Below, one piece after another: positions 1-64,000 of a DNA stretch of 64,000 nt. The notes beneath the pieces are model-generated. The model ran no database searches, was not told the DNA's origin, and saw only the letters and a list, made by a program, of their open reading frames with translations. Positions within the stretch are counted from its first letter, which is position 1. Every line of letters starts with the position of its first letter. Origin of the DNA: Clostridia bacterium (GTDB lineage: Bacteria; Bacillota; Clostridia; Christensenellales; CAG-314); NCBI GenBank assembly GCA_017500855.1, contig JAFVYC010000024.1, forward strand, positions 8,330 through 72,329, in the 5' to 3' direction. The translations under genes were made by a program, and so were the position numbers.

Positions 1-60
1 TACGACACAAGAAAAATCGGAAGTGTCAAATTTTCGTTCTACCAAAGGAGTCAAGCATGA
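1..60 (+). CDS. rsmD: 3' end of probable 16S rRNA m2G966 methyltransferase (partial)
   Basis: Frame 1 reads YDTRKIGSVKFSFYQRSQA*; its stop overlaps the coaD ATG (ATGA); rsmD-coaD synteny. Confidence 0.6.
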   Translation, partial: YDTRKIGSVKFSFYQRSQA

Positions 61-530
61 AAACAGGCGTTTTTGCAGGTTCTTTTTGCCCTGTAACAGT
101 TGGGCACGTTGATGCAATAGAAAGGGCATCCAAACTTTGCGACAAGTTGTACGTTGTTGTGGGTGTTAACGGTGCCAAAAAGTACGCAATTCCCGACGAA
201 ATGCGTTTGGAAACCGTGCGATTGGCAACAAGCCACATTTCCAACGTGGAAGTTGTGCTTCATCAAGGAATGATGACGGATTTTTGCAAGTCCGTTGGCG
301 CAACTGTCATGGTAAAATCAATTCGCAACAGCACCGATTTGCAAGAAGTCATCAATTTGACGGATGCAAACCGAGACTACTGGGATGGCGAAACTGTTTT
401 TGTGTTGGGTGACAGCAAATTCAGGCACGTTTCTAGTTCTCTTGTTAGGGAACTTTGCAGTTTGAAGCAAGACGTTTCCAAGTACGTTCCCGCAAATTGT
501 TTGCCCATTGTAGAAAGATTTTTGAAGTAG
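57..530 (+). CDS. coaD: Pantetheine-phosphate adenylyltransferase
   Basis: FAGSFCPVTVGH (HxGH-like) and VSSSLVRE motifs, 157 aa. Confidence 0.93.
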   Translation: MKTGVFAGSFCPVTVGHVDAIERASKLCDKLYVVVGVNGAKKYAIPDEMRLETVRLATSHISNVEVVLHQGMMTDFCKSVGATVMVKSIRNSTDLQEVINLTDANRDYWDGETVFVLGDSKFRHVSSSLVRELCSLKQDVSKYVPANCLPIVERFLK

Positions 531-537
531 GAAAAAT

Positions 538-1515
538 ATGTTTACTGTACAAAAGACGTTGCCTTCGGCACAAAGTGTCAAAAGCGCAATGCCACTAGAT
601 TCAAAACTTAAACAAAGAAAACTGCAATTCGACGAGCAGTTGAAGCAAAATTTTTGCTCCAAACAAAAGTTTGTTGCCGTTGTTGGGCCTTGTTCGGCAG
701 ACAACGTCGACGCCGTGACGGAGTATGCGCAAAAACTCAAAGTCGAAGCAAGCAAGTACCCAAATTTGTTGGTGGTGCTTCGTGTGTACACGGCAAAGCC
801 ACATTCCAACGGCGAGGGCTACAAGGGGCTGTGCTTCCACCAAAAACTTGCCGATTCCGTCGACCTTGAACAAGGCATTTTGCAATGTCGCAAGTTGATG
901 ATCAATTGTTTGGAAATTGGTTTGCCCGTTGCCGACGAGTTGTTGTACCCCGAACTGTACCAATACTTCGACGATTTGGTAAGCTACTGGTTTGTTGGCG
1001 CACGCAGTTCCGACGACAATTTGCACCGAGAATTTGCATCGGGGTTGGATTTGTGTTGTGGTGTGAAAAACAACAGTTCCGGAGCCGTTGACCAACTTGT
1101 CAAATCGGTGTACGCAACTTCCTTGCCATCGCATTTTCCATTCTTGGGCAAGCAAATTGCCACAAACGGAAACAAGTTTTCCCACGTGGTGTTGCGTGGT
1201 GGGCTTGGTGAAGAAGGCTTTTTCCAAAACATTTCCGAACAGCAACTTGAACGCACAAAGCAATTGCTTGAGCAAAACAATTTGAGCAACTTTGTGATGG
1301 TGGACTTGAGTCACGCAAACAGCGGAAAGGTTGCAATTCGCCAATTGGAAAACGCAAAACGGTGTGTTTCCAACGGTTTGGTGGATGGCATCATGGCGGA
1401 AAGTTACCTGTTCGAAGGTACACACGCCGATTGCTACGGCGTTTCCAAAACCGACGATTGCTTGAACTTTGAAAACACAAAATTGCTTTTGCAAATTTTG
1501 GCTGAAAATGGCTAG
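538..1515 (+). CDS. aroF: Class I DAHP synthase (AroF/G-type), divergent
   Basis: GPCS, RVYTAKP, GARS, DLSHANS, MAES and YGVSKTDDC motifs. Confidence 0.85.
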   Translation: MFTVQKTLPSAQSVKSAMPLDSKLKQRKLQFDEQLKQNFCSKQKFVAVVGPCSADNVDAVTEYAQKLKVEASKYPNLLVVLRVYTAKPHSNGEGYKGLCFHQKLADSVDLEQGILQCRKLMINCLEIGLPVADELLYPELYQYFDDLVSYWFVGARSSDDNLHREFASGLDLCCGVKNNSSGAVDQLVKSVYATSLPSHFPFLGKQIATNGNKFSHVVLRGGLGEEGFFQNISEQQLERTKQLLEQNNLSNFVMVDLSHANSGKVAIRQLENAKRCVSNGLVDGIMAESYLFEGTHADCYGVSKTDDCLNFENTKLLLQILAENG

Positions 1516-1516
1516 A

Positions 1517-1566
1517 AAAAACAGAGCAAATGCGCAAGATTTTGGTCTTGCGTGTTTGCTCTTTTT
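1517..1566. terminator. Bidirectional intrinsic terminator between aroF and ylbJ
   Basis: agagcaaatgcgcaaga...tcttgcgtgtttgctct stem flanked by A and T runs. Confidence 0.7.
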
Positions 1567-1627
1567 GTTACCTTGTTTGTTGGAATTATAGCAAGTGAGA
1601 TACTCACAAAATGTTTTCGTGGTTGAA

Positions 1628-2518
1628 TTAAAGAAAAATAAGTGCCAAAACAAAGCAAAAAAGGGTGGCAAATGCGCTTTGTGTGGCTTTGATTTTTGTC
1701 ATTTCCCAAAGCGAAACTTTGCATTTGCACAAAAATGCGTAACTTTGCAAAAGCACGCACAACCCACCGAAGGAAACGATTGCGCACACCAAAACTGTGG
1801 AAACAAACACGTCGTTGTTTTGGCAAATGGCAATGGCGCCGTTGGTCATTTCGCACAAGCCCACGGCAAAGCGGAAAAAGTTGTTTTGCGTTAGCGCCGT
1901 TGGCAACAAATCTGTAGCAATGGATGTCAGCATAAAAAACAACGCCACAAGCGAGCCAACTGATAGCATGGACAAAACGGTGTTTGTCAAACTTTGGGAA
2001 AAGTCTTGTTGAAGGTTGAAATTGCAAGTGAGTTTTGTGGTTTTGTCGTTGCGGTGGAGTAGTCCGTTTGCCACTACGGACAAAACGTGGCTTGCAACAA
2101 GCACAATTGTTGCAGTGCTGTTGCGCAAAAGATTTGCCCCAATCGTCACAATCAAAAACACAGGGCTTGCGCTTGAACAAAAGGAAAAAAGTTTCAATGC
2201 AAGACGTTTGTCGGTGGTGTGTTGGCTGACTAGTTTTGCCCCAACCGGGTAGCCACAAAGCAGGTTCAGCACAAACAGTTGCGTGCCGTTTTGTGTGTTG
2301 AAAAGTTTGCCAAAAAGCCCACGTTTCTTTGGTGTTTTTTGACTGTTGGTAAGCAATGCCCCAAGCAAAGAAAACGGAAAAAGCGCAGGCAAAACGTTGT
2401 GCGCCCACACTGCAAGTCCATCGAAAAAGCATTGCATGTACCTTGTTGGATTGGCAAAAAATGCCACGACAACAATTGCCACAGCGCCAACGCCAAGGTT
2501 CTTCCAAAGTTTGTTCAT
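1628..2518 (-). CDS. ylbJ: Sporulation integral membrane protein YlbJ
   Basis: VLPALFPF, LCGYPVGAK, GLCEMTNG and FGGLCVLLQ motifs; coaD/ylbM neighbourhood; start set at MNKLWK. Confidence 0.85.
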   Translation of the reverse strand: MNKLWKNLGVGAVAIVVVAFFANPTRYMQCFFDGLAVWAHNVLPALFPFSLLGALLTNSQKTPKKRGLFGKLFNTQNGTQLFVLNLLCGYPVGAKLVSQHTTDKRLALKLFSFCSSASPVFLIVTIGANLLRNSTATIVLVASHVLSVVANGLLHRNDKTTKLTCNFNLQQDFSQSLTNTVLSMLSVGSLVALFFMLTSIATDLLPTALTQNNFFRFAVGLCEMTNGAIAICQNNDVFVSTVLVCAIVSFGGLCVLLQSYAFLCKCKVSLWEMTKIKATQSAFATLFCFVLALIFL

Positions 2519-2604
2519 GGTGTAGTTTATTGAAAAATCACAGTCAAAATGCCAAAAATATAGATGTATGGCAGACATAGTAGTCCAAAAAATGGCAAAA
2601 ATAG

Positions 2605-2632
2605 AAGCAGGGAAGGCAATTCCCTGCTTTTT
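2605..2632 (-). terminator. Terminator hairpin downstream of tmcAL
   Basis: aagcagggaa-ggcaa-ttccctgctt inverted repeat. Confidence 0.6.
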
Positions 2633-3700
2633 TCAGTTCAAAACTTGCATTTTGGTGGGGCTTGGCTTTCCACCAAGAGATTGGTAGAAAATGTCGGCAC
2701 GCTTGGTGACGTCGTCCAACCCTTGGTTGACTTTTTGCAACAAGTGCCCAAATCCGTTGCGCATTGCAAGCACGCTGATTTGTGGCGTTTCCGTTTTGGC
2801 AGTTTCAACAGTTTGCTTTGTCACGTCCAAAATGCTTGCCAAAACAACTCGTTGCAGTTTTGCCATGGTGTAGCGCTTCGTTTTGATTTCCGCCATCATT
2901 TGGTCAAAACCGTTTTGTTTGTTGCAAGCAAAAATTCGGTTGTGCAGTCCTTCCGTTGCGCCTTCAATTTGTTCAAGTTGCGCTTTTGTTTTGAGGGACA
3001 AAACGTGTGGCGCAACAGCCTTGTACTTTTGCTCAATGCCGTCGTCTACGTCGCAAGCAACAAAGTCGAAGGAAAACTTTTGTAGCAATTTGCCGTTGCT
3101 TCGCAAAGCCGACGAACTTGCAAATTCTTGTGGTTGACCGTGGAAGTTGTCTTCCCTTTGCAAAGTTTTTGGCGTGATGTTTTCGCCAAGCGTTTTGATT
3201 GCCTTGATGTACTCCACGGCAAGCGTGTTGTTTGGGCTTTGCAAAACGTCGCAATCCGTTGCCTTTGCAACTGCAGTGGGGTAGGACATTCCCGTTGCAA
3301 CAAGTTGCCTGATTTTGTCGTTGGTTTGTTGTTGTTCAAGCAAATTTGCGCATTGTTCAAGTTGTTCCGTGCTTCCACATTCGCTTCCAAACACAAGGTA
3401 GTTTGCGCCAAGTTGTTTGGCAATGGCAACGCCACCCAACGCAAAGTTTTCTGCCGAGGACGTTGCAAAAACCGTTGGTAACTCCAACACAAGGTCGGCG
3501 CCAGCCAAAATTGCGTGGCGAGCACGGCTGTGTTTGTCGCAACAGGCAGGCATTCCCCTTTGGGTAAAGTTGCCACTCATGATGCACACAACGGCGTCGG
3601 AAATGGACTTGGCGTAGTCTATTAGTCTTTTGTGACCACTGTGAAGTGGATTGAATTCGCAAATAATTGCAGAAACAGTAAAATTATTTTTAGTTGACAT
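2633..3700 (-). CDS. tmcAL: tRNA(Met) cytidine acetate ligase (YlbM)
   Basis: ICEFNPLHSGH, MSGNFTQRG, PNNTLAVEY and KTKRYT motifs. Confidence 0.9.
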   Translation of the reverse strand: MSTKNNFTVSAIICEFNPLHSGHKRLIDYAKSISDAVVCIMSGNFTQRGMPACCDKHSRARHAILAGADLVLELPTVFATSSAENFALGGVAIAKQLGANYLVFGSECGSTEQLEQCANLLEQQQTNDKIRQLVATGMSYPTAVAKATDCDVLQSPNNTLAVEYIKAIKTLGENITPKTLQREDNFHGQPQEFASSSALRSNGKLLQKFSFDFVACDVDDGIEQKYKAVAPHVLSLKTKAQLEQIEGATEGLHNRIFACNKQNGFDQMMAEIKTKRYTMAKLQRVVLASILDVTKQTVETAKTETPQISVLAMRNGFGHLLQKVNQGLDDVTKRADIFYQSLGGKPSPTKMQVLN

Positions 3701-3707
3701 TGTTCAC

Positions 3708-3736
3708 TTTACAGCCTTCGAAGGTTGTGGTATAAT
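3708..3736 (+). promoter_or_regulatory. SigA-type promoter of pta-ackA
   Basis: TTTACA-17-TATAAT with extended TG. Confidence 0.65.
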
Positions 3737-3856
3737 ATAGTGGTAGAAGTATGGTGTGTATTTCAAAAATATAACAATCCCATTGAGTTGTTGCCATTTT
3801 AGACTATTATACACCAAAATCTCAGATAAATAAAGTGTTTTCCCAAGGAGATCGTT

Positions 3857-4852
3857 ATGAAAATTTTGCAAGAAATCAAACAAAAGGCATCTCAACTCAA
3901 CAAAACCATTGTTCTTTGCGAAGGCGAAGACAGCCGTGTTGTAAAAGCCGCAGCCGACACAGTAAAGGAAGGCGTTGCAAAAATCGTTTTGTTGGGCGAC
4001 GAAGCGCAAATCAAACTTGACAACCCCGACATCGACCTTTCCGGCGTTACAATCGTCAACCCATTGACAAGTGACAAGCGTGAAGCGTACATCCAAAAAT
4101 TGTGCGAAATCCGTGCTTCCAAGGGCATGACTGTTGAACAAGCAAGCCAACTTTTGAACGACGGCACCTACTTTGGAGCAATGATGCTCAAAATGGGCGA
4201 CGTAGACGGACTTGTTTCCGGCGCTTGCCATTCCACAGCAAACACATTGCGCCCAGGCCTTCAAATCATCAAAACGGCTCCCGGTTGTTCGGCTGTTTCC
4301 AGCTTCAACTTGATGATTTGCCCTCCACAAGGCAACCAATACTGCCCCGATGGACTTGTGGTTTTTGCCGACTGCGGTCTCAACCCAACCTACACAAGCG
4401 AAGGTTTGGCAGATTGCGCAATTGCAACTGCAAAATCCGCACAAAGTATTGCCGGCATCGATCCAAAAGTTGCAATGCTTTCCTTCTCGTCAAAGGGCAG
4501 TGCAAAGCACGACAACGTTACTTTGGTTGCAGAAGCAACTCGCATTGCCAAGGAAAAGGCTCCCGACATCAAGTTGGATGGCGAATTGCAATTTGACGCA
4601 GCAATTGTTCCTTCCGTTGGCGAAATGAAGGCAAAGGGAAGCCCCGTTGCAGGCCACGCAAACGTGTTCATCTTCCCCGACTTGCAATCCGGCAACATTG
4701 GCTACAAAATTGCAGAACGCCTTGGTGGCTTCATGGCTGTTGGCCCAATTTGCCAAGGTTTTGCAAAACCATTGAACGATCTTTCCCGTGGTTGCAAGGC
4801 AGAAGACATTGTTGCTGCTGTTGCCATCACAGTTCTTCAAACACAACTATAA
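3857..4852 (+). CDS. pta: Phosphate acetyltransferase
   Basis: EGEDSR, LSFSSKGSA, DGELQFDAA, GNIGYK and NDLSRGC motifs. Confidence 0.96.
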   Translation: MKILQEIKQKASQLNKTIVLCEGEDSRVVKAAADTVKEGVAKIVLLGDEAQIKLDNPDIDLSGVTIVNPLTSDKREAYIQKLCEIRASKGMTVEQASQLLNDGTYFGAMMLKMGDVDGLVSGACHSTANTLRPGLQIIKTAPGCSAVSSFNLMICPPQGNQYCPDGLVVFADCGLNPTYTSEGLADCAIATAKSAQSIAGIDPKVAMLSFSSKGSAKHDNVTLVAEATRIAKEKAPDIKLDGELQFDAAIVPSVGEMKAKGSPVAGHANVFIFPDLQSGNIGYKIAERLGGFMAVGPICQGFAKPLNDLSRGCKAEDIVAAVAITVLQTQL

Positions 4853-4864
4853 TTGGAGGAAACT

Positions 4865-6067
4865 ATGAAAATATTGGTTATCAATTCCGGCAGTTCATCG
4901 TTGAAATACCAACTCATTGACATGGAAACAGAAAGCGTTGTTGCAAAAGGTCTTTGCGAACGCATTGGCATTGCCAACTCCAACTTCATCTACAAAGCTC
5001 GTGGCGTTGTTGTTGAACAACAAATTGACATGCCCAACCACAACGTTGCAGTAAAACTTGTTTTGGACAAGTTGATGGACAAGGAAGTTGGTGTCATTTC
5101 CTCCATGAAGGAAATTGACGGTGTTGGCCACAGAGTTGTGGCTTCCGGCGAAGCATTCAAAGAGCCAACTCTTGTGACAGAGCAAGCAATGGTGCTTATG
5201 GAAGAAATCAAGGACCTTGCGCCTTTGCACAATCCCGCAGCAATTGTTGGTGTTAACGCTTGCCTTGCGCAAATGCCCGAAACACCAATGGTTTTGGTGT
5301 TCGACACAGGCTTCCACTTCACAATGCCTGACCATGCGTACATGTATGCTGTGGACTACAACCACTACGAAAAGTACAAAATCCGTCGCTACGGCGCACA
5401 CGGCACAAGCCACCAATTTGTTGCTCAAGAATGCGCAAAGCACCTTGGCAAGGACATCAAGGATTTGAAAATTATCACTTGCCACCTTGGTAACGGCTCG
5501 TCCATTTCCGCAGTAGACGGTGGCGTGTGCATCGACACATCCATGGGCTTCACACCTTTGGCAGGTGTTCCAATGGGAACAAGAAGTGGCGACATCGACT
5601 ACGCCGCTGCAGAGTACATTGCAAAGAAGGAAGGCATGGACGTTTCCCAAATGCTTACCTACCTCAACAAAAAGAGTGGTATGCTTGGTGTTTCCGGTGT
5701 TTCCAGCGACTTCAGAGATTTGGGCAAAGCAGCGCAAGAAGGCAACTACCGTGCAAAACTTGCTTTGGAAATGTTCTGCTATGCTTGCAAAAAGTACATT
5801 GGTAGCTACACGGCAGCGCTCAACGGCGTTGATGCAATTGTGTTCACAGCAGGTGTTGGCGAAAACGACGAGTACGTTCGTGCAAACACATTGAAGAACA
5901 TGGATTTCTTCGGCATCAAACTTGACCAACACAAGAACGACACTTGCCCACGTGGAACAATTGCCGAAATCCAAGCAGACGATTCCAAGGTGAAAATCAT
6001 CGTTATCCCCACCAACGAAGAACTTGCAATTGCTCGTGAAACAAAGAGAGTTGCAAAGTTGGTGTAA
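4865..6067 (+). CDS. ackA: Acetate kinase
   Basis: INSGSSSLK, GHRVV, APLHN, HLGNG and PTNEE motifs; GGAGG SD. Confidence 0.97.
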   Translation: MKILVINSGSSSLKYQLIDMETESVVAKGLCERIGIANSNFIYKARGVVVEQQIDMPNHNVAVKLVLDKLMDKEVGVISSMKEIDGVGHRVVASGEAFKEPTLVTEQAMVLMEEIKDLAPLHNPAAIVGVNACLAQMPETPMVLVFDTGFHFTMPDHAYMYAVDYNHYEKYKIRRYGAHGTSHQFVAQECAKHLGKDIKDLKIITCHLGNGSSISAVDGGVCIDTSMGFTPLAGVPMGTRSGDIDYAAAEYIAKKEGMDVSQMLTYLNKKSGMLGVSGVSSDFRDLGKAAQEGNYRAKLALEMFCYACKKYIGSYTAALNGVDAIVFTAGVGENDEYVRANTLKNMDFFGIKLDQHKNDTCPRGTIAEIQADDSKVKIIVIPTNEELAIARETKRVAKLV

Positions 6068-6071
6068 ACTG

Positions 6072-6100
6072 TTGACAAATCCTGCGTAACTTTGTATAAT
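6072..6100 (+). promoter_or_regulatory. Consensus SigA promoter of yceD-rpmF
   Basis: TTGACA-17-TATAAT. Confidence 0.85.
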
Positions 6101-6101
6101 A

Positions 6102-6605
6102 ATGAGCGTGTCTAGAAAAATTATTATCGATTTGACGGAAAGTATGGCAAAAGTTGACGTTCCCGTGCAATTTCAGGGGGAATTTCAATTGGATGCCGAC
6201 TTGCTTCAATATCCAAACGCAAAACTTGAAAAAATTTTGGTAGATTTCGACGTAACTTTCGAAAACCCAATTGTTTTTGTGGAAGGAGAAATAACTTGCG
6301 TTGTCAGTGGCTTGTGCGACAGATGCTTGCAACAAATCACACACAAACAATTTGTTTTGCCTTTCCAACAAGAATTTTTCAAAGATTTTGCCGATGATGA
6401 TTCGTATGTCTACTGCGACAGCAAGTTGGACGCAACAAAAGCAGTGCAAGACGAAATTGTGTTGTCTATGCCAACAAACCTACTGTGCAAGGAAGGTTGC
6501 AAGGGTTTGTGCCCCAAGTGTGGTGCAGACTTGAACACTCAACAGTGCAGTTGTGACACGGCAAAACCCAACGCTTTTTCCGTACTAAAAAACCTAAAAC
6601 TATAA
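6102..6605 (+). CDS. yceD: DUF177/YceD family protein (start may be GTG 6108)
   Basis: CDRCL and CKEGCKGLCPKCGADLN motifs; directly upstream of rpmF. Confidence 0.9.
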   Translation: MSVSRKIIIDLTESMAKVDVPVQFQGEFQLDADLLQYPNAKLEKILVDFDVTFENPIVFVEGEITCVVSGLCDRCLQQITHKQFVLPFQQEFFKDFADDDSYVYCDSKLDATKAVQDEIVLSMPTNLLCKEGCKGLCPKCGADLNTQQCSCDTAKPNAFSVLKNLKL

Positions 6606-6620
6606 CGGAGGTGCAATACA

Positions 6621-6809
6621 ATGGCAGTACCCAAGAGAAAAACTTCTAAACAAAGAAAACACACTAGAGCAGCTAACTGGACAGCAACAGCTGCAACTTT
6701 GGTGGAATGTCCTCAATGCCATGAACTCAAGGTTGCTCACAAAGTGTGCGACGCTTGCGGTTTCTACGATGGCAAGCAAGTTGTAGAAATTTCAGCTGAC
6801 AAGAAATAA
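6621..6809 (+). CDS. rpmF: 50S ribosomal protein L32
   Basis: MAVPKRKTSK, CPQC and CDACGFYDG. Confidence 0.97.
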   Translation: MAVPKRKTSKQRKHTRAANWTATAATLVECPQCHELKVAHKVCDACGFYDGKQVVEISADKK

Positions 6810-6840
6810 GGTAGCACAAACTACTGTTGTTTTGCGATTC

Positions 6841-6869
6841 AGCCACTAATCCACAGGGTTAGTGGCTTT
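6841..6869 (+). terminator. Terminator after rpmF
   Basis: agccactaat-ccacag-ggttagtggct followed by Ts. Confidence 0.65.
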
Positions 6870-6926
6870 CTTGCGTGAAACATGACATTTTTCCGTGAAA
6901 CAATGCAAGCAATTGAGTTTATTCAA

Positions 6927-6955
6927 TTGCTTTTATTGTTTATTTGTGGTATTAT
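6927..6955 (+). promoter_or_regulatory. SigA-type promoter of rnc-smc-ftsY
   Basis: TTGCTT-17-TATTAT with extended TG. Confidence 0.55.
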
Positions 6956-6995
6956 ATTATATAGCGTGAAAATTGCGCTGTTTGGAGGTGACAAC

Positions 6996-7673
6996 ATGGC
7001 TTTGGATTACCAACAAATTCAGCAAAAACTCAACTACAACTTTGCAAATCTAGACTTGCTTGAACAAGCCTTCGTTCACTCGTCCTACGCCAACGAGCGT
7101 GGTGTTGGGGACAACGAACGAATGGAGTTTTTGGGCGATGCAATTTTGGAGTACATTGTGTCGGAGTACATCTACAACAAGTATCCCAACTACGACGCAG
7201 GGGAACTTTCCAAATTGCGTTCAAAAATTGTTTCTGCCGACGGTTTGCGCCCGGTAGTTCAGCAGTTGGACATCATGCAGTATCTTCTTTTGTCTACTTC
7301 GGCAAAAAAAGGCGCAAAACAGTCGCACAAAATGGAAGCAAACTTGTACGAAGCAATTTTGTGCGCCATCTACATTGATGGTGGAATGGCAAGCGCAAAA
7401 GACTTTGTCTTGCAAACGTTGAAACCGCTTATGGACCAATTGCAACAGTTGCCACAAAAAGACGCAAAAACAATGCTTCAAGAGTACTGTCAGGCAAGGC
7501 GTTTTTCCCTTCAGTACAAAATTGTTGGAAAGGATGGTCCGGACAACAAGCCTGTGTTCACGTGCGAACTGTACGTCAACGGAAGAATGGAATTTATCGG
7601 CGTTGGCTCTAGCAAAAAAGGCGCAGAGCAGGATGCTGCAAACAAACTAGTAAAAAAATGGAGAATCAGTTAG
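6996..7673 (+). CDS. rnc: Ribonuclease III
   Basis: NERMEFLGDA signature and C-terminal dsRBD; GGAGG SD before ATG 6996. Confidence 0.96.
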   Translation: MALDYQQIQQKLNYNFANLDLLEQAFVHSSYANERGVGDNERMEFLGDAILEYIVSEYIYNKYPNYDAGELSKLRSKIVSADGLRPVVQQLDIMQYLLLSTSAKKGAKQSHKMEANLYEAILCAIYIDGGMASAKDFVLQTLKPLMDQLQQLPQKDAKTMLQEYCQARRFSLQYKIVGKDGPDNKPVFTCELYVNGRMEFIGVGSSKKGAEQDAANKLVKKWRIS

Positions 7674-10600
7674 GTGCTTTATCTCAAAAAAATCGAAATG
7701 TACGGCTTCAAAAGTTTTGCCGACAAAATAGAATTGCGTTTTGACCAACCAATCACAGGTATTGTTGGTCCTAACGGCTGTGGAAAAAGCAACGTTTCCG
7801 ACGCTATCCGTTGGGTTTTGGGTGAACAAAGCACCAAAACACTTCGTGGTAAAGTCATGCAGGACTTGATTTTTGGAGGTACCGACAGCCGAAAATCTAT
7901 GAGCTACTGCGAAGTTTCGTTGTTTTTGGACAACACAACAAGGCTTTTCCCCATTCAAATGGACGAAATCATCATCAGCCGTAAGTTGTACCGCAACAAC
8001 GAAAGCGAGTACTCGTTGAACCGCAACGTTGTCAGACTGCGTGACATCCAAGAAATGCTTCGTGGTGTGGGACTTGGCAAGGAAGGCTACAGCATCGTTG
8101 GGCAAGGCCGTATGGACGCCGTGCTCAACGCTCGCCCTGAAGATCGCCGTGCTATCTTTGAAGAAGCGCTTGGCATTTCTTCCTTCCGTCAAAAGAAAAA
8201 GGAAACGGAACACCGTTTGGACAAGACCCGTGGCAACATGGAAAACCTTCTTGTTGTTTTGGACGAATTGAAGCGCCAAATTGATCCCTTGAAGCGCCAA
8301 TCCACAGTTGCAAGAAAGTACATGGATTTGTACCAAGAATTGCGCTTGAAGGAAATCAACGCCTACATCTACGGCTACGACAATGCCAGCCAAGACAAGG
8401 AAAATTGCCGTGCCAAAATTCAAGGCTTGCAAGAAGAAATTGCCCACAAGGAAAGACTTTTTGCCGAACTCAACGACAAGTACGACCAACTTTTCAACCG
8501 TCGCAACAGCATCGACATGGAAGTCAAGCAACTGCGTGAGCAACAACTTGACCTTGCCGTTAGCGTGCAAAAGAAGGAAGGTCAACAAAATCTTGCTCAA
8601 GAACGCATAAACAACTGCCAAAAGGACATCGAGGACACTCACGCACTCATTGCACAGTACCAAAAGGAAATGCAAGAAGTTGCCGAGAACCTTGAAAAAA
8701 CACAACATTTGCTTGCAAAAAGAAGGCAAGAAAAGGCTGATTTGGAGCAAGAAATTGCGCAAATCAACAAGCAATTCGGCGCAGTTTCCACAAGGGCGGA
8801 AGGCGTTTCTTCCCAACTTGCCAACTTCGAACAAAAGTTGGAACAAATTGTTGCGGAAATTTCCAAGTGCAACACGGCAATTGCCAGTTGCGAAGCGGAA
8901 AAATCCACTTTGGAATCTCGCCTTGTGGAAATCAACGAAAGGTCGCAACAACTTTCCATCAAATTGCAGGAATCCGCAGGGGAAGAAGGCGACTTGATTG
9001 GCAAGTACGAACAATTGCTAAAAGACAAGGAAAACGTGGAAAAAGCCATTGCTTCCTTGAAGCCACAAATCAAAAAGTTGGAAGGCATGCAATTCGATTT
9101 GAACAGAGAATTGCAACACAAACAACAAGAGTACGCAAGTGTTAAAGGTGGCGTAGACTTGTTGATGGACTTTGCCAAAAACTACAAGGGCTACCAAGAC
9201 AGCGTCAAGAACTTGATGCAAGATGCATTGCACGACCAAGAACTGGCATCGCACATTTGTGGTGTAGTTGCCAACCTCATCAAGGTTGAGCCACGCTACC
9301 AACAAGCAATTGAAGTTGCCCTTGGCGCAAGATTGCAAAGCATCGTGACGGAAACGGAAGAAGATTCCAAGTACCTCATTCAACATTTGAAAAACAACAA
9401 GTACGGCCGTGCAACCTTCTTGCCGGTAAGTTCCATGAAGCCACACGGAATTGACCATCCGGAAGTTTTGAAGGAACAAGGCGTGCTTGGAATTGCTTGC
9501 GACCTTGTTTCTTTCGACAGTCACTACAATTCCGTTTTCAAATCCATTTTGGGTGGTATCGTTGTTGTGGACACCTACGACAATGCAATTGCCATCAGCC
9601 GTAAGTATCGCTACTCCCACCGTATGGTAACTTTGACGGGGGAACGCATTGCAAACGACGGTTCTTTGGAAGGTGGTAGCAGTAGGTTCCATTCCAGCAA
9701 CTTGCTGAGCTACGACACACAAATTTCCCAAAAACAACAATTGTTGCAACAAATCAAAGAGTTGCTTTTGCAAGCCGAACAAAACAAGGCAAATTGCGAC
9801 AAGCAACTTGCTGAACTTCGCCAACAAGGCGCAAGTTTGGCAGATCAACTTGCTCAATTGAACATTGACATTGCAACATTCCGTGAAAAAATTGAAACGT
9901 CCAACACCTTGAACAATTCCGACAAGCAAAGCATTCTTGGCTTGACTTCGGAAAAGGAAAAGATTTCCGACCGTTTGGCTTTGTTGGATGCAGGCTACAC
10001 AAAGGCCAGCGCAAGGTTGGAAGAATTGCAAAATGCCGAAGCAAAACTTCGCCAAAGATTGCGCACAACCAAGGACACTTTGCAAGCGGAAATGACGTCC
10101 AAAGATGGAATTTTTGCATCCTTGAACGAAAAACGCTACCGTTTGGCAATTTTGGAAAACAACATTTCCGCATCGGAAAAGGAAATTGCCCAAGGCGACA
10201 TTCGCATCGTCAACTTGCAACGCCTTGTCAAGGACAAGGAAGAACACATTGTTCAAATGCAAAAAGCGCTTGATCAATTGTACGAAATCTTCAACGAAAG
10301 TTTGGAAAACGAAGAGTTGCAACAACAAATGGAAGAACTTTCCCAAAAGATCAACTCTGCCGACCAATTGAAGGTGCAACTTGACCAAGAATTCCAAATG
10401 ACAGGCGAACGCCGTATGGAATTGAACGGCGAATTGGAAAACTTGCGTGGTTCCGTGGAAAAGGAAGAGTACGTTCTTTCCCGCATCGACCAAGATTTGT
10501 TGGAATTGCAACAACGTGTTTTGGACGAGTACGGTGTGACCTACTCCGCAGCAATGCAGTTCAAGGACGAAAACTACAACAAGGAAGAAGGCAAAGTTCG

Positions 10601-11252
10601 CATTTCCGAACTCAAAGCGGCAATTCAAAAGTTGGGCAACGTCAACGTCAACGCAATTCAAGATTTGGAAGAAGTGCAAACCCGCTACGACGACTTGTCC
10701 AAGCAACTAGACGACATGAGGAAGGCGGAAGAAGACTTGTTGACAGCGCTTTCCGAATTGACAAGCAACATTGAAGTCAGATTCAACGAAGGCATGACCA
10801 AAATCAACGACAATTTCAAAACTGTTTTCAGGGAATTGTTCAACGGCGGTAATGCAAGGTTGTACATCGACACCGACCCCACCAAGGCAAGTTTGGACCA
10901 TGGTGTGGAAATTGAAGCGCAACCCCCGGGAAAGAAATTGCAAAACATTTCCTTGCTTTCCGGTGGCGAACGCACAATGACGGCAGCGGCAATTTTGTTT
11001 GCTATTCTCAAGTTCAACCCAATGCCGTTCTGCGTACTGGACGAAATTGAAGCAGCGTTGGACGATGCCAATGCCGAAAGAATTTCCAAGTACTTGCGCA
11101 AATTCTCCGAATCTACTCAATTTATTGTTATCACCCACAAAAAGCCAACAATGGAAAACGCCGACGTTTTGTACGGCGTAACAATGGAAGAAAAGGGCGT
11201 TTCCAAGATTGTTTCCGTAAAACTGACCGAAGCAATCAAGCAAGCACAGTAA
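7674..11252 (+). CDS. smc: Chromosome segregation protein SMC
   Basis: GPNGCGKSN, hinge GRATFLP, LSGGE and LDEIEAALD; long coiled coils. Confidence 0.97.
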   Translation: MLYLKKIEMYGFKSFADKIELRFDQPITGIVGPNGCGKSNVSDAIRWVLGEQSTKTLRGKVMQDLIFGGTDSRKSMSYCEVSLFLDNTTRLFPIQMDEIIISRKLYRNNESEYSLNRNVVRLRDIQEMLRGVGLGKEGYSIVGQGRMDAVLNARPEDRRAIFEEALGISSFRQKKKETEHRLDKTRGNMENLLVVLDELKRQIDPLKRQSTVARKYMDLYQELRLKEINAYIYGYDNASQDKENCRAKIQGLQEEIAHKERLFAELNDKYDQLFNRRNSIDMEVKQLREQQLDLAVSVQKKEGQQNLAQERINNCQKDIEDTHALIAQYQKEMQEVAENLEKTQHLLAKRRQEKADLEQEIAQINKQFGAVSTRAEGVSSQLANFEQKLEQIVAEISKCNTAIASCEAEKSTLESRLVEINERSQQLSIKLQESAGEEGDLIGKYEQLLKDKENVEKAIASLKPQIKKLEGMQFDLNRELQHKQQEYASVKGGVDLLMDFAKNYKGYQDSVKNLMQDALHDQELASHICGVVANLIKVEPRYQQAIEVALGARLQSIVTETEEDSKYLIQHLKNNKYGRATFLPVSSMKPHGIDHPEVLKEQGVLGIACDLVSFDSHYNSVFKSILGGIVVVDTYDNAIAISRKYRYSHRMVTLTGERIANDGSLEGGSSRFHSSNLLSYDTQISQKQQLLQQIKELLLQAEQNKANCDKQLAELRQQGASLADQLAQLNIDIATFREKIETSNTLNNSDKQSILGLTSEKEKISDRLALLDAGYTKASARLEELQNAEAKLRQRLRTTKDTLQAEMTSKDGIFASLNEKRYRLAILENNISASEKEIAQGDIRIVNLQRLVKDKEEHIVQMQKALDQLYEIFNESLENEELQQQMEELSQKINSADQLKVQLDQEFQMTGERRMELNGELENLRGSVEKEEYVLSRIDQDLLELQQRVLDEYGVTYSAAMQFKDENYNKEEGKVRISELKAAIQKLGNVNVNAIQDLEEVQTRYDDLSKQLDDMRKAEEDLLTALSELTSNIEVRFNEGMTKINDNFKTVFRELFNGGNARLYIDTDPTKASLDHGVEIEAQPPGKKLQNISLLSGGERTMTAAAILFAILKFNPMPFCVLDEIEAALDDANAERISKYLRKFSESTQFIVITHKKPTMENADVLYGVTMEEKGVSKIVSVKLTEAIKQAQ

Positions 11253-11264
11253 GAGAGGTAACAA

Positions 11265-12158
11265 ATGGGCTTTTTTCAAAAAATTATCGACGGTTTGAGG
11301 AAAACCAAGCAACAAATTGGTTTCAAACTCAACGAATTGTTCAAACGTGGCATTTTCGATGAAGACTTCTACGATGATTTGGAATGCATTTTGCTTTCCA
11401 GCGACATTGGCGAAGACACAACGGTGGACATCATTGACGAACTGCGTGAACGCATGCGCAAGGACAGGGTTTCCGATGCCAAAAAGGCAAACGAATACCT
11501 GCGCCAAGTGATGGCGGACATTTTGGGCGACGAAGCGTTTGAGTTTTCCACACCTTGCGTAATCATGGTTGCAGGCGTCAACGGCGTTGGCAAAACAACA
11601 ACCATCGGCAAACTTGCAAACATTTTTGTCAAGCAAGGTAAATCCGTTGTTATTGCTGCGGCAGACACTTTCCGTGCGGCTGCAGGCGAACAGTTGGAAG
11701 TTTGGGCAAACCGTGCCAAAGTGCGCATCATCAAGCACGAAGAAGGTAGCGACCCTGCTGCAGTTGTTTTCGACGCCGTTTCCTCGGCAAAAAGCCGTGG
11801 AACGGACATTGTGCTTGTAGACACAGCCGGACGTTTGCACAACAAAAAGAATTTGATGGAAGAATTGAAAAAGATTGACCGTGTTGTGGACAGAGAATGG
11901 CCACAAGCCGACAGAAAAAACCTCATCGTTTTGGATGCAACCACAGGTCAAAATGCCATTCAACAAGTGGACGTTTTCAACGAAGCAATCGACATCGACG
12001 GCATTGTGCTTACCAAGTTGGACGGCACAGCCAAGGGTGGTGTGGTGCTTCAAATCAAGCACGACATGGACATTCCCGTGTACTTTGTTGGCGTTGGCGA
12101 AGGTATCGACGACTTGTTGCAATTTGATGCGCAAAGCTACATTGAAGGAATTATCTAG
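11265..12158 (+). CDS. ftsY: SRP receptor FtsY
   Basis: GVNGVGKTTT, DTFRAAA, DTAGR and TKLDGTAKGG. Confidence 0.97.
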   Translation: MGFFQKIIDGLRKTKQQIGFKLNELFKRGIFDEDFYDDLECILLSSDIGEDTTVDIIDELRERMRKDRVSDAKKANEYLRQVMADILGDEAFEFSTPCVIMVAGVNGVGKTTTIGKLANIFVKQGKSVVIAAADTFRAAAGEQLEVWANRAKVRIIKHEEGSDPAAVVFDAVSSAKSRGTDIVLVDTAGRLHNKKNLMEELKKIDRVVDREWPQADRKNLIVLDATTGQNAIQQVDVFNEAIDIDGIVLTKLDGTAKGGVVLQIKHDMDIPVYFVGVGEGIDDLLQFDAQSYIEGII

Positions 12159-12167
12159 CAAAAATCA

Positions 12168-12199
12168 AGCAGAGCCAAACTTTGGCTTTGCTTTTTTTG
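12168..12199 (+). terminator. Terminator after ftsY
   Basis: aagcagagccaaa-c-tttggctttgctt plus T run. Confidence 0.7.
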
Positions 12200-12258
12200 T
12201 TATCAACAAAGTTTGTGCAAATTTCTTGTGTAAAAGATGGAAAAATTGCAAAAAACAG

Positions 12259-12318
12259 TTGACAAAAACCGTGTAAAATAGTATCATATGTGCTGTAAAG
12301 CCAAAATGCTTTACAGCA
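12259..12318 (+). promoter_or_regulatory. SigA promoter and 11-bp inverted repeat upstream of ylxM-ffh
   Basis: TTGACA-17-TATCAT, then tgctgtaaagc-N6-gctttacagca. Confidence 0.7.
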
Positions 12319-12338
12319 ATTTTCCAAGGGGTGCAAAA

Positions 12339-12644
12339 ATGTCGCTTTCCAAACTGCAATTGTCGCAACTGCTTGCCGTGTACGGCGCAATGCTGACGGA
12401 CAAACAACGTGACGTTGTGGATATGTACTGCGATTGTGATTGTTCCTTGTCGGAAATTGCCGAGGAAATTGGCATTTCCCGTCAGGGTGTGCGAGATGCA
12501 ATTCTCAATGCGGAAAAAACACTTTCCAAATTGGAAGAAAGTTTGCACATTGCCGAATTGTCCAAGCAACTTTCCATTGCAGTAGAAAATGGAGATTTGC
12601 AACAAATTGGCGAAATTGCCAAAAAATTTGTCGGAAAGGAGTAG
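12339..12644 (+). CDS. ylxM: YlxM (UPF0122) HTH protein
   Basis: YGAMLTDKQR and SLSEIAEEIGISRQGVRD; upstream of ffh. Confidence 0.92.
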   Translation: MSLSKLQLSQLLAVYGAMLTDKQRDVVDMYCDCDCSLSEIAEEIGISRQGVRDAILNAEKTLSKLEESLHIAELSKQLSIAVENGDLQQIGEIAKKFVGKE

Positions 12645-12647
12645 CAA

Positions 12648-13958
12648 GTGGCACTGTTTTCTAACTTAACAGATAAAATCAACCACGTTTTTTCCAAATT
12701 GGCAAACCGTGGTGCGTTGACTGAACTGGAAATCAAGGATGCAATGCGTGAAGTGCGCAGGGCGTTGTTGGAAGCCGACGTAAACATTTCCGTAGCCAAG
12801 GACTTTGTCAACAAAGTGACGCAAAAAGCCGTTGGCGAAGAAATTTTGAAGTCGCTGACTCCAGGTCAACAAGTCATCAAAATTGTAAACGAAGAACTCA
12901 TTGAACTGATGGGTTCAACACAAAGCAAACTTGGTGTTTCGCCAAAATTGCCCACAATCATCATGATGTGTGGCTTGCAAGGCGCCGGCAAAACCACAAT
13001 GTGTGGAAAACTTGCCATGTACTTGCAAAAACAAGGCAAAAAAGTTTTGCTTTGCGCCGACGACATCTACCGTCCTGCAGCAATCAAGCAATTGGAAATT
13101 GTTGCGCAAAAGGCAAAAGCGGGATTTTTCCAAATGGGGCAAATCGACCCCACCAAAATTGCCAAAGAGGGCGTGAAGTACGCCGAAAAGAACGGCTACG
13201 ACACGGTTATCATCGACACGGCAGGTCGTTTGCACATCGACCAACAATTGATGGACGAACTCAAATCCATCAAAAAGGCAGTCAACGTGTTCGAAACGTT
13301 GCTTGTTGTTGACTCCATGGTGGGTCAAGACGCAGTAAACGTTGCCAAAACCTTCGACGAACAGTTGGATATTTCCGGCGTCATCATGACAAAGTTGGAT
13401 GGCGACACACGTGGTGGCGCAACGCTTTCCATCAAGGCAATCACAGGCAAACCCATCAAATTCTGTGGTATTGGCGAAAAGATGGAAGACCTTGAACCGT
13501 TCCATCCGGACAGAATGGCATCCCGCATTTTGGGCATGGGCGACGTGCTTACACTCATCGAAAAGGCGCAAACGGCAATTTCCGAAGAAGATGCCTTGAA
13601 GATGGCCCGCAAAATGAAGGAAGCAAGTTTCGACTTGAACGACTACTTGGAGCAATTTGAAAACGTTGCCAAAATGGGCGACATCAACCAACTTGTTTCC
13701 ATGTTCCCCGGCGCAGGCAAACTGAAACTTGGCGAACAAAAAATTGACGAAAAGCAAATGCAACGCAACAAAGCAATCATTCTGTCGATGACAAAGGAAG
13801 AGCGTTCAAACCCACGCATTCTCAACTACTCTCGCCGAAAGCGCATTGCAAAAGGTTGCGGATTGGACGTTTCCGACGTCAACAAGCTCATCAAACAGTA
13901 CGAAACGGCACGAGATTTGATGAAGCGAATGATGAAAACAAAAAAACTACCTTTCTAG
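12648..13958 (+). CDS. ffh: Signal recognition particle protein
   Basis: GLQGAGKTT, DTAGR, RMASRILGMGD and M domain. Confidence 0.97.
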   Translation: MALFSNLTDKINHVFSKLANRGALTELEIKDAMREVRRALLEADVNISVAKDFVNKVTQKAVGEEILKSLTPGQQVIKIVNEELIELMGSTQSKLGVSPKLPTIIMMCGLQGAGKTTMCGKLAMYLQKQGKKVLLCADDIYRPAAIKQLEIVAQKAKAGFFQMGQIDPTKIAKEGVKYAEKNGYDTVIIDTAGRLHIDQQLMDELKSIKKAVNVFETLLVVDSMVGQDAVNVAKTFDEQLDISGVIMTKLDGDTRGGATLSIKAITGKPIKFCGIGEKMEDLEPFHPDRMASRILGMGDVLTLIEKAQTAISEEDALKMARKMKEASFDLNDYLEQFENVAKMGDINQLVSMFPGAGKLKLGEQKIDEKQMQRNKAIILSMTKEERSNPRILNYSRRKRIAKGCGLDVSDVNKLIKQYETARDLMKRMMKTKKLPF

Positions 13959-14031
13959 GTGAACTACTCTTTTGAAATTCAAAAGGTTCAAATATCAAAA
14001 AAAAACAATAATACATTTGGAGGAACAAAAA

Positions 14032-14283
14032 ATGGCAGTAAAAATGAGATTGACAAGAATGGGTGACAAGAAAAGTCCTTTCTACCGTGTTGTAGTTATC
14101 GACTCTCACAAGGCACGTGACGGACAATACGTAGACCTTGTTGGAACATACAACCCATTGAACGAAGAAATCAAAATCGACGTTGAAAAGGCAAAGAAAT
14201 GGATTGCTTGCGGTGTTCAACCCACAGAAACAGTAAAATCTTTGCTCGTTCGTGAAAACGTTATCGAAGGCAAGAAGGCGTAG
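14032..14283 (+). CDS. rpsP: 30S ribosomal protein S16
   Basis: [19 protein letters not shown]; GGAGG SD. Confidence 0.97.
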
Positions 14284-14286
14284 TAT

Positions 14287-14532
14287 TTGCAGGTGTCTGA
14301 TATGTTGGAACTTGTAAAGTACATCGTAGAACAACTTGTTGAAGACAAATCTGCAATCAACATCACTTCTTCACAAACGGAAAACGGCGAAACAATCACC
14401 ATTCGTGTGGCAGAAGGCGACATTGGCAAGGTTATCGGCAAACAAGGCAAAATTGCTATGGCCATTCGTACTTTGGCGAAAGCTGTTGGTATCAAAGAAG
14501 GCAAAAGATACAATATTGAAATAGAAGACTAA
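14287..14532 (+). CDS. khpA: KH-domain RNA-binding protein
   Basis: DIGKVIGKQGK; follows rpsP; start uncertain (14287 or 14302). Confidence 0.92.
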   Translation: MQVSDMLELVKYIVEQLVEDKSAINITSSQTENGETITIRVAEGDIGKVIGKQGKIAMAIRTLAKAVGIKEGKRYNIEIED

Positions 14533-14544
14533 TTTCGCTGTGAA

Positions 14545-14574
14545 TTTGCCACAAGGGTTTCTTGTGGCAATTTT
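14545..14574 (+). terminator. Hairpin between khpA and rimM
   Basis: ttgccacaag-ggttt-cttgtggcaa followed by Ts. Confidence 0.55.
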
Positions 14575-14595
14575 GCTATGCAAAGAGGAAAAACT

Positions 14596-15099
14596 ATGAA
14601 AATGGAAGTAGGCAAGGTGCTAAAAGCACAAGGAATCAAGGGCGAAGTGAAAATTTCCTGTCTGTTGGACAGCCCAACTTTGCTAAAAAAAATCAAAACA
14701 ATGTACTTGGGTGTTGCAACGTACAACGTGGAAAAAATGCGTTGTGACGACAAATTTTGCTACGTTCTTTTCAAGGAAGTTGCCGACAGAAACCAAGCGG
14801 AATTGCTTCGCAACAAAAGCGTTTTTGTCAACAAGGAAGACATTGTGTTGGACGAAGGCAGGTACTTCATCGAAGACCTTGTTGGTTGCAACGTGGTGTT
14901 GGACGACGGCACGCAAATTGGAAAAGTGGAGGACGTGTTGCAATATGGCGCAGCCGACGTCATTGTTTGCCAAGGGGAAAAATGCGAAATTTCATTTCCT
15001 TTCTTGGAAGACCTTCCTGTGAGCATCGACGTTGCCAAGGGGGAAATTGTGCTGTTGGCAAAGAGATTTGCGGAGGTGGCAGTGTACAATGAAGATTGA
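14596..15099 (+). CDS. rimM: Ribosome maturation factor RimM
   Basis: VGKVLKAQGIKGEVK, YFIEDLVG and YGAADV. Confidence 0.93.
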   Translation: MKMEVGKVLKAQGIKGEVKISCLLDSPTLLKKIKTMYLGVATYNVEKMRCDDKFCYVLFKEVADRNQAELLRNKSVFVNKEDIVLDEGRYFIEDLVGCNVVLDDGTQIGKVEDVLQYGAADVIVCQGEKCEISFPFLEDLPVSIDVAKGEIVLLAKRFAEVAVYNED

Positions 15100-15760
15100 C
15101 GTGTTGACACTTTTTCCCGAGATGTTTGTTGCGTTGGACAGTTCGTTGATTGGCAAAGCCAAGGCAAAGGGCTTGTTCCAAATGAATTGCCACAACATTC
15201 GTGACTACTCGCTAGACAAGCACAAGAGTTGCGACGACACACCGTTTGGCGGTGGCGCAGGCATGGTGATGACTCCACAACCAATTCACGACTGCATTTT
15301 GGCAGTAGACCCCGAGCGTAAGGCAAAACGCATCTACATGTCGCCACGTGGCAAAAGGCTCGACCAACAGCTGGTAAAGCAACTTGCACAGGAAGAAAAC
15401 TTGCTGTTTTTGTGTGGCCACTACGAAGGCGTTGACCAACGTGTTTTGGACTTGGACATCGACATGGAACTGAGCATTGGCGACTATGTTTTGTCTGGTG
15501 GCGAACTGCCTGCAATGGTGGTTATCGACTCAATTTTGAGATACGTCCCCAACGTTTTGGGCAACAAGCAGTCTACCGAGGAGGAATCTTTTTCCTCCAA
15601 TTTGTTGGAATACCCTCACTACACAAGACCACAAGAATTTTTGGGATTGACCGTTCCGGAAGTGCTTGTCAGTGGCAACCATGCCAAAATTGAAGCGTGG
15701 CGAAAGCAACAATCTTTGGAAATAACAAAGAAAAATCGCCCCGACTTGTTGGAGGAATGA
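15089..15760 (+). CDS. trmD: tRNA (guanine37-N1)-methyltransferase
   Basis: PFGGGAGM, CGHYEGVD and IGDYVLSGGE. Confidence 0.97.
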   Translation: MKIDVLTLFPEMFVALDSSLIGKAKAKGLFQMNCHNIRDYSLDKHKSCDDTPFGGGAGMVMTPQPIHDCILAVDPERKAKRIYMSPRGKRLDQQLVKQLAQEENLLFLCGHYEGVDQRVLDLDIDMELSIGDYVLSGGELPAMVVIDSILRYVPNVLGNKQSTEEESFSSNLLEYPHYTRPQEFLGLTVPEVLVSGNHAKIEAWRKQQSLEITKKNRPDLLEE

Positions 15761-16653
15761 TGAACATTCAATGGTTTCCCGGTCACATGACCAAAGCCCT
15801 CCGAATGATGGAGGCAAACGTTGGAATTGTTGACATTGTTGGCTACGTGCTGGATGCCCGTGCGCCCATGTCCTGTTTCAACCCCAGTTTCGAAAAAATC
15901 ATTGGCAACAAGCCGTGTTTGTTCATTTTGAACAAGTGTGACCTTGCCGACAAGTCCAAGGTGGATTTGTGGTGCAACTACTTTGCCCAAAGTGGCATCA
16001 AGTACGTCAAGGTTACGGCAACGGCTTCTGCCGAAGCAAGCAAAATCACATCGGCTTTTGGCGAAATTGCCAAGGGTTTGAAGGACAAATTGCGTGCCAA
16101 GGGCGTGTACAAGCCTGTGAGATGCCTCATTTTGGGCGTTCCCAACTGTGGCAAATCCACCCTCATCAACTGCTTGGCAGGAAGAAAAAGCGTTGTGACG
16201 GGCGACAGGCCCGGCGTGACAAAAGGCAAGCAATGGGTGCGCCTTCAAAACGGTTTGGAACTGCTGGACACCCCGGGCACACTTTGGCCCAAATTCGAAG
16301 ACGAAAAGGTGGCTTCAAGGCTGTGCTTTGTTGGAAGCATCAAGGACGACATTGTTGAAGATATCTACGCATTGTCACTTTTGCTTGTTGAAGAATTGCA
16401 AACGCAGTACCCCAAACTGTTGGAAGAAAGGTACAAATTGCAAGTTGAAAACAAACAACCCGACGTACTTTTTGAAGAAATTGCAAAAAAACGTGGCTAC
16501 GTTGTGCGTGGTGGCGAAATTGACTACGAACGCACGGCAAAAGCCATTTTGGACGATTTCCGCAAGGGAAAAATTGGCAAAGTCACTTTTGACGTGCCAC
16601 CACAAGCGCACTTGAAAGTGAAAAACAGCACAAAAGGAGAACAATCTTGCTAG
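15757..16653 (+). CDS. rbgA: Ribosome biogenesis GTPase YlqF/RbgA
   Basis: IQWFPGHM, NKCDL, GVPNCGKS and DTPG. Confidence 0.95.
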   Translation: MMNIQWFPGHMTKALRMMEANVGIVDIVGYVLDARAPMSCFNPSFEKIIGNKPCLFILNKCDLADKSKVDLWCNYFAQSGIKYVKVTATASAEASKITSAFGEIAKGLKDKLRAKGVYKPVRCLILGVPNCGKSTLINCLAGRKSVVTGDRPGVTKGKQWVRLQNGLELLDTPGTLWPKFEDEKVASRLCFVGSIKDDIVEDIYALSLLLVEELQTQYPKLLEERYKLQVENKQPDVLFEEIAKKRGYVVRGGEIDYERTAKAILDDFRKGKIGKVTFDVPPQAHLKVKNSTKGEQSC

Positions 16654-17237
16654 AATACGAACAAATGATGCTACAAAACGGTGCAAGTTTTGTTGCTGGA
16701 GTGGACGAAGCAGGGCGTGGCCCATTGGCTGGCCCGGTTGTTGTTGCTGCAGTTTGCATGCCTCTGGACAACATTGTTGAAGGCATCAACGACAGCAAAA
16801 AACTTTCGGCAAAAAAGCGAGACAAGTTGTTCGACGTCATCATGCAAACGGCGTTGGAAGTGCAAGTTGCCGTTGTGGACGAGCAAACGATAGACCGCAT
16901 CAACATTTTGAACGCCACAAAGCAAGGCATGGTGCAAGTTATAAACGGTTTGCAAAAGGCCGATGCTGTGCTTATTGACGCCGTCAAACTCAACATCAAC
17001 AAGGCAACAATGTCTATTATTCACGGCGACGCATTGAGCTACAACATTGCCGCAGCAAGCATTGTTGCAAAAGTCACAAGGGACAGGATGATGTTGGACT
17101 ACCACAATCAGTACCCGCAGTACAACTTTGCAAAACACAAGGGCTACGGCACGGCGGAACACATCAAATTGCTCAAAGAGCACGGTCCGTGTCCCATTCA
17201 TCGCAGATCATTTATTGGTCACTTTGTTGAAGTATGA
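16647..17237 (+). CDS. rnhB: Ribonuclease HII
   Basis: GVDEAGRGPLAGPV, DSKK and AAASIVAKV. Confidence 0.97.
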   Translation: MLEYEQMMLQNGASFVAGVDEAGRGPLAGPVVVAAVCMPLDNIVEGINDSKKLSAKKRDKLFDVIMQTALEVQVAVVDEQTIDRINILNATKQGMVQVINGLQKADAVLIDAVKLNINKATMSIIHGDALSYNIAAASIVAKVTRDRMMLDYHNQYPQYNFAKHKGYGTAEHIKLLKEHGPCPIHRRSFIGHFVEV

Positions 17238-17578
17238 ACACACACGTTGTAGGTGTGAAAGGTGAAAAACTTGCCCTGGAATACCTGAAAAAACAAAAAT
17301 ACAAAATTGTTGAACAAAATTTCCGTTGCTCTTTTGGCGAGTTGGACATTGTTGCAACCGACGGCAACTACATTGTTTTTGTGGAAGTCAAATCTCGCAA
17401 GAACGATGCTTTTGGCTTGCCAAGGCAGGCAGTGGATTGGCGCAAGCAAAAAGTTATTGTGCGATGCGCAAAGTACTGGCTTTCCAGCAACAAGAAAACC
17501 GGCACACCATGCAGGTTTGAGGTGGTGGAAATTTTGGGAGATCAAATAACCTTGCTAAAAGATGCATTTAGGGCATAA
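17234..17578 (+). CDS. YraN family (UPF0102) putative endonuclease
   Basis: GELDIVA and FVEVKSR; follows rnhB. Confidence 0.9.
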   Translation: MNTHVVGVKGEKLALEYLKKQKYKIVEQNFRCSFGELDIVATDGNYIVFVEVKSRKNDAFGLPRQAVDWRKQKVIVRCAKYWLSSNKKTGTPCRFEVVEILGDQITLLKDAFRA

Positions 17579-17595
17579 AAACAGCGTAAAAACGC

Positions 17596-17624
17596 TTGCA
17601 TAATTCTTTGAGTTGTGCTAGAAT
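17596..17624 (+). promoter_or_regulatory. SigA promoter of rplS
   Basis: TTGCAT-17-TAGAAT with extended TG. Confidence 0.65.
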
Positions 17625-17629
17625 ATACA

Positions 17630-17680
17630 AGTGACTTCGGGCGGTCCTCTGACTTGATAGTGTATGAACGCTTAGTTAAC
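17630..17680 (+). ncRNA. Putative L19 leader (cis-regulatory RNA)
   Basis: gggcggtcctctg...atgaacgct in the rplS 5' UTR, resembling Firmicute L19 leaders (from recall). Confidence 0.6.
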
Positions 17681-17712
17681 AAAACATAATATTTTTTTGG
17701 AGGAAAAGTCAG

Positions 17713-18051
17713 ATGGACATCATCAAGGCAATCGAAGCCGAATCTCTTAGAGAAGTTGCTAACTTCAACATCGGCGACACAGTAAAGGTATACTTCAAGG
17801 TTATCGAAGGTAACAAGGAAAGAATTCAAGGTTACGAAGGAATTGTTATTGCTCGCAAACACGGCGGTTTGAGAGAAACATTCACAGTAAGACGTATCTC
17901 TTCCGGTATTGGCGTAGAAAGAACATTCCCTGTTCACAGCCCAAAAATCGAAAAGATTGAAGTTGTTAGAAAAGCAAGCGTTAAGCGTGCAAAACTCTAC
18001 TACCTTCGTGAACGCACAGGTAAAGCAGCAAAAATCAAGAGCGCAAAATAG
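17713..18051 (+). CDS. rplS: 50S ribosomal protein L19
   Basis: [19 protein letters not shown] and RAKLYYLR. Confidence 0.98.
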
Positions 18052-18059
18052 TTTACCAC

Positions 18060-18090
18060 AAAAGAGCAATCCAAACGGATTGCTCTTTTT
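18060..18090 (+). terminator. Terminator after rplS
   Basis: aaagagcaatcc-aaac-ggattgctcttt. Confidence 0.8.
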
Positions 18091-18713
18091 CATTTTCAAG
18101 TGGTGCATGTGGCGCACGGACGTTTGTGTGGAGCAAAATAACAGTAACTGTACCACGCAATTTCAACTGCAAAAATGCGAAAATTTCCAAGCAATAACCT
18201 GGCAATTGTTGCTACAATCGTGCTACTGAATGGGGTGCTAGTATATCAAAAAAAACACCGTGTTCTAGGCATTTTTGGTGGATAAAAAGTGAATATTTAT
18301 ATTCAAATTGTAGGCGACACGTACCGACAAATCATTGTGCAACGGTGCGCTAAATTGTTTACTTCCACATCAAAACAACAGCAACAGGCGAACGGATTTC
18401 GAGAGCAAAAAACAGCGAAAAGTTCTACAAGCAACTTCAAAACCTCATTTTGCAACAGGCATCTTGCATACAAAACGGAAGGAAAAACATTTCGAAAACA
18501 ACAAACGATTCAACTTTTCTTGCAAACCTAGGCAACTTTTGTTCAAGTTTAGTTTTGTCGTCTACAATGGTGTGGAAAGGGAAAAACAGTCCAACTTGTG
18601 TTGAAATGGGCATTTTGTAGTGTACTTTGTCAGACATAGTAGCGCATTTACGCAAAACTTTTCGCTTTATATATTATATATAAAAAAATATTTGGCAAAG
18701 TTTGCAAAAATGC

Positions 18714-18742
18714 TTGTTTTTTGTAGCCACTCAAAGTATACT
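18714..18742 (+). promoter_or_regulatory. Possible SigA promoter of comM-dprA-topA
   Basis: TTGTTT-17-TATACT. Confidence 0.45.
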
Positions 18743-18773
18743 ATTAAGATAGAAATTACAATGGGGGTAGGCT

Positions 18774-20300
18774 ATGCTTTCGGTAATCAAAAGTTATGGA
18801 CTCAAGGGGCTGGAAGGTTTTCCCGTGCAAACGGAAGTGGACATGCACTCCGGCATGCCAACGTACGACATTGTTGGTTTGGCGGACACAGCCGTCAAGG
18901 AATCCAAGGAAAGGGTGCGCTCGGCATTGAAAAACAGTGGCTACAACTATCCTGTTGCTGCCGTTGTCATCAATCTTGCGCCTGCCGACGTCAAGAAGGA
19001 AGGCAGTTTGTACGACTTGCCAATTGCAATTGGCATGCTTGCCGCAAGCAAACAAATTCCCTACGAATCTCTCAAAAGCGCAGTTGTGCTTGGCGAGTTG
19101 TCGTTAAACGGAGAAGTGCGCCGAATCAACGGTATTTTGCCAATGCTCATTTCCGCACGTCAACAGGGCGAAAAGGTCTTTGTTATCCCCAAGGACAATG
19201 CCGACGAAGTTGTGTTCATTGAAGGCGCCGAAATCTACGCAGTAGACACTTTGCAAACGGCGGTGGAATTCTTGACTTCTCAAACGGAACTTTCCCCAAT
19301 AGAAATTCGCAGTTGGGAAACGGACTTGAAGTTCAACCACAGCGACAACGACATGAAGTACATCAAAGGGCAGTTTGCCGCAAAGCGTGCAATGGAAATT
19401 GCCGTTGCAGGCGGACACAACATTTTGATGATTGGCCCACCCGGCGCAGGCAAAACCATGCTTGCACGTGCCGTGCCTTCCATCATGCCAAACATGACTT
19501 TTGAAGAAGCGTTGGAAGTTGCAAAAGTACACAGCATTGCCGGTCAGTTAGAAAACGGGTTTGTGTACGAACGCCCATTCCGCACGCCTCACCATTCTTC
19601 AACAATGGTGGCATTGACAGGCGGTGGCAACAAGGCAAAACCCGGCGAAATTTCCTTGGCGCACAACGGCGTGTTGTTTTTGGACGAATTGCCCGAGTAC
19701 AATCGCCAAGCGTTGGAAACACTTCGCCAACCGTTGGAAGACGGCGTTATCACAGTTGCACGCAACGCCATTTCCATCACGTATCCTGCCGATTTCATGC
19801 TTATTGCAAGCATGAACCCTTGCCCTTGCGGAAACTACGGAAGCGCAACAAGCGAATGCCGTTGCTCTGCAGCGCAAATTCACAAATATCTTACAAAACT
19901 TAGCGGTCCCTTGATGGACAGAATAGACATCCACGTGGAAGTTGACAACGTCACCTACTACGAACTCAACGACGAAACTCTTGCCGAACCTTCGGAAGTG
20001 GTGAGGGATCGTGTCAACAAAGCACGCCAAATTCAACTGGAAAGGTTGAAAGCAAAGGGTCGCCATTGCAACTCGCAAATGTCCCCTGCCGACATCAAAA
20101 AGTACTGCAAGTTGGACAAGGAATGTTTGCAACTTTTGGAAGAAAGTTTCGAAAAACTCAACTTGTCGGCACGTGCGTACAACCGTGTTCTCAAAGTGGC
20201 ACGTACCATTGCCGATTTGGAAGGCGTGGAAAAAATCACCGTAAAGCACATTGCCGAGTCGCTTCAATACAGATCGCTAGACAGAAAGTACAGGGTGTAG
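18774..20300 (+). CDS. comM: YifB/ComM Mg-chelatase-like AAA+ ATPase
   Basis: NLAPADVKKEG, GPPGAGKT, PGEISLAHNGVLFLDE and NPCPCG. Confidence 0.95.
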   Translation: MLSVIKSYGLKGLEGFPVQTEVDMHSGMPTYDIVGLADTAVKESKERVRSALKNSGYNYPVAAVVINLAPADVKKEGSLYDLPIAIGMLAASKQIPYESLKSAVVLGELSLNGEVRRINGILPMLISARQQGEKVFVIPKDNADEVVFIEGAEIYAVDTLQTAVEFLTSQTELSPIEIRSWETDLKFNHSDNDMKYIKGQFAAKRAMEIAVAGGHNILMIGPPGAGKTMLARAVPSIMPNMTFEEALEVAKVHSIAGQLENGFVYERPFRTPHHSSTMVALTGGGNKAKPGEISLAHNGVLFLDELPEYNRQALETLRQPLEDGVITVARNAISITYPADFMLIASMNPCPCGNYGSATSECRCSAAQIHKYLTKLSGPLMDRIDIHVEVDNVTYYELNDETLAEPSEVVRDRVNKARQIQLERLKAKGRHCNSQMSPADIKKYCKLDKECLQLLEESFEKLNLSARAYNRVLKVARTIADLEGVEKITVKHIAESLQYRSLDRKYRV

Positions 20301-20306
20301 AGCAGA

Positions 20307-21398
20307 ATGTACAGTACCGAGGAAAAAATTTGCATATTGTTTGGGCAACTTGCCATCAGCGCCAAAAAGTTCTACAAATTGTTGGACTACTTTGGTGATG
20401 CAATTTGTTTGTCTAGGGAAATTTTCAACAATCAAGATGCCGAACAAATTGTTGGGGAGGAATACAGGGCGCTTTGCTCTGCATTGAAGGACGGAAAACT
20501 GCTGGAACAAACGCTTGCTCGCATGCAAGACAACGGCATTGTTGCCGTGACTTGTTTTTCGCAAAACTTCCCAAGTTCCGTCAGGGATTTGGAAGATCCA
20601 CCCTACGTTTTCTTTTGCAAAGGGGACGTGGCGCTACTCAACAGCAAGTGTTTGGCAGTTGTTGGCACACGCAAAGTTTCCTCCTACGGGCGCCGTTTGG
20701 CAAAGGATTTCACGGCAATTTTGTCGGAAAACTTCACAATTGTCAGCGGGCTTGCCTACGGTGTGGACAGCATTGCCCACGAAACTTGCCTAGAACACAA
20801 TGGCAAAACCATTGCCGTGCTGGGTGGTGGAATTATCAAAGTGTACCCATCGGCAAACCAACAACTTGCCGACAGAATTGTGGAACAAGGTGGATTGCTC
20901 ATCTCCGAGTACGGCATTGATGCGCAACCTGCTCCCTACCGTTTTCCACACCGCAACCGAATTGTTGCTGGGCTTTCGGTGGGATTGTTTGTGTGCCAAG
21001 CGCCACTAAAAAGTGGAACGTTTTCCACTGTGGAATGCGCTTTGGAACAAGGAAAAGACGTTTTTGTTGTTCCCGGGGAAGTGTACGACGTGAACTTTTC
21101 CGGAAGCAACTCGCTTATAAAAAGCATGCAAGGCGCATGCGTCACAACGCCAAGGGACATTGAAAGTTTCTACCACTTGGATGTTCAAAAGAAACAAAAG
21201 GCTGTTGTGCAACTTTCCATTTTCGAACAAAAAATTGTGGACGTTGTGTCCGTGGGCAAAGTTTCCTTCGATGAAATCGTTCAGCAAACGGGCATTCAAC
21301 CGCAGGAACTCAATTTTTTGTTGGCAAATTTGGAATTGAAGAGTATAATTGCTAGGTTACCGGGGAATTGCTACCGGTTATACGGAGGAATTGAATGA
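20307..21398 (+). CDS. dprA: DNA-processing protein DprA
   Basis: AVVGTR, SGLAYGVD and FPHRNRIVAG; C-terminal winged helix. Confidence 0.95.
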   Translation: MYSTEEKICILFGQLAISAKKFYKLLDYFGDAICLSREIFNNQDAEQIVGEEYRALCSALKDGKLLEQTLARMQDNGIVAVTCFSQNFPSSVRDLEDPPYVFFCKGDVALLNSKCLAVVGTRKVSSYGRRLAKDFTAILSENFTIVSGLAYGVDSIAHETCLEHNGKTIAVLGGGIIKVYPSANQQLADRIVEQGGLLISEYGIDAQPAPYRFPHRNRIVAGLSVGLFVCQAPLKSGTFSTVECALEQGKDVFVVPGEVYDVNFSGSNSLIKSMQGACVTTPRDIESFYHLDVQKKQKAVVQLSIFEQKIVDVVSVGKVSFDEIVQQTGIQPQELNFLLANLELKSIIARLPGNCYRLYGGIE

Positions 21399-23614
21399 AA
21401 CTAGTCATTGTGGAATCACCTGCAAAGGCAAAAACCATTGCAAAGTACCTTGGAGCAGGCTACAAAGTAGATGCTTCCAAAGGTCACATTTGGGATTTGC
21501 CGGAAAAAACAATGGGCATAGATTTCCAACACAACTACGAGCCACAACTTTCGGCTCGCAAAACTGAACAAAAGGAAACCATTGCACGCTTGAAAACGGA
21601 AGTTGCCAAAGCCGAACAAGTTTTTCTCGCAACCGACCCGGACCGAGAAGGCGAAGCAATTTCCTACCACTTGCAATGTGCGTTGAACCTTGATCCAAAC
21701 CAAAAAAATCGCATCATGTTCAACGAAATTTCCAAAAAAGCAGTAAATCAGGCAATACAAAACCCCGACTACGTAAACAAAGGGTTGGTGTTTGCGCAAC
21801 AAGCACGCCGTGTTTTGGACAGACTTGTTGGCTACACGCTTTCGCCTGTGCTTTGCAAAAAAATTCGCAACAAACTTTCCGCCGGTCGTGTTCAATCGGC
21901 TGCTTTGCGCATTGTCGTGGACAGGGAAAAGGAAATTACCAACTTCAAGCCGGAAGAATTTTGGAACGTTTCGGCACTTTTGGAAAAACCAAGGTGCAAA
22001 CCACAGTTCAAAACTTCCCTGACGGAAAAAGACGGAAGGAAATTCAAAATCAAAAACAAGCAACAATGCGACGAGGCTTTGCAAGTGTTGAACAGCAACG
22101 CCTACGTTGTCAAGAGTGTCAAAAAGGGCATTTCCCAAAGCAAACCTCAACCACCTTTCACAACAAGCACGTTGCAACAAGATGCTGTCAACAAGTTGAA
22201 AATGAGCAGTAGTGTTGCAATGAGCGTTGCTCAACAGTTGTACGAAGGTATTGACATCCCCGGTATGGGCCATGTTGCGTTGGTAACCTACATTCGTACC
22301 GACTCGGTGCGTGTCAGCGCTGATGCAGTTGCTTCGGCTCGTCAGTACATTTCCCAAGTGTACGGACCAAAGTACGTGCCATCCAAGCCCAATTTCTACG
22401 CTTCCAAAAAGCAAGCGCAAGATGCGCACGAAGCAATTCGCCCCATCAATTTGGAAATCACGCCACAATCCATCAAGGACAAGGTGCAACGCAACCAGTA
22501 CGCATTGTACAAACTCATCTACGAAAGGTTTTTGGCAAGCCAAGCATCCAACGCAACCTACAACACAATGACTGTCAACGTTGGTTGTGGTCAGTACGGA
22601 CTTACTGCAACGGGAAAATCCATGATTTTCGACGGATTTTTGGCAATTTACGGCGAAATCAAGTCCAAGGACGAGGACGCTGTGGAAAATGCAGTTTTGC
22701 CTGCTTTGGAAGAAGGCGACGTGTTGAACCTTGTCAAATTGACGCACGAACAAAAATTTACAAAAGCGCCTGCTCGCTACACCGAAGCAAGTTTGATCAA
22801 AGCAATGGAAGAAAAGGGCATTGGCCGTCCAAGCACCTACGCAACCATCATGCAAACGCTGTACAAGCGAGACTACGTCGGCAAGGATGGAAAATTCCTT
22901 GTTCCCAGTGCGCTTGGCATTCAAGTGACGGAGTACTTGCAACAGTACTTCGACGAAGTTGTAAACATTCGCTTCACGGCTGAAATGGAAGACAAACTGG
23001 ACGCCATCGAAGAAAACGGCGAAGAGTGGTACAAAGTGGTGGATGAATTCTACAAGTCCATCGAAAAGAAAGTTGGCGTTGCCATGAAGGGAGAAAAAGT
23101 TTTTGTTCCCGACGAAGTGACGGACGTTGTTTGCGACAAATGTGGTAGCCCAATGGTCATCAAAACAGGCAAATTTGGCAAGTACCTTGCTTGCAGTAAT
23201 TTCCCCGCTTGCTCCAACAACAAGAGTTTGAAGCAAAAAACGCCACCAAAGGAAACAAACTTTGTATGCGACATTTGTGGCGGAAAAATGTTGGAAAGGG
23301 AAGGCAAGTTTGGCAAATATCTTGCTTGTAGCAACTTCCCAATGTGCAAAAACACCAAACCCATCAACGAAATTGTGGCAAAATGCCCCAAGTGTGGCAA
23401 GGACGTTGTCAAGCGTGTTTCCAAGCGTGGCAAAGCTTTCTACGGTTGCACGGGCTACCCAACTTGCGACTTTGTTTCGTGGGACGTGCCAACCGGCAAA
23501 AAGTGCCCACAATGCGGTGCGCACACAGTTGTCAGGGAGTATCGTGGCAAAAAACAAGAACGTTGCTCCAACAAGGAATGCAACTACAACGGTGGTGAAC
23601 TAAGTGAAAGTTAA
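21395..23614 (+). CDS. topA: DNA topoisomerase I
   Basis: IVESPAKAKTI, DPDREGE, SAGRVQS and TYIRTD; C-terminal Zn ribbons. Confidence 0.97.
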   Translation: MKLVIVESPAKAKTIAKYLGAGYKVDASKGHIWDLPEKTMGIDFQHNYEPQLSARKTEQKETIARLKTEVAKAEQVFLATDPDREGEAISYHLQCALNLDPNQKNRIMFNEISKKAVNQAIQNPDYVNKGLVFAQQARRVLDRLVGYTLSPVLCKKIRNKLSAGRVQSAALRIVVDREKEITNFKPEEFWNVSALLEKPRCKPQFKTSLTEKDGRKFKIKNKQQCDEALQVLNSNAYVVKSVKKGISQSKPQPPFTTSTLQQDAVNKLKMSSSVAMSVAQQLYEGIDIPGMGHVALVTYIRTDSVRVSADAVASARQYISQVYGPKYVPSKPNFYASKKQAQDAHEAIRPINLEITPQSIKDKVQRNQYALYKLIYERFLASQASNATYNTMTVNVGCGQYGLTATGKSMIFDGFLAIYGEIKSKDEDAVENAVLPALEEGDVLNLVKLTHEQKFTKAPARYTEASLIKAMEEKGIGRPSTYATIMQTLYKRDYVGKDGKFLVPSALGIQVTEYLQQYFDEVVNIRFTAEMEDKLDAIEENGEEWYKVVDEFYKSIEKKVGVAMKGEKVFVPDEVTDVVCDKCGSPMVIKTGKFGKYLACSNFPACSNNKSLKQKTPPKETNFVCDICGGKMLEREGKFGKYLACSNFPMCKNTKPINEIVAKCPKCGKDVVKRVSKRGKAFYGCTGYPTCDFVSWDVPTGKKCPQCGAHTVVREYRGKKQERCSNKECNYNGGELSES

Positions 23615-24905
23615 AGTTATCGGTGGTGGCTTTGCCGGTTGCGAAGCCTGCTACCAATTGTTGAAAAGGGGTGTGGACGTCACACTTGTGGAAATGAAAA
23701 AGTTGAAAAAAACACCTGCGCACAGTTTGGATACCTTGTGTGAAGTTGTGTGCTCCAACTCTTTCAAAAGTGACGACGTTTCCACGTCCAGCGGACTGCT
23801 CAAAGCGGAAATGCGCATGTTAGACAGTCTTGTTTTGAAGGTTGCCGAAAGGTGCAAAGTGCCTGCAGGCAACGCACTTGCGGTAGATCGCAATTTGTTC
23901 AGTCAAGAAATAACCAACGAACTGAACAAATTTGAAAATTTTTCCCAAATTGACGCAGTTTGCGACAGTTTGGATACCGACGGCTACGATTTTGTGATTG
24001 TTGCAACGGGGCCGTTGACGGACGAAAAACTTATTCCAAGTTTTCAACAAATTTTTGGCAAGGAATTTTTGTACTTTTTCGATGCAGTTGCGCCCATTGT
24101 CACGGCGGAAAGCATCGACTACAACAGCGCTTTCGTGGCAAGTCGCTACGGCAAGGGCTCGGCAGACTACTTGAACTGCCCCATGAACAAGCAAGAGTAC
24201 TTGCATTTCTACGAACAACTTGTTGGCGCAGAAGTTGTTGAACTGAAAGATTTCGAAAACAACGTGTTTGAAAGTTGCATGCCCATTGAAGTGATGGCAA
24301 AGCGTGGCGCAGACACAATGCGTTTTGGCCCGTTGAAGCCTGTTGGCTTGATGGACGAGCGTGTTGGTGTTCGCCCCTACGCCGTGTTGCAGCTGCGCAA
24401 GGGAAATGCCGAAGGCACGTTGTACAACCTTGTGGGATTTCAAACTCACTTGAAATTCCCCGAACAAAAACGGGTGTTCAGTTTGATTCCTGCGCTCAAA
24501 AATGCCGAATTTGTTCGCTATGGCGTGATGCATCGCAACACCTACATCAATGCGCCAAAATTTTTGAACAGATATTTCCAACTGAAGAGCAATCCAAAAC
24601 TGTTTTTTGCAGGTCAAATCACAGGTGTGGAAGGCTACATGGAGTCAACCATGAGTGGCTTGATTGCTGCAATTCAAGGATATCTCATTGCAAGTGGGCG
24701 TGAACCCTTGCAATTCCCCAACGAAACGATGATTGGGGCGTTGTGTAGCCACGTTTCGGAAGAATTTGGCGAGTACAGCCCAATGAACAGCAATTTTGGC
24801 ATTCTCACGCCAATTGTTCCACACATTCGAGACAAGTCTGCACGCAAAGTTGCCTTGTCCGAACGGGCGTTGGAAATTACAAAACAACTAGTAACTAACC
24901 TTTAA
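23604..24905 (+). CDS. trmFO: Folate/FAD-dependent tRNA m5U54 methyltransferase
   Basis: IGGGFAGCEA, VCSNS and AGQITGVEGY. Confidence 0.96.
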   Translation: MKVKVIGGGFAGCEACYQLLKRGVDVTLVEMKKLKKTPAHSLDTLCEVVCSNSFKSDDVSTSSGLLKAEMRMLDSLVLKVAERCKVPAGNALAVDRNLFSQEITNELNKFENFSQIDAVCDSLDTDGYDFVIVATGPLTDEKLIPSFQQIFGKEFLYFFDAVAPIVTAESIDYNSAFVASRYGKGSADYLNCPMNKQEYLHFYEQLVGAEVVELKDFENNVFESCMPIEVMAKRGADTMRFGPLKPVGLMDERVGVRPYAVLQLRKGNAEGTLYNLVGFQTHLKFPEQKRVFSLIPALKNAEFVRYGVMHRNTYINAPKFLNRYFQLKSNPKLFFAGQITGVEGYMESTMSGLIAAIQGYLIASGREPLQFPNETMIGALCSHVSEEFGEYSPMNSNFGILTPIVPHIRDKSARKVALSERALEITKQLVTNL

Positions 24906-24917
24906 GGAGGTACAAAA

Positions 24918-25469
24918 ATGGCAGAAGTTTTTGCTGATACAATCAAAGGAACGACCATTTGCGGAGTAAAACGCAACGGTCAAATTGCCATTGCAGGGGA
25001 TGGACAAGTCACTCAAGGGCAAAACGTAATTTTGAAGGGCAATGCAGTCAAGGTGCGCCGAATCTACGATGGCAAAATCATCACAGGTTTTGCAGGTTCC
25101 GTTGCCGATGCATTCACCCTTTCGGAAAAATTTGAAGAAATGCTACAAAAATTCAGTGGCAATTTGCTTCGCAGTGCTGTGGAAGTGGCGCAACTTTGGC
25201 GCAGAGACAGCATCATGCGCAAGCTTGAAGCAATGATGCTTGTTGCCGACAAGGACAACATCTACTTGCTGTCCGGAACAGGCGACGTCATCGAACCGGA
25301 CGACGGCGTTGTTGCCATCGGTAGCGGTGGAAACTACGCACTTGCAGCAGGCAAGGCATTGTACCGCAACACCGATTTGCCCGCCAAGGACATTGCTCGC
25401 AAAGCGTTGGAAATTGCCAGCGAAATTTGCGTGTTCACTAACGGACACATCACGGTAGAGGAGGCGTAG
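24918..25469 (+). CDS. hslV: ATP-dependent protease peptidase subunit
   Basis: [20 protein letters not shown] and GSGGNYA. Confidence 0.96.
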
Positions 25470-25472
25470 AAC

Positions 25473-26759
25473 ATGACTCCAAGAGAAATAGTTCAACAAT
25501 TGGACAAGTACATCGTCGGTCAATTCCAAGCAAAAAAGGCTGTGGCAATTGCCCTTCGCAACAGATACCGTCGTAGCAAACTTTCCCCTGCCGACAGGGA
25601 AGAAATCACTCCAAAAAACATCATCATGAAGGGCCCAACAGGCGTGGGCAAAACGGAAATTGCTCGCCGTTTGGCAAAACTTGTCAAGGCGCCTTTTTTG
25701 AAGGTGGAAGCAACAAAGTACACGGAAGTTGGCTACGTTGGACGTGACGTGGAAAGCATGATTCGTGACCTTGTGGAAGTTGCCATTCGTTTGGTAAAGG
25801 ACGAAAGGTACAAGGAAGTTGAGCAACGTGCAACGGAAATTGCCGTAGAACGCATTGCCGACATACTGCTCAAAACCGGCAAGGATTTGCCCGACGGCAT
25901 TTCCAAAGTGGCGCTAAAGGACGAAATTGGCAAGCATCATCTCGACCAAATGCCCATTGAAATTTCCGTTGCCGACGTTCCAAAGCCACTTGAACTTGGC
26001 GTTGGCGGTGGTAGTGAAATCAATCTTGGCTCCATTTTTGGCGACATCATGCCCAAAAAGACCAAAAAACGCACCGTGACCGTTGCTGAAGCATTCCGAA
26101 TTTTCCTTTCGGAAGAAAGTGAAAAACTCATTGATTTGGACAGCGTGGAAGCTGAAGCAATCAAACGTGCGGAAAACGACGGCGTAATTTTCATTGACGA
26201 AATGGACAAAATTGCCGGCGCATCTTCCAAAAACGGCCCAGACGTTTCCCGTGAGGGCGTTCAACGTGACATTTTGCCCATTGTGGAAGGTTGCACGGTA
26301 AGCACCAAGTACGGCAACATCAAAACCGACTACATTTTGTTTATTGCAAGCGGTGCATTCCACGTTAGCAAAGTCAGCGATCTCATCCCCGAATTGCAAG
26401 GCCGTTTCCCCGTGCTTGTGCAACTGGACAGCCTTGGCGTGGACGAATTCGTCAAGATTTTGACAGTGCCACAAAACGCCATCACCGAGCAGTACAAAAA
26501 ACTTTTGAGTGTGGACAACATTGATTTGCAATTTACCGACGAAGGTATTTTGGAAATTGCCAAAGTTGCCTACGAGCAAAACAACACCTTGGAAGACATT
26601 GGCGCAAGAAGATTGCAAAGCATCATGGAACACATTGTTGCCGACATTTCCTACGATATCAACGACGACGGTCAACGCCGTGAGTTTGTAATTGACAAAG
26701 AGTACGTGGAACAAAACTTCCGTACTGAAAGCAGAAATTTGAAAAAATACGTTTTGTAA
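25473..26759 (+). CDS. hslU: ATP-dependent protease ATPase subunit
   Basis: GPTGVGKTE, EVGYVGRD, PELQGRFP and IGARRL. Confidence 0.96.
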   Translation: MTPREIVQQLDKYIVGQFQAKKAVAIALRNRYRRSKLSPADREEITPKNIIMKGPTGVGKTEIARRLAKLVKAPFLKVEATKYTEVGYVGRDVESMIRDLVEVAIRLVKDERYKEVEQRATEIAVERIADILLKTGKDLPDGISKVALKDEIGKHHLDQMPIEISVADVPKPLELGVGGGSEINLGSIFGDIMPKKTKKRTVTVAEAFRIFLSEESEKLIDLDSVEAEAIKRAENDGVIFIDEMDKIAGASSKNGPDVSREGVQRDILPIVEGCTVSTKYGNIKTDYILFIASGAFHVSKVSDLIPELQGRFPVLVQLDSLGVDEFVKILTVPQNAITEQYKKLLSVDNIDLQFTDEGILEIAKVAYEQNNTLEDIGARRLQSIMEHIVADISYDINDDGQRREFVIDKEYVEQNFRTESRNLKKYVL

Positions 26760-26778
26760 CATACAGGAGAAAAAAAAC

Positions 26779-28575
26779 ATGGCAGAACTTTTGAACGGTC
26801 AAAAACGCACCCACATGTGTGGAGAACTTTCCACAGCGCATGTTGGGCAAGAAGTTACCTTGATGGGTTGGGTTCATCGCAGGCGTGACCTTGGTGGACT
26901 GATCTTTTTGCAACTTCGTGACAGAAGTGGCATTTCCCAAGTTGTTTTCGACACTGACGTTTGCACAAAAGACCTTTTGGAAAAAGCAAGCACAATCAAG
27001 CTTGAGTACGTTGTTTCCGTTGTGGGCAAAGTGCGCATGCGTGTTGGTAACAACATCAACAAAAACATGAAAACAGGCGAAATTGAAGTTGTTGCAGAGC
27101 AACTTGCAATTTTGTCCGAAGCAGACACAACTCCATTTTCCGTTGGTGACGACGGCGCAAACGAATCGTTGCGCTTGAAGTATCGCTACTTGGATTTGCG
27201 CAGAGAAAAATTGCAGTACAACCTTGTGACAAGAAGCAAAATTTGCCAAATCACACGCAACTACCTTGCTGATTTGGGATTTTTGGAAATTGAAACGCCA
27301 ATGCTTGGCAAATCCACACCGGAAGGCGCAAGAGACTACCTTGTTCCAAGCCGTGTGCATCCCGGCAGTTTCTATGCGCTTCCACAATCCCCACAAATCT
27401 ACAAGCAGTTGTTGATGATTGGTGGAATGGATCGCTACTTCCAAATTGCAAAGTGCTTCCGTGACGAAGACTTGCGTGCAAACCGTCAACCAGAATTCAC
27501 ACAAATTGACTTGGAAATGAGTTTTGTTGACCAGGAAGAAGAAGTGATGACTGTGACTGAAGGCTTGCTTCGCAAAATGTTCAAGGAAATTCGCAACGTA
27601 GATTTGCCGGAAAAATTCCTTCGCATGCCTTGGAAACAAGCAATGGATTTGTACGGAAGTGACAAGCCCGACCTTCGCTTTGGTTTGGAAATTCAAAATC
27701 TTGACGAAACTGTAAAAGACAGCAGTTTTGTTGTGTTCCAAAATGCGTTGAAAGACGGTGGCACAGTGCGTGCAATTGTGTTGCCGGAAGGCGCCGACAA
27801 ACTTTCCCGCAAGGATTTGGACAAACTTGTTGACTTTGTCAAGGCCTACAGGGCAAAGGGACTTGCTTGGTACGGACTTGGCAAGGACGGCACAAAATGC
27901 AGTTTTGCAAAGGCTGTGACGGCGGAAGAATTGCAAGCAATTTCCAGCGCATTGAACATGAAGCAAGGCGACATTGCATTGATTGTTGCCGACTCCAGTT
28001 GGAACACGGCAGTTGTTTCCTTGGGCGCACTTCGTTGCCACTTGGCAAGCAAATTCCAACTCTACAAAGCAGGCGACTTTGCTGCATTGTGGGTTGTGGA
28101 CTTCCCACTGTTCGAGTACTCGGAGGAAGAACAACGCTACGTTGCAATGCATCACCCGTTTACAAGCCCCAAAAACGAGGACTTGCAGTACATGAGAACC
28201 GATCCGTCCAGAGTGCGTGCAAAGGCGTACGACGTTGTTATCAACGGTGACGAAATTGGTGGTGGTAGCATGCGTATCTACAACCGTGACGTACAAAAAC
28301 TCATGTTCGAAACACTTGGCTTCTCCGACGAACAAATTGCCGACAGGTTTGGTTTCTTCGTGGATGCATTCAAGTACGGCACGCCTCCACACGGCGGACT
28401 TGCATTGGGCCTTGACCGTTTGGTAATGGTGTTGACCGACACTCTCAACATCAAGGACGTTATTGCTTTCCCCAAAATGCAAAATGCAAGTTGCATGATG
28501 ACGGAAGCGCCAGCCCCAGTAGACGACAAGCAATTGGACGAACTAAAAATCAAGTGCGAGGAACAAGATGACTGA
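26779..28575 (+). CDS. aspS: Aspartate--tRNA ligase
   Basis: RTHMCG, PEGARDY, FRDEDLRANRQPEF and PPHGG. Confidence 0.97.
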   Translation: MAELLNGQKRTHMCGELSTAHVGQEVTLMGWVHRRRDLGGLIFLQLRDRSGISQVVFDTDVCTKDLLEKASTIKLEYVVSVVGKVRMRVGNNINKNMKTGEIEVVAEQLAILSEADTTPFSVGDDGANESLRLKYRYLDLRREKLQYNLVTRSKICQITRNYLADLGFLEIETPMLGKSTPEGARDYLVPSRVHPGSFYALPQSPQIYKQLLMIGGMDRYFQIAKCFRDEDLRANRQPEFTQIDLEMSFVDQEEEVMTVTEGLLRKMFKEIRNVDLPEKFLRMPWKQAMDLYGSDKPDLRFGLEIQNLDETVKDSSFVVFQNALKDGGTVRAIVLPEGADKLSRKDLDKLVDFVKAYRAKGLAWYGLGKDGTKCSFAKAVTAEELQAISSALNMKQGDIALIVADSSWNTAVVSLGALRCHLASKFQLYKAGDFAALWVVDFPLFEYSEEEQRYVAMHHPFTSPKNEDLQYMRTDPSRVRAKAYDVVINGDEIGGGSMRIYNRDVQKLMFETLGFSDEQIADRFGFFVDAFKYGTPPHGGLALGLDRLVMVLTDTLNIKDVIAFPKMQNASCMMTEAPAPVDDKQLDELKIKCEEQDD

Positions 28576-28996
28576 AAAAGCATTGGTACTCAAAGTTGAC
28601 AAAGACTTTGTTCAAGTTAGAATTGGCAGAAATTCCGCATGCGCTGCTTGTGGCAAATGTGGCATGACGGAAGGCCAAAAACACATAGACGTGTATGCAA
28701 AAAACAACTGCGAAGCAAAAGTTGGCGACACTGTTGAAGTGGAAATTCCCGAAGCAAGCACAGCAGGATTGGCACTTGTTGCCTACGGTATTCCACTTTT
28801 GCCTGCATTGGTAGTTTTCTTTGCAATGGTGCTCTCTAACCTTCCCGAATGGGCTTCCATTTTGGGTTTTCTTGGGGGCTATGCAGTTGGTTTCGCAGTG
28901 CTTGCAATTTTGGACAAAGCCCGCAAACACAAGTGGGCGCAAAGTCCCGTTGCAACAAAAGTTATTCAAACAGCACCAACGTGTGCAGAAAAATAA
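28568..28996 (+). CDS. RseC/MucC family membrane protein
   Basis: RNSACAACGKC, AKVGDTVEV and AYGIPL; two transmembrane segments. Confidence 0.85.
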   Translation: MTEKALVLKVDKDFVQVRIGRNSACAACGKCGMTEGQKHIDVYAKNNCEAKVGDTVEVEIPEASTAGLALVAYGIPLLPALVVFFAMVLSNLPEWASILGFLGGYAVGFAVLAILDKARKHKWAQSPVATKVIQTAPTCAEK

Positions 28997-29014
28997 AATA
29001 AAGGAGGAATTTTT

Positions 29015-29326
29015 ATGAGTAATTTGCCAGAAATATCAACAAATTTTGATGAATTTATCAAAGAAGGCGTTGTTGTGGTAGACTTTTGGGCTCCATGGTG
29101 TGGCCCATGCAAAATGCTTGGCCCAATCTTCGACGAAGTGGCAAGCAAACTTCCCACAGCAAAGTTTGGCAAAGTCAACGTAGACGATGCGCACGAACTT
29201 GCAAGATCCTACCAAGTTCGCAGTATTCCAAACGTTTGCATTTTCAAAAACGGTCAACTTGTTGACAGAATCGTTGGTCTTTGCGACGAACACGAATTGG
29301 CTTCCACAATTCAAAAATATTTGTAG
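29015..29326 (+). CDS. trxA: Thioredoxin
   Basis: DFWAPWCGPC. Confidence 0.96.
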   Translation: MSNLPEISTNFDEFIKEGVVVVDFWAPWCGPCKMLGPIFDEVASKLPTAKFGKVNVDDAHELARSYQVRSIPNVCIFKNGQLVDRIVGLCDEHELASTIQKYL

Positions 29327-29335
29327 AAATCTTTC

Positions 29336-29364
29336 AAAAACCCGACCACGTGGTCGGGTTTTTG
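29336..29364 (+). terminator. Terminator after trxA
   Basis: aaaaacccgacc-acgt-ggtcgggttttt. Confidence 0.85.
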
Positions 29365-29674
29365 TGTTTTAGAGCGCATTTTTTTGTTTACATTTCTACT
29401 GTTTGTTTTGGTTGTATTGCATTTGTTTTTTTTCAATTACAACTTACGTTTGCATGCCAGTACTGTTTTCTTTGCATTGATTGCATCTTTCCAATTATTT
29501 GTGAATTTTGCAATAAACTTTTTCCCCATGTTTGGTTGGTTTTGTTGCTTTGGCAGTTACACAACTTTGGGAATAGTTTTTTACTGCATTTGGTTTGTTT
29601 TTTTGTCATTTTTTATTTGTTGTTGCGTTCTTCAATTTTTTTTGTTATTTTGCAATAATTGTGTATACAAACAA

Positions 29675-29724
29675 TTGACTAGGGAAAGCATTAGTTGTAT
29701 AATATCCTAGTAAAAAGGTAGGAA
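29675..29724 (+). promoter_or_regulatory. SigA promoter with probable Rrf2/IscR operator
   Basis: TTGACT-17-TATAAT, then TCCTA-N9-TAGGA overlapping the transcription start and SD. Confidence 0.65.
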
Positions 29725-29728
29725 TACT

Positions 29729-30130
29729 ATGAAACTTTCATCCAAAGCAAGGTACGGCCTGTACGTGGCTGTGGAACTTGCAAAAAGGTACGAACAATCC
29801 GAGCCTGTTTCGGTGCAAACGTTGGCGCAAGCAACAGGCGTGACGGAAAAATATTTGGAACAAATCATTGCTTTGATGAAGAAGCAAAACGTTGTTGTGT
29901 CTTTGCGTGGTGCAGGTGGGGGCTACCGTTTGCGCCAAACTCCCGAGCAAACAACCGTTGGTCAAGTTTTGCGTGCTGTAGAAAACGACTTGCAAATTGT
30001 TGACTGTTTGCACGGCGAATGTTCCGGCAAGTGCAACTGCGTGATGTTCAATCTTTGGGACAAGTTGTACGAAAACATCAATTCCTATCTCGACACAATT
30101 TCTCTCAAAAATCTTTTGGAGGGGCTATGA
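29729..30130 (+). CDS. iscR: Rrf2 family regulator (IscR-like)
   Basis: MKLSSKARYG, YLEQI and RGAGGGY; Cys cluster DCLHGECSGKCNC. Confidence 0.85.
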   Translation: MKLSSKARYGLYVAVELAKRYEQSEPVSVQTLAQATGVTEKYLEQIIALMKKQNVVVSLRGAGGGYRLRQTPEQTTVGQVLRAVENDLQIVDCLHGECSGKCNCVMFNLWDKLYENINSYLDTISLKNLLEGL

Positions 30131-31308
30131 AAATCTACATCGACCATGCGGCAACAACGCCTTGCGACAAGCAAGTTGTTGAAGCAATGATACCATATTT
30201 CACAGATGCTTTTGGCAATGCCGACAGCCAACACTTTTTCGGCAGGGAAACTGCAAAAGCCGTTGCCGACGCTCGCCAAAGTATTGCGCAAAACATTGGT
30301 TGCAAACCCAACGAACTGTACTTCACGGCAAGTGGAACGGAATCGGACAACTGGGCTTTGAAGGGCGTTGCGTTGCGTCGCAAATCCAAGGGCAACCACG
30401 TCATCGTTTCTTGCATCGAACACCACGCCGTGCTTTCCAGCGCACAGTGGTTGGAAAAACAAGGCTTCAAAGTTACCTACTTGCCGGTTGACAGTCAAGG
30501 CATCGTTCAACCTGCCGAATTGGAAAAAGTCATCGACGACCAAACCATTTTGGTTTCCGTGATGTACGTAAACAACGAAGTTGGCACAATTCAACCAATT
30601 GCTGAACTTGCGCAAATTGCCCACAAACACGGCGCAGTTTTCCACAGCGACTGTGTGCAAGCAATGCCCTACATCAACGTGGACGTCAACCAACTTGGCG
30701 CAGACCTCGTGTCCTTTTCGGCGCACAAATTCTACGGACCAAAAGGCGTTGGCGCATTGTACATCAAGAACGGTTTGAAAATTGACAAACTTGTGTGCGG
30801 TGGCGGACAGGAACGTTCGCAACGTGGTGGAACGTCCAACACGCCTGCCATCGTTGGCATGGCAAAAGCATTGGAAATTGCCAAAGCCGAAATGCAACAA
30901 AACAACCAACACATCCAAGTGTTGTGCAACCACTTTGTGGAACGTGTGGAAAAGGAAATTCCCTTCGTGCGCTACAACGGCAACAAACAACGTTGCGTGC
31001 CAAGCATTGCAAACTTCAGTTTTGAGTTTGTGGAAGGCGAAGGCATTTTGATGCTGATGGATTTCAACGGCATTGCCGTTTCCAGCGGATCTGCATGCAG
31101 TAGTGGCAGTTTGGATCCATCCCACGTGTTGTTGGCAATGGGTGTGCCCATCGAAGTTTCCCACGGGTCAATCAGATTTTCCTTTGGAAAACACAACACC
31201 ATGGAAGAAGTGGACTACACAGTGGACAAACTAAAAGAAACAATTGCAAGGTTGCGAGAAATGTCGCCCTTGTTCAACGCAAAAACCGGAGGAACCTACA
31301 ATGTATAA
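30127..31308 (+). CDS. iscS: Cysteine desulfurase
   Basis: DHAATT, SAHKFYGPKG and SSGSACSS. Confidence 0.95.
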   Translation: MKIYIDHAATTPCDKQVVEAMIPYFTDAFGNADSQHFFGRETAKAVADARQSIAQNIGCKPNELYFTASGTESDNWALKGVALRRKSKGNHVIVSCIEHHAVLSSAQWLEKQGFKVTYLPVDSQGIVQPAELEKVIDDQTILVSVMYVNNEVGTIQPIAELAQIAHKHGAVFHSDCVQAMPYINVDVNQLGADLVSFSAHKFYGPKGVGALYIKNGLKIDKLVCGGGQERSQRGGTSNTPAIVGMAKALEIAKAEMQQNNQHIQVLCNHFVERVEKEIPFVRYNGNKQRCVPSIANFSFEFVEGEGILMLMDFNGIAVSSGSACSSGSLDPSHVLLAMGVPIEVSHGSIRFSFGKHNTMEEVDYTVDKLKETIARLREMSPLFNAKTGGTYNV

Positions 31309-31705
31309 TCAAAAAGTATTGGATGCTTTTGCAAACCCCAAAAACGTTGGCGTGATAGAAAACGCCGATGGAGAAGGCACAGTTGGCAACGCAACTTGTG
31401 GCGACATCATGAAAATAACTCTTAAAATTGTAGACGACGTTATTGTTGATGCAAAATTTCAAACTTTTGGTTGCGCTGCAGCCATTGCAACAAGTTCTAC
31501 TGCAACACAAATGGTTATTGGCATGACTGTTGAAGAAGCGCTAAAAGTTACCAATGCCAAGGTTGTGGAAGAATTGGAAGGTTTGCCACCACAAAAAATT
31601 CACTGTTCCGTTTTGGCAGAAGAAGCCATCAAAAAGGCAATTGAAGACTACCGTGGCAAAAAGAACAACACACCTGTGGACAAATCCAAGGTAGACTTTG
31701 TGTAG
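31301..31705 (+). CDS. iscU: Fe-S scaffold NifU/IscU
   Basis: CGD, FGCAAAIA and LPPQKIHCS. Confidence 0.93.
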   Translation: MYNQKVLDAFANPKNVGVIENADGEGTVGNATCGDIMKITLKIVDDVIVDAKFQTFGCAAAIATSSTATQMVIGMTVEEALKVTNAKVVEELEGLPPQKIHCSVLAEEAIKKAIEDYRGKKNNTPVDKSKVDFV

Positions 31706-31760
31706 GAATATTTTGTTGCAAATTCAACAAACTAGCAACATCACAAAAATGGAGGGGAAC

Positions 31761-31883
31761 ATGAACAAACTTTTTGTTGGAGTGATGTTGGGTGTTGCAA
31801 CAGGCCTGGTTGTGAGCCAAGTTCCGGAAATAAAAGACTTGCTTGCAAAAGGCAAAAAGAAAGTTAAGCAACTCAGCAAGTGA
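31761..31883 (+). CDS. Small membrane peptide (40 aa, resembles a YtxH N-terminus)
   Basis: Strong GGAGGGG SD; GxxxG transmembrane segment followed by a basic tail. Confidence 0.6.
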   Translation: MNKLFVGVMLGVATGLVVSQVPEIKDLLAKGKKKVKQLSK

Positions 31884-31940
31884 TGGCAATTGGCAACACA
31901 CGTTGCCTTTTGCTTTTTACAAAAATGTTTGGCAAAATTG

Positions 31941-31969
31941 TTGTCAACTCTTTGTATTTTTGGTATACT
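31941..31969 (+). promoter_or_regulatory. SigA promoter of ruvX (probably leaderless)
   Basis: TTGTCA-17-TATACT with extended TG; ATG starts 7 nt downstream, no SD. Confidence 0.7.
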
Positions 31970-31975
31970 AGCAAC

Positions 31976-32389
31976 ATGGGAAGAATAATGGCTTTGGACG
32001 TTGGAGACGTTCGCATTGGAGTAGCAATTTCCGACTTGATGCACATCATTGCAAATCCGTTGGAAACATACACACGCAAAGGCAACTTGGAAATTGACGC
32101 CAAGTACATTGCCGACCTTGCGCAAAAAAATGAGGTGGAACTGTTTGTGAGTGGTTTGCCACTTGGTTTGAACGGGTTGGAAAACGAACAAACAACCAAA
32201 ACACGTGCCTTTGTGGAAGAACTTTCCAAGCACACAACAATTCCCGTCAAGTATATGGACGAACGCTTCACAACTTTGAGCGCCGAACGAGTGCTTATTC
32301 AAGGCAACGTTCGCCGTGAAAACAGAAAAAAAGTGATAGACAAAGTTGCTGCAACAATAATTTTGCAAAACTTTTTGGATAGAAAATAA
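31976..32389 (+). CDS. ruvX: RuvX/YqgF resolvase-like nuclease
   Basis: ALDVGDVRIGVA, DERFTT and DKVAA. Confidence 0.93.
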   Translation: MGRIMALDVGDVRIGVAISDLMHIIANPLETYTRKGNLEIDAKYIADLAQKNEVELFVSGLPLGLNGLENEQTTKTRAFVEELSKHTTIPVKYMDERFTTLSAERVLIQGNVRRENRKKVIDKVAATIILQNFLDRK

Positions 32390-32408
32390 AACTTTGGAGG
32401 TATATATT

Positions 32409-32804
32409 ATGGCAGATAAACACGAATGCACATGTGGATGCGACCACGACGAATGCACTTGCGACAGCAACGAAGAAATTGTGTATTTGACAGATGAAAA
32501 CGGACAAGATGTTGGCTACTACTACGTGACAAGCATCATGCACGAAGAAAAGGAATACGTTTTCCTTCAACCTGCAGAAGACGAAGATGCAGGCATGGAA
32601 ATCTACGAAATTCAAGCAGTTGTAGAAGACGGCGAAGAATTTGATTCCTTGTACCCGGTGGACGACGATTTGTACGAAGTTTTGTACGCAAAACTTTTGG
32701 AAATGATTGCTCAAGGCGATGATGGTTGCGATTGTGGTGACGACTGCGATTGTGGCGACGATTGCGATTGTGGCGACCACTGCCATTGCGGAGACGAAGA
32801 ATAG
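32409..32804 (+). CDS. DUF1292 family acidic protein with Cys/His/Asp-rich tails
   Basis: LTDENG...YVFLQP core; position after ruvX. Confidence 0.75.
   Translation: MADKHECTCGCDHDECTCDSNEEIVYLTDENGQDVGYYYVTSIMHEEKEYVFLQPAEDEDAGMEIYEIQAVVEDGEEFDSLYPVDDDLYEVLYAKLLEMIAQGDDGCDCGDDCDCGDDCDCGDHCHCGDEE
32727..32798 (+). repeat. 4 x 18-nt imperfect tandem repeat encoding CDCGDD-type units
   Basis: tgcgattgtggtgacgac / tgcgattgtggcgacgat / tgcgattgtggcgaccac / tgccattgcggagacgaa. Confidence 0.9.
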
Positions 32805-32815
32805 TTTTGTCAAAC

Positions 32816-32846
32816 GGAACCTCACTTTTGGTGGGGTTCTTTTTTT
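32816..32846 (+). terminator. Terminator after the DUF1292 gene
   Basis: ggaacctcac-ttttg-gtggggttct plus T run. Confidence 0.75.
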
Positions 32847-33023
32847 GCACCTCTGCAAAAGTGGTGGTGGCGTGGTGGCAAAAATGCCTTGCATTTCAAC
32901 AAAATTTTGCTTGTTTGGCGCAAATTATTGCTTGTGCAATTGCACAAGTTTCAAAATGAAGTGTTTCTAGTATATATTTAGTGAACAAACAAAATATTTT
33001 TTCAAAATAGTTGTTGTTTTTGG

Positions 33024-33052
33024 TTGCATATTGCGGGGCGTTGTGCTATAAT
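33024..33052 (+). promoter_or_regulatory. SigA promoter of rpsB-tsf
   Basis: TTGCAT-17-TATAAT with extended TG. Confidence 0.75.
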
Positions 33053-33059
33053 TTACAAG

Positions 33060-33150
33060 GTTTAATTCGCATTTGTGCAATATTGTTTCCGATGTGCCAG
33101 TATGCCACTGGTGCGGTGACGAGTTTGACGGCACAAAGAGGTTAAAAACA
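33060..33150 (+). ncRNA. Putative S2 (rpsB) autoregulatory leader
   Basis: Structured 5' UTR: tttgtgc...gcacaaa outer stem and ccagt...actgg inner stem. Confidence 0.55.
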
Positions 33151-33174
33151 ACAAAAAAAAGGAGAATATGAAAA

Positions 33175-33915
33175 ATGGCAGTTGTATCTATGAAACAGCT
33201 TTTGGAAAGTGGCGTTCACTTCGGACACCAAACCAGAAGATGGAACCCCAAAATGAAGAAGTATATCTATGCAGAACGCAATGATATCCACATCATCGAC
33301 CTCAAACAAACAGTTGAACAAGCAGAAGTTGCTTACACATTCGTTCGTGACATCGCTGCTTCCGGCAAACCCATTTTGTTTGTAGGCACAAAGAAGCAAG
33401 CGCAAGAAGCAATCAAAACAGAAGCGCTTCGTTGCGGAATGTACTACATCAACAACCGTTGGTTGGGTGGTACACTCACAAACTACAAAACAATCAAATC
33501 TCGTATTGAAAGGCTCAATCGCATCAACCAAATGGAAAAGCTTGGCGAACTTGAAGTTCTTCCAAAGAAAGAAGTTGCAAAACTCCTTGAAGAACGTGAC
33601 AAGTTGGAAGCAAACCTTGGCGGTATCAAGGAAATGAAGGGCATGCCCGGTTGCTTGTTCATTGTAGACCCCAAAAAGGAATCCATTGCTGTTGCAGAAG
33701 CACACGCTTTGAACATCCCCATCGTTGCAATTGTAGACACAAACTGCGATCCAGACCAAGTTGACGTAGTTATCCCTGCAAACGACGACGCTATCGGCGC
33801 AATCAAAGTTATTTCCTCCATTATCTCCGGCGCAGTTATCGAAGCTAAGGAAGGAATTGTTTTGACAGCACCAGAAGACAAAGAAGAATCTAGTGAGGAG
33901 ACAAACAATGGCTAA
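33175..33915 (+). CDS. rpsB: 30S ribosomal protein S2
   Basis: [15 protein letters not shown]. Confidence 0.98.
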
Positions 33916-34840
33916 TTTTACAAATGCAGACGTAATGAAACTTCGTGAACAAACAGGCGTTGGTATGATGGACTGCAAAAAGGCTCTCGTTGCTACCGAC
34001 GGTAACTTCGACGAAGCAGTGAAGTATCTCCGTGAAAAGGGCATGGCTTCCGCATCCAAAAAGCAAAGCCGTGTTGCTGCTGAAGGTCTTGTAAAATGCG
34101 CAGTTTCTGCCGACAAGAAAACAGGCGTTATTTTGGAAATCAACTGCGAAACAGACTTTGTTGCACGTAGCGACCAATTCATTGCATTGATGGACAACAT
34201 TGCAAACCACATTTTGCAATCCAACGCACAAACAGTAGAACAACTTCTTGAAGAAGCATACTACCTTGACGGCGCTTCCAAAATTGCTGACCTTGTTGCA
34301 GTTGCAACAGCAACAATCGGCGAAAAGATTTCTCTTCGCAGATTTGCAAAATTCAGCTTGGAACAAAACGGTGTTGTTGCTAGCTACATCCACATGGGTG
34401 GCAAAATCGGCGTTCTTGCAGAAATCAAGAGCGAAGCTCCAGTAGATGCATTGCAAGAACTTGCATTCAACATCTGTTTGCAAATTGCTGCAAGCAAACC
34501 ACAAGTTGTTGCTATCGCAGACGTAGACGCTTCCAACCTTGAACAAGAACGTGAAATCCTCACTGCTCAAGCAAAGAACGAAGGCAAGCCCGAAGCAGTA
34601 ATTGCAAAAATGGTAGAAGGCCGTATTCGCAAGTACTACAAAGAAGTATGCCTTCTTGAACAAGAATACGTTCGTGACTCTGCTTTGGCTGTTAAGCAAG
34701 TTATTGCTGACTGCGCAAAGAGCACAGGTTGCGAAATTGTTGTTACAAGATTTGTTCGTTACGAAATGGGCGAGGGTATTGAAAAGCGTCAAGACAACTT
34801 TGCTGACGAAATTGCTCAACAACTTAAGGGTCTTAACTAA
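33908..34840 (+). CDS. tsf: Elongation factor Ts
   Basis: [16 protein letters not shown] and NCETDFVA. Confidence 0.98.
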
Positions 34841-34855
34841 TTCATATTAAGTATC

Positions 34856-34888
34856 AAAGGGGACAAACTTGTGTATTGTCCCCTTTTT
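34856..34888 (+). terminator. Terminator after tsf
   Basis: aaaggggacaa...ttgtccccttttt. Confidence 0.8.
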
Positions 34889-34908
34889 GAAAATTTGCGA
34901 GGTGTACT

Positions 34909-35607
34909 GTGGCAAAGTATAACAGAGTAATTATCAAAATTAGTGGCGAAGCACTTTCTACCAACAAGTTTGGCATTCAAAACCCAGCGGTGGAAGTTGT
35001 TGCGCAACAAATCAAGTCGGTTGTAGATAAGGGCGTTGAAGTTGGCGTTGTTGTTGGCGGTGGCAACTTTTGGCGTGGCAGAACAAGCCAAAGCATGGAC
35101 CGTGCCAAAGCCGACTACATTGGAATGCTTGCAACGGTGATGAACGGCCTTGCCCTTGGCGAAGCACTTTCGGCAATTGGCATCGACAACCACGTTGTTT
35201 CCAGCCTTGCCATCGACAAAGTTTGCGAAACTTTCTTCCTTCCCAACGTGTTGAACTACCTGAACAACAAGCAAGTTGTCATTTTCGTTGGCGGAACGGG
35301 CAACCCCTACTTCTCGACGGACTCGGCAGCATCCTTGCGTGCTTGCGAAGTACACGCCGATGCAATTTTGTGCGCAAAAGCAGTGGATGGCATCTACGAC
35401 AGCGACCCCGGTAGCAACCCTCACGCAAAGAAGTACGACGAAATTTCCTACGACAAGGTTATTGCCGACAACTTGAAGGCAATGGACTTGACTTCCATTG
35501 CAATGTGCAGGGAGTACGGTGTGAAACTTGTTGTTTTCTCCAAAGACGAACCAAACGGCCTTGCAAGAGTGGTTGATGGAGAAAAATTGGGAACAATTGT
35601 GAAATAA
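34909..35607 (+). CDS. pyrH: UMP kinase
   Basis: KISGEAL, GGGNFWRG and GTGNPYFSTD. Confidence 0.97.
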   Translation: MAKYNRVIIKISGEALSTNKFGIQNPAVEVVAQQIKSVVDKGVEVGVVVGGGNFWRGRTSQSMDRAKADYIGMLATVMNGLALGEALSAIGIDNHVVSSLAIDKVCETFFLPNVLNYLNNKQVVIFVGGTGNPYFSTDSAASLRACEVHADAILCAKAVDGIYDSDPGSNPHAKKYDEISYDKVIADNLKAMDLTSIAMCREYGVKLVVFSKDEPNGLARVVDGEKLGTIVK

Positions 35608-35610
35608 CTA

Positions 35611-35639
35611 TTGAAATTTGTTCAATAATATAGTACAAT
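35611..35639 (+). promoter_or_regulatory. SigA promoter of frr
   Basis: TTGAAA-17-TACAAT. Confidence 0.6.
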
Positions 35640-35670
35640 AGATATATACTACATATACAGGAGATTTACT

Positions 35671-36246
35671 ATGAACTACGCAAATCCTCAAATTGAAAAT
35701 ATTTTTGCAACTTTCGAATTTGAATGTGAAAAAGCCATCGACTACATCAAGACAGAGTACTCCTTGATGCGTGCAGGTCGTGCTAACCCAAAACTTGTGG
35801 AAAACATTCGTGTTAACTACTACGGCGCACTAACACCCATCAACCAAATGGGCAACATTTCCGTTCCGGAATCTCGCACTTTGCTCATCACATTGTGGGA
35901 CAAATCTGCTTTGAGCCTTGTTCAAAAGGCAATTCTTGCTGCAAACATTGGCGTGACACCACAAAACGATGGCTCAGTTATTCGCTTGACATTCCCTGCT
36001 TTGACAGAAGAACGTCGTCGTGACCTTGTGAAGCAAGTAAAAAAACTTGCCGAAGAATGCAAAGTTGTTTTGCGCAACAAGCGCCGTGATGCAATGGATG
36101 CACTCAAAAAGGAAAAGAATGCAAAAACTGTAAGCGAAGATCTTATTGCCGACTACGAAAAGGAAGTTGACAAGCAACTTGCAAAACTTATTGAAAGTGT
36201 AGATGCACTTGCCAAGAACAAAGAAAAGGATGTTATGTCTGTTTGA
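35671..36246 (+). CDS. frr: Ribosome recycling factor
   Basis: RAGRANP and LTEERRRDLVK. Confidence 0.97.
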   Translation: MNYANPQIENIFATFEFECEKAIDYIKTEYSLMRAGRANPKLVENIRVNYYGALTPINQMGNISVPESRTLLITLWDKSALSLVQKAILAANIGVTPQNDGSVIRLTFPALTEERRRDLVKQVKKLAEECKVVLRNKRRDAMDALKKEKNAKTVSEDLIADYEKEVDKQLAKLIESVDALAKNKEKDVMSV

Positions 36247-36449
36247 TGATTGACGCAAAACATCTGATTGGACTAGAACTTAGTCAAGCAAAAGAATGGC
36301 TGTTGCAACAAGGCATTGCAAACTATCAAGTGGTGCTTGCTGTAGACAGAAAACAAGACAAATTCGACAAGGAGATTGTTACTTGCGTGCGAACAAAAGG
36401 CGAAACCTTGCAGTTGATTGCGTGCAGGTATTTGTTTGAAATTGAGTAA
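36246..36449 (+). CDS. Small hypothetical protein between frr and uppS
   Basis: Overlaps both neighbours; LIGLELSQAKEWL resembles a PASTA N-terminus. Confidence 0.65.
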   Translation: MIDAKHLIGLELSQAKEWLLQQGIANYQVVLAVDRKQDKFDKEIVTCVRTKGETLQLIACRYLFEIE

Positions 36450-37125
36450 CTTTCCACAACATATTGCAATAATAATGGACGGCAATGGCAGATGGGCGGA
36501 ACAACGCAATTTGCCAAGGTCGGATGGACACAAGAAGGGACTTGAAACTGTTGAACGCATAATTTCGCATTGCAAAGACATTGGTATCAAGTACCTTTCT
36601 TTGTATGTTTTCTCAACGGAAAATTGGAAGCGTTCCAAGGAAGAGGTTGCAAATTTGTTTGACCTTGCCTACAGGTATTTGGGCAGGCTAGACAACTTTT
36701 GCAAGCAAGACATCAAAATTGTTGTGTCTGGAGATTTGACCAAACTGCCAACAAAACTTTGCAAACGTATTGAAAAGATTCAGCAAAGAACGCAAAACGC
36801 AACGGCGCTTTGTTTGAATTTGTGCATAAACTACGGTGGACGGCAGGAAATTGCCGTTGCCTGCCAAAGAGTTTTGCAACAAGGGTTGCAAGTGACGGAG
36901 CAAAACATTCTTCAAAACTTGTACCAAAACTTGCCCGAACCGGAAATTGTGGTGCGCACGGGAGGACACAAACGGCTTTCTAACTTCTTGTTGTTCCAAA
37001 GCGCCTACTCCGAATTGTATTTTTGCGATACTTTTTGGCCGGACTTTGACGAAAAACAACTGGACGACATCGTTGCCGACTACACAAGTGTGACAAGAAA
37101 TTTTGGAGGACTACCCAATGCTTAA
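36436..37125 (+). CDS. uppS: Undecaprenyl diphosphate synthase
   Basis: HIAIIMDGNGRWA, FSTENWKR and RLSNFLL; start approximate. Confidence 0.95.
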   Translation: MKLSNFPQHIAIIMDGNGRWAEQRNLPRSDGHKKGLETVERIISHCKDIGIKYLSLYVFSTENWKRSKEEVANLFDLAYRYLGRLDNFCKQDIKIVVSGDLTKLPTKLCKRIEKIQQRTQNATALCLNLCINYGGRQEIAVACQRVLQQGLQVTEQNILQNLYQNLPEPEIVVRTGGHKRLSNFLLFQSAYSELYFCDTFWPDFDEKQLDDIVADYTSVTRNFGGLPNA

Positions 37126-38137
37126 CAAAAAATCTTTTTTGAACAGAACGTTGGTTGCATTGGGCGTGTTCGTTGTCATCGTTGGCATTTTGGCGTTGGA
37201 TATTTTCTTCACAAACTACCACACGAGCCAAAATCATTCTTGGATTAGTGGTCGTGCAATCAACTCGCTGATTTTTTCCGTTTTGATTTTTTTGACGGTG
37301 TTGGAAATGCGCCGTGCTTTGGGCGTGGAGCGCATTCCACATTGTTTCAGTTGGATTTTGTGGGCGTATGCAATTGGACTTGGGCCAAGCTACAGTTTGT
37401 TTGGTTTCACGGGCATTTTGTTTTTCACGCTCATTGTGTTTTCCGCATCCGTTGTGACGGCAATGGCAAGGAACAAAACGGAAAGTTTGATCTACATTGC
37501 GTTCATGCTTGTGTACCCCGGTTTGTTCATGGCAAGTTTGCTGTACATCAACCGTTGCGCAAGCACGCAATACATACCCGAAACAAGCCCGTTGTACAAC
37601 TTTTTGGAAGTTGACGTGTGGACGCACTTGGGTGGCAACAGAGTGGCGCAACTTTTGCCCTACAACGCCATCGGTTTGGCATTTGTGTTTGCCGTGTCCA
37701 CAATGACGGACGTTTTTGCCTATCTTGTAGGCAGTTTGTTTGGAAAACACAAACTTTGCCCACAAATCAGCCCCAAAAAGACGGTGGAAGGCGCCATTGG
37801 TGGTTTGTTCGGTGGCTTGTTTGGCTCGGCGGTGGTGTTCTTTTTGTTCGACTTTTGCCACGTTGCGGGTCTTGATTGGGCTTTCTTTGGCAAACAGTTC
37901 GGGCTTTCTTTCCATAACCTTTCGCCACTAAATTTGATTTTGTGCTACGTCGTTATTGGGCTGTTGGGCTCGCTGATGACACAAATTGGCGACTTGCTTG
38001 CCAGCATGGTCAAGCGTTACTGTGGAATAAAGGACTACAGCAAAATTTTGGGAGAACATGGAGGAATAATGGACAGGTTCGACGGCATAATGCTTAATGC
38101 TGTGTTTGTTGCTACTGTCTATATGTTTATTATCTGA
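37118..38137 (+). CDS. cdsA: Phosphatidate cytidylyltransferase
   Basis: ISPKKTVEG, KRYCGIKD and HGGIMDRFD. Confidence 0.93.
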   Translation: MLNKKSFLNRTLVALGVFVVIVGILALDIFFTNYHTSQNHSWISGRAINSLIFSVLIFLTVLEMRRALGVERIPHCFSWILWAYAIGLGPSYSLFGFTGILFFTLIVFSASVVTAMARNKTESLIYIAFMLVYPGLFMASLLYINRCASTQYIPETSPLYNFLEVDVWTHLGGNRVAQLLPYNAIGLAFVFAVSTMTDVFAYLVGSLFGKHKLCPQISPKKTVEGAIGGLFGGLFGSAVVFFLFDFCHVAGLDWAFFGKQFGLSFHNLSPLNLILCYVVIGLLGSLMTQIGDLLASMVKRYCGIKDYSKILGEHGGIMDRFDGIMLNAVFVATVYMFII

Positions 38138-39240
38138 TGAAAAAAGTTGCCGTGCTTGGATGTACCGGCTCGATAGGCACACAAACGTTGGACGTCATTC
38201 GCAATCACAAAGATGAACTTTGTGTCCATTCGTTGGTTGCCTATTCCAATTTGCAAGGGCTGGAAAAACTGAATAGAGAATTTTCGCCAAAGTATAGCGG
38301 ACTGATTTCTGTTGACGGGGAAGAATGTTTGTTGAATGCCGTGCGTGGTGCCGATGTTTGCGTTGTTGCAACACGTGGCATCGTTGCATTGCAAGCAGTT
38401 TTGTACTGTTTGGACAACGGCATTGACGTTGCGCTTGCCAACAAGGAGGTTCTTGTGTGCGCAGGATGCATCGTCATGCCCAAAGTTGGCAAGGCAAAAT
38501 TGTTGCCTGTGGACAGCGAACATTGCGCCATCTCCCAGTGCCTTCTTGGCAAAAACAGGGGGGACGTGTGCAAATTATTGCTTACTGCAAGTGGTGGCCC
38601 CTTCTTCGAAAAGGACAAAAACTGCTTTGCAAGTTTCACTGCCCAAGACGCTTTGAAACACCCCAATTGGTCGATGGGAAGCAAGATTACCATCGACAGC
38701 GCAACAATGTTCAACAAAGCGTTGGAAGTTGTTGAAGCAAGCCATTTGTTTGGCGTTGAAGCGCAAGACATTCAAATTGTGGTGCACCGTCAAAGCGTGG
38801 TGCATTCCATGGTGCAATTTGTTGATGGAAGCGTGCTGTGTCAAATGGCAAGCCCCGACATGAGGCTTCCCATACAAACGGCGCTTTTGCATTGTTGCAA
38901 ACCAAGCAACGTTCAACAGTTGGATTTTGAGCAACTGATGACGTTGACTTTTCAAAAATGTGATTTCGAAAAATTTCCTTGCGCAAAGTTGGGCTACGAA
39001 ATTTTCAACTACCCACCAATTTGCGCAACTGTGATGAATGCATCCAACGACGTGTGCGTGGAAAGTTTTTTGCAAGGAATCTTGCCATTCGATGCTTTCT
39101 ACGACGTCATCAAAACGGCTGTTTTGCATTTTGCCGATACGGCGCAAAACGTTGCTGTGACAATTGAAACAATAAAAGAATTCGACGGTTTGGCAAAGCA
39201 ATTTACCAAGCAGTTGATTTGGGAGAGATATGGTAAATAA
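38137..39240 (+). CDS. dxr: 1-deoxy-D-xylulose-5-phosphate reductoisomerase
   Basis: LGCTGSIG, LANKE, PVDSEH, TASGGPF and HPNWSMG. Confidence 0.96.
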   Translation: MKKVAVLGCTGSIGTQTLDVIRNHKDELCVHSLVAYSNLQGLEKLNREFSPKYSGLISVDGEECLLNAVRGADVCVVATRGIVALQAVLYCLDNGIDVALANKEVLVCAGCIVMPKVGKAKLLPVDSEHCAISQCLLGKNRGDVCKLLLTASGGPFFEKDKNCFASFTAQDALKHPNWSMGSKITIDSATMFNKALEVVEASHLFGVEAQDIQIVVHRQSVVHSMVQFVDGSVLCQMASPDMRLPIQTALLHCCKPSNVQQLDFEQLMTLTFQKCDFEKFPCAKLGYEIFNYPPICATVMNASNDVCVESFLQGILPFDAFYDVIKTAVLHFADTAQNVAVTIETIKEFDGLAKQFTKQLIWERYGK

Positions 39241-40495
39241 TTTGGCTTCTGCTTTGGACGTTTTGGCTATCTTGGGCTCCTTTGTTTTGGGACTTGTGGT
39301 GTTGCTTTTGATGGTGACTGTACACGAATTTGGCCACTACGTGTCCGGCAAATTGTTGAAATTTGACATTTTGGAGTTCTCCATTGGAATGGGCCCCAAA
39401 CTGTTTTCCAAAAAGAAAAAGAACGGAGAAATCTTCTCCATCAGGGCTTTGCCCCTTGGTGGATTTTGCGCTTTTGCAGGCGAAGATGAGGAAAATCAAT
39501 CGCCCGGCGCATTCAACAACCAAGCGCCTTGGAAAAGGCTGATCGTGCTGTTTTCCGGAGCATTGATGAACTTTGTTTCGGCAATTTTGGTTTGCTCAAT
39601 TGCATTTGCTTGTTTTGGCGAAACGGTGACGGTTGTTCACAGCGTTTCCGACTTTGCCCCAACGCAAAACCACGTGTTGCAACAAGGCGACATCATCTAC
39701 GAAATTGACGGTAAAAAGGTGTACACGGTAGATTCGTTGAGTTTCTACACAAGTGACGAAATGCAAATCAAGGTTATACGTAACGGCGAAATTGTAACTT
39801 TGAACGGCGTTGTTACCAAAGATTTTGTGTTTTCCTACGTTTCCAGCATTGGAATGGAAATTTCCGATGGTCAAAACGTTGCAAAAATCAACGACCAAAT
39901 AACAAAAATTGACGGTCAGTACTTAACAAAAGCAAACGACTTCAAAACTTTGCTCAACATGGCAGGGGAAACATGCCAACTGACGGTTGTCACACAGCAA
40001 GGCAACGAATTTACCGTTGAAGTTGCAACGACAGACTTGCTTTCCAAGGTTACCGTTCAAGAGAGAGTTTTCCACGGAATGGGCATCACAACCACCTACC
40101 AAACGTACAGGTTTGGTTTTTGGGAAACGCTTGGCAGAGTTTTTGGCTATTGCTTGGAAGTTGCAATGTTTGTGCTTCGCACGTTGGGTGGATTGCTTAC
40201 GGGTGCTATCGGCATTGATGCCGTAGGTGGTCCAATCACAACAATTTCCCTGACAACACAAGTTGCTTCGCAAGGCATTCAAAGCATTGTGACCTTCTTC
40301 GTGCTACTTTCCGTCAATCTTGGTGTGTTCAATCTTCTTCCTGTTCCTGCATTGGATGGGTGCCGAATGGTGTTCGTGCTTGTGGAGTGGATCAGAGGCA
40401 AACCAATCAATCGAAACATTGAAGGAATCATCAACACAATTGGCTTCTTTGTGCTAGTCACGCTGATGGTGTTGATAGATTTGCTAAAACTATAG
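39230..40495 (+). CDS. rseP: Site-2 protease RseP/RasP
   Basis: HEFGH and NLLPVPALDG; PDZ-like middle region. Confidence 0.94.
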   Translation: MVNNLASALDVLAILGSFVLGLVVLLLMVTVHEFGHYVSGKLLKFDILEFSIGMGPKLFSKKKKNGEIFSIRALPLGGFCAFAGEDEENQSPGAFNNQAPWKRLIVLFSGALMNFVSAILVCSIAFACFGETVTVVHSVSDFAPTQNHVLQQGDIIYEIDGKKVYTVDSLSFYTSDEMQIKVIRNGEIVTLNGVVTKDFVFSYVSSIGMEISDGQNVAKINDQITKIDGQYLTKANDFKTLLNMAGETCQLTVVTQQGNEFTVEVATTDLLSKVTVQERVFHGMGITTTYQTYRFGFWETLGRVFGYCLEVAMFVLRTLGGLLTGAIGIDAVGGPITTISLTTQVASQGIQSIVTFFVLLSVNLGVFNLLPVPALDGCRMVFVLVEWIRGKPINRNIEGIINTIGFFVLVTLMVLIDLLKL

Positions 40496-40502
40496 AGGAA
40501 AA

Positions 40503-41537
40503 ATGTCTAAACAAGTAATCGTTCGGAACGTTGCCATTGGTGGTGGCGCTCCCATCACAATTCAATCCATGACAAACGTCAGCGTGACGGACGTCCAAGC
40601 AACCGCCAAACAAATTTCCCGTTTGATAGATGCCGGTTGCGACATTGTGCGCATTGCCGTTCCAAACCAACAGTCGGTGGAAGCATTTCGGCAAATTCGG
40701 GGAATGTTCGACATTCCACTTGTTGCCGACATTCACTTTGACTACAGGCTTGCTTTGGGCAGTATTTTGGCGGGAGCCGACAAAATTCGCATCAACCCCG
40801 GCAACATGCAAAAGCAACATCTTTTGCAAGTTATACAGTGTGCAAAACAACACAATGTGGCAATACGTGTAGGCGTAAACAGCGGTTCCGTCAACAAAGA
40901 GACGTTGGAAAGATGTGGTGGAAACAAGGCTGTTGCGCTTGTGGAAAGTTTGAAAGAGTACTTGCAAATTTTCCAACAACAAAACTTCCACAACGTTGTG
41001 CTTTCGGTAAAAAGCACAGACGTGCGAGAAACCGTTGCCATCAACAAAGCCGTTGCAAAACTTGGCTACCCAATGCATTTGGGTGTTACCGAAGCAGGGC
41101 TTTTGCAACAAGGCATTGTCAAAAACAGCGTTGGCATTGGCGCATTGCTTTTGGATGGCATTGGCGACACAATCCGTGTTTCGTTGACATCCGACCCTGT
41201 TGATGAAGTGCTTGTGGCAAAGGATTTGCTTGTTTCCCTTGGTCTCAAGGATGGAGTGACGTTTGTTTCTTGCCCAAAATGTGGCCGTTGCAGTATCGAT
41301 TTGGAAACAATGGCAAAGCGTGTACATGCCTACGTTGCCAACATCAAAAAACCACTCAAAATTGCCGTTATGGGTTGCGAAGTCAACGGCCCCGGCGAAT
41401 GCAAAGATGCCGACCTTGGCTTGGCAGGCTCCAATGGCAAATTTGTGTTCTTCAAACAAGGAAAAATCTACAAAACCGTACCTCAAGAAACTGCCTTTGA
41501 GGAATTTACAAAGGAAATTGACAAACTAGCAAAATGA
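40503..41537 (+). CDS. ispG: HMBPP synthase
   Basis: ADIHF, RINPGN, CPKCGR and MGCEVNGPGE. Confidence 0.96.
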   Translation: MSKQVIVRNVAIGGGAPITIQSMTNVSVTDVQATAKQISRLIDAGCDIVRIAVPNQQSVEAFRQIRGMFDIPLVADIHFDYRLALGSILAGADKIRINPGNMQKQHLLQVIQCAKQHNVAIRVGVNSGSVNKETLERCGGNKAVALVESLKEYLQIFQQQNFHNVVLSVKSTDVRETVAINKAVAKLGYPMHLGVTEAGLLQQGIVKNSVGIGALLLDGIGDTIRVSLTSDPVDEVLVAKDLLVSLGLKDGVTFVSCPKCGRCSIDLETMAKRVHAYVANIKKPLKIAVMGCEVNGPGECKDADLGLAGSNGKFVFFKQGKIYKTVPQETAFEEFTKEIDKLAK

Positions 41538-43165
41538 TTGTAGAACAACTGTGGGAAAAATTTCCCGATTTGAAAGATATTCGAGTTAGAGAAGTTGTGG
41601 TAGACAAGGTTGCAAGAAGAATTTCTTGTTCCGTGTCCTTGCCCGATTCCAACAATATTTCGCCGGCTAACAAGCGAGAAATTGTAGATTTTGTCAAATC
41701 TACAGTTCCCGCCAATTTCCATTGCTCGGTAACCTTCTTTAACGACAAATTCACGGAATTGTCTTTCAAAAAGTTCTTTGTAGACACGTTGAAAGCAAAG
41801 TACCCAATGTTCTCTTTCTTGAACAAGGAAAAAATTTCCGTCAAAATTCAAGGCAAGCACGTTGACGTTCAACTGCTTGTTGGCCCCGTGATGAAGGGCA
41901 ACATGGAAACGGCAAACTTTGCGGAAGATTTTTGCAACTACTGCAAAAGTTACACTTCCTACAGCGTTTTTGTGCAAGTGGAGGAAGATGCCAACTATGT
42001 GCCAACTCTCAATTTGGACGACCAACAAAAACTTGTCAAACTTTCCATCAAAAAGGAATTGTTGAAACCTGCCCGCTACTTCGAAGTGGAAAACGTGCAA
42101 AAACATGTTGGCAAAATTATTGGTACAAGGGCAATGTACATTGGCGACGTGCGTGGCGCAAGCCAATCGGCAGTGCTGTGCGGAACAGTTTCCAACAAAA
42201 CTCTCAAAGCTTCCAAAAACAACAGCAGTTTGCAAATTTGCAACTTCACTTTGACGGACGAATCGGGCAATATCCCTTGCGTGATGTTTGTCAGGTTTGA
42301 AATGACGGACGTTACCAAAATTTTGAAGTCGTCCGACAGCACGCAAAAACAAGCCGAGGAACTTTCCGAAAAGAACAAGGCAATCAACGACAAGCGAATG
42401 AAGAAAATGATGGACATTTTCGACACCATGCAAGTTATTGTTCGTGGCAAAATTGGCTACAACGACTTTTCGCAAAGGTTGGAAATGGTGGTGTTCGATT
42501 TGTGCAAATGCACAATCAAACCAATGAGCCAACAACCCAAGGCAGTTGCCAAAGTGCCAAGTCGCTACACGCTTGTGCATCCACAAAGTTTTGAAGAACA
42601 TCATCAACTTTCCTTCGTTGCCGAAATGGTAACTTCCAACTTGCAACAAGACTACGTTGTTGTCAATGCGCAACTGACGGGCAACAACCTTGCCAAGGAC
42701 AAACTGTTTGGCATTTGTTGCGTCAAAATTTCCAAAGGGCGCATTGCCGAAAAGTTTTTCACAGTTGTCAACCCGGAAATCCACTTGGACGACAATCAAC
42801 TTGCGTCCATTGGATGTGGAGTAGACAAACTGCAAATTTACCCAACCATCACGGAAATCATTCCCGATTTGTTCAAGTTCTTGCATGGCTACGACGTTGT
42901 TGGAATCAACCTTGTCAACACGCTCAACATGCTCAACTACTACGCAATTCCCTATGGCTACAGTTTCAACAACAAAATTGTCAACGAGCAAGATTTCTTG
43001 TTGCAACTGTTGGAAAATTCCACAATTTCCAAGCGCCCAAATCTCGGCAAAGTGGAAGAAATTGCCAAGGTTTGCAAAGTAGTGTACGAGGGCAACGTTG
43101 AATGCGACAGGCACGCAACCATCGTTGCAAGAAGCATCGTTTACTTGTCGGAAAGAGCATTGTAG
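41534..43165 (+). CDS. PolC-derived protein: N-terminal domain, OB fold and degenerate DEDDh exonuclease; no PHP or polymerase domain
   Basis: Sits at the ispG-[polC]-rimP position; OB-like LCGTVS...FTLTDESG...VRGKI; Exo-like YVVVNAQLTG...KFFTVVNP...PTITEIIPDLFKF. Confidence 0.75.
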   Translation: MIVEQLWEKFPDLKDIRVREVVVDKVARRISCSVSLPDSNNISPANKREIVDFVKSTVPANFHCSVTFFNDKFTELSFKKFFVDTLKAKYPMFSFLNKEKISVKIQGKHVDVQLLVGPVMKGNMETANFAEDFCNYCKSYTSYSVFVQVEEDANYVPTLNLDDQQKLVKLSIKKELLKPARYFEVENVQKHVGKIIGTRAMYIGDVRGASQSAVLCGTVSNKTLKASKNNSSLQICNFTLTDESGNIPCVMFVRFEMTDVTKILKSSDSTQKQAEELSEKNKAINDKRMKKMMDIFDTMQVIVRGKIGYNDFSQRLEMVVFDLCKCTIKPMSQQPKAVAKVPSRYTLVHPQSFEEHHQLSFVAEMVTSNLQQDYVVVNAQLTGNNLAKDKLFGICCVKISKGRIAEKFFTVVNPEIHLDDNQLASIGCGVDKLQIYPTITEIIPDLFKFLHGYDVVGINLVNTLNMLNYYAIPYGYSFNNKIVNEQDFLLQLLENSTISKRPNLGKVEEIAKVCKVVYEGNVECDRHATIVARSIVYLSERAL

Positions 43166-43247
43166 CAAATTTTTGTGTTTATGCAGTAAATTTTGCCAAA
43201 AATTGTGCAAAAATTTGACAAAATTGCAATTTGTTGAAACAAAACAG

Positions 43248-43276
43248 TTGTGTTTTGCGTTGTGGTGTGGTATAAT
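43248..43276 (+). promoter_or_regulatory. SigA promoter of rimP-nusA-infB
   Basis: TTGTGT-17-TATAAT with extended TG. Confidence 0.65.
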
Positions 43277-43375
43277 GAACGTACACAGAAATTGCAATTT
43301 CTAAGAAAGCTAGAAATTTAAGATTGAACACAATCATCGCAGTTTCTATCGCCTAGTTTAATTACGATACTACGG

Positions 43376-43405
43376 TGAGAGTGGGGATTTTTTTCTCCAC
43401 TCTCA
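43376..43405 (+). promoter_or_regulatory. rimP leader hairpin (attenuator-like)
   Basis: tgagagtgg...ccactctca stem about 20 nt before the rimP start. Confidence 0.7.
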
Positions 43406-43425
43406 TATTTATGATTGGAGGTTAT

Positions 43426-43884
43426 ATGGGAAAAGTTTCCGACAGCGTTTTTCAACTTGTTCAGCCCATCGCCGAAGGCTTTGGCTTGGAAGTTTTGGAA
43501 GTGCTCTACGAAAAGAAATTCGATGGTATGAACCTTACCATTGTGATAGACAAAGACGGTGGTGTTTCCATCGACGATTGCGAAAAGTTGCACCGTGCAA
43601 TTGACGCTCCGTTGGATGAACTGGACCCCATCGATTGCCAGTACATTTTGAACGTTTCTTCCCCGGGAATTGACCGTCCGCTAAAAACGGAAAGAGACTT
43701 CAAACGCAACCTTGGCAGAAAGATTTGTGTCAAGTTCTACAAGCCTTTCAACGGCAAAAAACAGTACCAAGGTATTTTGTTGGCGTACACCGACGAAACT
43801 TTCGACCTTCAAACACAAGACGGTCAAACAATGACAATCAACAAAAAAGATACGGCCAAAATTGAGCCTGTTATAGAATTTTAG
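43426..43884 (+). CDS. rimP: Ribosome maturation factor RimP
   Basis: IDKDGGVSIDDC and VSSPGIDRPLK. Confidence 0.96.
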   Translation: MGKVSDSVFQLVQPIAEGFGLEVLEVLYEKKFDGMNLTIVIDKDGGVSIDDCEKLHRAIDAPLDELDPIDCQYILNVSSPGIDRPLKTERDFKRNLGRKICVKFYKPFNGKKQYQGILLAYTDETFDLQTQDGQTMTINKKDTAKIEPVIEF

Positions 43885-43898
43885 GAGGACTCTCTATC

Positions 43899-45002
43899 AT
43901 GAAGAGTAAAGATTTTTTTCTTGCTATAGAAGAATTGGGCAAAACAAAAGGTATCAGTTCCGAAGTCATCATTGAATCGGTAGAAACTGCGCTTTCCATT
44001 GCTTGCAAAAAGAATTTTGGCGAAGCATCCAACGTTATCGTCAAACTCAACCCCGATTCCCACACAATGCGTGCTTTCATCAGCAAAATTGTTGTGGAAG
44101 TTGTTGAAACTCCCGAAAAGGAAATTGCATTGGAAGATGCTCAACAAATCAAAAAGTCCTACAAAATTGGCGACGAAGTTCTCACGGAAATCAACCCACG
44201 TGACTTTGGCAGAATTGCTGCTCAAAACGCAAGGCAAGTCATCATGAACAGTTTGCGCCAAGCCGAAAAGAAGGTTGTTTACGAACAATACATCAAGAAA
44301 GAAGGCGAACTTATCATCGGTAACGTTACCAGAGTTAAGGAAGACGGCACAATCTACGTTGAAATTGGCGAAAACCAAATGGAAGGCGTGCTTGCTCCAA
44401 CGGAACAAATCCCCGGCGAAAAATTCCGTGCAGGCGACAGAATCAAGGTGCTTGTCAAGCGTGTTCGTGAAGCAGTTGGTGGCGTTCAAGTCATCCTTTC
44501 CCGTTCCAACTACTTGTTCATCAAGCGTTTGTTCGAAAAGGAAGTTCCCGAAATCCGTGCTGAAATCATCCAAATCAAAAGCATCGTTCGTGAAGCAGGC
44601 TTCCGCACAAAGATGGCTGTGTACTCCACAGATCCCGAAATTGATGCAGTTGGTTCCTGCGTTGGTAACAAGGGCGTGCGTGTAAACGCAATCGTTTCGG
44701 AAATTGGTGGCGAAAAAATTGACATCATTCCTTGGAGCAGTGACGTTTTGGACTACATTGCAAGATCTCTTTCCCCTGCAAAAGTTTTGATTGTTCAAGC
44801 TGACGAAGAAAACAAGGAAGCAAAAGTTATCGTTCCCGACGAAAAACTTTCCTTGGCAATTGGCAAGGAAGGTCAAAATGCTCGCCTTGCTGCAAAACTT
44901 ACAGGTTGGAAAATTGACGTCAAGTCCTACACAAGCGCTTTGCAAAGCGGAATGTTCGATGGCATTGCCGACGAATCTGTAGACGAAGGGGATGCAGAAT
45001 AG
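43899..45002 (+). CDS. nusA: Transcription factor NusA
   Basis: FGRIAAQ, EVPEI, REAGFRTK and AIGKEGQNARLA. Confidence 0.97.
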   Translation: MKSKDFFLAIEELGKTKGISSEVIIESVETALSIACKKNFGEASNVIVKLNPDSHTMRAFISKIVVEVVETPEKEIALEDAQQIKKSYKIGDEVLTEINPRDFGRIAAQNARQVIMNSLRQAEKKVVYEQYIKKEGELIIGNVTRVKEDGTIYVEIGENQMEGVLAPTEQIPGEKFRAGDRIKVLVKRVREAVGGVQVILSRSNYLFIKRLFEKEVPEIRAEIIQIKSIVREAGFRTKMAVYSTDPEIDAVGSCVGNKGVRVNAIVSEIGGEKIDIIPWSSDVLDYIARSLSPAKVLIVQADEENKEAKVIVPDEKLSLAIGKEGQNARLAAKLTGWKIDVKSYTSALQSGMFDGIADESVDEGDAE

Positions 45003-45265
45003 TGGCAACTGTCAAAAAAATTCCCGAAAGAATGTGTGTTTTGTGCAAGCAAATGAAGCCAAAAACACAACTTATTCGCATTGTCAACGCACAAGGCAAC
45101 GTTGTTGTTGACAAAACGGGCAAAATCAACGGTAGAGGTGTGTACCTTTGCAAATGCAAAGATTGCATAACCAAGGCTGTCAAAAAGAAAAACTTTGCAA
45201 AACAACACGGTTTTGATTTGACGGAACAAATCGTTGCCGAATTGGAGAGTCTCATTGAACAATAA
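45002..45265 (+). CDS. ylxR: YlxR/RnpM family protein
   Basis: PERMCVLC and DKTGKINGRGVYLC. Confidence 0.92.
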   Translation: MATVKKIPERMCVLCKQMKPKTQLIRIVNAQGNVVVDKTGKINGRGVYLCKCKDCITKAVKKKNFAKQHGFDLTEQIVAELESLIEQ

Positions 45266-45536
45266 AATTCAATCGTACATCGGTTTTGCAATACGCAAAG
45301 GCTCGGTTGTGTTTGGATGCGACAACATCCACGTCTACCGCAAAAAGATGTATTGCATTTTGTACACACAAAACATTTCTCAAAACTCTTTGAAGATTTT
45401 GAAGAACAAAAGTCAGGAAATTGGTTGCCCATTGCTTGCAATCGACGAAACACCAATTCTGACACAACGAAATTGCAAAGCAATTGCAATTTGCGACAAG
45501 TCGCTTGCAACGGCAATTTCAAACAATTTGAAGTAA
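45255..45536 (+). CDS. L7Ae-like protein (YlxQ)
   Basis: IGFAIRKGSVVFG; lies between ylxR and infB. Confidence 0.75.
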   Translation: MNNKIQSYIGFAIRKGSVVFGCDNIHVYRKKMYCILYTQNISQNSLKILKNKSQEIGCPLLAIDETPILTQRNCKAIAICDKSLATAISNNLK

Positions 45537-45557
45537 AAGGCCAATTTGGAGGTAGAA

Positions 45558-48275
45558 ATGGCAAACAACACTCAACAAAACAAGACTTTTGAAAGCATCA
45601 AAACAGTAAAAGCAAACGTCGTTGGTTTGGGACGCAATTTGCAACAACAAGTTGCATCTATTCGTCAACAAACAAACGCTTTGCAACAAGCTATCTCAAG
45701 TCGCAAACAATCATTTGCAAAGAAGGCAGAACCCGTGGTTGCCCAACCGGTGGTGGAAGTTGCCGAGCAAAAAGTTGTTGCACAAAAACCTGTGGAGAGT
45801 GACACAAAGAAGCAAGTGGCAGTGGAAGTTGTTGCTCCCGTTGTCAAGGAAGAGGCACCCGTTGCAAAGCAAGAGCCAAAAGTTGTTCAACAAAGTCAAC
45901 CTGCCGAACCAAAGGTAGCGCCACAACCTGCAAAAACTCAACCTGCAAAGCCACAAGCGCAAAAACCTGCCGTTGAGCCTCAAAGCGCACAAAAGCCTGC
46001 GCCAACAGCAACAAAGGTTATTTCTACCGTGGAAAATGGCCGTGAAGTAAAAACCTACACCGACGAAAAGGGCAACGTTCGTGTTAGAAAGTTCTTGGAT
46101 ACTTCTGCTCCAAAACGTCCACAACCGTCGCAAAATGGCGAAAAGCGTGACGGACAAGGCAAACCACAAGGCGGACGTCCACAACAAGGTCGTCGCCCCG
46201 ACCAACAAGGCGCGCAACAACGCCGTCCACAACAAGGTCAAGGCACTTTCAAAAAGGACGAGGACACACAAGAAAAGCGTGGTCAACAATCCAAACCGGC
46301 GCAAAAACGCTTTGCCCCTGCAATGGATTTGCCACGTCCCGAACCACAAAAGAACTTTGGCAACAAAAACAAAACCAAGGAACGTCCGGACGAAAAGCGT
46401 GCAACAAGTAGCAAAAAAGCGCTTATGACACGTGACTACTCCGCCGACTACGATGAAGACAGAGTAGTTCGCCGTGCAAAAACCAAAAAGCAAGAAGTGG
46501 CGCAACCAATTGTTGCAAAGAAAATCACTCACGCTGTGGTAAGCACGCAAGAAGTTCCAATCAAGGTTCTTTCCGAACGTATTGGCGTTTCCGCATCGGA
46601 AATCATCAAGCAACTGTTCAAGGAAGGCATCATGAAAACCATCAACGACACTGTGGATTTCGACTACGCAGAGTACATTGCAGGTTTGCACGAAGTAACA
46701 CTTGAACTCAAAATGGAAAAAACAGCAGAAGAAATCATTTCCAATGCTGAGCAAGACGACGGATTGGAAAACAACACCAAACGTCCCCCAATCGTTACCG
46801 TTATGGGTCACGTAGACCACGGTAAAACTTCGCTTCTCGACGCAATCCGCAAGAGCAACGTTCAACGTGGCGAAGCAGGTGGTATCACGCAACACATTGG
46901 TGCGTACACAGTCACAGCAAAGGGACAACCAATCACGTTCATCGACACACCCGGCCACGCAGCGTTCACACAAATGCGTGCACGTGGTGCAAAAATCACC
47001 GACGTTGCAATCATCGTTGTTGCAGCCGACGACGGCGTTATGCCACAAACGGTTGAAGCAATCAACCACGCAAAAGCAGCAGGCGTTGCAATCATCGTTG
47101 CTGTGAACAAGATGGACAAACCACACATCGACCCCGACAGAGTAAAGCAACAACTCACCGAGTACGAATTGCTTGCTGAAGAATGGGGCGGTGACACAAT
47201 CATGGTTCCCGTTTCTGCAAAAACAGGTATGGGCATTGACACGTTGTTGGAAAGTGTTTTGCTTGTTTCCGACATGATGGAACTCAAAGCAAACCCCGAA
47301 AAACGTGCAACAGGCACAGTTATCGAAGCGCAACTCGACAAGGGCCGTGGCCCGGTTGCAACAATTTTGGTAAGCAACGGCACACTCAAAGTGGGCGACA
47401 GTTTGATTGCAGGTTCGGCAACAGGCAAAATCCGTGCCATGTTCGACGACAAGGGCAAGCGTGTCAAGTCCGCAGGACCATCCATCCCCGTGTCTGTACT
47501 GGGCTTCTCGGAAGTTCCACAAGCAGGCGACTATATGTACGTTGCCGACGAAAAACTTGTAAAGAAAGCAGCGGAAGAACGCAAGAACAAGATCAAGTTG
47601 GAAAATGCACGTCAAACTCCATCCTTGAACCTTGGCGATTTGTTCGGACGCATTTCCGAAGGACAACTCAAAACACTCAACCTCATCATCAAAACCGACG
47701 TTCAAGGCTCTTTGGAAGCATTGAAAGCAAGTTTGGAAAAGATTTCCAACAACGAAGTGCGTGTTTCAGCAATTCACGGTGGTGTTGGCGCTATCAACGA
47801 AACTGACATCATGCTTGCAAAGGCATCGGAAGCAATCATCATTGGTTTCAACGTACGTGCCGATTCCAACGCAAAGGCAACTGCCGAAATGGAAGGCGTG
47901 GACATCAGGTTGTACAACGTTATCTACGACGCAGTAGACGACGTGACGGCAGCAATGAAAGGTATGCTTGCGCCCAAGTACAGAGAGCAAATTGTTGGTA
48001 CCGTTGAAGTTAGAGAAGTGTTCAAAATCACAGGCGTTGGCGCTGTTGCAGGTGGCTACGTCACAAGTGGTAAGGCAATTCGCAACGGCAAGGTTCGCAT
48101 CTACCGCAACGACATCAGCATCTACGACGGTCAAATCCTTGCTTTGAAGCGCTTCAAGGACGACGTGAAGGAAGTTGCTTCCGGCTACGAATGTGGTATT
48201 TCCGTGGAAAACTACAACGACATCAAGGTTGGCGACGTCTTTGAAATTTACCAAATGGAAGAAATTCAACAATGA
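45558..48275 (+). CDS. infB: Translation initiation factor IF-2
   Basis: [13 protein letters not shown] and NKMD. Confidence 0.98.
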
Positions 48276-48631
48276 GTAACAGAACAGAAAAACTAAATGC
48301 TGAATTCAAAAGATACATCTCGGAATTGCTTGTGAGAAAGGTAAAAGACCCAAGAATCACCGAAATGTTCACAATTTTGGACGTCAATTGCGACAAGGAA
48401 TTGTCCTCTGCCAAAGTGTACGTTAGCATTTTTTCCACCAATGCGGAAAAAGCAGCGCAAACGTTTTTGGCAATTTGCGAAAACGAACACGTAATTCGCA
48501 AGGAAATTTCCCGTTCCATGCACATCCGAAAAGTTCCCGAGTTCAAATTTGTTTTGGACGAATCCTTGGCTTACAGCCAAAAAATTGCACAAGTACTAAA
48601 TGAAATTCGCAAAGAACAAAACAACGATTAG
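48272..48631 (+). CDS. rbfA: Ribosome-binding factor A
   Basis: VKDPRI, AKVYVS and [11 protein letters not shown]. Confidence 0.95.
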
Positions 48632-49565
48632 TCAAGTTGCGCAAGTTTTGTCGCAACACAACAACATTGCGCTTTTTGCACACACACGCCCCGATGGAGA
48701 TACTGTTGGGGCAACTGTTGCTTTGCGCCTTGCATTGCAAAAACTTGGCAAAAACGTGCAAATTTTTTGCGATGGAGAGTTTTCCGACAAGTTGCTGAAG
48801 TTTCCACACACGGCGGAAATTGCAACGGAGTTTTTTGGAAAATGGGATTTGATGGTTGCAGTTGACTGTGGAGATTTGCAACGATTGGGAAATTTTGCAG
48901 GCTTCTACAACCAACACAGCAACACCATGACGGTAGACCACCATGGTGGAGAGTACTATTCCAAACATAATTGTGTTTTGAACTACGCAAGTACGTGCCA
49001 AATGGTGTGGGAAGTGCTTGATGCGCTTGGCGTTGAACTAGACAGTACCATTGCAACCTACTTGTACATGGGGCTTTGCACCGACACAGGCAACTTTGCC
49101 AACAGCAACACCAACGAACAAAGTTTTTTGATGGCTGCAAAAATGTGTCAACTTGGTGCTGACATACAAAAAGTAAACAGAGTGTTTTTCAAGGAAACCA
49201 CCTACATGCACACAAAACTCTACGGCAAAATTATGTCTCGTGTGCGTAGGTTCTACGACGGCAAACTTTGCATTGTGTACATCACACAACAAGATTTGCA
49301 AGAGTTTGGGTTGGATCACACTGCAAGCGAAGGCATTGTTCGCTTTGCTTTCGACATCGACACTGCAATTGTTGGCGTTTCTCTTTGCGAATGGAAGCCA
49401 AACAGCTTCAAGTGCAGTATGCGAGGAAAGGACTTCAACGTTCGCCAAATTTGCCAAGAGTTTGGTGGTGGCGGTCACGAAGTTGCTTCCGGTTGTTTGA
49501 TCAACGGTTTTTTGGAAGACGTCATTGAAAAGATAGAAAGAGTTGTGGGTTATACCTTATGCTAA
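48600..49565 (+). CDS. nrnA: DHH family phosphoesterase (NrnA-like)
   Basis: HTRPDGD, DHH, TDTGNF and GGGGH. Confidence 0.88.
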   Translation: MKFAKNKTTISQVAQVLSQHNNIALFAHTRPDGDTVGATVALRLALQKLGKNVQIFCDGEFSDKLLKFPHTAEIATEFFGKWDLMVAVDCGDLQRLGNFAGFYNQHSNTMTVDHHGGEYYSKHNCVLNYASTCQMVWEVLDALGVELDSTIATYLYMGLCTDTGNFANSNTNEQSFLMAAKMCQLGADIQKVNRVFFKETTYMHTKLYGKIMSRVRRFYDGKLCIVYITQQDLQEFGLDHTASEGIVRFAFDIDTAIVGVSLCEWKPNSFKCSMRGKDFNVRQICQEFGGGGHEVASGCLINGFLEDVIEKIERVVGYTLC

Positions 49566-50416
49566 ACGGATTTGTTAACGTGTTGAAGCCTGCAGGCGCA
49601 ACGGCAAGCGACGTTGTTGTGTGCTTGAAACACGTGCTTCATCAAAAAAAGGTTGGACATCTTGGAACGCTAGACCCCGGCGCAACGGGAGTGTTGCCTG
49701 TTGCAGTTGGGCTTGGAACAAAATTGTTCAACTTCTTGACGGACAAAGTCAAAGTTTACCGTGCATTTTTTACATTTGGCAAAACAACCGACACGTTGGA
49801 TAGCTACGGAATTGTGACGGAAAGTGGCAAATCCGTGCCAAGCCTTGAACAATTGCAAAATGCGCTTGACGTTGTCCGTGGCGAAATCGACCAAGTGCCA
49901 CCTGCCTATTCGGCAATTTCCGTTGGTGGTGTCAAGGCGTACAAACTTGCCCGTGGTGGGCAAGACGTGGTGCTTAAAACACGCAAAGTCACGGTTTTTG
50001 ACATTTCCGTCCTTCGCCAAACTTCACAAAACACTTTTATGTTGGACATTTCTTGTAGCGCAGGCACCTACATTCGCTCAATCGTGCGAGACCTTGCCGA
50101 GGCTTGTGGCACGGTGGGCTACATGAGTGGTTTGATCAGACTGCAATCGGGATGTTTCAACATCCAATCGGCGTACACAATGGACGAAATAAAAGAGCTG
50201 AAGGAAAAGTGCATTGTGGACATGATGTTTCCACTACAAGACGTGGAAAGTTTTGTTTTTGACGACAGCCAATTCGACAACATCAATTTTGGCAGACGTG
50301 TTCGTTGCCCATTCAAGCAAGGATACCGAAAAATTTACTGCAAGGGCGTTTTTTTTGGGCTTGGCAAAAATGAAAACGGCTACTTGAAACTAGAATACTA
50401 CCTAAAAAACATGTGA
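49559..50416 (+). CDS. truB: tRNA pseudouridine-55 synthase
   Basis: GHLGTLDP and GTYIRS. Confidence 0.96.
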
Positions 50417-50423
50417 GGAAGTT

Positions 50424-51311
50424 GTGCAAACAGTAGAATTTGGACAAAAGTACGAAAATAGAATAGTTGTTTGTCTGGGTTTTTTCGACTGTATGCACAC
50501 GGGGCACGTTGCTTTGTTGATCAAAGCCAAGCAACTTGCCATAGAAACAAACAGCCAAGTTGCGCTGTTCACGTTTTCTAACAATCATTTTCAAGCGTTG
50601 GGCAAATGCACAAAATTGTTGTACAGTTTTGAAGAACGCTTGATTATCTACAAAAATCTTGGCATCGACGTTGTTTTGAGCGCCCATTTCGACAAGACGT
50701 TCATGGCAATCAAGGGCAAGGACTTCTTGCAAAAACTTTCCACCTACAACCTTCAGGGAGTTGTGTGTGGTTTTGACTACAGTTGCGGAAGCGACAGGTT
50801 GACTTCCAACGACGTCAAAACGCATCTTTGTTCCGTTTGCCCTGTTGAAGTGGTGGAGCAAATCAGTTTGGACGGCGTCAAGGTCAGCAGTACATTGGTG
50901 CGCCAATTGATTGGCGAAAACAACGTGGAAAAGGCAAACAGCCTTCTTTCGCAAGATTTCTTTGTTGTGGGCAAGGTTGTTCACGGCAGAGGCGTTGGCA
51001 AAAACAACGGTTTTCCAACTGCAAACGTCTTGTACAGCAACGACAAACTTTTGCCTAGTGGTGTGTTTGGCGCTTGCGTTGTGATAGATGGAAAACCCCA
51101 CAAAGCCATAGTCAACATTGGCTCTTGCCCAACCTACGGCGTGGAGCAAAAAAGTTTGGAAGCGCACGTTGTTGGTTTCGATGGAGATTTGTACGTCAAA
51201 ACAATTGAAATTCGTTTCAAAAAGTTTTTGCGCCCAACACAAAAATTCCAAAGCCAACAAAGCCTTGCCGAACAACTGAAAAAAGATTTGGAGAGTGTTG
51301 CAAATGATTAA
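50424..51311 (+). CDS. ribF: Riboflavin kinase/FAD synthetase
   Basis: GFFDCMHTGH, VSSTLVR and GFPTAN. Confidence 0.94.
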   Translation: MQTVEFGQKYENRIVVCLGFFDCMHTGHVALLIKAKQLAIETNSQVALFTFSNNHFQALGKCTKLLYSFEERLIIYKNLGIDVVLSAHFDKTFMAIKGKDFLQKLSTYNLQGVVCGFDYSCGSDRLTSNDVKTHLCSVCPVEVVEQISLDGVKVSSTLVRQLIGENNVEKANSLLSQDFFVVGKVVHGRGVGKNNGFPTANVLYSNDKLLPSGVFGACVVIDGKPHKAIVNIGSCPTYGVEQKSLEAHVVGFDGDLYVKTIEIRFKKFLRPTQKFQSQQSLAEQLKKDLESVAND

Positions 51312-52152
51312 ATTTGGACCAAGCGGAAACAGCAATCGTTTCTACCAAGAAGGGCACAAATCTTCCGTGGATGCGCCACGTTGGTGCGCTGAACAAGGCT
51401 TGACTGTCTACGAATACTCGTTTGGCAGAGGCATCAACATTGGTGACGAAAAAGCACGCCAAATTGGCTTGGAAGGGCAAAAACATGGCGTGGAAATTAC
51501 CGTTCACGCACCCTATTTCATCAATCTTGCAAACCCATCGGATGAAATGGCGGAAAAATCCTACCAATACGTGCTGAACAGCGCAAAGAAAGCGCAAGCA
51601 TTCTTGGGGCAAAGGGTAATTTTCCACCCATCCACGGTTGGGAAAATGACACGTGCCGATGCCGTTGCTCTCACAAAAAAGCGCATGGAAATTTTGGCAA
51701 GTCTCATTGTGGAAAACAAAATGGACAACATGCTGTTTTGCCCCGAAACAATGGGCAAAATCAACCAAATTGGCGACGTGTTCGAAGTGACGGATTTTTG
51801 CAAAGTTGCCGACTTTTTTGTGCCAACAATTGACTTTGGGCACATCAATGCACGCACACTTGGCTCACTCCAAACAGAAGAGGACTACGACGCTCTTGTT
51901 GCACACGTCCTCAACAATTTGGGCTATGAGAGAACAAACAAACTGCACATTCATTTTTCAAAAATAGAGTACAGCGCCGGTGGAGAAGTTCGACACCTAA
52001 CCTTCCAAGACAAGGTTTTTGGTCCCGACTTTTTGCCACTAGCAAAGGTGCTGAAGAAGTACAAACTTCAACCAGTTATCGTTTGCGAATCGGACGGTAC
52101 ACAAGCCGACGATGCAATTGAAATGAAAAAAATCTACGAAAGTATTTTATAG
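51304..52152 (+). CDS. Endonuclease IV-like TIM barrel protein
   Basis: HAPYFINLA, ETMGK, DFGH and HIHFS. Confidence 0.85.
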   Translation: MIKFGPSGNSNRFYQEGHKSSVDAPRWCAEQGLTVYEYSFGRGINIGDEKARQIGLEGQKHGVEITVHAPYFINLANPSDEMAEKSYQYVLNSAKKAQAFLGQRVIFHPSTVGKMTRADAVALTKKRMEILASLIVENKMDNMLFCPETMGKINQIGDVFEVTDFCKVADFFVPTIDFGHINARTLGSLQTEEDYDALVAHVLNNLGYERTNKLHIHFSKIEYSAGGEVRHLTFQDKVFGPDFLPLAKVLKKYKLQPVIVCESDGTQADDAIEMKKIYESIL

Positions 52153-52160
52153 GAGGCTAC

Positions 52161-53228
52161 ATGAAAAACACAGACAGGCTTTTTGAACTGTCCAACGTTG
52201 ATGCCGTGCTTGTGGTAAGCGACAAAAACAGGCGCTACTTCACGGGCTTTGCTTCAACGTTTGGCTACCTAGTTTTGTTGAAAGGCAACAAAAACGTGTT
52301 TATTACCGACCCTCGCTACTACGAAATGGCGCAAGTTTTGGTGCAAGATGGTGTGGAAGTTTTGCAAATTGCCAACGGTGCAAGCGCATTTGGCATTGTC
52401 AACGACGTGTTGAGTAGTCACAACGTCAAAACTGTTGGCTACGAGGACACGGAACTGACAGTAAGCCAATTTGCCGGCATCAAGGACAAACTTGCATCCT
52501 ACGAATGCGTTGCCGTTGGACACAACATCGAAATTGTGCGTAGCATCAAAACTGAAGAAGAAATTTCCTTCATCCAAAAGGCGCAAAGCATCACCGACCT
52601 TGCTTTTTCCAAGGTGTTGGAAATCATCAAGCCCGGCATGACGGAAATAGATTTGAAAGTAGAGTTGGAGTACTTGCTTGCAAAGAATGGTGCCGACGGT
52701 TTGGCTTTTGACACAATCATTGCTTCCGGCGTCAATTCTTCCAAGCCACACGCACACCCAACTTCCAAAGTTATTCAACTTGGCGACCCCGTCACAATGG
52801 ACTTTGGCGCATCTTTCCAAGGCTACTGTTCCGACATGACACGTACCGTGTTTGTTGGCCAACCGTCGGAAGAAATCAAAAACATCTACAACGTTGTTTT
52901 GATGGCGCAAAAAACAGCCATCAACAACTTGCATTGTGGAATGAGTGGCAAAACGTTCGACTCGTTCTGCCGTGAGGTTATCACAGCCAACGGCTACGGC
53001 CAATATTTCACACACAGCACAGGCCACAGTTTGGGCATTGACATTCACGAAACGCCCTATGCTTCCTTCCGTTCGGAAGACATTTTGCAAGATGGGCAGT
53101 TCATCACGTGCGAACCAGGCATCTATATCCCCGGTTTTGGTGGCGTTCGCATAGAAGATTTACTTTTAGTTCGGAAAGATGAGGTTATTGATTTGACAAC
53201 TTCCGATAAAAACATTATAATCTTATAG
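52161..53228 (+). CDS. Xaa-Pro peptidase (M24)
   Basis: [22 protein letters not shown] and GVRIED; upstream of efp. Confidence 0.93.
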
Positions 53229-53254
53229 AAGACACATTAGGAGGACTCACTACT

Positions 53255-53815
53255 ATGATTTTGGCAGGCGATTTTAGAAAGGGTGTTACTTTCGTTTACA
53301 ACAACGGCGTTTACGTTATTGTGGATTTCCAACACGTAAAACCAGGCAAGGGCGCTGCATTTGTACGAACAAAGATCAGAAACGTTCGCACAGGTGCCGT
53401 TCGTGAAGAAACATTCAACCCATCCGAAAAATTCGAAAAGGCAACCATCGAAAGCAAAGATATGGAATATCTCTACAGCGATGGCGAATTGTACTACTTC
53501 ATGGACAACGAAACCTACGAACAAGTTCCACTTGGAAGAGCACAAGTAGAAGATGCATTGATGTTCATGAAAGAAAACATGGTTGCAACAATCAGATTCT
53601 ACAAAGGCGAAGCATTCTCCGTTGAACCACCAAACTTTGTTGTTTTGCAAATCACAAAGTGCGAACCAGGCGTTCCAGGCAACACAGCAACAAACGCTAC
53701 AAAACCTGCAACTTTGGAAACAGGCTACGAACTTATGGTTCCCATGTTCATCAACGAAGGCGAATACATTCGCATTGACACTCGCACAGGCGAATACATG
53801 GAAAGAGCAAAATAG
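53255..53815 (+). CDS. efp: Elongation factor P
   Basis: [10 protein letters not shown]. Confidence 0.98.
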
Positions 53816-53841
53816 TTTTTTGCATATATTTTTCGCAAAGC

Positions 53842-53945
53842 AAAACGGCACCACAATTTGTGGAGCCGTTTTTTTTTGTTTAAGAAAACAGCGGACTATG
53901 CAGTGGTTTTCTTAAAAAACAGCTGAAGAAAAACTCTTCCGCTGT
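53842..53945. terminator. efp terminator plus two further hairpins at the islet boundary
   Basis: aaaacggcaccaca..tgtggagccgtttt; ttaagaaaac..gttttcttaa; acagctgaaga..tcttccgctgt. Confidence 0.65.
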
Positions 53946-53975
53946 AAATATGCAACTAAAAAACCACTGATAAGT

Positions 53976-54353
53976 TTATTTTATTGAAAAATCTATAGGG
54001 TTTTTGATTTTACGAGACATAATTCCAGTTGTTATCCCAAAAGCAAAGTCAATTACGCCCATAACAGCAAGCAGTATAAATGCAGTTTTGACATCCAACC
54101 AAAGTGATATAATGCACATTGCAATCGAGGCAAGTGTAAAGATATACCCTAGGATTTCCATTAAGAACGTTTTTTTAGAAACAATACGTTTATCTTTTGA
54201 GTATGAAATAATAAAAAATACATTATGTTTCAACTTAAAACACTTTTGTTGGTTATGTATGTATTCATATTTATCCAACGAATAAACATTCAGAAAACCT
54301 GCAAAAATAATAATTAACAAATAGAAATAGCACCAGATTAGAACTCCGAGCAT
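53976..54353 (-). CDS. AT-rich small membrane protein, putative immunity protein (alternative start 54407)
   Basis: About 3 transmembrane segments, foreign codon usage, downstream of an RHS remnant. Confidence 0.6.
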   Translation of the reverse strand: MLGVLIWCYFYLLIIIFAGFLNVYSLDKYEYIHNQQKCFKLKHNVFFIISYSKDKRIVSKKTFLMEILGYIFTLASIAMCIISLWLDVKTAFILLAVMGVIDFAFGITTGIMSRKIKNPIDFSIK

Positions 54354-54354
54354 A

Positions 54355-54462
54355 TCAGAGTCCAATAAAATTTCCATTTGGGTTAAAGAAAGAGCTAATC
54401 CTGCCATAAATTCCGCCTCCTACACCTCCAATTATAAATGGGGGGGGATTAATCTCGCCCAT
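54355..54462 (-). pseudogene. Gly-rich putative toxin-tip remnant (35 aa)
   Basis: MGEINPPPFIIGGVGGGIYGRISSFFNPNGNFIGL*; stop 1 nt before the next ATG. Confidence 0.35.
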
Positions 54463-54491
54463 TACTGCTAAAATTGAGTCGTACAGATATA

Positions 54492-54866
54492 TTATTTCTT
54501 TTCATCTGAGAACAGATAACCCAATACTCCTGCTATAATTGTACCTAAGAGCAATAAACCGCCGTAAATGAGTACCGAAAAAACATTAATATTGCTCAAA
54601 ACTGTACTTGGAATAAAATACGACTCTATAATAGCAATCACCAAATACGCCAACACATATAAGTAGTTGAAAATTTGCAATCCAAAAACTATGGGGCTTA
54701 CAGTACTACTTTTGTCGTATTGCGATTTTAGCACTATTTTCCAAGCTTTAACAACTTTGCAATGTTTACTTTTTAAACAATAATCTAAAGTTATTGCAAA
54801 ACCACAAGCAAATGGCACAAATAACATTAGAAAAAACAAATAGAATAATATATCCATAAAATCCAC
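54492..54866 (-). CDS. AT-rich small membrane protein, putative immunity protein
   Basis: About 3 transmembrane segments, foreign codon usage, follows the RHS remnant. Confidence 0.6.
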   Translation of the reverse strand: MDFMDILFYLFFLMLFVPFACGFAITLDYCLKSKHCKVVKAWKIVLKSQYDKSSTVSPIVFGLQIFNYLYVLAYLVIAIIESYFIPSTVLSNINVFSVLIYGGLLLLGTIIAGVLGYLFSDEKK

Positions 54867-54983
54867 CGAATTTAATAAGCAAATCTAAGATACGACATTG
54901 CGCTATCTTGCTTGCTTTTCCACCAGTCTATAATTTCACCAAATTGAAATATTGTTGTATCTTTTGAGCAGTCTGCCACGTTC

Positions 54984-55262
54984 TCACGTGAGATTTGCTC
55001 CCCTGTAACTTGTTAGGTTACCACAAATATCATAGCACCATGTTGTGGTTTTGTCAATATCTTCGTGTGGATTGTTCTCTCGAACAAGTCTACCAAGCTT
55101 GTCGTACTCGTAGGTTACGTCACCATACTTGGTGATGTTGCCATTTGCATCGTATTCTACGTCTTCCGATGCAACAAGTGTTGCTGTTGTGCCGAACATT
55201 GTATACTGCTTGAACTTGGCAACTTGGTTGGTTGTGCCAACGTAATCAATTGGGCATTTGTT
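54984..55262 (-). pseudogene. RHS/YD-repeat protein fragment
   Basis: YDANGNITKY, YEYDKLGRLVRENN and WCYDICGNLTS; frame bounded by stops; no RHS core end. Confidence 0.85.
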
Positions 55263-55307
55263 TCAATTTTGTGTTCTAGATGCTTGTCCAAGCGAATACA
55301 CTTTGGT

Positions 55308-56129
55308 ATGAATTGGTTGCAATGTTTGCCGTTGGAAATTGCCAACGTTGTTGGTGGGTTGGACAACCTGTGCGAAATTCGCCTTCGCAACAACAGCCCC
55401 GTGCGTGTGAAATGTGGCACAAGGTGGTTTTGGGTGGGTACGGATGGTTTGCAAAGTACGTCCCGTGGTGCCTTGGTGGTTGAAAACGTACATTCGGTGG
55501 TTGACAGTGCCTGTCAACACTCGGTTTTTGCCTACGAGGACATGCTTTCGGCGGGTTTTTTCACATTCGACGACGGCGCACGGCTTGGCGTTTGTGGGCA
55601 AGCAACTGTTGGCAAGGATGGAAAACTGTTTTTCAAAAGTATTTCTTCCCTATGTTTGCGCATTCCCCACGTTGCAAACTGCATCGACAACAAAACAATG
55701 GACAAGTTGTTGCAACACAACGTACTTGTTGTAGGAGCGCCGGGAAGTGGCAAAACAACTTTTTTGCGAACGCTTGCAAGCAAACTTGCCGAGAGTTTCA
55801 ACGTTTTGGTTGTGGATCAGCGTGGGGAATTGGATTTGGGCAACCTTTGCCATTGCGACGTTTTGAAGTGGACAAGCAAGCACTATGCAATGGACGTTGG
55901 CGTTCGCAGTTTGTGCCCCGACTACGTTGTTTTTGATGAACTGCTTCAAGAAGAACATCAAGTTGTGGAAGTTTGCTTGCAAAGTGGTGTTTTTGTTGTT
56001 GCAAGCATTCACGGCAAGTCGGCAAAGGATGTAACAAGGCTTGCTTGCCACAAACTTTTCGACAGGTTTGTGGTTTTGCAACAAAATTTTGGCTACCAAG
56101 TTTTGGATGGGTGCGGAAATATTCTATGA
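55308..56129 (+). CDS. spoIIIAA: Stage III sporulation protein AA (ATPase)
   Basis: EIRLR, HSVFAYED, GAPGSGKTTFLR, FDE and SIHG. Confidence 0.9.
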   Translation: MNWLQCLPLEIANVVGGLDNLCEIRLRNNSPVRVKCGTRWFWVGTDGLQSTSRGALVVENVHSVVDSACQHSVFAYEDMLSAGFFTFDDGARLGVCGQATVGKDGKLFFKSISSLCLRIPHVANCIDNKTMDKLLQHNVLVVGAPGSGKTTFLRTLASKLAESFNVLVVDQRGELDLGNLCHCDVLKWTSKHYAMDVGVRSLCPDYVVFDELLQEEHQVVEVCLQSGVFVVASIHGKSAKDVTRLACHKLFDRFVVLQQNFGYQVLDGCGNIL

Positions 56130-56575
56130 AATTTGCAATTGTGGCAATGTGCTGTGCCATTGGCTACTGCATTGGGCTGTTCGTTCAAAAGAAAAGCCTT
56201 GAACAACTTAAGTTTTTTCAAGCTTGGAACAACTACGTTTTGGCATTGAAAAACAACCTTGGTGGCAAGTGCTTGCCAATGGACTTGTTCAACAAGGAGT
56301 TTTGTTGCGATAGCGACAGCGCCGAGTTTTGCAAGATGTTGGAAACGCAACGTGCGCCAAAGTTTCTAGACAGAGCATCGGCTTTGCAATTTCGTGCGCT
56401 TGCAACTTTGCACCAAAACAAAAGCAAACAGCAAATGTTGCAACAACTTGAACAAATGCAACCTTTTGTTGGTAATTTGCTGTTAGAAAAGCAAAAACAA
56501 AGTTCAAAACAAAAAAGTGTGTACTGCCAAGTGGGATTTTTGTTTGGATTTCTTGTGGGCATGCTGTTTGTGTGA
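56126..56575 (+). CDS. spoIIIAB: Stage III sporulation protein AB
   Basis: Operon position; N- and C-terminal transmembrane segments. Confidence 0.75.
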   Translation: MKFAIVAMCCAIGYCIGLFVQKKSLEQLKFFQAWNNYVLALKNNLGGKCLPMDLFNKEFCCDSDSAEFCKMLETQRAPKFLDRASALQFRALATLHQNKSKQQMLQQLEQMQPFVGNLLLEKQKQSSKQKSVYCQVGFLFGFLVGMLFV

Positions 56576-56584
56576 TGGAGTGCT

Positions 56585-56785
56585 ATGGATTTGTCTGTAA
56601 TTTTGAAAATTGCCGTTGTTGGACTTGTGACTGCCATCAGCGGAATGCTTTTGAAAAAGTCCGGCAAGGACGACATTGCAACGGTAGTGTCCATTGCAGG
56701 GCTGATTGTTGCAATTGTGTTTGTTGTGGACATGGTTGGGCAACTGTACCAAGTTGTGAGCCAACTGTTTGATGGTGGACTATGA
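56585..56785 (+). CDS. spoIIIAC: Stage III sporulation protein AC
   Basis: ILKIAVVGLV...LKKSGKDD. Confidence 0.92.
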   Translation: MDLSVILKIAVVGLVTAISGMLLKKSGKDDIATVVSIAGLIVAIVFVVDMVGQLYQVVSQLFDGGL

Positions 56786-57162
56786 CCAAAATTGTGCTTT
56801 GCGCACTTGTTTGCGTGTGCGTGTTTGTTGTGGTAAAGCAATTCAAGCCCGAAATGGCAACAGTTGTTGCTGTGGCAAGTGGAGTTGCTTTGACTATCGT
56901 TGTGTGCCAGCAGTTGTTCGACGTTGTGTACAGTTTCTACAATCTGTCTTCCTTGGCGGGGGTGGACAGTCAAGCGGTAACTTGCATTGTGAAGGTTGTG
57001 GGCATTGGCTACCTTGGCGAATTTACAAACAGCATTTGCGTGGACAGCAACTGCAAATCTATTGGCGAAAAGGTGCTTTTGGCAACAAAATTGGCAATTG
57101 TGCTGTGCGCCTTGCCCATAGTAGAAGGGCTGTTTTCTACTTTGTTTGGGGTGCTTGCGTGA
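56782..57162 (+). CDS. spoIIIAD: Stage III sporulation protein AD
   Basis: KQFKPE and KVVGIGYLGEF...ICVD. Confidence 0.92.
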   Translation: MTKIVLCALVCVCVFVVVKQFKPEMATVVAVASGVALTIVVCQQLFDVVYSFYNLSSLAGVDSQAVTCIVKVVGIGYLGEFTNSICVDSNCKSIGEKVLLATKLAIVLCALPIVEGLFSTLFGVLA

Positions 57163-58286
57163 AGAAAATAATTTTGATTTTGCTTGTTTTGTTGCTCTTG
57201 TGCGCAAACACAACGGCGCTTGCAACCACGGAAGAACAACTAAATGAACAAGTGGAAAACACAATGGAAAACTTGGACTACTCGGATTTGGAGCAAATTG
57301 GCGATGAGCATTTGGGAGATTTTTCTCAACTGGTTGAACAAATTTTGAATGGCGATTTTGGCAACGTGGGCAGTTTTGCAAGTTTTTTGCTAGATTTGTT
57401 TTGCAAAGAAATTGTTGCCATTTTGCCACAGGCGCTTGCGCTGTTGGTTGTTGTGGTTGTGTGTGGGCTTCTCAAAAAGGGCAACGGATTTGTCAGTTCG
57501 GAAACGGACAAAGTGGTGCAATTTGTTGGGCTTGCCGTTGTTGCAACAACGTTGGTTGGGCTTGTTGTCAGTTGCTACCAAAGCGTGCAACAAATGCTTG
57601 GCAATTTGCAAGTGCTGTGCGATGCATCTTCGCCTGTTATTCTTGCTTTGGTGGTGGCAAACGGTGGCAACAGCCTGTCTAGTGTGTGCCAGCCGTCAAT
57701 GGTGTTTTTGTCTTCAACCATTGTGACTTTTTGTAGCCAAATGCTACTGCCAATTTCCCTTGCAGGCATGGTGTTGATTTTTGCCGGCAACATTTCTTCC
57801 AACGTGAAAATTGGCAAGTTGCAAAAGTTTGTAAACGACAGTTTGGGGTGGGTGCTTGGCGTTGTGTTCATGGTGTTTTCGGCATTTTCCACCGTGTCGG
57901 GCATTTCGGCGTCGGTTGTAGATGGCGTATCCTACCGAACGGCAAAATTTGCAACCAAGAACTACATTCCAATTTTGGGTGGCTACATTTCCGACGGACT
58001 GGACGTGGTGGTGGCAAGCGCATCTTTGGTAAAAAATTCCTTGGGGCTTGCAACGTTGGTTGTGCTTGTTGCAATGATGGTCAAGCCACTTTTGCACATA
58101 GGGTGCTTGAATTTTGCTTTGCAAGGCGTTTCAGCGCTTGCCGAGTCGCTTGGTAACGACAGTTTTGGCAAGGTGCTTGGCGAAGTTGGCAAAGTGTTGA
58201 ACTTTTGGATTGCCCTTGTGTGTGCAGTGTGCTTTATGTTTGCAATTGTCACAACAATTGCAATTTGCAGTGCAAACGGTGTGTGA
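57159..58286 (+). CDS. spoIIIAE: Stage III sporulation protein AE
   Basis: RTAKFATKNYIPILGGYISD and LVKNSLG; multiple transmembrane segments. Confidence 0.92.
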   Translation: MKKIILILLVLLLLCANTTALATTEEQLNEQVENTMENLDYSDLEQIGDEHLGDFSQLVEQILNGDFGNVGSFASFLLDLFCKEIVAILPQALALLVVVVVCGLLKKGNGFVSSETDKVVQFVGLAVVATTLVGLVVSCYQSVQQMLGNLQVLCDASSPVILALVVANGGNSLSSVCQPSMVFLSSTIVTFCSQMLLPISLAGMVLIFAGNISSNVKIGKLQKFVNDSLGWVLGVVFMVFSAFSTVSGISASVVDGVSYRTAKFATKNYIPILGGYISDGLDVVVASASLVKNSLGLATLVVLVAMMVKPLLHIGCLNFALQGVSALAESLGNDSFGKVLGEVGKVLNFWIALVCAVCFMFAIVTTIAICSANGV

Positions 58287-58714
58287 TGAAAGAATGGGTT
58301 TTGAGTGTGTGTGGTGTAGCGCTTCTGGCGTTCGTTGCGGAAATTGTGTTGCCGGACGGAAGCACCAAAAAGTACTGCAACAGCGTGCTTGCCGTTGTTG
58401 TGACGTTTTCCATGTTGTTGCCAATAGTGCGCTTTGTTGGCAAGGATTTTCAAGTGGAAATTGGCGGTGACGGTGGGCTGGTTCAAATGCAATCTAATGC
58501 CAAAAACGTGTTGGAGAACAACCTTGAAATGCTACTGGAAAGGCAAGAGTTGCCTGTAGTTGAAGTGCAAATTGACGTTGAAAACAAGGTTGCAACCTTG
58601 CATTTTAGTGGCAGTGCAGTGCAAAAACAAATTGAGCAGGCAACAAGCATTGCGTGTGCCTACTTGCCCAACTACAAGGTTCAAATTGTTGAATTTGTGC
58701 CAAACAGTGGCTGA
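58286..58714 (+). CDS. spoIIIAF: Stage III sporulation protein AF
   Basis: MKEWV...EIVLPDGSTKKY. Confidence 0.85.
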   Translation: MKEWVLSVCGVALLAFVAEIVLPDGSTKKYCNSVLAVVVTFSMLLPIVRFVGKDFQVEIGGDGGLVQMQSNAKNVLENNLEMLLERQELPVVEVQIDVENKVATLHFSGSAVQKQIEQATSIACAYLPNYKVQIVEFVPNSG

Positions 58715-58779
58715 CAATGCTTGATTTCGCAATATTTTCAACTACTACGACAAACATAGTATACTAAATTGGAGGAAAA

Positions 58780-59262
58780 ATGGCAAATTTTTTGTTTTTG
58801 GAAAAGTTGAAACAAAGCAAACACAAGGAAGTTTTTGTGGCAATTGCGTTGGCAATGGTTGTGTTGGTGGTGCTTGCTCTGGGCAATGTGCCAAAGCAAG
58901 AGCCATCGTCGGAGGTTGATGCCTACATTGCATCTATGGAAACAAAATTGCAAAAGATTGTTGAAAGTATCGACGGGTGTGGCAAAGCAACTGTTGCCAT
59001 TTCCTACTCGTCTACCGAAAGCAAAGAGTATGCTTTCGAAAACACAACAAGCACGGAAAGTGGTGTTGTTGTGCAAACTTCAACAATTGTTTTAGTCAAC
59101 GGTCAACCGCTTGTTCTAAAAAACCTCACGCCCAATATACTAGGAGTAGTGGTAGTGGCAGAAGGCGCAAACAACGCAATTACCAAAATGAAAATAGTTG
59201 ATGCTGTTGTTACATTGCTAGATGTTGAAACAAACAAAGTTCAAGTTTTTGACCACAAATAA
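58780..59262 (+). CDS. spoIIIAG: Stage III sporulation protein AG
   Basis: IDGCGK and PNILGVVVVAEGA. Confidence 0.9.
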   Translation: MANFLFLEKLKQSKHKEVFVAIALAMVVLVVLALGNVPKQEPSSEVDAYIASMETKLQKIVESIDGCGKATVAISYSSTESKEYAFENTTSTESGVVVQTSTIVLVNGQPLVLKNLTPNILGVVVVAEGANNAITKMKIVDAVVTLLDVETNKVQVFDHK

Positions 59263-59277
59263 AATGGAGGATATTGT

Positions 59278-59748
59278 ATGTCAAAAGGTAAAAAAATCGC
59301 ACTTATTGTGTCTATGGTGGCTGTGTTGGTTGTTGCGTCTGTTTTGAACGTGACGTTGCTTGCAACCAAACCAAACGATGACGTTGTTTCCACAGGTAGT
59401 TTCTTCGAAACTTCCAGATTAGACCGTCAATCCACAAGAAACTTCGAAATTGCCGAACTCAACGCAATTTTGGAAATGGAAGGGGACGAGTACCAAGAGG
59501 CTCGCCAAAACGCCCTTTTGCGCAAGCAACAAATTGTTGATGCAATGGAAACGGAAATGTTGTTGGAAACTTTGCTCAAAGCGCAAGGCTTCGAGGACGT
59601 GCTTGTAACTGTCAACGCTACTTCCAGCAACGTCAGCGTTATTGTGGACAAAGATGAATTGACTCGTGAAGACACCGTCAAAATCTACAACATCATTGCC
59701 ACGGAAACTGCAACTTCCCCCGAATATGTCAAAATACTTTCCGTCTAG
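59278..59748 (+). CDS. spoIIIAH: Stage III sporulation protein AH
   Basis: FFETSRLDR and ETLLKAQGFEDVLV. Confidence 0.9.
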   Translation: MSKGKKIALIVSMVAVLVVASVLNVTLLATKPNDDVVSTGSFFETSRLDRQSTRNFEIAELNAILEMEGDEYQEARQNALLRKQQIVDAMETEMLLETLLKAQGFEDVLVTVNATSSNVSVIVDKDELTREDTVKIYNIIATETATSPEYVKILSV

Positions 59749-59751
59749 TTA

Positions 59752-59780
59752 TTGTATTTTTTCAAATTATGTGCTATAAT
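59752..59780 (+). promoter_or_regulatory. SigA promoter of the yqhY-nusB operon
   Basis: TTGTAT-17-TATAAT with extended TG. Confidence 0.65.
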
Positions 59781-59880
59781 AACAAAAAGTAGATTATATA
59801 TAGTGCCAATTTTGGCGTTTTTGCCAACGGCGCTGTGGTGTGACTAGCACAATCTGCAAAAGAATTTGGGAGATACAACT

Positions 59881-60210
59881 ATGAAAGTTATTAACAAACA
59901 TGATGATGCAGGCAGGCTTGTGTACAGCAGTGAAATCATTCGTGACATCGTTGACTGTGCTTTGAACGAGGTAGAAGGTGTTGTCAAGTTTACCGAAGGT
60001 AGCAAACAACAACGTTCTTCCATCAAAATTGAACAAGCTGGCGACGACATTTTTGTTGACGTTTACTGCAAATTCAAGTTCAACGTGGAAGTTAGCGACG
60101 TTGCAAGCGCAATTCAAAACAACGTGAAAAACTCCATCGAAAACATGACGGAGTTCAAGGTTTCCGCAGTTAACGTTCACGTTATCGAAGTGGAATTTGA
60201 AGATAAGTAG
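59881..60210 (+). CDS. Asp23/Gls24 family protein (YqhY-like)
   Basis: EVEGV and IQNNVKNSIENMT...VNVHV. Confidence 0.9.
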   Translation: MKVINKHDDAGRLVYSSEIIRDIVDCALNEVEGVVKFTEGSKQQRSSIKIEQAGDDIFVDVYCKFKFNVEVSDVASAIQNNVKNSIENMTEFKVSAVNVHVIEVEFEDK

Positions 60211-60215
60211 CATTT

Positions 60216-60247
60216 CACGAAACCCTTTTTTGAAAGGGTTTTTCGTG
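60216..60247 (+). terminator. Hairpin between yqhY and nusB
   Basis: cacgaaacccttt...aaagggtttttcgtg. Confidence 0.55.
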
Positions 60248-60263
60248 TTGTAGAGGAGTAGTT

Positions 60264-60653
60264 ATGAGAGGTTACGCAAGAGAAGTTGCCTTTTGCAAAA
60301 TTTTTGCATATATCATTGCCGAGGATTTGGACGGAGATTTTTCCCAATTCGACAAGGAAAAGTTGACGGACGAAGATTTGCAATTTGCACAAAGCCTTGT
60401 AGAAGGCGTTGTTGAACACAAGGCCGAGTTGGACGGCATCATTTCGGAACTTTCCCAATCCTTCAAGTTGGACAGAATTTACCGTCCCGACCTTGCCGCT
60501 TTGGAACTTGCATTGTACGAAATGCAACACACCGACACGCCACATCCCGTTGTTATCAACGAAGTTGTTGGCATTGTCAAACGCTATTCTACCGAAAAGA
60601 GCGTAAGGTACGTCAATGGCATTTTGGCAGCCTACGAAAGGGGTTTGAAATGA
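60264..60653 (+). CDS. nusB: Antitermination factor NusB
   Basis: AREVA, VVINEVV and YVNGIL. Confidence 0.93.
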   Translation: MRGYAREVAFCKIFAYIIAEDLDGDFSQFDKEKLTDEDLQFAQSLVEGVVEHKAELDGIISELSQSFKLDRIYRPDLAALELALYEMQHTDTPHPVVINEVVGIVKRYSTEKSVRYVNGILAAYERGLK

Positions 60654-61447
60654 TGCTTTTGTACGGCAAAGTTGTTGCCGAAAACATTCAGCAAGAAATT
60701 CAACAAAAAGTTCAAAACGGGTTCGACAAAAAACTTTGCACAATTGGCTTTGAACAAGCCGAGTGGTTGCAGTACGTCACAAGTTTGCAAAAAACTTGCC
60801 AAAAACACGGCATTTGCTGTGAAAACATCGTTGCAGAAGATGGAATTTTGCCACAAGAATTTTTCCGTTTGGTAGAAGATACTTGCAAAAGGCAGGACGT
60901 GCAAGGTGTGATGGTGCAACAACCGTTGCCCAAGCAGTACAAAGATGCAGTCAACTTTGTGGACGTCAACAAGGACGTTGACTGTTTGAACCCATTGTCC
61001 GTTGCAAAACTTTACCTTGGCGAAAGTGGGCGTTTGCCTGCCACACCCAAGGCTGTGTTGCAACTTTTGGACTACTACAAAATTGACGTTGCCGGCAAAA
61101 ACGTAGTTGTTGTTGGCCGTGGAAGGGCTGTTGGCAAGCCACTGGCTTTGATGCTTCTTGCACGCAACGCAACTGTTACTATTTGCCACACAAAAACGCA
61201 AAACATTGCCCAAATTTGCAAAAATGCCGACATTATTGTGTCCGCATGCGGAGTTGCAGGGCTAATCACGCAAGACTTTGTCACGGAAAAATCCATTGTT
61301 GTGGACGTTGGCTTGAGTTTTGTGGATGGCAAAACTTGTGGCGACGTGGACAAGTCTGTCTACGAGGTTGCATGCGCAGTTTCCCCCGTGCCGGGTGGCG
61401 TTGGCCCCATCACAAGAATGGCGCTTTTGCAAAATTTGCTCAAATAG
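60650..61447 (+). CDS. folD: Methylene-THF dehydrogenase (FolD family)
   Basis: QQPLP, KDVD, PATP and SPVPGGVGP. Confidence 0.92.
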   Translation: MMLLYGKVVAENIQQEIQQKVQNGFDKKLCTIGFEQAEWLQYVTSLQKTCQKHGICCENIVAEDGILPQEFFRLVEDTCKRQDVQGVMVQQPLPKQYKDAVNFVDVNKDVDCLNPLSVAKLYLGESGRLPATPKAVLQLLDYYKIDVAGKNVVVVGRGRAVGKPLALMLLARNATVTICHTKTQNIAQICKNADIIVSACGVAGLITQDFVTEKSIVVDVGLSFVDGKTCGDVDKSVYEVACAVSPVPGGVGPITRMALLQNLLK

Positions 61448-61450
61448 TGT

Positions 61451-62623
61451 ATGATTATTTCCGTTTCTCAACTAAACAACTACATACGTGGACTGTTCGA
61501 CATGGACAACGTGTTGCAAGACATTTCCATTTGTGGCGAAGTTACCAATTTGAAGCGAGCAAGGGACGGTTGGTATTTTTCCTTGAAGGATCAAGACAGC
61601 GCAATTGATTGCTTTTGCTATGCAAACAGCGCCGTGCCCGTTCAAGGCGCAATGTCCGTTGCCGAAGGAACTGTCAACTTTTTTGCAAAAAGTGGGCGAG
61701 TGTCCTTCTTTGCAAAGAAACTTACCGTCACCGACAAGTCTGGTCAGGCTTACGAAGCATTTTTGAAGCTAAAAGAAAAGTTGCAAGCCGAAGGTTTGTT
61801 CGACGTTGAACGAAAAAAGCCCGTGCCACATTGTTGCACCAAAATTGGCGTTGTCACAAGCGCAACAGGCGCAGTAATTCACGACATTCAAAACGTTGTT
61901 TTTCGCAGACAGCCTTTTGCCAACATCTTTTTGTACCCCGTCAAGGTGCAAGGCGTTGGCGCCGATTTTGAAATTGCGCAAGGCGTTTTGTACTTTTCCA
62001 ACACCGACGTGGACGTTGTTATTGTTGGCCGTGGTGGTGGTTCCAACGAGGATTTGTCGCAATTCAACTCGGAAATTGTTGCAAGGGCAGTTGCATCTTG
62101 CACAAAACCCGTTGTTTCGGCAGTTGGGCACGGAGTGGACTTTACCATTTGCGATTTCGTTGCCGACAAACGTGCCGTGACACCGTCGGAAGCAGCCGAG
62201 TTTGTCACCATCGACAGCAACTTGGCAAAAACCAAAATTGCCATTTTGCTTGGAAAAATTCATAGCGTTGCGCAAGCAAAAATTCAAGAAAGGTCCGATC
62301 TTGCAAAGTACAGTTTGCGACACATTTTTTCCCACGTGGAGCACAAACTTTCCAATGCAAAAAACGGTGTTTTGCAAAACTTGCAACGTTGCCACAATGC
62401 AACGCAACAAAAATTGCAAAACAACAAAAGCCGTTTGGACAAAACAACTGCCGTCATTTCGGCATCTAACCCACTTGCCGTGTTGAAGCGTGGCTATTCG
62501 GCAGTAACTGTCGACGGCAAGCGAATTTCAACAGTTTCTCAACTAGCCGTTGGGCAAAAAATTTCCGTTGCGTTTTGCGACGGTGTGGCAACTGCCACAG
62601 TCAACAGTTTGGAGGAAAAATGA
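61451..62623 (+). CDS. xseA: Exodeoxyribonuclease VII large subunit
   Basis: YFSLKD, GRGGGSNEDL, SAVGH and TPSEAAE. Confidence 0.95.
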   Translation: MIISVSQLNNYIRGLFDMDNVLQDISICGEVTNLKRARDGWYFSLKDQDSAIDCFCYANSAVPVQGAMSVAEGTVNFFAKSGRVSFFAKKLTVTDKSGQAYEAFLKLKEKLQAEGLFDVERKKPVPHCCTKIGVVTSATGAVIHDIQNVVFRRQPFANIFLYPVKVQGVGADFEIAQGVLYFSNTDVDVVIVGRGGGSNEDLSQFNSEIVARAVASCTKPVVSAVGHGVDFTICDFVADKRAVTPSEAAEFVTIDSNLAKTKIAILLGKIHSVAQAKIQERSDLAKYSLRHIFSHVEHKLSNAKNGVLQNLQRCHNATQQKLQNNKSRLDKTTAVISASNPLAVLKRGYSAVTVDGKRISTVSQLAVGQKISVAFCDGVATATVNSLEEK

Positions 62624-62823
62624 GCCTGGAAAAGAAACTGGCAATGCTAGACAGCCTTGCCGACAAAATAGAAGACAAGGACACTTCCTTGGAAGAAAGT
62701 ATCAAAATTTTTGAACAAAGTGTAGATTTGGCTACCGAATGCATGAAAATACTTGGCGACTGCAGTGGAAAACTGACGGTGCTTCAAGAAAAAGTCAGGG
62801 GGATAACGGATGAAAACAGTTGA
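62620..62823 (+). CDS. xseB: Exodeoxyribonuclease VII small subunit
   Basis: SLEESIKIFEQ; GGAGG SD; position after xseA. Confidence 0.9.
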   Translation: MSLEKKLAMLDSLADKIEDKDTSLEESIKIFEQSVDLATECMKILGDCSGKLTVLQEKVRGITDENS

Positions 62824-63613
62824 CACAGCATTTGTAAACGAATTGTTGAAACAAAGTGTTCCAAGCGCATCCAACAAGGCAACAATGGCGTTGGAGTACA
62901 GTTTGATGGGTGGTGGAAAGCGCATCCGTCCGTTGCTTTTGCTAAACACAGCCAAAGCAGTTGGCAAACGTCTTTCCAAAAACGCACAAAAACTTGCCGT
63001 TGCGTTGGAATGTATTCACACCTATTCGCTCATTCACGACGATTTGCCTTGCATGGACAACGACGACATTCGCCGTGGCAAACGCACTTGCCACATGCAG
63101 TATGGCGAAGCATTTGCATTGCTTGCCGGTGATGCATTGCTCAACTTGGCTGTGGAAACGGTTTTCCAAGGTAGTTTCAGCAAAAACTACATTTCCGCAT
63201 GCCAATTCTTGTTCAAAATGAGTGGTGTGTACGGCATGATTCACGGTCAATGCTTGGATTTGCTTGCTTCCGGCAGAGATTTGCAAGAAGCAAACCAAAT
63301 TGCTTTGCACAAAACGGGCGATTTGTTCCGTGCTTCCATTGTGTGTGGAGCAATGTGCGCAGGCGCAAACAGCCAAGAAATTGCCATCTTCGATGAAATT
63401 GCAACAAAGTTTGGCATTTGCTACCAAGTCATCGACGACTTATTGGACGCTGAAAAGTGCGAGCAATCTTTCCTTGACATCATGTCGGAAAAGGAATGCC
63501 GTGCCTACGCCGAAGATTTGACAAACCAAGTCAAGGCGCTTTGCGACAGCCTTCCCTACGATTTGCAATTTATCAAAGAAATTGCCGACAGAAATTTTTC
63601 CCGAAAGTTCTAG
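62810..63613 (+). CDS. ispA: Geranyltranstransferase (FPP synthase)
   Basis: GGKRIRP, HDDLPCMDNDDIRRG and QVIDDLLD. Confidence 0.95.
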   Translation: MKTVDTAFVNELLKQSVPSASNKATMALEYSLMGGGKRIRPLLLLNTAKAVGKRLSKNAQKLAVALECIHTYSLIHDDLPCMDNDDIRRGKRTCHMQYGEAFALLAGDALLNLAVETVFQGSFSKNYISACQFLFKMSGVYGMIHGQCLDLLASGRDLQEANQIALHKTGDLFRASIVCGAMCAGANSQEIAIFDEIATKFGICYQVIDDLLDAEKCEQSFLDIMSEKECRAYAEDLTNQVKALCDSLPYDLQFIKEIADRNFSRKF

Positions 63614-63764
63614 GCTGGTTGCAATTTGCAAACAACTTTGACAAGAAGGCAACAAAAACCAGCATCAAGATTTCTTGATTGGCAACTATTTTGCAAAAAT
63701 CATACTTTTTGCTAGTTTCTACTATAATTTAGTAGGTTACAGGTAACATCCGATTTGCTATTTG

Positions 63765-63793
63765 TTGACAAAGGCAAACAGATGTGCTAAAAT
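63765..63793 (+). promoter_or_regulatory. Strong SigA promoter of the OLE RNA
   Basis: TTGACA-17-TAAAAT with extended TG. Confidence 0.8.
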
Positions 63794-63824
63794 AAAATAT
63801 GGCTATATAGCCAATAATTGAATA

Positions 63825-64000
63825 TAAATTTGGTGGTGCAGTATTCTAGTCAGAAACAGGTGTGTTGAGGGCGGGACTAAAAGACCTTTAAAGAGCATAT
63901 CGATGAAGTTTCTTGTGCTGGCTTTCGTTGCCCAAACGGGGGCTTGTGCTGGAAGTTAAGAATAGTGGGTAAGACGTAATGGCATATGTTATAATCCCAT
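63825..64000 (+). ncRNA. ole: OLE RNA, 5' portion (runs off the window)
   Basis: GTGCAGTATTCTAGTCAG, ATCGATGAAGTT..GTGCTGGC, GGGCTTGTGCTGG..GTTAA and AATGGCAT match OLE 5' motifs as recalled; canonical position downstream of ispA. Confidence 0.88.

What the first reader, a model, noticed from the sequence alone, without database searches (positions are those of the whole stretch)
41534..43165. Polymerase-less PolC derivative with a catalytically dead exonuclease, kept intact at the polC locus
Seen: an uninterrupted 543-aa ORF with host-like codon usage, coupled to ispG by an ATGA overlap, lies between ispG and rimP. Known: this is where clostridial polC sits (about 1400 aa; NTD-OB-PHP/Exo-polymerase). 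The ORF keeps an NTD-like region, an OB fold with an ~30-aa helical insert (EMTDVTKIL...KRMKK) and the exonuclease scaffold. The PHP and polymerase domains are cleanly absent. The catalytic motifs are replaced: ExoI DxE reads NAQ (YVVVNAQLTG), ExoII HNAxFD reads GINLVNT, and ExoIII HRAxxD is unrecognisable. Inference: the lineage replicates with DnaE alone (or a relocated PolC), and this protein survives as a non-catalytic replisome adaptor or ssDNA-binding pseudoenzyme. That would be an undescribed replisome arrangement and leaves open what does the proofreading.
Basis: partly seen in the sequence, partly recalled or inferred. Interest (0 to 1): 0.75.

Follow-up and report, generated by a model that had tools for sequence, protein, structure and literature searches.

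The report
Exonuclease-dead PolC remnant in DnaE-only Clostridia
This gene is what is left of the main Gram-positive replicative DNA polymerase (PolC) after its polymerase half was deleted; a large group of uncultured gut Clostridia keeps such a remnant and copies its DNA with DnaE alone, and in this genus the remnant has also lost its proofreading active site yet is still strongly conserved.

Summary
Window 41534-43165 (+) is an intact 543-aa ORF. Its start overlaps the ispG stop (ATGA), and it occupies the slot where relatives carry polC. It is colinear with the PolC N-terminal domain, OB fold and DnaQ-type exonuclease (hhalign probability 100, E 4e-62). The PHP and polymerase parts are gone, and all five DEDDh residues are replaced.

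The genome (92% complete) has one C-family polymerase, a DnaE with a complete PHP signature.

The wider picture is new. In 121 sampled genomes of the order, 56 gave a single DnaE match. The 18 DnaE-only families (58 genomes, 57 of them with a remnant) carry a ~500-560-aa remnant at the polC site. Fifteen of those families keep DEDDh, and 41 of 48 proteins have a canonical clamp-binding motif in the OB-exonuclease linker. Only this family and one other are exonuclease-dead.

The dead form is under strong purifying selection (dN/dS 0.05-0.13).

Best reading: a non-catalytic accessory subunit of a DnaE1-only replisome, descended from a clamp-tethered, epsilon-like proofreader. Proofreading probably falls to the DnaE PHP domain. 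Binding partners are untested because the complex predictor was unavailable. I found no description in print, and the scan's earlier notes hold nothing on it.

The parts
40503..41537 (+). ispG (GcpE); its TGA stop overlaps the start of the remnant (ATGA at 41534-41537)
   Evidence: Pfam GcpE 440 bits; NCBIfam ispG 420 bits; sequence read
41534..43165 (+). PolC remnant: 543-aa NTD-OB-pseudo-exonuclease protein (P0001)
   Evidence: hhalign to PolC N-termini probability 100, E 4.3e-62; intact orthologues in 24 of 24 congeners
41534..41998 (+). N-terminal domain, residues 1-155: two small alpha/beta (KH-like) subdomains, colinear with the PolC NTD
   Evidence: hhalign columns 7-155 against PolC 11-162; domain model pLDDT 93.8; only middling fold matches to KH-type II-like domains, Z 5.5-8.6
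42086..42523 (+). OB fold, residues about 185-330; the most conserved part
   Evidence: 3f2b_A PolC OB Z 14.1, rmsd 1.5 A; weak Pfam tRNA_anti-codon hit of 22.5 bits, below cut-off; dN/dS 0.015-0.05
42299..42421 (+). Family-specific helical, Lys-rich insert in the OB fold, residues 256-296 (EMTDVTKIL...KRMKKMMDIF)
   Evidence: helices 260-266 and 271-293; present in both genera of this family, absent from f26, from all exonuclease-active remnants and from PolC; dN/dS 0-0.04 in the four unsaturated pairs
42524..42649 (+). Flexible OB-exonuclease linker, residues 331-372, which replaces the PHP-N segment of PolC
   Evidence: coil with pLDDT 56-67 in parts; alignment to PolC
42605..42619 (+). Clamp-binding-like motif Q358-L-S-F-V362; Q358 is invariant in all 17 aligned remnants
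   Evidence: Exonuclease-active relatives read Q-x-[SDN]-[LMIF]-[FL] here in 41 of 48. PolCs of the order end in QVCLF, QLTFL or QLSFF
42650..43162 (+). Pseudo-exonuclease domain, residues 373-543: DnaQ fold with every DEDDh residue replaced
   Evidence: fold Z 16-19; motif table; dN/dS 0.08-0.13
42665..42673 (+). ExoI remnant N378-A-Q380 (D to N, E to Q)
42905..42922 (+). ExoII remnant I458-N-L-V-N-T463 (HNxxFD; the catalytic D is now T)
43097..43114 (+). ExoIII remnant V522-E-C-D-R-H527 (H to V, D to H)
43166..43374 (+). Intergenic gap before rimP with promoter-like TTGACA and TGgTATAAT, so the remnant ends the dxr-rseP-ispG transcription unit
   Evidence: sequence read (by eye; the consensus scan did not list it)
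43375..43884 (+). rimP, first gene of the rimP-nusA-infB cluster that follows polC in relatives
   Evidence: Pfam RimP_N and DUF150_C; synteny

Best explanation
The gene is the in-situ remnant of polC.

History (inferred from trees and distributions). In an ancestor of about half of this Clostridia order, the PHP and polymerase parts of PolC were deleted. By record names the order is probably Christensenellales. DnaE1 was left as the only C-family polymerase. The remaining NTD-OB-exonuclease polypeptide acquired a beta-clamp-binding motif in the new OB-exonuclease linker. It persisted as a separate protein and was probably a clamp-tethered, epsilon-like 3'-5' proofreader working beside DnaE1.

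In the lineage leading to this family (genus 'Candidatus Fimimonas' and a sister genus) and to one other family, all five DEDDh residues were then lost. This family also gained a basic helical insert in the OB fold.

Function (inferred). The window's protein is therefore a pseudo-exonuclease. I infer that it is kept for a non-catalytic role at the fork: holding template or primer ssDNA through the OB fold, and bridging clamp, polymerase or clamp loader through the linker motif, the pseudo-exonuclease scaffold and the NTD. This would resemble the structural role that epsilon has for E. coli Pol III (recalled). Proofreading would be done by the intact PHP domain of DnaE1.

Shown: ancestry, domain content, loss of catalytic residues, DnaE-only gene content, purifying selection, motif conservation.

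Inferred: clamp binding, replisome membership, ssDNA binding, and PHP as the proofreader.
For: Ancestry and position:
- hhalign to PolC N-termini gives probability 100, E 4.3e-62.
- Synteny dxr-rseP-ispG-X-rimP-nusA holds in all full-length genus loci and in five other families. polC sits in that same slot in PolC-bearing relatives.

DnaE-only gene content:
- G000 has one PF07733 match, a 1195-aa DnaE frame, and no PolC-size frame.
- 56 of 121 genomes of the order gave one match.
- 57 of the 58 genomes of those 18 families have a short form, whereas PolC genomes match only in 1113-1512-aa frames.
- In 400 genomes of the class, the 14 short-form rows all come from this order.

Trees:
- PolC and short forms are split by one branch, with support 100 (FastTree, 88 rows; IQ-TREE quick, 48 rows).
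- The exonuclease-dead forms are one clade nested among active ones, with support 99 and 97.

Catalytic residues:
- DEDDh is intact in 48 of 48 remnants from 15 families.
- It is replaced in all about 60 genus rows, in the sister genus and in 3 of 3 f26 rows.

Clamp motif:
- Q..[LMIF][FLI] occurs in the linker of 41 of 48 active remnants, against 0.033 expected per 42 residues.
- The window reads QLSFV. PolCs of the order end in QLSFF or QLTFL, and G000 DnaE carries QMSLF.

Selection:
- dN/dS is 0.053-0.127 for the whole gene in 10 pairs, four of them with dS 0.23-0.68. Every domain is below 0.2 in those four, except one 40-codon linker value of 0.58.
- In a second strain, 19 of 24 listed substitutions are synonymous and there are no indels.

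Proofreading candidate:
- The DnaE PHP signature HHDHEHCDH is intact in 25 of 25 genus genomes, 1 of 1 sister genus and 4 of 4 f26.

Literature (passages read):
- The PolC exonuclease can proofread DnaE in trans in B. subtilis.
- Clostridia normally have three active proofreaders (PMC12926913).
Against:
- In this family the linker motif is not canonical: F-V, F-T or F-A instead of L-F. Clamp binding may therefore be weakened or lost.
- f24 and some f11 remnants lack the motif altogether (7 of 48 misses).
- The protein evolves much faster than known replisome parts of the same genomes. Identity within the genus is 36-45%, against 69-80% for DnaN and 76-85% for the DnaE N-terminus.
- No expression evidence could be obtained.
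- The f1+f26 grouping joins two long branches, so it could be an attraction artefact.
Confidence: 0.55

Rival explanations
1. The remnant has left the replisome. It now works as a general ssDNA- or RNA-binding factor (KH-like NTD plus OB fold plus inert scaffold), for example in repair, recombination or RNA and ribosome metabolism.
For: - The NTD subdomains resemble KH-type II-like modules of Era, RbfA, ribosomal protein S3 and DnaA domain I, though only at Z 5.5-8.6.
- The OB fold is the most constrained part.
- The clamp motif is degenerate in this family.
- The gene lies next to rimP-nusA-infB.
- It evolves fast relative to DnaN and DnaE.
Against: - The neighbourhood is simply inherited from polC, and rimP appears to have its own promoter.
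- Q358 and the following hydrophobic pair are conserved in the whole family.
- The fold matches are middling and say nothing about function.
Confidence: 0.25
2. The protein is still a nuclease or phosphoesterase that uses a re-modelled site, for example the conserved His/Asn of the genus consensus VVLH[AV]NxTG.
For: The replaced ExoI positions are themselves conserved in the genus (mostly H and N). The domain is under purifying selection.
Against: - All five metal- and water-activating residues are gone at once, and the replacements differ between species: H, Y, F, N or D at the first position, and N, Q or D at the second. The window itself reads N..Q.
- f26 has entirely different residues at these positions.
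- Scaffold residues are kept while catalytic ones are lost, which is the usual pseudoenzyme pattern.
Confidence: 0.05
3. The gene is a decaying relic (pseudogene in progress) with no function.
For: Catalytic residues are lost, and divergence within the genus is high (36-45% identity).
Against: - Frames are intact in 23 of 24 congeners; the 24th is fragmented across contigs. 46 full-length loci were found in species-representative genomes.
- dN/dS is 0.05-0.13.
- Within the species there are 19 synonymous against 5 non-synonymous changes and no indels.
Confidence: 0.03
4. A full polC exists but was missed because the assemblies are incomplete. The ORF would then be an extra paralogue.
For: G000 is 91.9% complete in 41 contigs.
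Against: - The polC slot itself is occupied by the short gene.
- 56 genomes gave a single DnaE-type match, several of them 99-100% complete or in 3-10 contigs.
- No listed genome has both a PolC-size frame and a short form (150 of 164 matches were listed).
Confidence: 0.03

Closest known systems
[quoted passage not shown]
   Same: Same locus (ispG-polC-rimP). Colinear NTD, OB fold and DnaQ-type exonuclease domain, with profile-profile probability 100. The OB and exonuclease folds match solved PolC structures.
   Different: No PHP domain, no palm, thumb or fingers, no C-terminal clamp motif. About 540 aa instead of about 1400. It scores 26.7 bits against a family cut-off of 873. The catalytic exonuclease residues are replaced. 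There is an extra helical insert in the OB fold.
Pol III epsilon subunit (DnaQ) of E. coli-type DnaE1 replicases
   Same: A separate polypeptide with the DnaQ fold (2gui Z 17.4) in a DnaE1-only organism. The wider remnant family has a clamp-binding motif next to the exonuclease domain. Epsilon has QTSMAF just after its domain (recalled).
   Different: It descends from PolC, not from dnaQ. It carries an NTD and an OB fold in front. The motif lies N-terminal to the exonuclease domain. The window's member is catalytically dead. Binding to the DnaE PHP domain is untested.
Exonuclease-active PolC remnants of the sister families (database name 'exonuclease domain-containing protein')
   Same: Same gene, locus and architecture, and one clade in the trees.
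   Different: They keep D-E-D-H-D and the canonical Q-x-[SDN]-[LM]-F motif and lack the OB insert. They share only 21-24% identity with the window's protein.
Polymerases and subunits with inactivated DnaQ-like domains (PolA2/APEX, PolB2, many Pol I orthologues)
   Same: A DnaQ-like fold is kept after loss of the active site. In PolA2 the vestigial domain carries a clamp-binding motif (PMC12926913, passages).
   Different: Those domains stay attached to a working polymerase, whereas here the polymerase is the part that was lost. [quoted passage not shown]
PHP-domain proofreading by DnaE1
   Same: G000 and its relatives keep the full HHDHEHCDH signature that PMC12926913 uses to call a PHP domain active.
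   Different: Activity is not tested here. This concerns the partner polymerase, not the finding itself.

Membership tests
[quoted passage not shown] | Colinear NTD, OB and DnaQ exonuclease region homologous to PolC | tested here: met
   hhalign A1 against A4: probability 100, E 4.3e-62, 501 columns
[quoted passage not shown] | PHP domain split by the exonuclease (HxH...DHG... metal ligands) | tested here: not met
   The PHP-N segment is deleted and the protein ends after the exonuclease domain; no PHP hit in Pfam
[quoted passage not shown] | Polymerase core (PF07733, palm/thumb/fingers) | tested here: not met
   No PF07733 hit in P0001; the only genomic PF07733 match is DnaE on contig C8
[quoted passage not shown] | Score above the curated family cut-off | tested here: not met
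   PRK00448 26.7 bits against 873; TIGR01405 21.6 bits against 1043
DEDDh (DnaQ / RNase T) 3'-5' exonucleases | DnaQ/RNase H-like fold | tested here: met
   Residues 371-543: S. aureus DinG exonuclease Z 19.0, epsilon 2gui Z 17.4, PolC 9qrn Z 16.3
DEDDh (DnaQ / RNase T) 3'-5' exonucleases | Five catalytic residues D, E (ExoI), D (ExoII), H, D (ExoIII) | tested here: not met
   They read N378, Q380, T463, V522, H527. The residues are lost in every member of the genus examined.
DEDDh (DnaQ / RNase T) 3'-5' exonucleases | Pfam RNase_T (PF00929) match | tested here: not met
   No PF00929 hit for P0001 at E <= 0.01. There are weak NCBIfam exonuclease hits far below cut-off. 4 of 16 near-length relatives carry a precomputed PF00929 hit.
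Epsilon-like proofreading subunit of a DnaE1 replicase (functional class) | Clamp-binding motif adjoining the exonuclease domain | tested here: inconclusive
   41 of 48 exonuclease-active relatives have Q..[LMIF][FLI] in the linker. The window has the variant QLSFV. The motif consensus is recalled, not taken from a call.
Epsilon-like proofreading subunit of a DnaE1 replicase (functional class) | Physical binding to DnaE (PHP) and to the beta clamp | not testable with these tools
Epsilon-like proofreading subunit of a DnaE1 replicase (functional class) | 3'-5' exonuclease activity | tested here: not met
   Judged by sequence only: catalytic residues are absent in the window's protein. They are present in 15 sister families.
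PolC OB domain | OB fold superimposable on the PolC OB domain | tested here: met
   3f2b_A 233-331: Z 14.1, rmsd 1.5 A, 99 residues, 20% identity
KH-type II-like tandem domain (the published prediction for the PolC NTD) | Two alpha/beta subdomains with KH-like topology | tested here: inconclusive
   The model has two beta-beta-alpha-beta(-alpha) units at pLDDT 93.8. Best matches are Era KH, S3 KH, RbfA and DnaA domain I at Z 5.5-8.6, which is in the range of common arrangements. The prediction is cited in PMC3919608.

The most novel reading that the evidence does not exclude
About half of one order of gut Clostridia runs a previously undescribed fourth type of bacterial replisome. In it, DnaE1 is the sole polymerase. 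A PolC-derived NTD-OB-exonuclease protein rides on the clamp as an independently evolved analogue of epsilon. In 'Candidatus Fimimonas' and one other family this subunit has become a catalytically dead but essential structural part of the replicase. It would be the first natural bacterial replicase with a pseudo-exonuclease subunit, which makes the structural role of a proofreader separable from its chemistry.
Probability: 0.4. Interest if true: 0.85.

Novelty: new variant of a known kind. Interest (0 to 1): 0.75.

Why it matters
Replisome types. Surveys of bacterial replicases recognise three combinations: DnaE1 only, PolC+DnaE1 and PolC+DnaE3. They treat Clostridia as PolC+DnaE1 (PMC3919608 and PMC12926913, passages read). 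Here a large, uncultured gut clade of Clostridia has lost the PolC polymerase and reverted to DnaE1 alone. It recycled the front half of PolC as a separate protein.

What this offers:
- A natural experiment on what the poorly understood PolC NTD and OB domains do without the polymerase.
- A second, independent origin of an epsilon-like clamp-bound proofreader.
- In this genus, a clean separation of the structural role of a proofreading subunit from its catalytic role.

Practical point. PolC-targeted antibiotics such as ibezapolstat are designed to spare organisms without PolC (PMC12592400, passage read). They should therefore not hit these gut Firmicutes. That prediction can be checked in trial microbiome data.

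Tried and rejected
- Complex prediction (DnaN alignment A3 plus residues 330-543 of the remnant) was not available, so no binding evidence of any kind was obtained.
- No RNA holder was listed among 22 public runs, so expression could not be examined.
- The search for related loci with the single protein found nothing. A genus-only alignment then worked.
- Family id 'NF001688.0' was not accepted by the genome search; TIGR01405 was used instead.
- Stand-alone DnaQ as the missing proofreader was considered and rejected as a general answer.
  - G000 has a 187-aa DEDDh exonuclease (contig C29). Homologues were found in only 13 of 24 congeners at E <= 1e-5.
  - It lies beside a formate/nitrite transporter.
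  - Its C-terminal QTSLF is not shared by the 14 homologues fetched.
- The NTD fold search gave only middling matches: Foldseek E >= 2e-4 with TM about 0.3, and VIA Z <= 8.6. No solved PolC NTD appeared, and it is unresolved in the cryo-EM entries (PMC12592400).
- Earlier notes of this scan hold nothing on this protein or genome.
- Literature searches for a Firmicutes clade without PolC, or a stand-alone PolC N-terminal protein, found none. Supplementary tables of PMC12926913 and PMC3919608 were not opened and could list exceptions.
Full report
**What is there.** Window 41534-43165 (+) is an uninterrupted 543-aa ORF. Its ATG overlaps the TGA of ispG as ATGA. Upstream lie cdsA, dxr, rseP and ispG; downstream lie rimP, nusA and infB. 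Pfam sees only a sub-threshold OB-fold hit at residues 214-258 (22.5 bits, cut-off 27). NCBIfam sees weak DEDD-exonuclease matches at residues about 364-487, including PolC models far below their cut-offs (26.7 against 873 bits).

**Is it PolC-derived?** Yes.
- A 17-row alignment of orthologues (A1) aligns to 23 PolC N-termini of the same order (A4). hhalign gives probability 100, E 4.3e-62 and 501 columns, running from the NTD through the OB fold to the end of the exonuclease domain.
- A direct alignment shows that the PHP-N segment of PolC (HLHTxMSxMD...AITDHG) is excised and that the protein stops right after the exonuclease domain.
- The AlphaFold model has mean pLDDT 82.1 and pTM 0.48. 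It shows an NTD of two small alpha/beta units (1-155), a poorly predicted connector (159-178), an OB fold (about 185-330) with two inserted helices (260-266, 271-293), a coil linker (331-372) and a DnaQ fold (373-543).
- The top Foldseek hit is E. faecium PolC 9qpc_A (E 9.3e-12, 413 columns).
- VIA-align gives, for residues 200-330, G. kaustophilus PolC OB 233-331 at Z 14.1 and rmsd 1.5 A over 99 residues. For residues 371-543 it gives S. aureus DinG exonuclease Z 19.0, E. coli epsilon Z 17.4 and PolC 9qrn 422-591 Z 16.3.
- The NTD folded alone (pLDDT 93.8) gives only middling matches to KH-type II-like modules, Z 5.5-8.6. That is compatible with the published prediction of two KH-like subdomains (PMC3919608, passage), but it does not prove it.

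**Catalytic residues.**
- ExoI D-x-E reads N378-A-Q380.
- ExoII HNxxFD reads I458-N-L-V-N-T463.
- ExoIII H-x4-D reads V522...H527.
- Scaffold residues of the PolC-type exonuclease fold are retained: T382, G383, G402, E406, P414, D445, K448, F449 are invariant across A1. Keeping the scaffold while losing the catalytic set is the pseudoenzyme pattern.

**Does the lineage lack PolC?**
- G000 (1.52 Mb, 41 contigs, 91.9% complete) has one PF07733 match, in a 1195-aa DnaE-type frame on contig C8. A PolC model finds no PolC-size frame.
- Among 121 genomes drawn from the order, 56 gave exactly one PF07733 match. Where listed, these are DnaE frames of about 1160-1290 aa. The PolC-bearing genomes gave three, because PolC matches in two pieces.
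- The single-match genomes fall in 18 of the 42 families. With G105 (DnaE in two pieces) and G082 (no match, 93% complete), these families hold 58 genomes.
- Searching the same 121 genomes with the A1 profile, 57 of those 58 have a remnant-type match. Nearly all lie in frames of about 500-560 aa; a few are shorter or cut at contig ends (363-466 aa). G113 is the exception. In PolC genomes the profile matches only the exonuclease part of 1113-1512-aa frames (150 of 164 matches listed).
- In 400 genomes spread over the class, the 14 rows with remnant-type matches (398-561-aa frames, some cut at contig ends) all belong to this order. Other orders match only at the exonuclease domain of PolC-size frames, or of a few truncated frames (150 of 209 matches listed).
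- In the 1.84-billion-protein representative library, the best 150 hits are all short forms (257-577 aa, at least 298 bits).
- Synteny dxr-rseP-ispG-X-rimP-nusA is kept in the genus loci long enough to show it and in five other remnant families. polC occupies that slot in three PolC-bearing relatives.

**Who are they?** Record titles of congeners read 'Candidatus Fimimonas', 'Corallococcus sp.' (a misnomer), or uncultured Clostridia, Christensenellaceae or Oscillospiraceae from animal and human guts. One exonuclease-active relative is named 'exonuclease domain-containing protein [Christensenellales bacterium]'. The dead forms are named 'hypothetical protein'. That the order is GTDB Christensenellales is my inference from these names.

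**The family context changes the picture.**
- All 48 remnants fetched from 15 other DnaE-only families keep D-E-D-H-D (FD.ETTG, HN..FD, HRA..D). One family, f31, was not fetched.
- The catalytic set is lost in every genus row (about 60), in the sister genus (L081) and in 3 of 3 rows of family f26.
- Trees of remnants plus PolC N-termini put PolC and remnants on either side of one branch, with support 100. They place the dead forms (f1+f26) as one clade nested among active remnants. Support is 99 in FastTree on 88 rows. It is 97 SH-aLRT in IQ-TREE quick, LG+G4, on 48 rows chosen as 2-4 per family, with L124 and five fragmentary PolC rows left out.
- This fits one truncation followed by one inactivation. 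However, the dead forms are long branches, the tree is of the protein itself and no species tree was built.
- The OB insert (residues 256-296; 22% K+R) is present in both genera of this family and nowhere else.

**A clamp-binding motif in the new linker.**
- The OB-exonuclease linker replaces PHP-N. It is predicted to be coil.
- In 41 of 48 exonuclease-active remnants it carries Q-x-x-[LMIF]-[FLI], for example QADLF, QTDMF, QTSLF, QASLF. The same pattern occurs at 0.033 per 42 residues elsewhere in these proteins.
- The misses are f24 (2 rows), three f11 rows, L100 (KKSLF) and the unaligned L124.
- This is the form of the beta-clamp-binding motif, consensus QL[SD]LF (recalled, not from a call).
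- Full PolCs of the order carry their motif at the extreme C-terminus (QVCLF, QLTFL, QLSFF), so it was lost with the polymerase. G000 DnaE has one such motif, QMSLF at 924-928.
- In this family the linker reads Q-x-[SNT]-F-[VTA]: F-V in 27, F-T in 5 and F-A in 3 of 47 distinct linkers. The window reads QLSFV, and Q358 is invariant in A1.
- I read the active remnants as clamp-tethered, epsilon-like proofreaders for DnaE1. Trans proofreading of DnaE by the PolC exonuclease is reported for B. subtilis (PMC12926913, passage). Whether the window's variant motif still binds the clamp is open, since the complex predictor was unavailable.

**Is the dead form maintained?** Yes.
- 23 of 24 congeners have one intact frame; the 24th is fragmented over contig ends. 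46 full-length loci came from species-representative genomes.
- NG86 dN/dS for ten pairs is 0.053-0.127 for the whole gene. In the four pairs with unsaturated dS (0.23-0.68), NTD is 0.045-0.168, OB 0.015-0.051, insert 0-0.042 and pseudo-exonuclease 0.081-0.134. One 40-codon linker value is 0.58.
- A contig from an independent study covers 40503-43516 with 42 substitutions and no gaps. Of the 24 listed substitutions inside the ORF, 19 are synonymous (8 further differences were not shown by the tool).
- Still, the protein evolves fast. Identity within the genus is 36-45%, against 57-69% for ispG, 74-82% for nusA, 69-80% for DnaN and 76-85% for the DnaE N-terminus.

**What proofreads?**
- The DnaE PHP signature HHDHEHCDH is the criterion that PMC12926913 uses for an active PHP domain. 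It is complete in 25 of 25 genus genomes, 1 of 1 sister genus, 4 of 4 f26, 1 of 1 f8 and 4 of 4 PolC-bearing genomes examined.
- A stand-alone 187-aa DEDDh exonuclease exists in G000. Homologues were found in only 13 of 24 congeners, and it has no replication context. It is not a general answer.

**Literature.**
- The surveys read recognise only DnaE1-only, PolC+DnaE1 and PolC+DnaE3, with Clostridia as PolC+DnaE1. [quoted passage not shown]
- A study mapping PolC presence places it across Firmicutes; the four passages shown mention no Firmicutes lineage lacking it (PMC11040001, passages).
- Full-text searches for Christensenellales+PolC and for phrases meaning 'lacks PolC' found nothing relevant. 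Supplements were not opened.

**Verdict.** The proposed role as a replisome adaptor is plausible. It is strengthened by the clamp motif of the wider family, but it is not demonstrated. The finding is best described as a new variant of known parts (PolC, DnaQ/epsilon) that defines an undescribed replisome make-up in a large gut clade.

Noticed in passing
window 43375-43406 (and 43200-43280): A 13-bp-stem hairpin followed by a T-run sits exactly on the GTG from which the rimP ORF was read. It is preceded by promoter-like TTGACA and TGgTATAAT. This looks like a leader or attenuator of the rimP-nusA-infB operon, and the true rimP start is probably further downstream.
   Followed up: partly
G000 contig C29:44267-44830 (L002:1498-2061): A stand-alone 187-aa DEDDh exonuclease ends in QTSLF, a clamp-binding-like C-terminus. 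None of the 14 homologues fetched from congeners shares that tail; most end in EFIRPY. The gene lies next to a formate/nitrite transporter.
   Followed up: yes
G000 contig C4:18212-20527 (L005): A 771-aa open frame begins with a DEDD-type exonuclease domain (RNase_T 36 bits), followed by about 550 further residues of unexamined function.
   Followed up: no
L125 (G049:C10:171000-173300): One genome of f26, the other exonuclease-dead family, carries an extra 450-aa frame with an intact DEDDh exonuclease domain (125 bits to the remnant profile). It may be a replacement proofreader in that family.
   Followed up: no
NCBI taxonomy, taxid 2840648: NCBI places 'Candidatus Fimimonas' in Myxococcaceae, and some congeners are titled 'Corallococcus sp.'. 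This conflicts with the Clostridia-type gene order, the PolC ancestry and the other record titles. It is apparently an inherited misnaming.
   Followed up: partly
L091, L097 (family f24) and L107, L128 (family f11): These exonuclease-active remnants lack the linker clamp-binding motif that 41 of 48 others have, so clamp tethering may not be universal in the family.
   Followed up: no
G006:C2:79570-81204 and G006:C23:7073-8707: One congener holds two places with identical scores for the remnant. The genome is listed with 5% contamination, so this may be a duplicated contig and not a real second copy.
   Followed up: no
G105:C14:5881-7362, G139:C54:5141-5833, G024:C205: Three remnant matches contain a single in-frame stop (TAA, TAA, TAG). 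I did not check whether these are sequencing errors, real pseudogenes or recoding.
   Followed up: no
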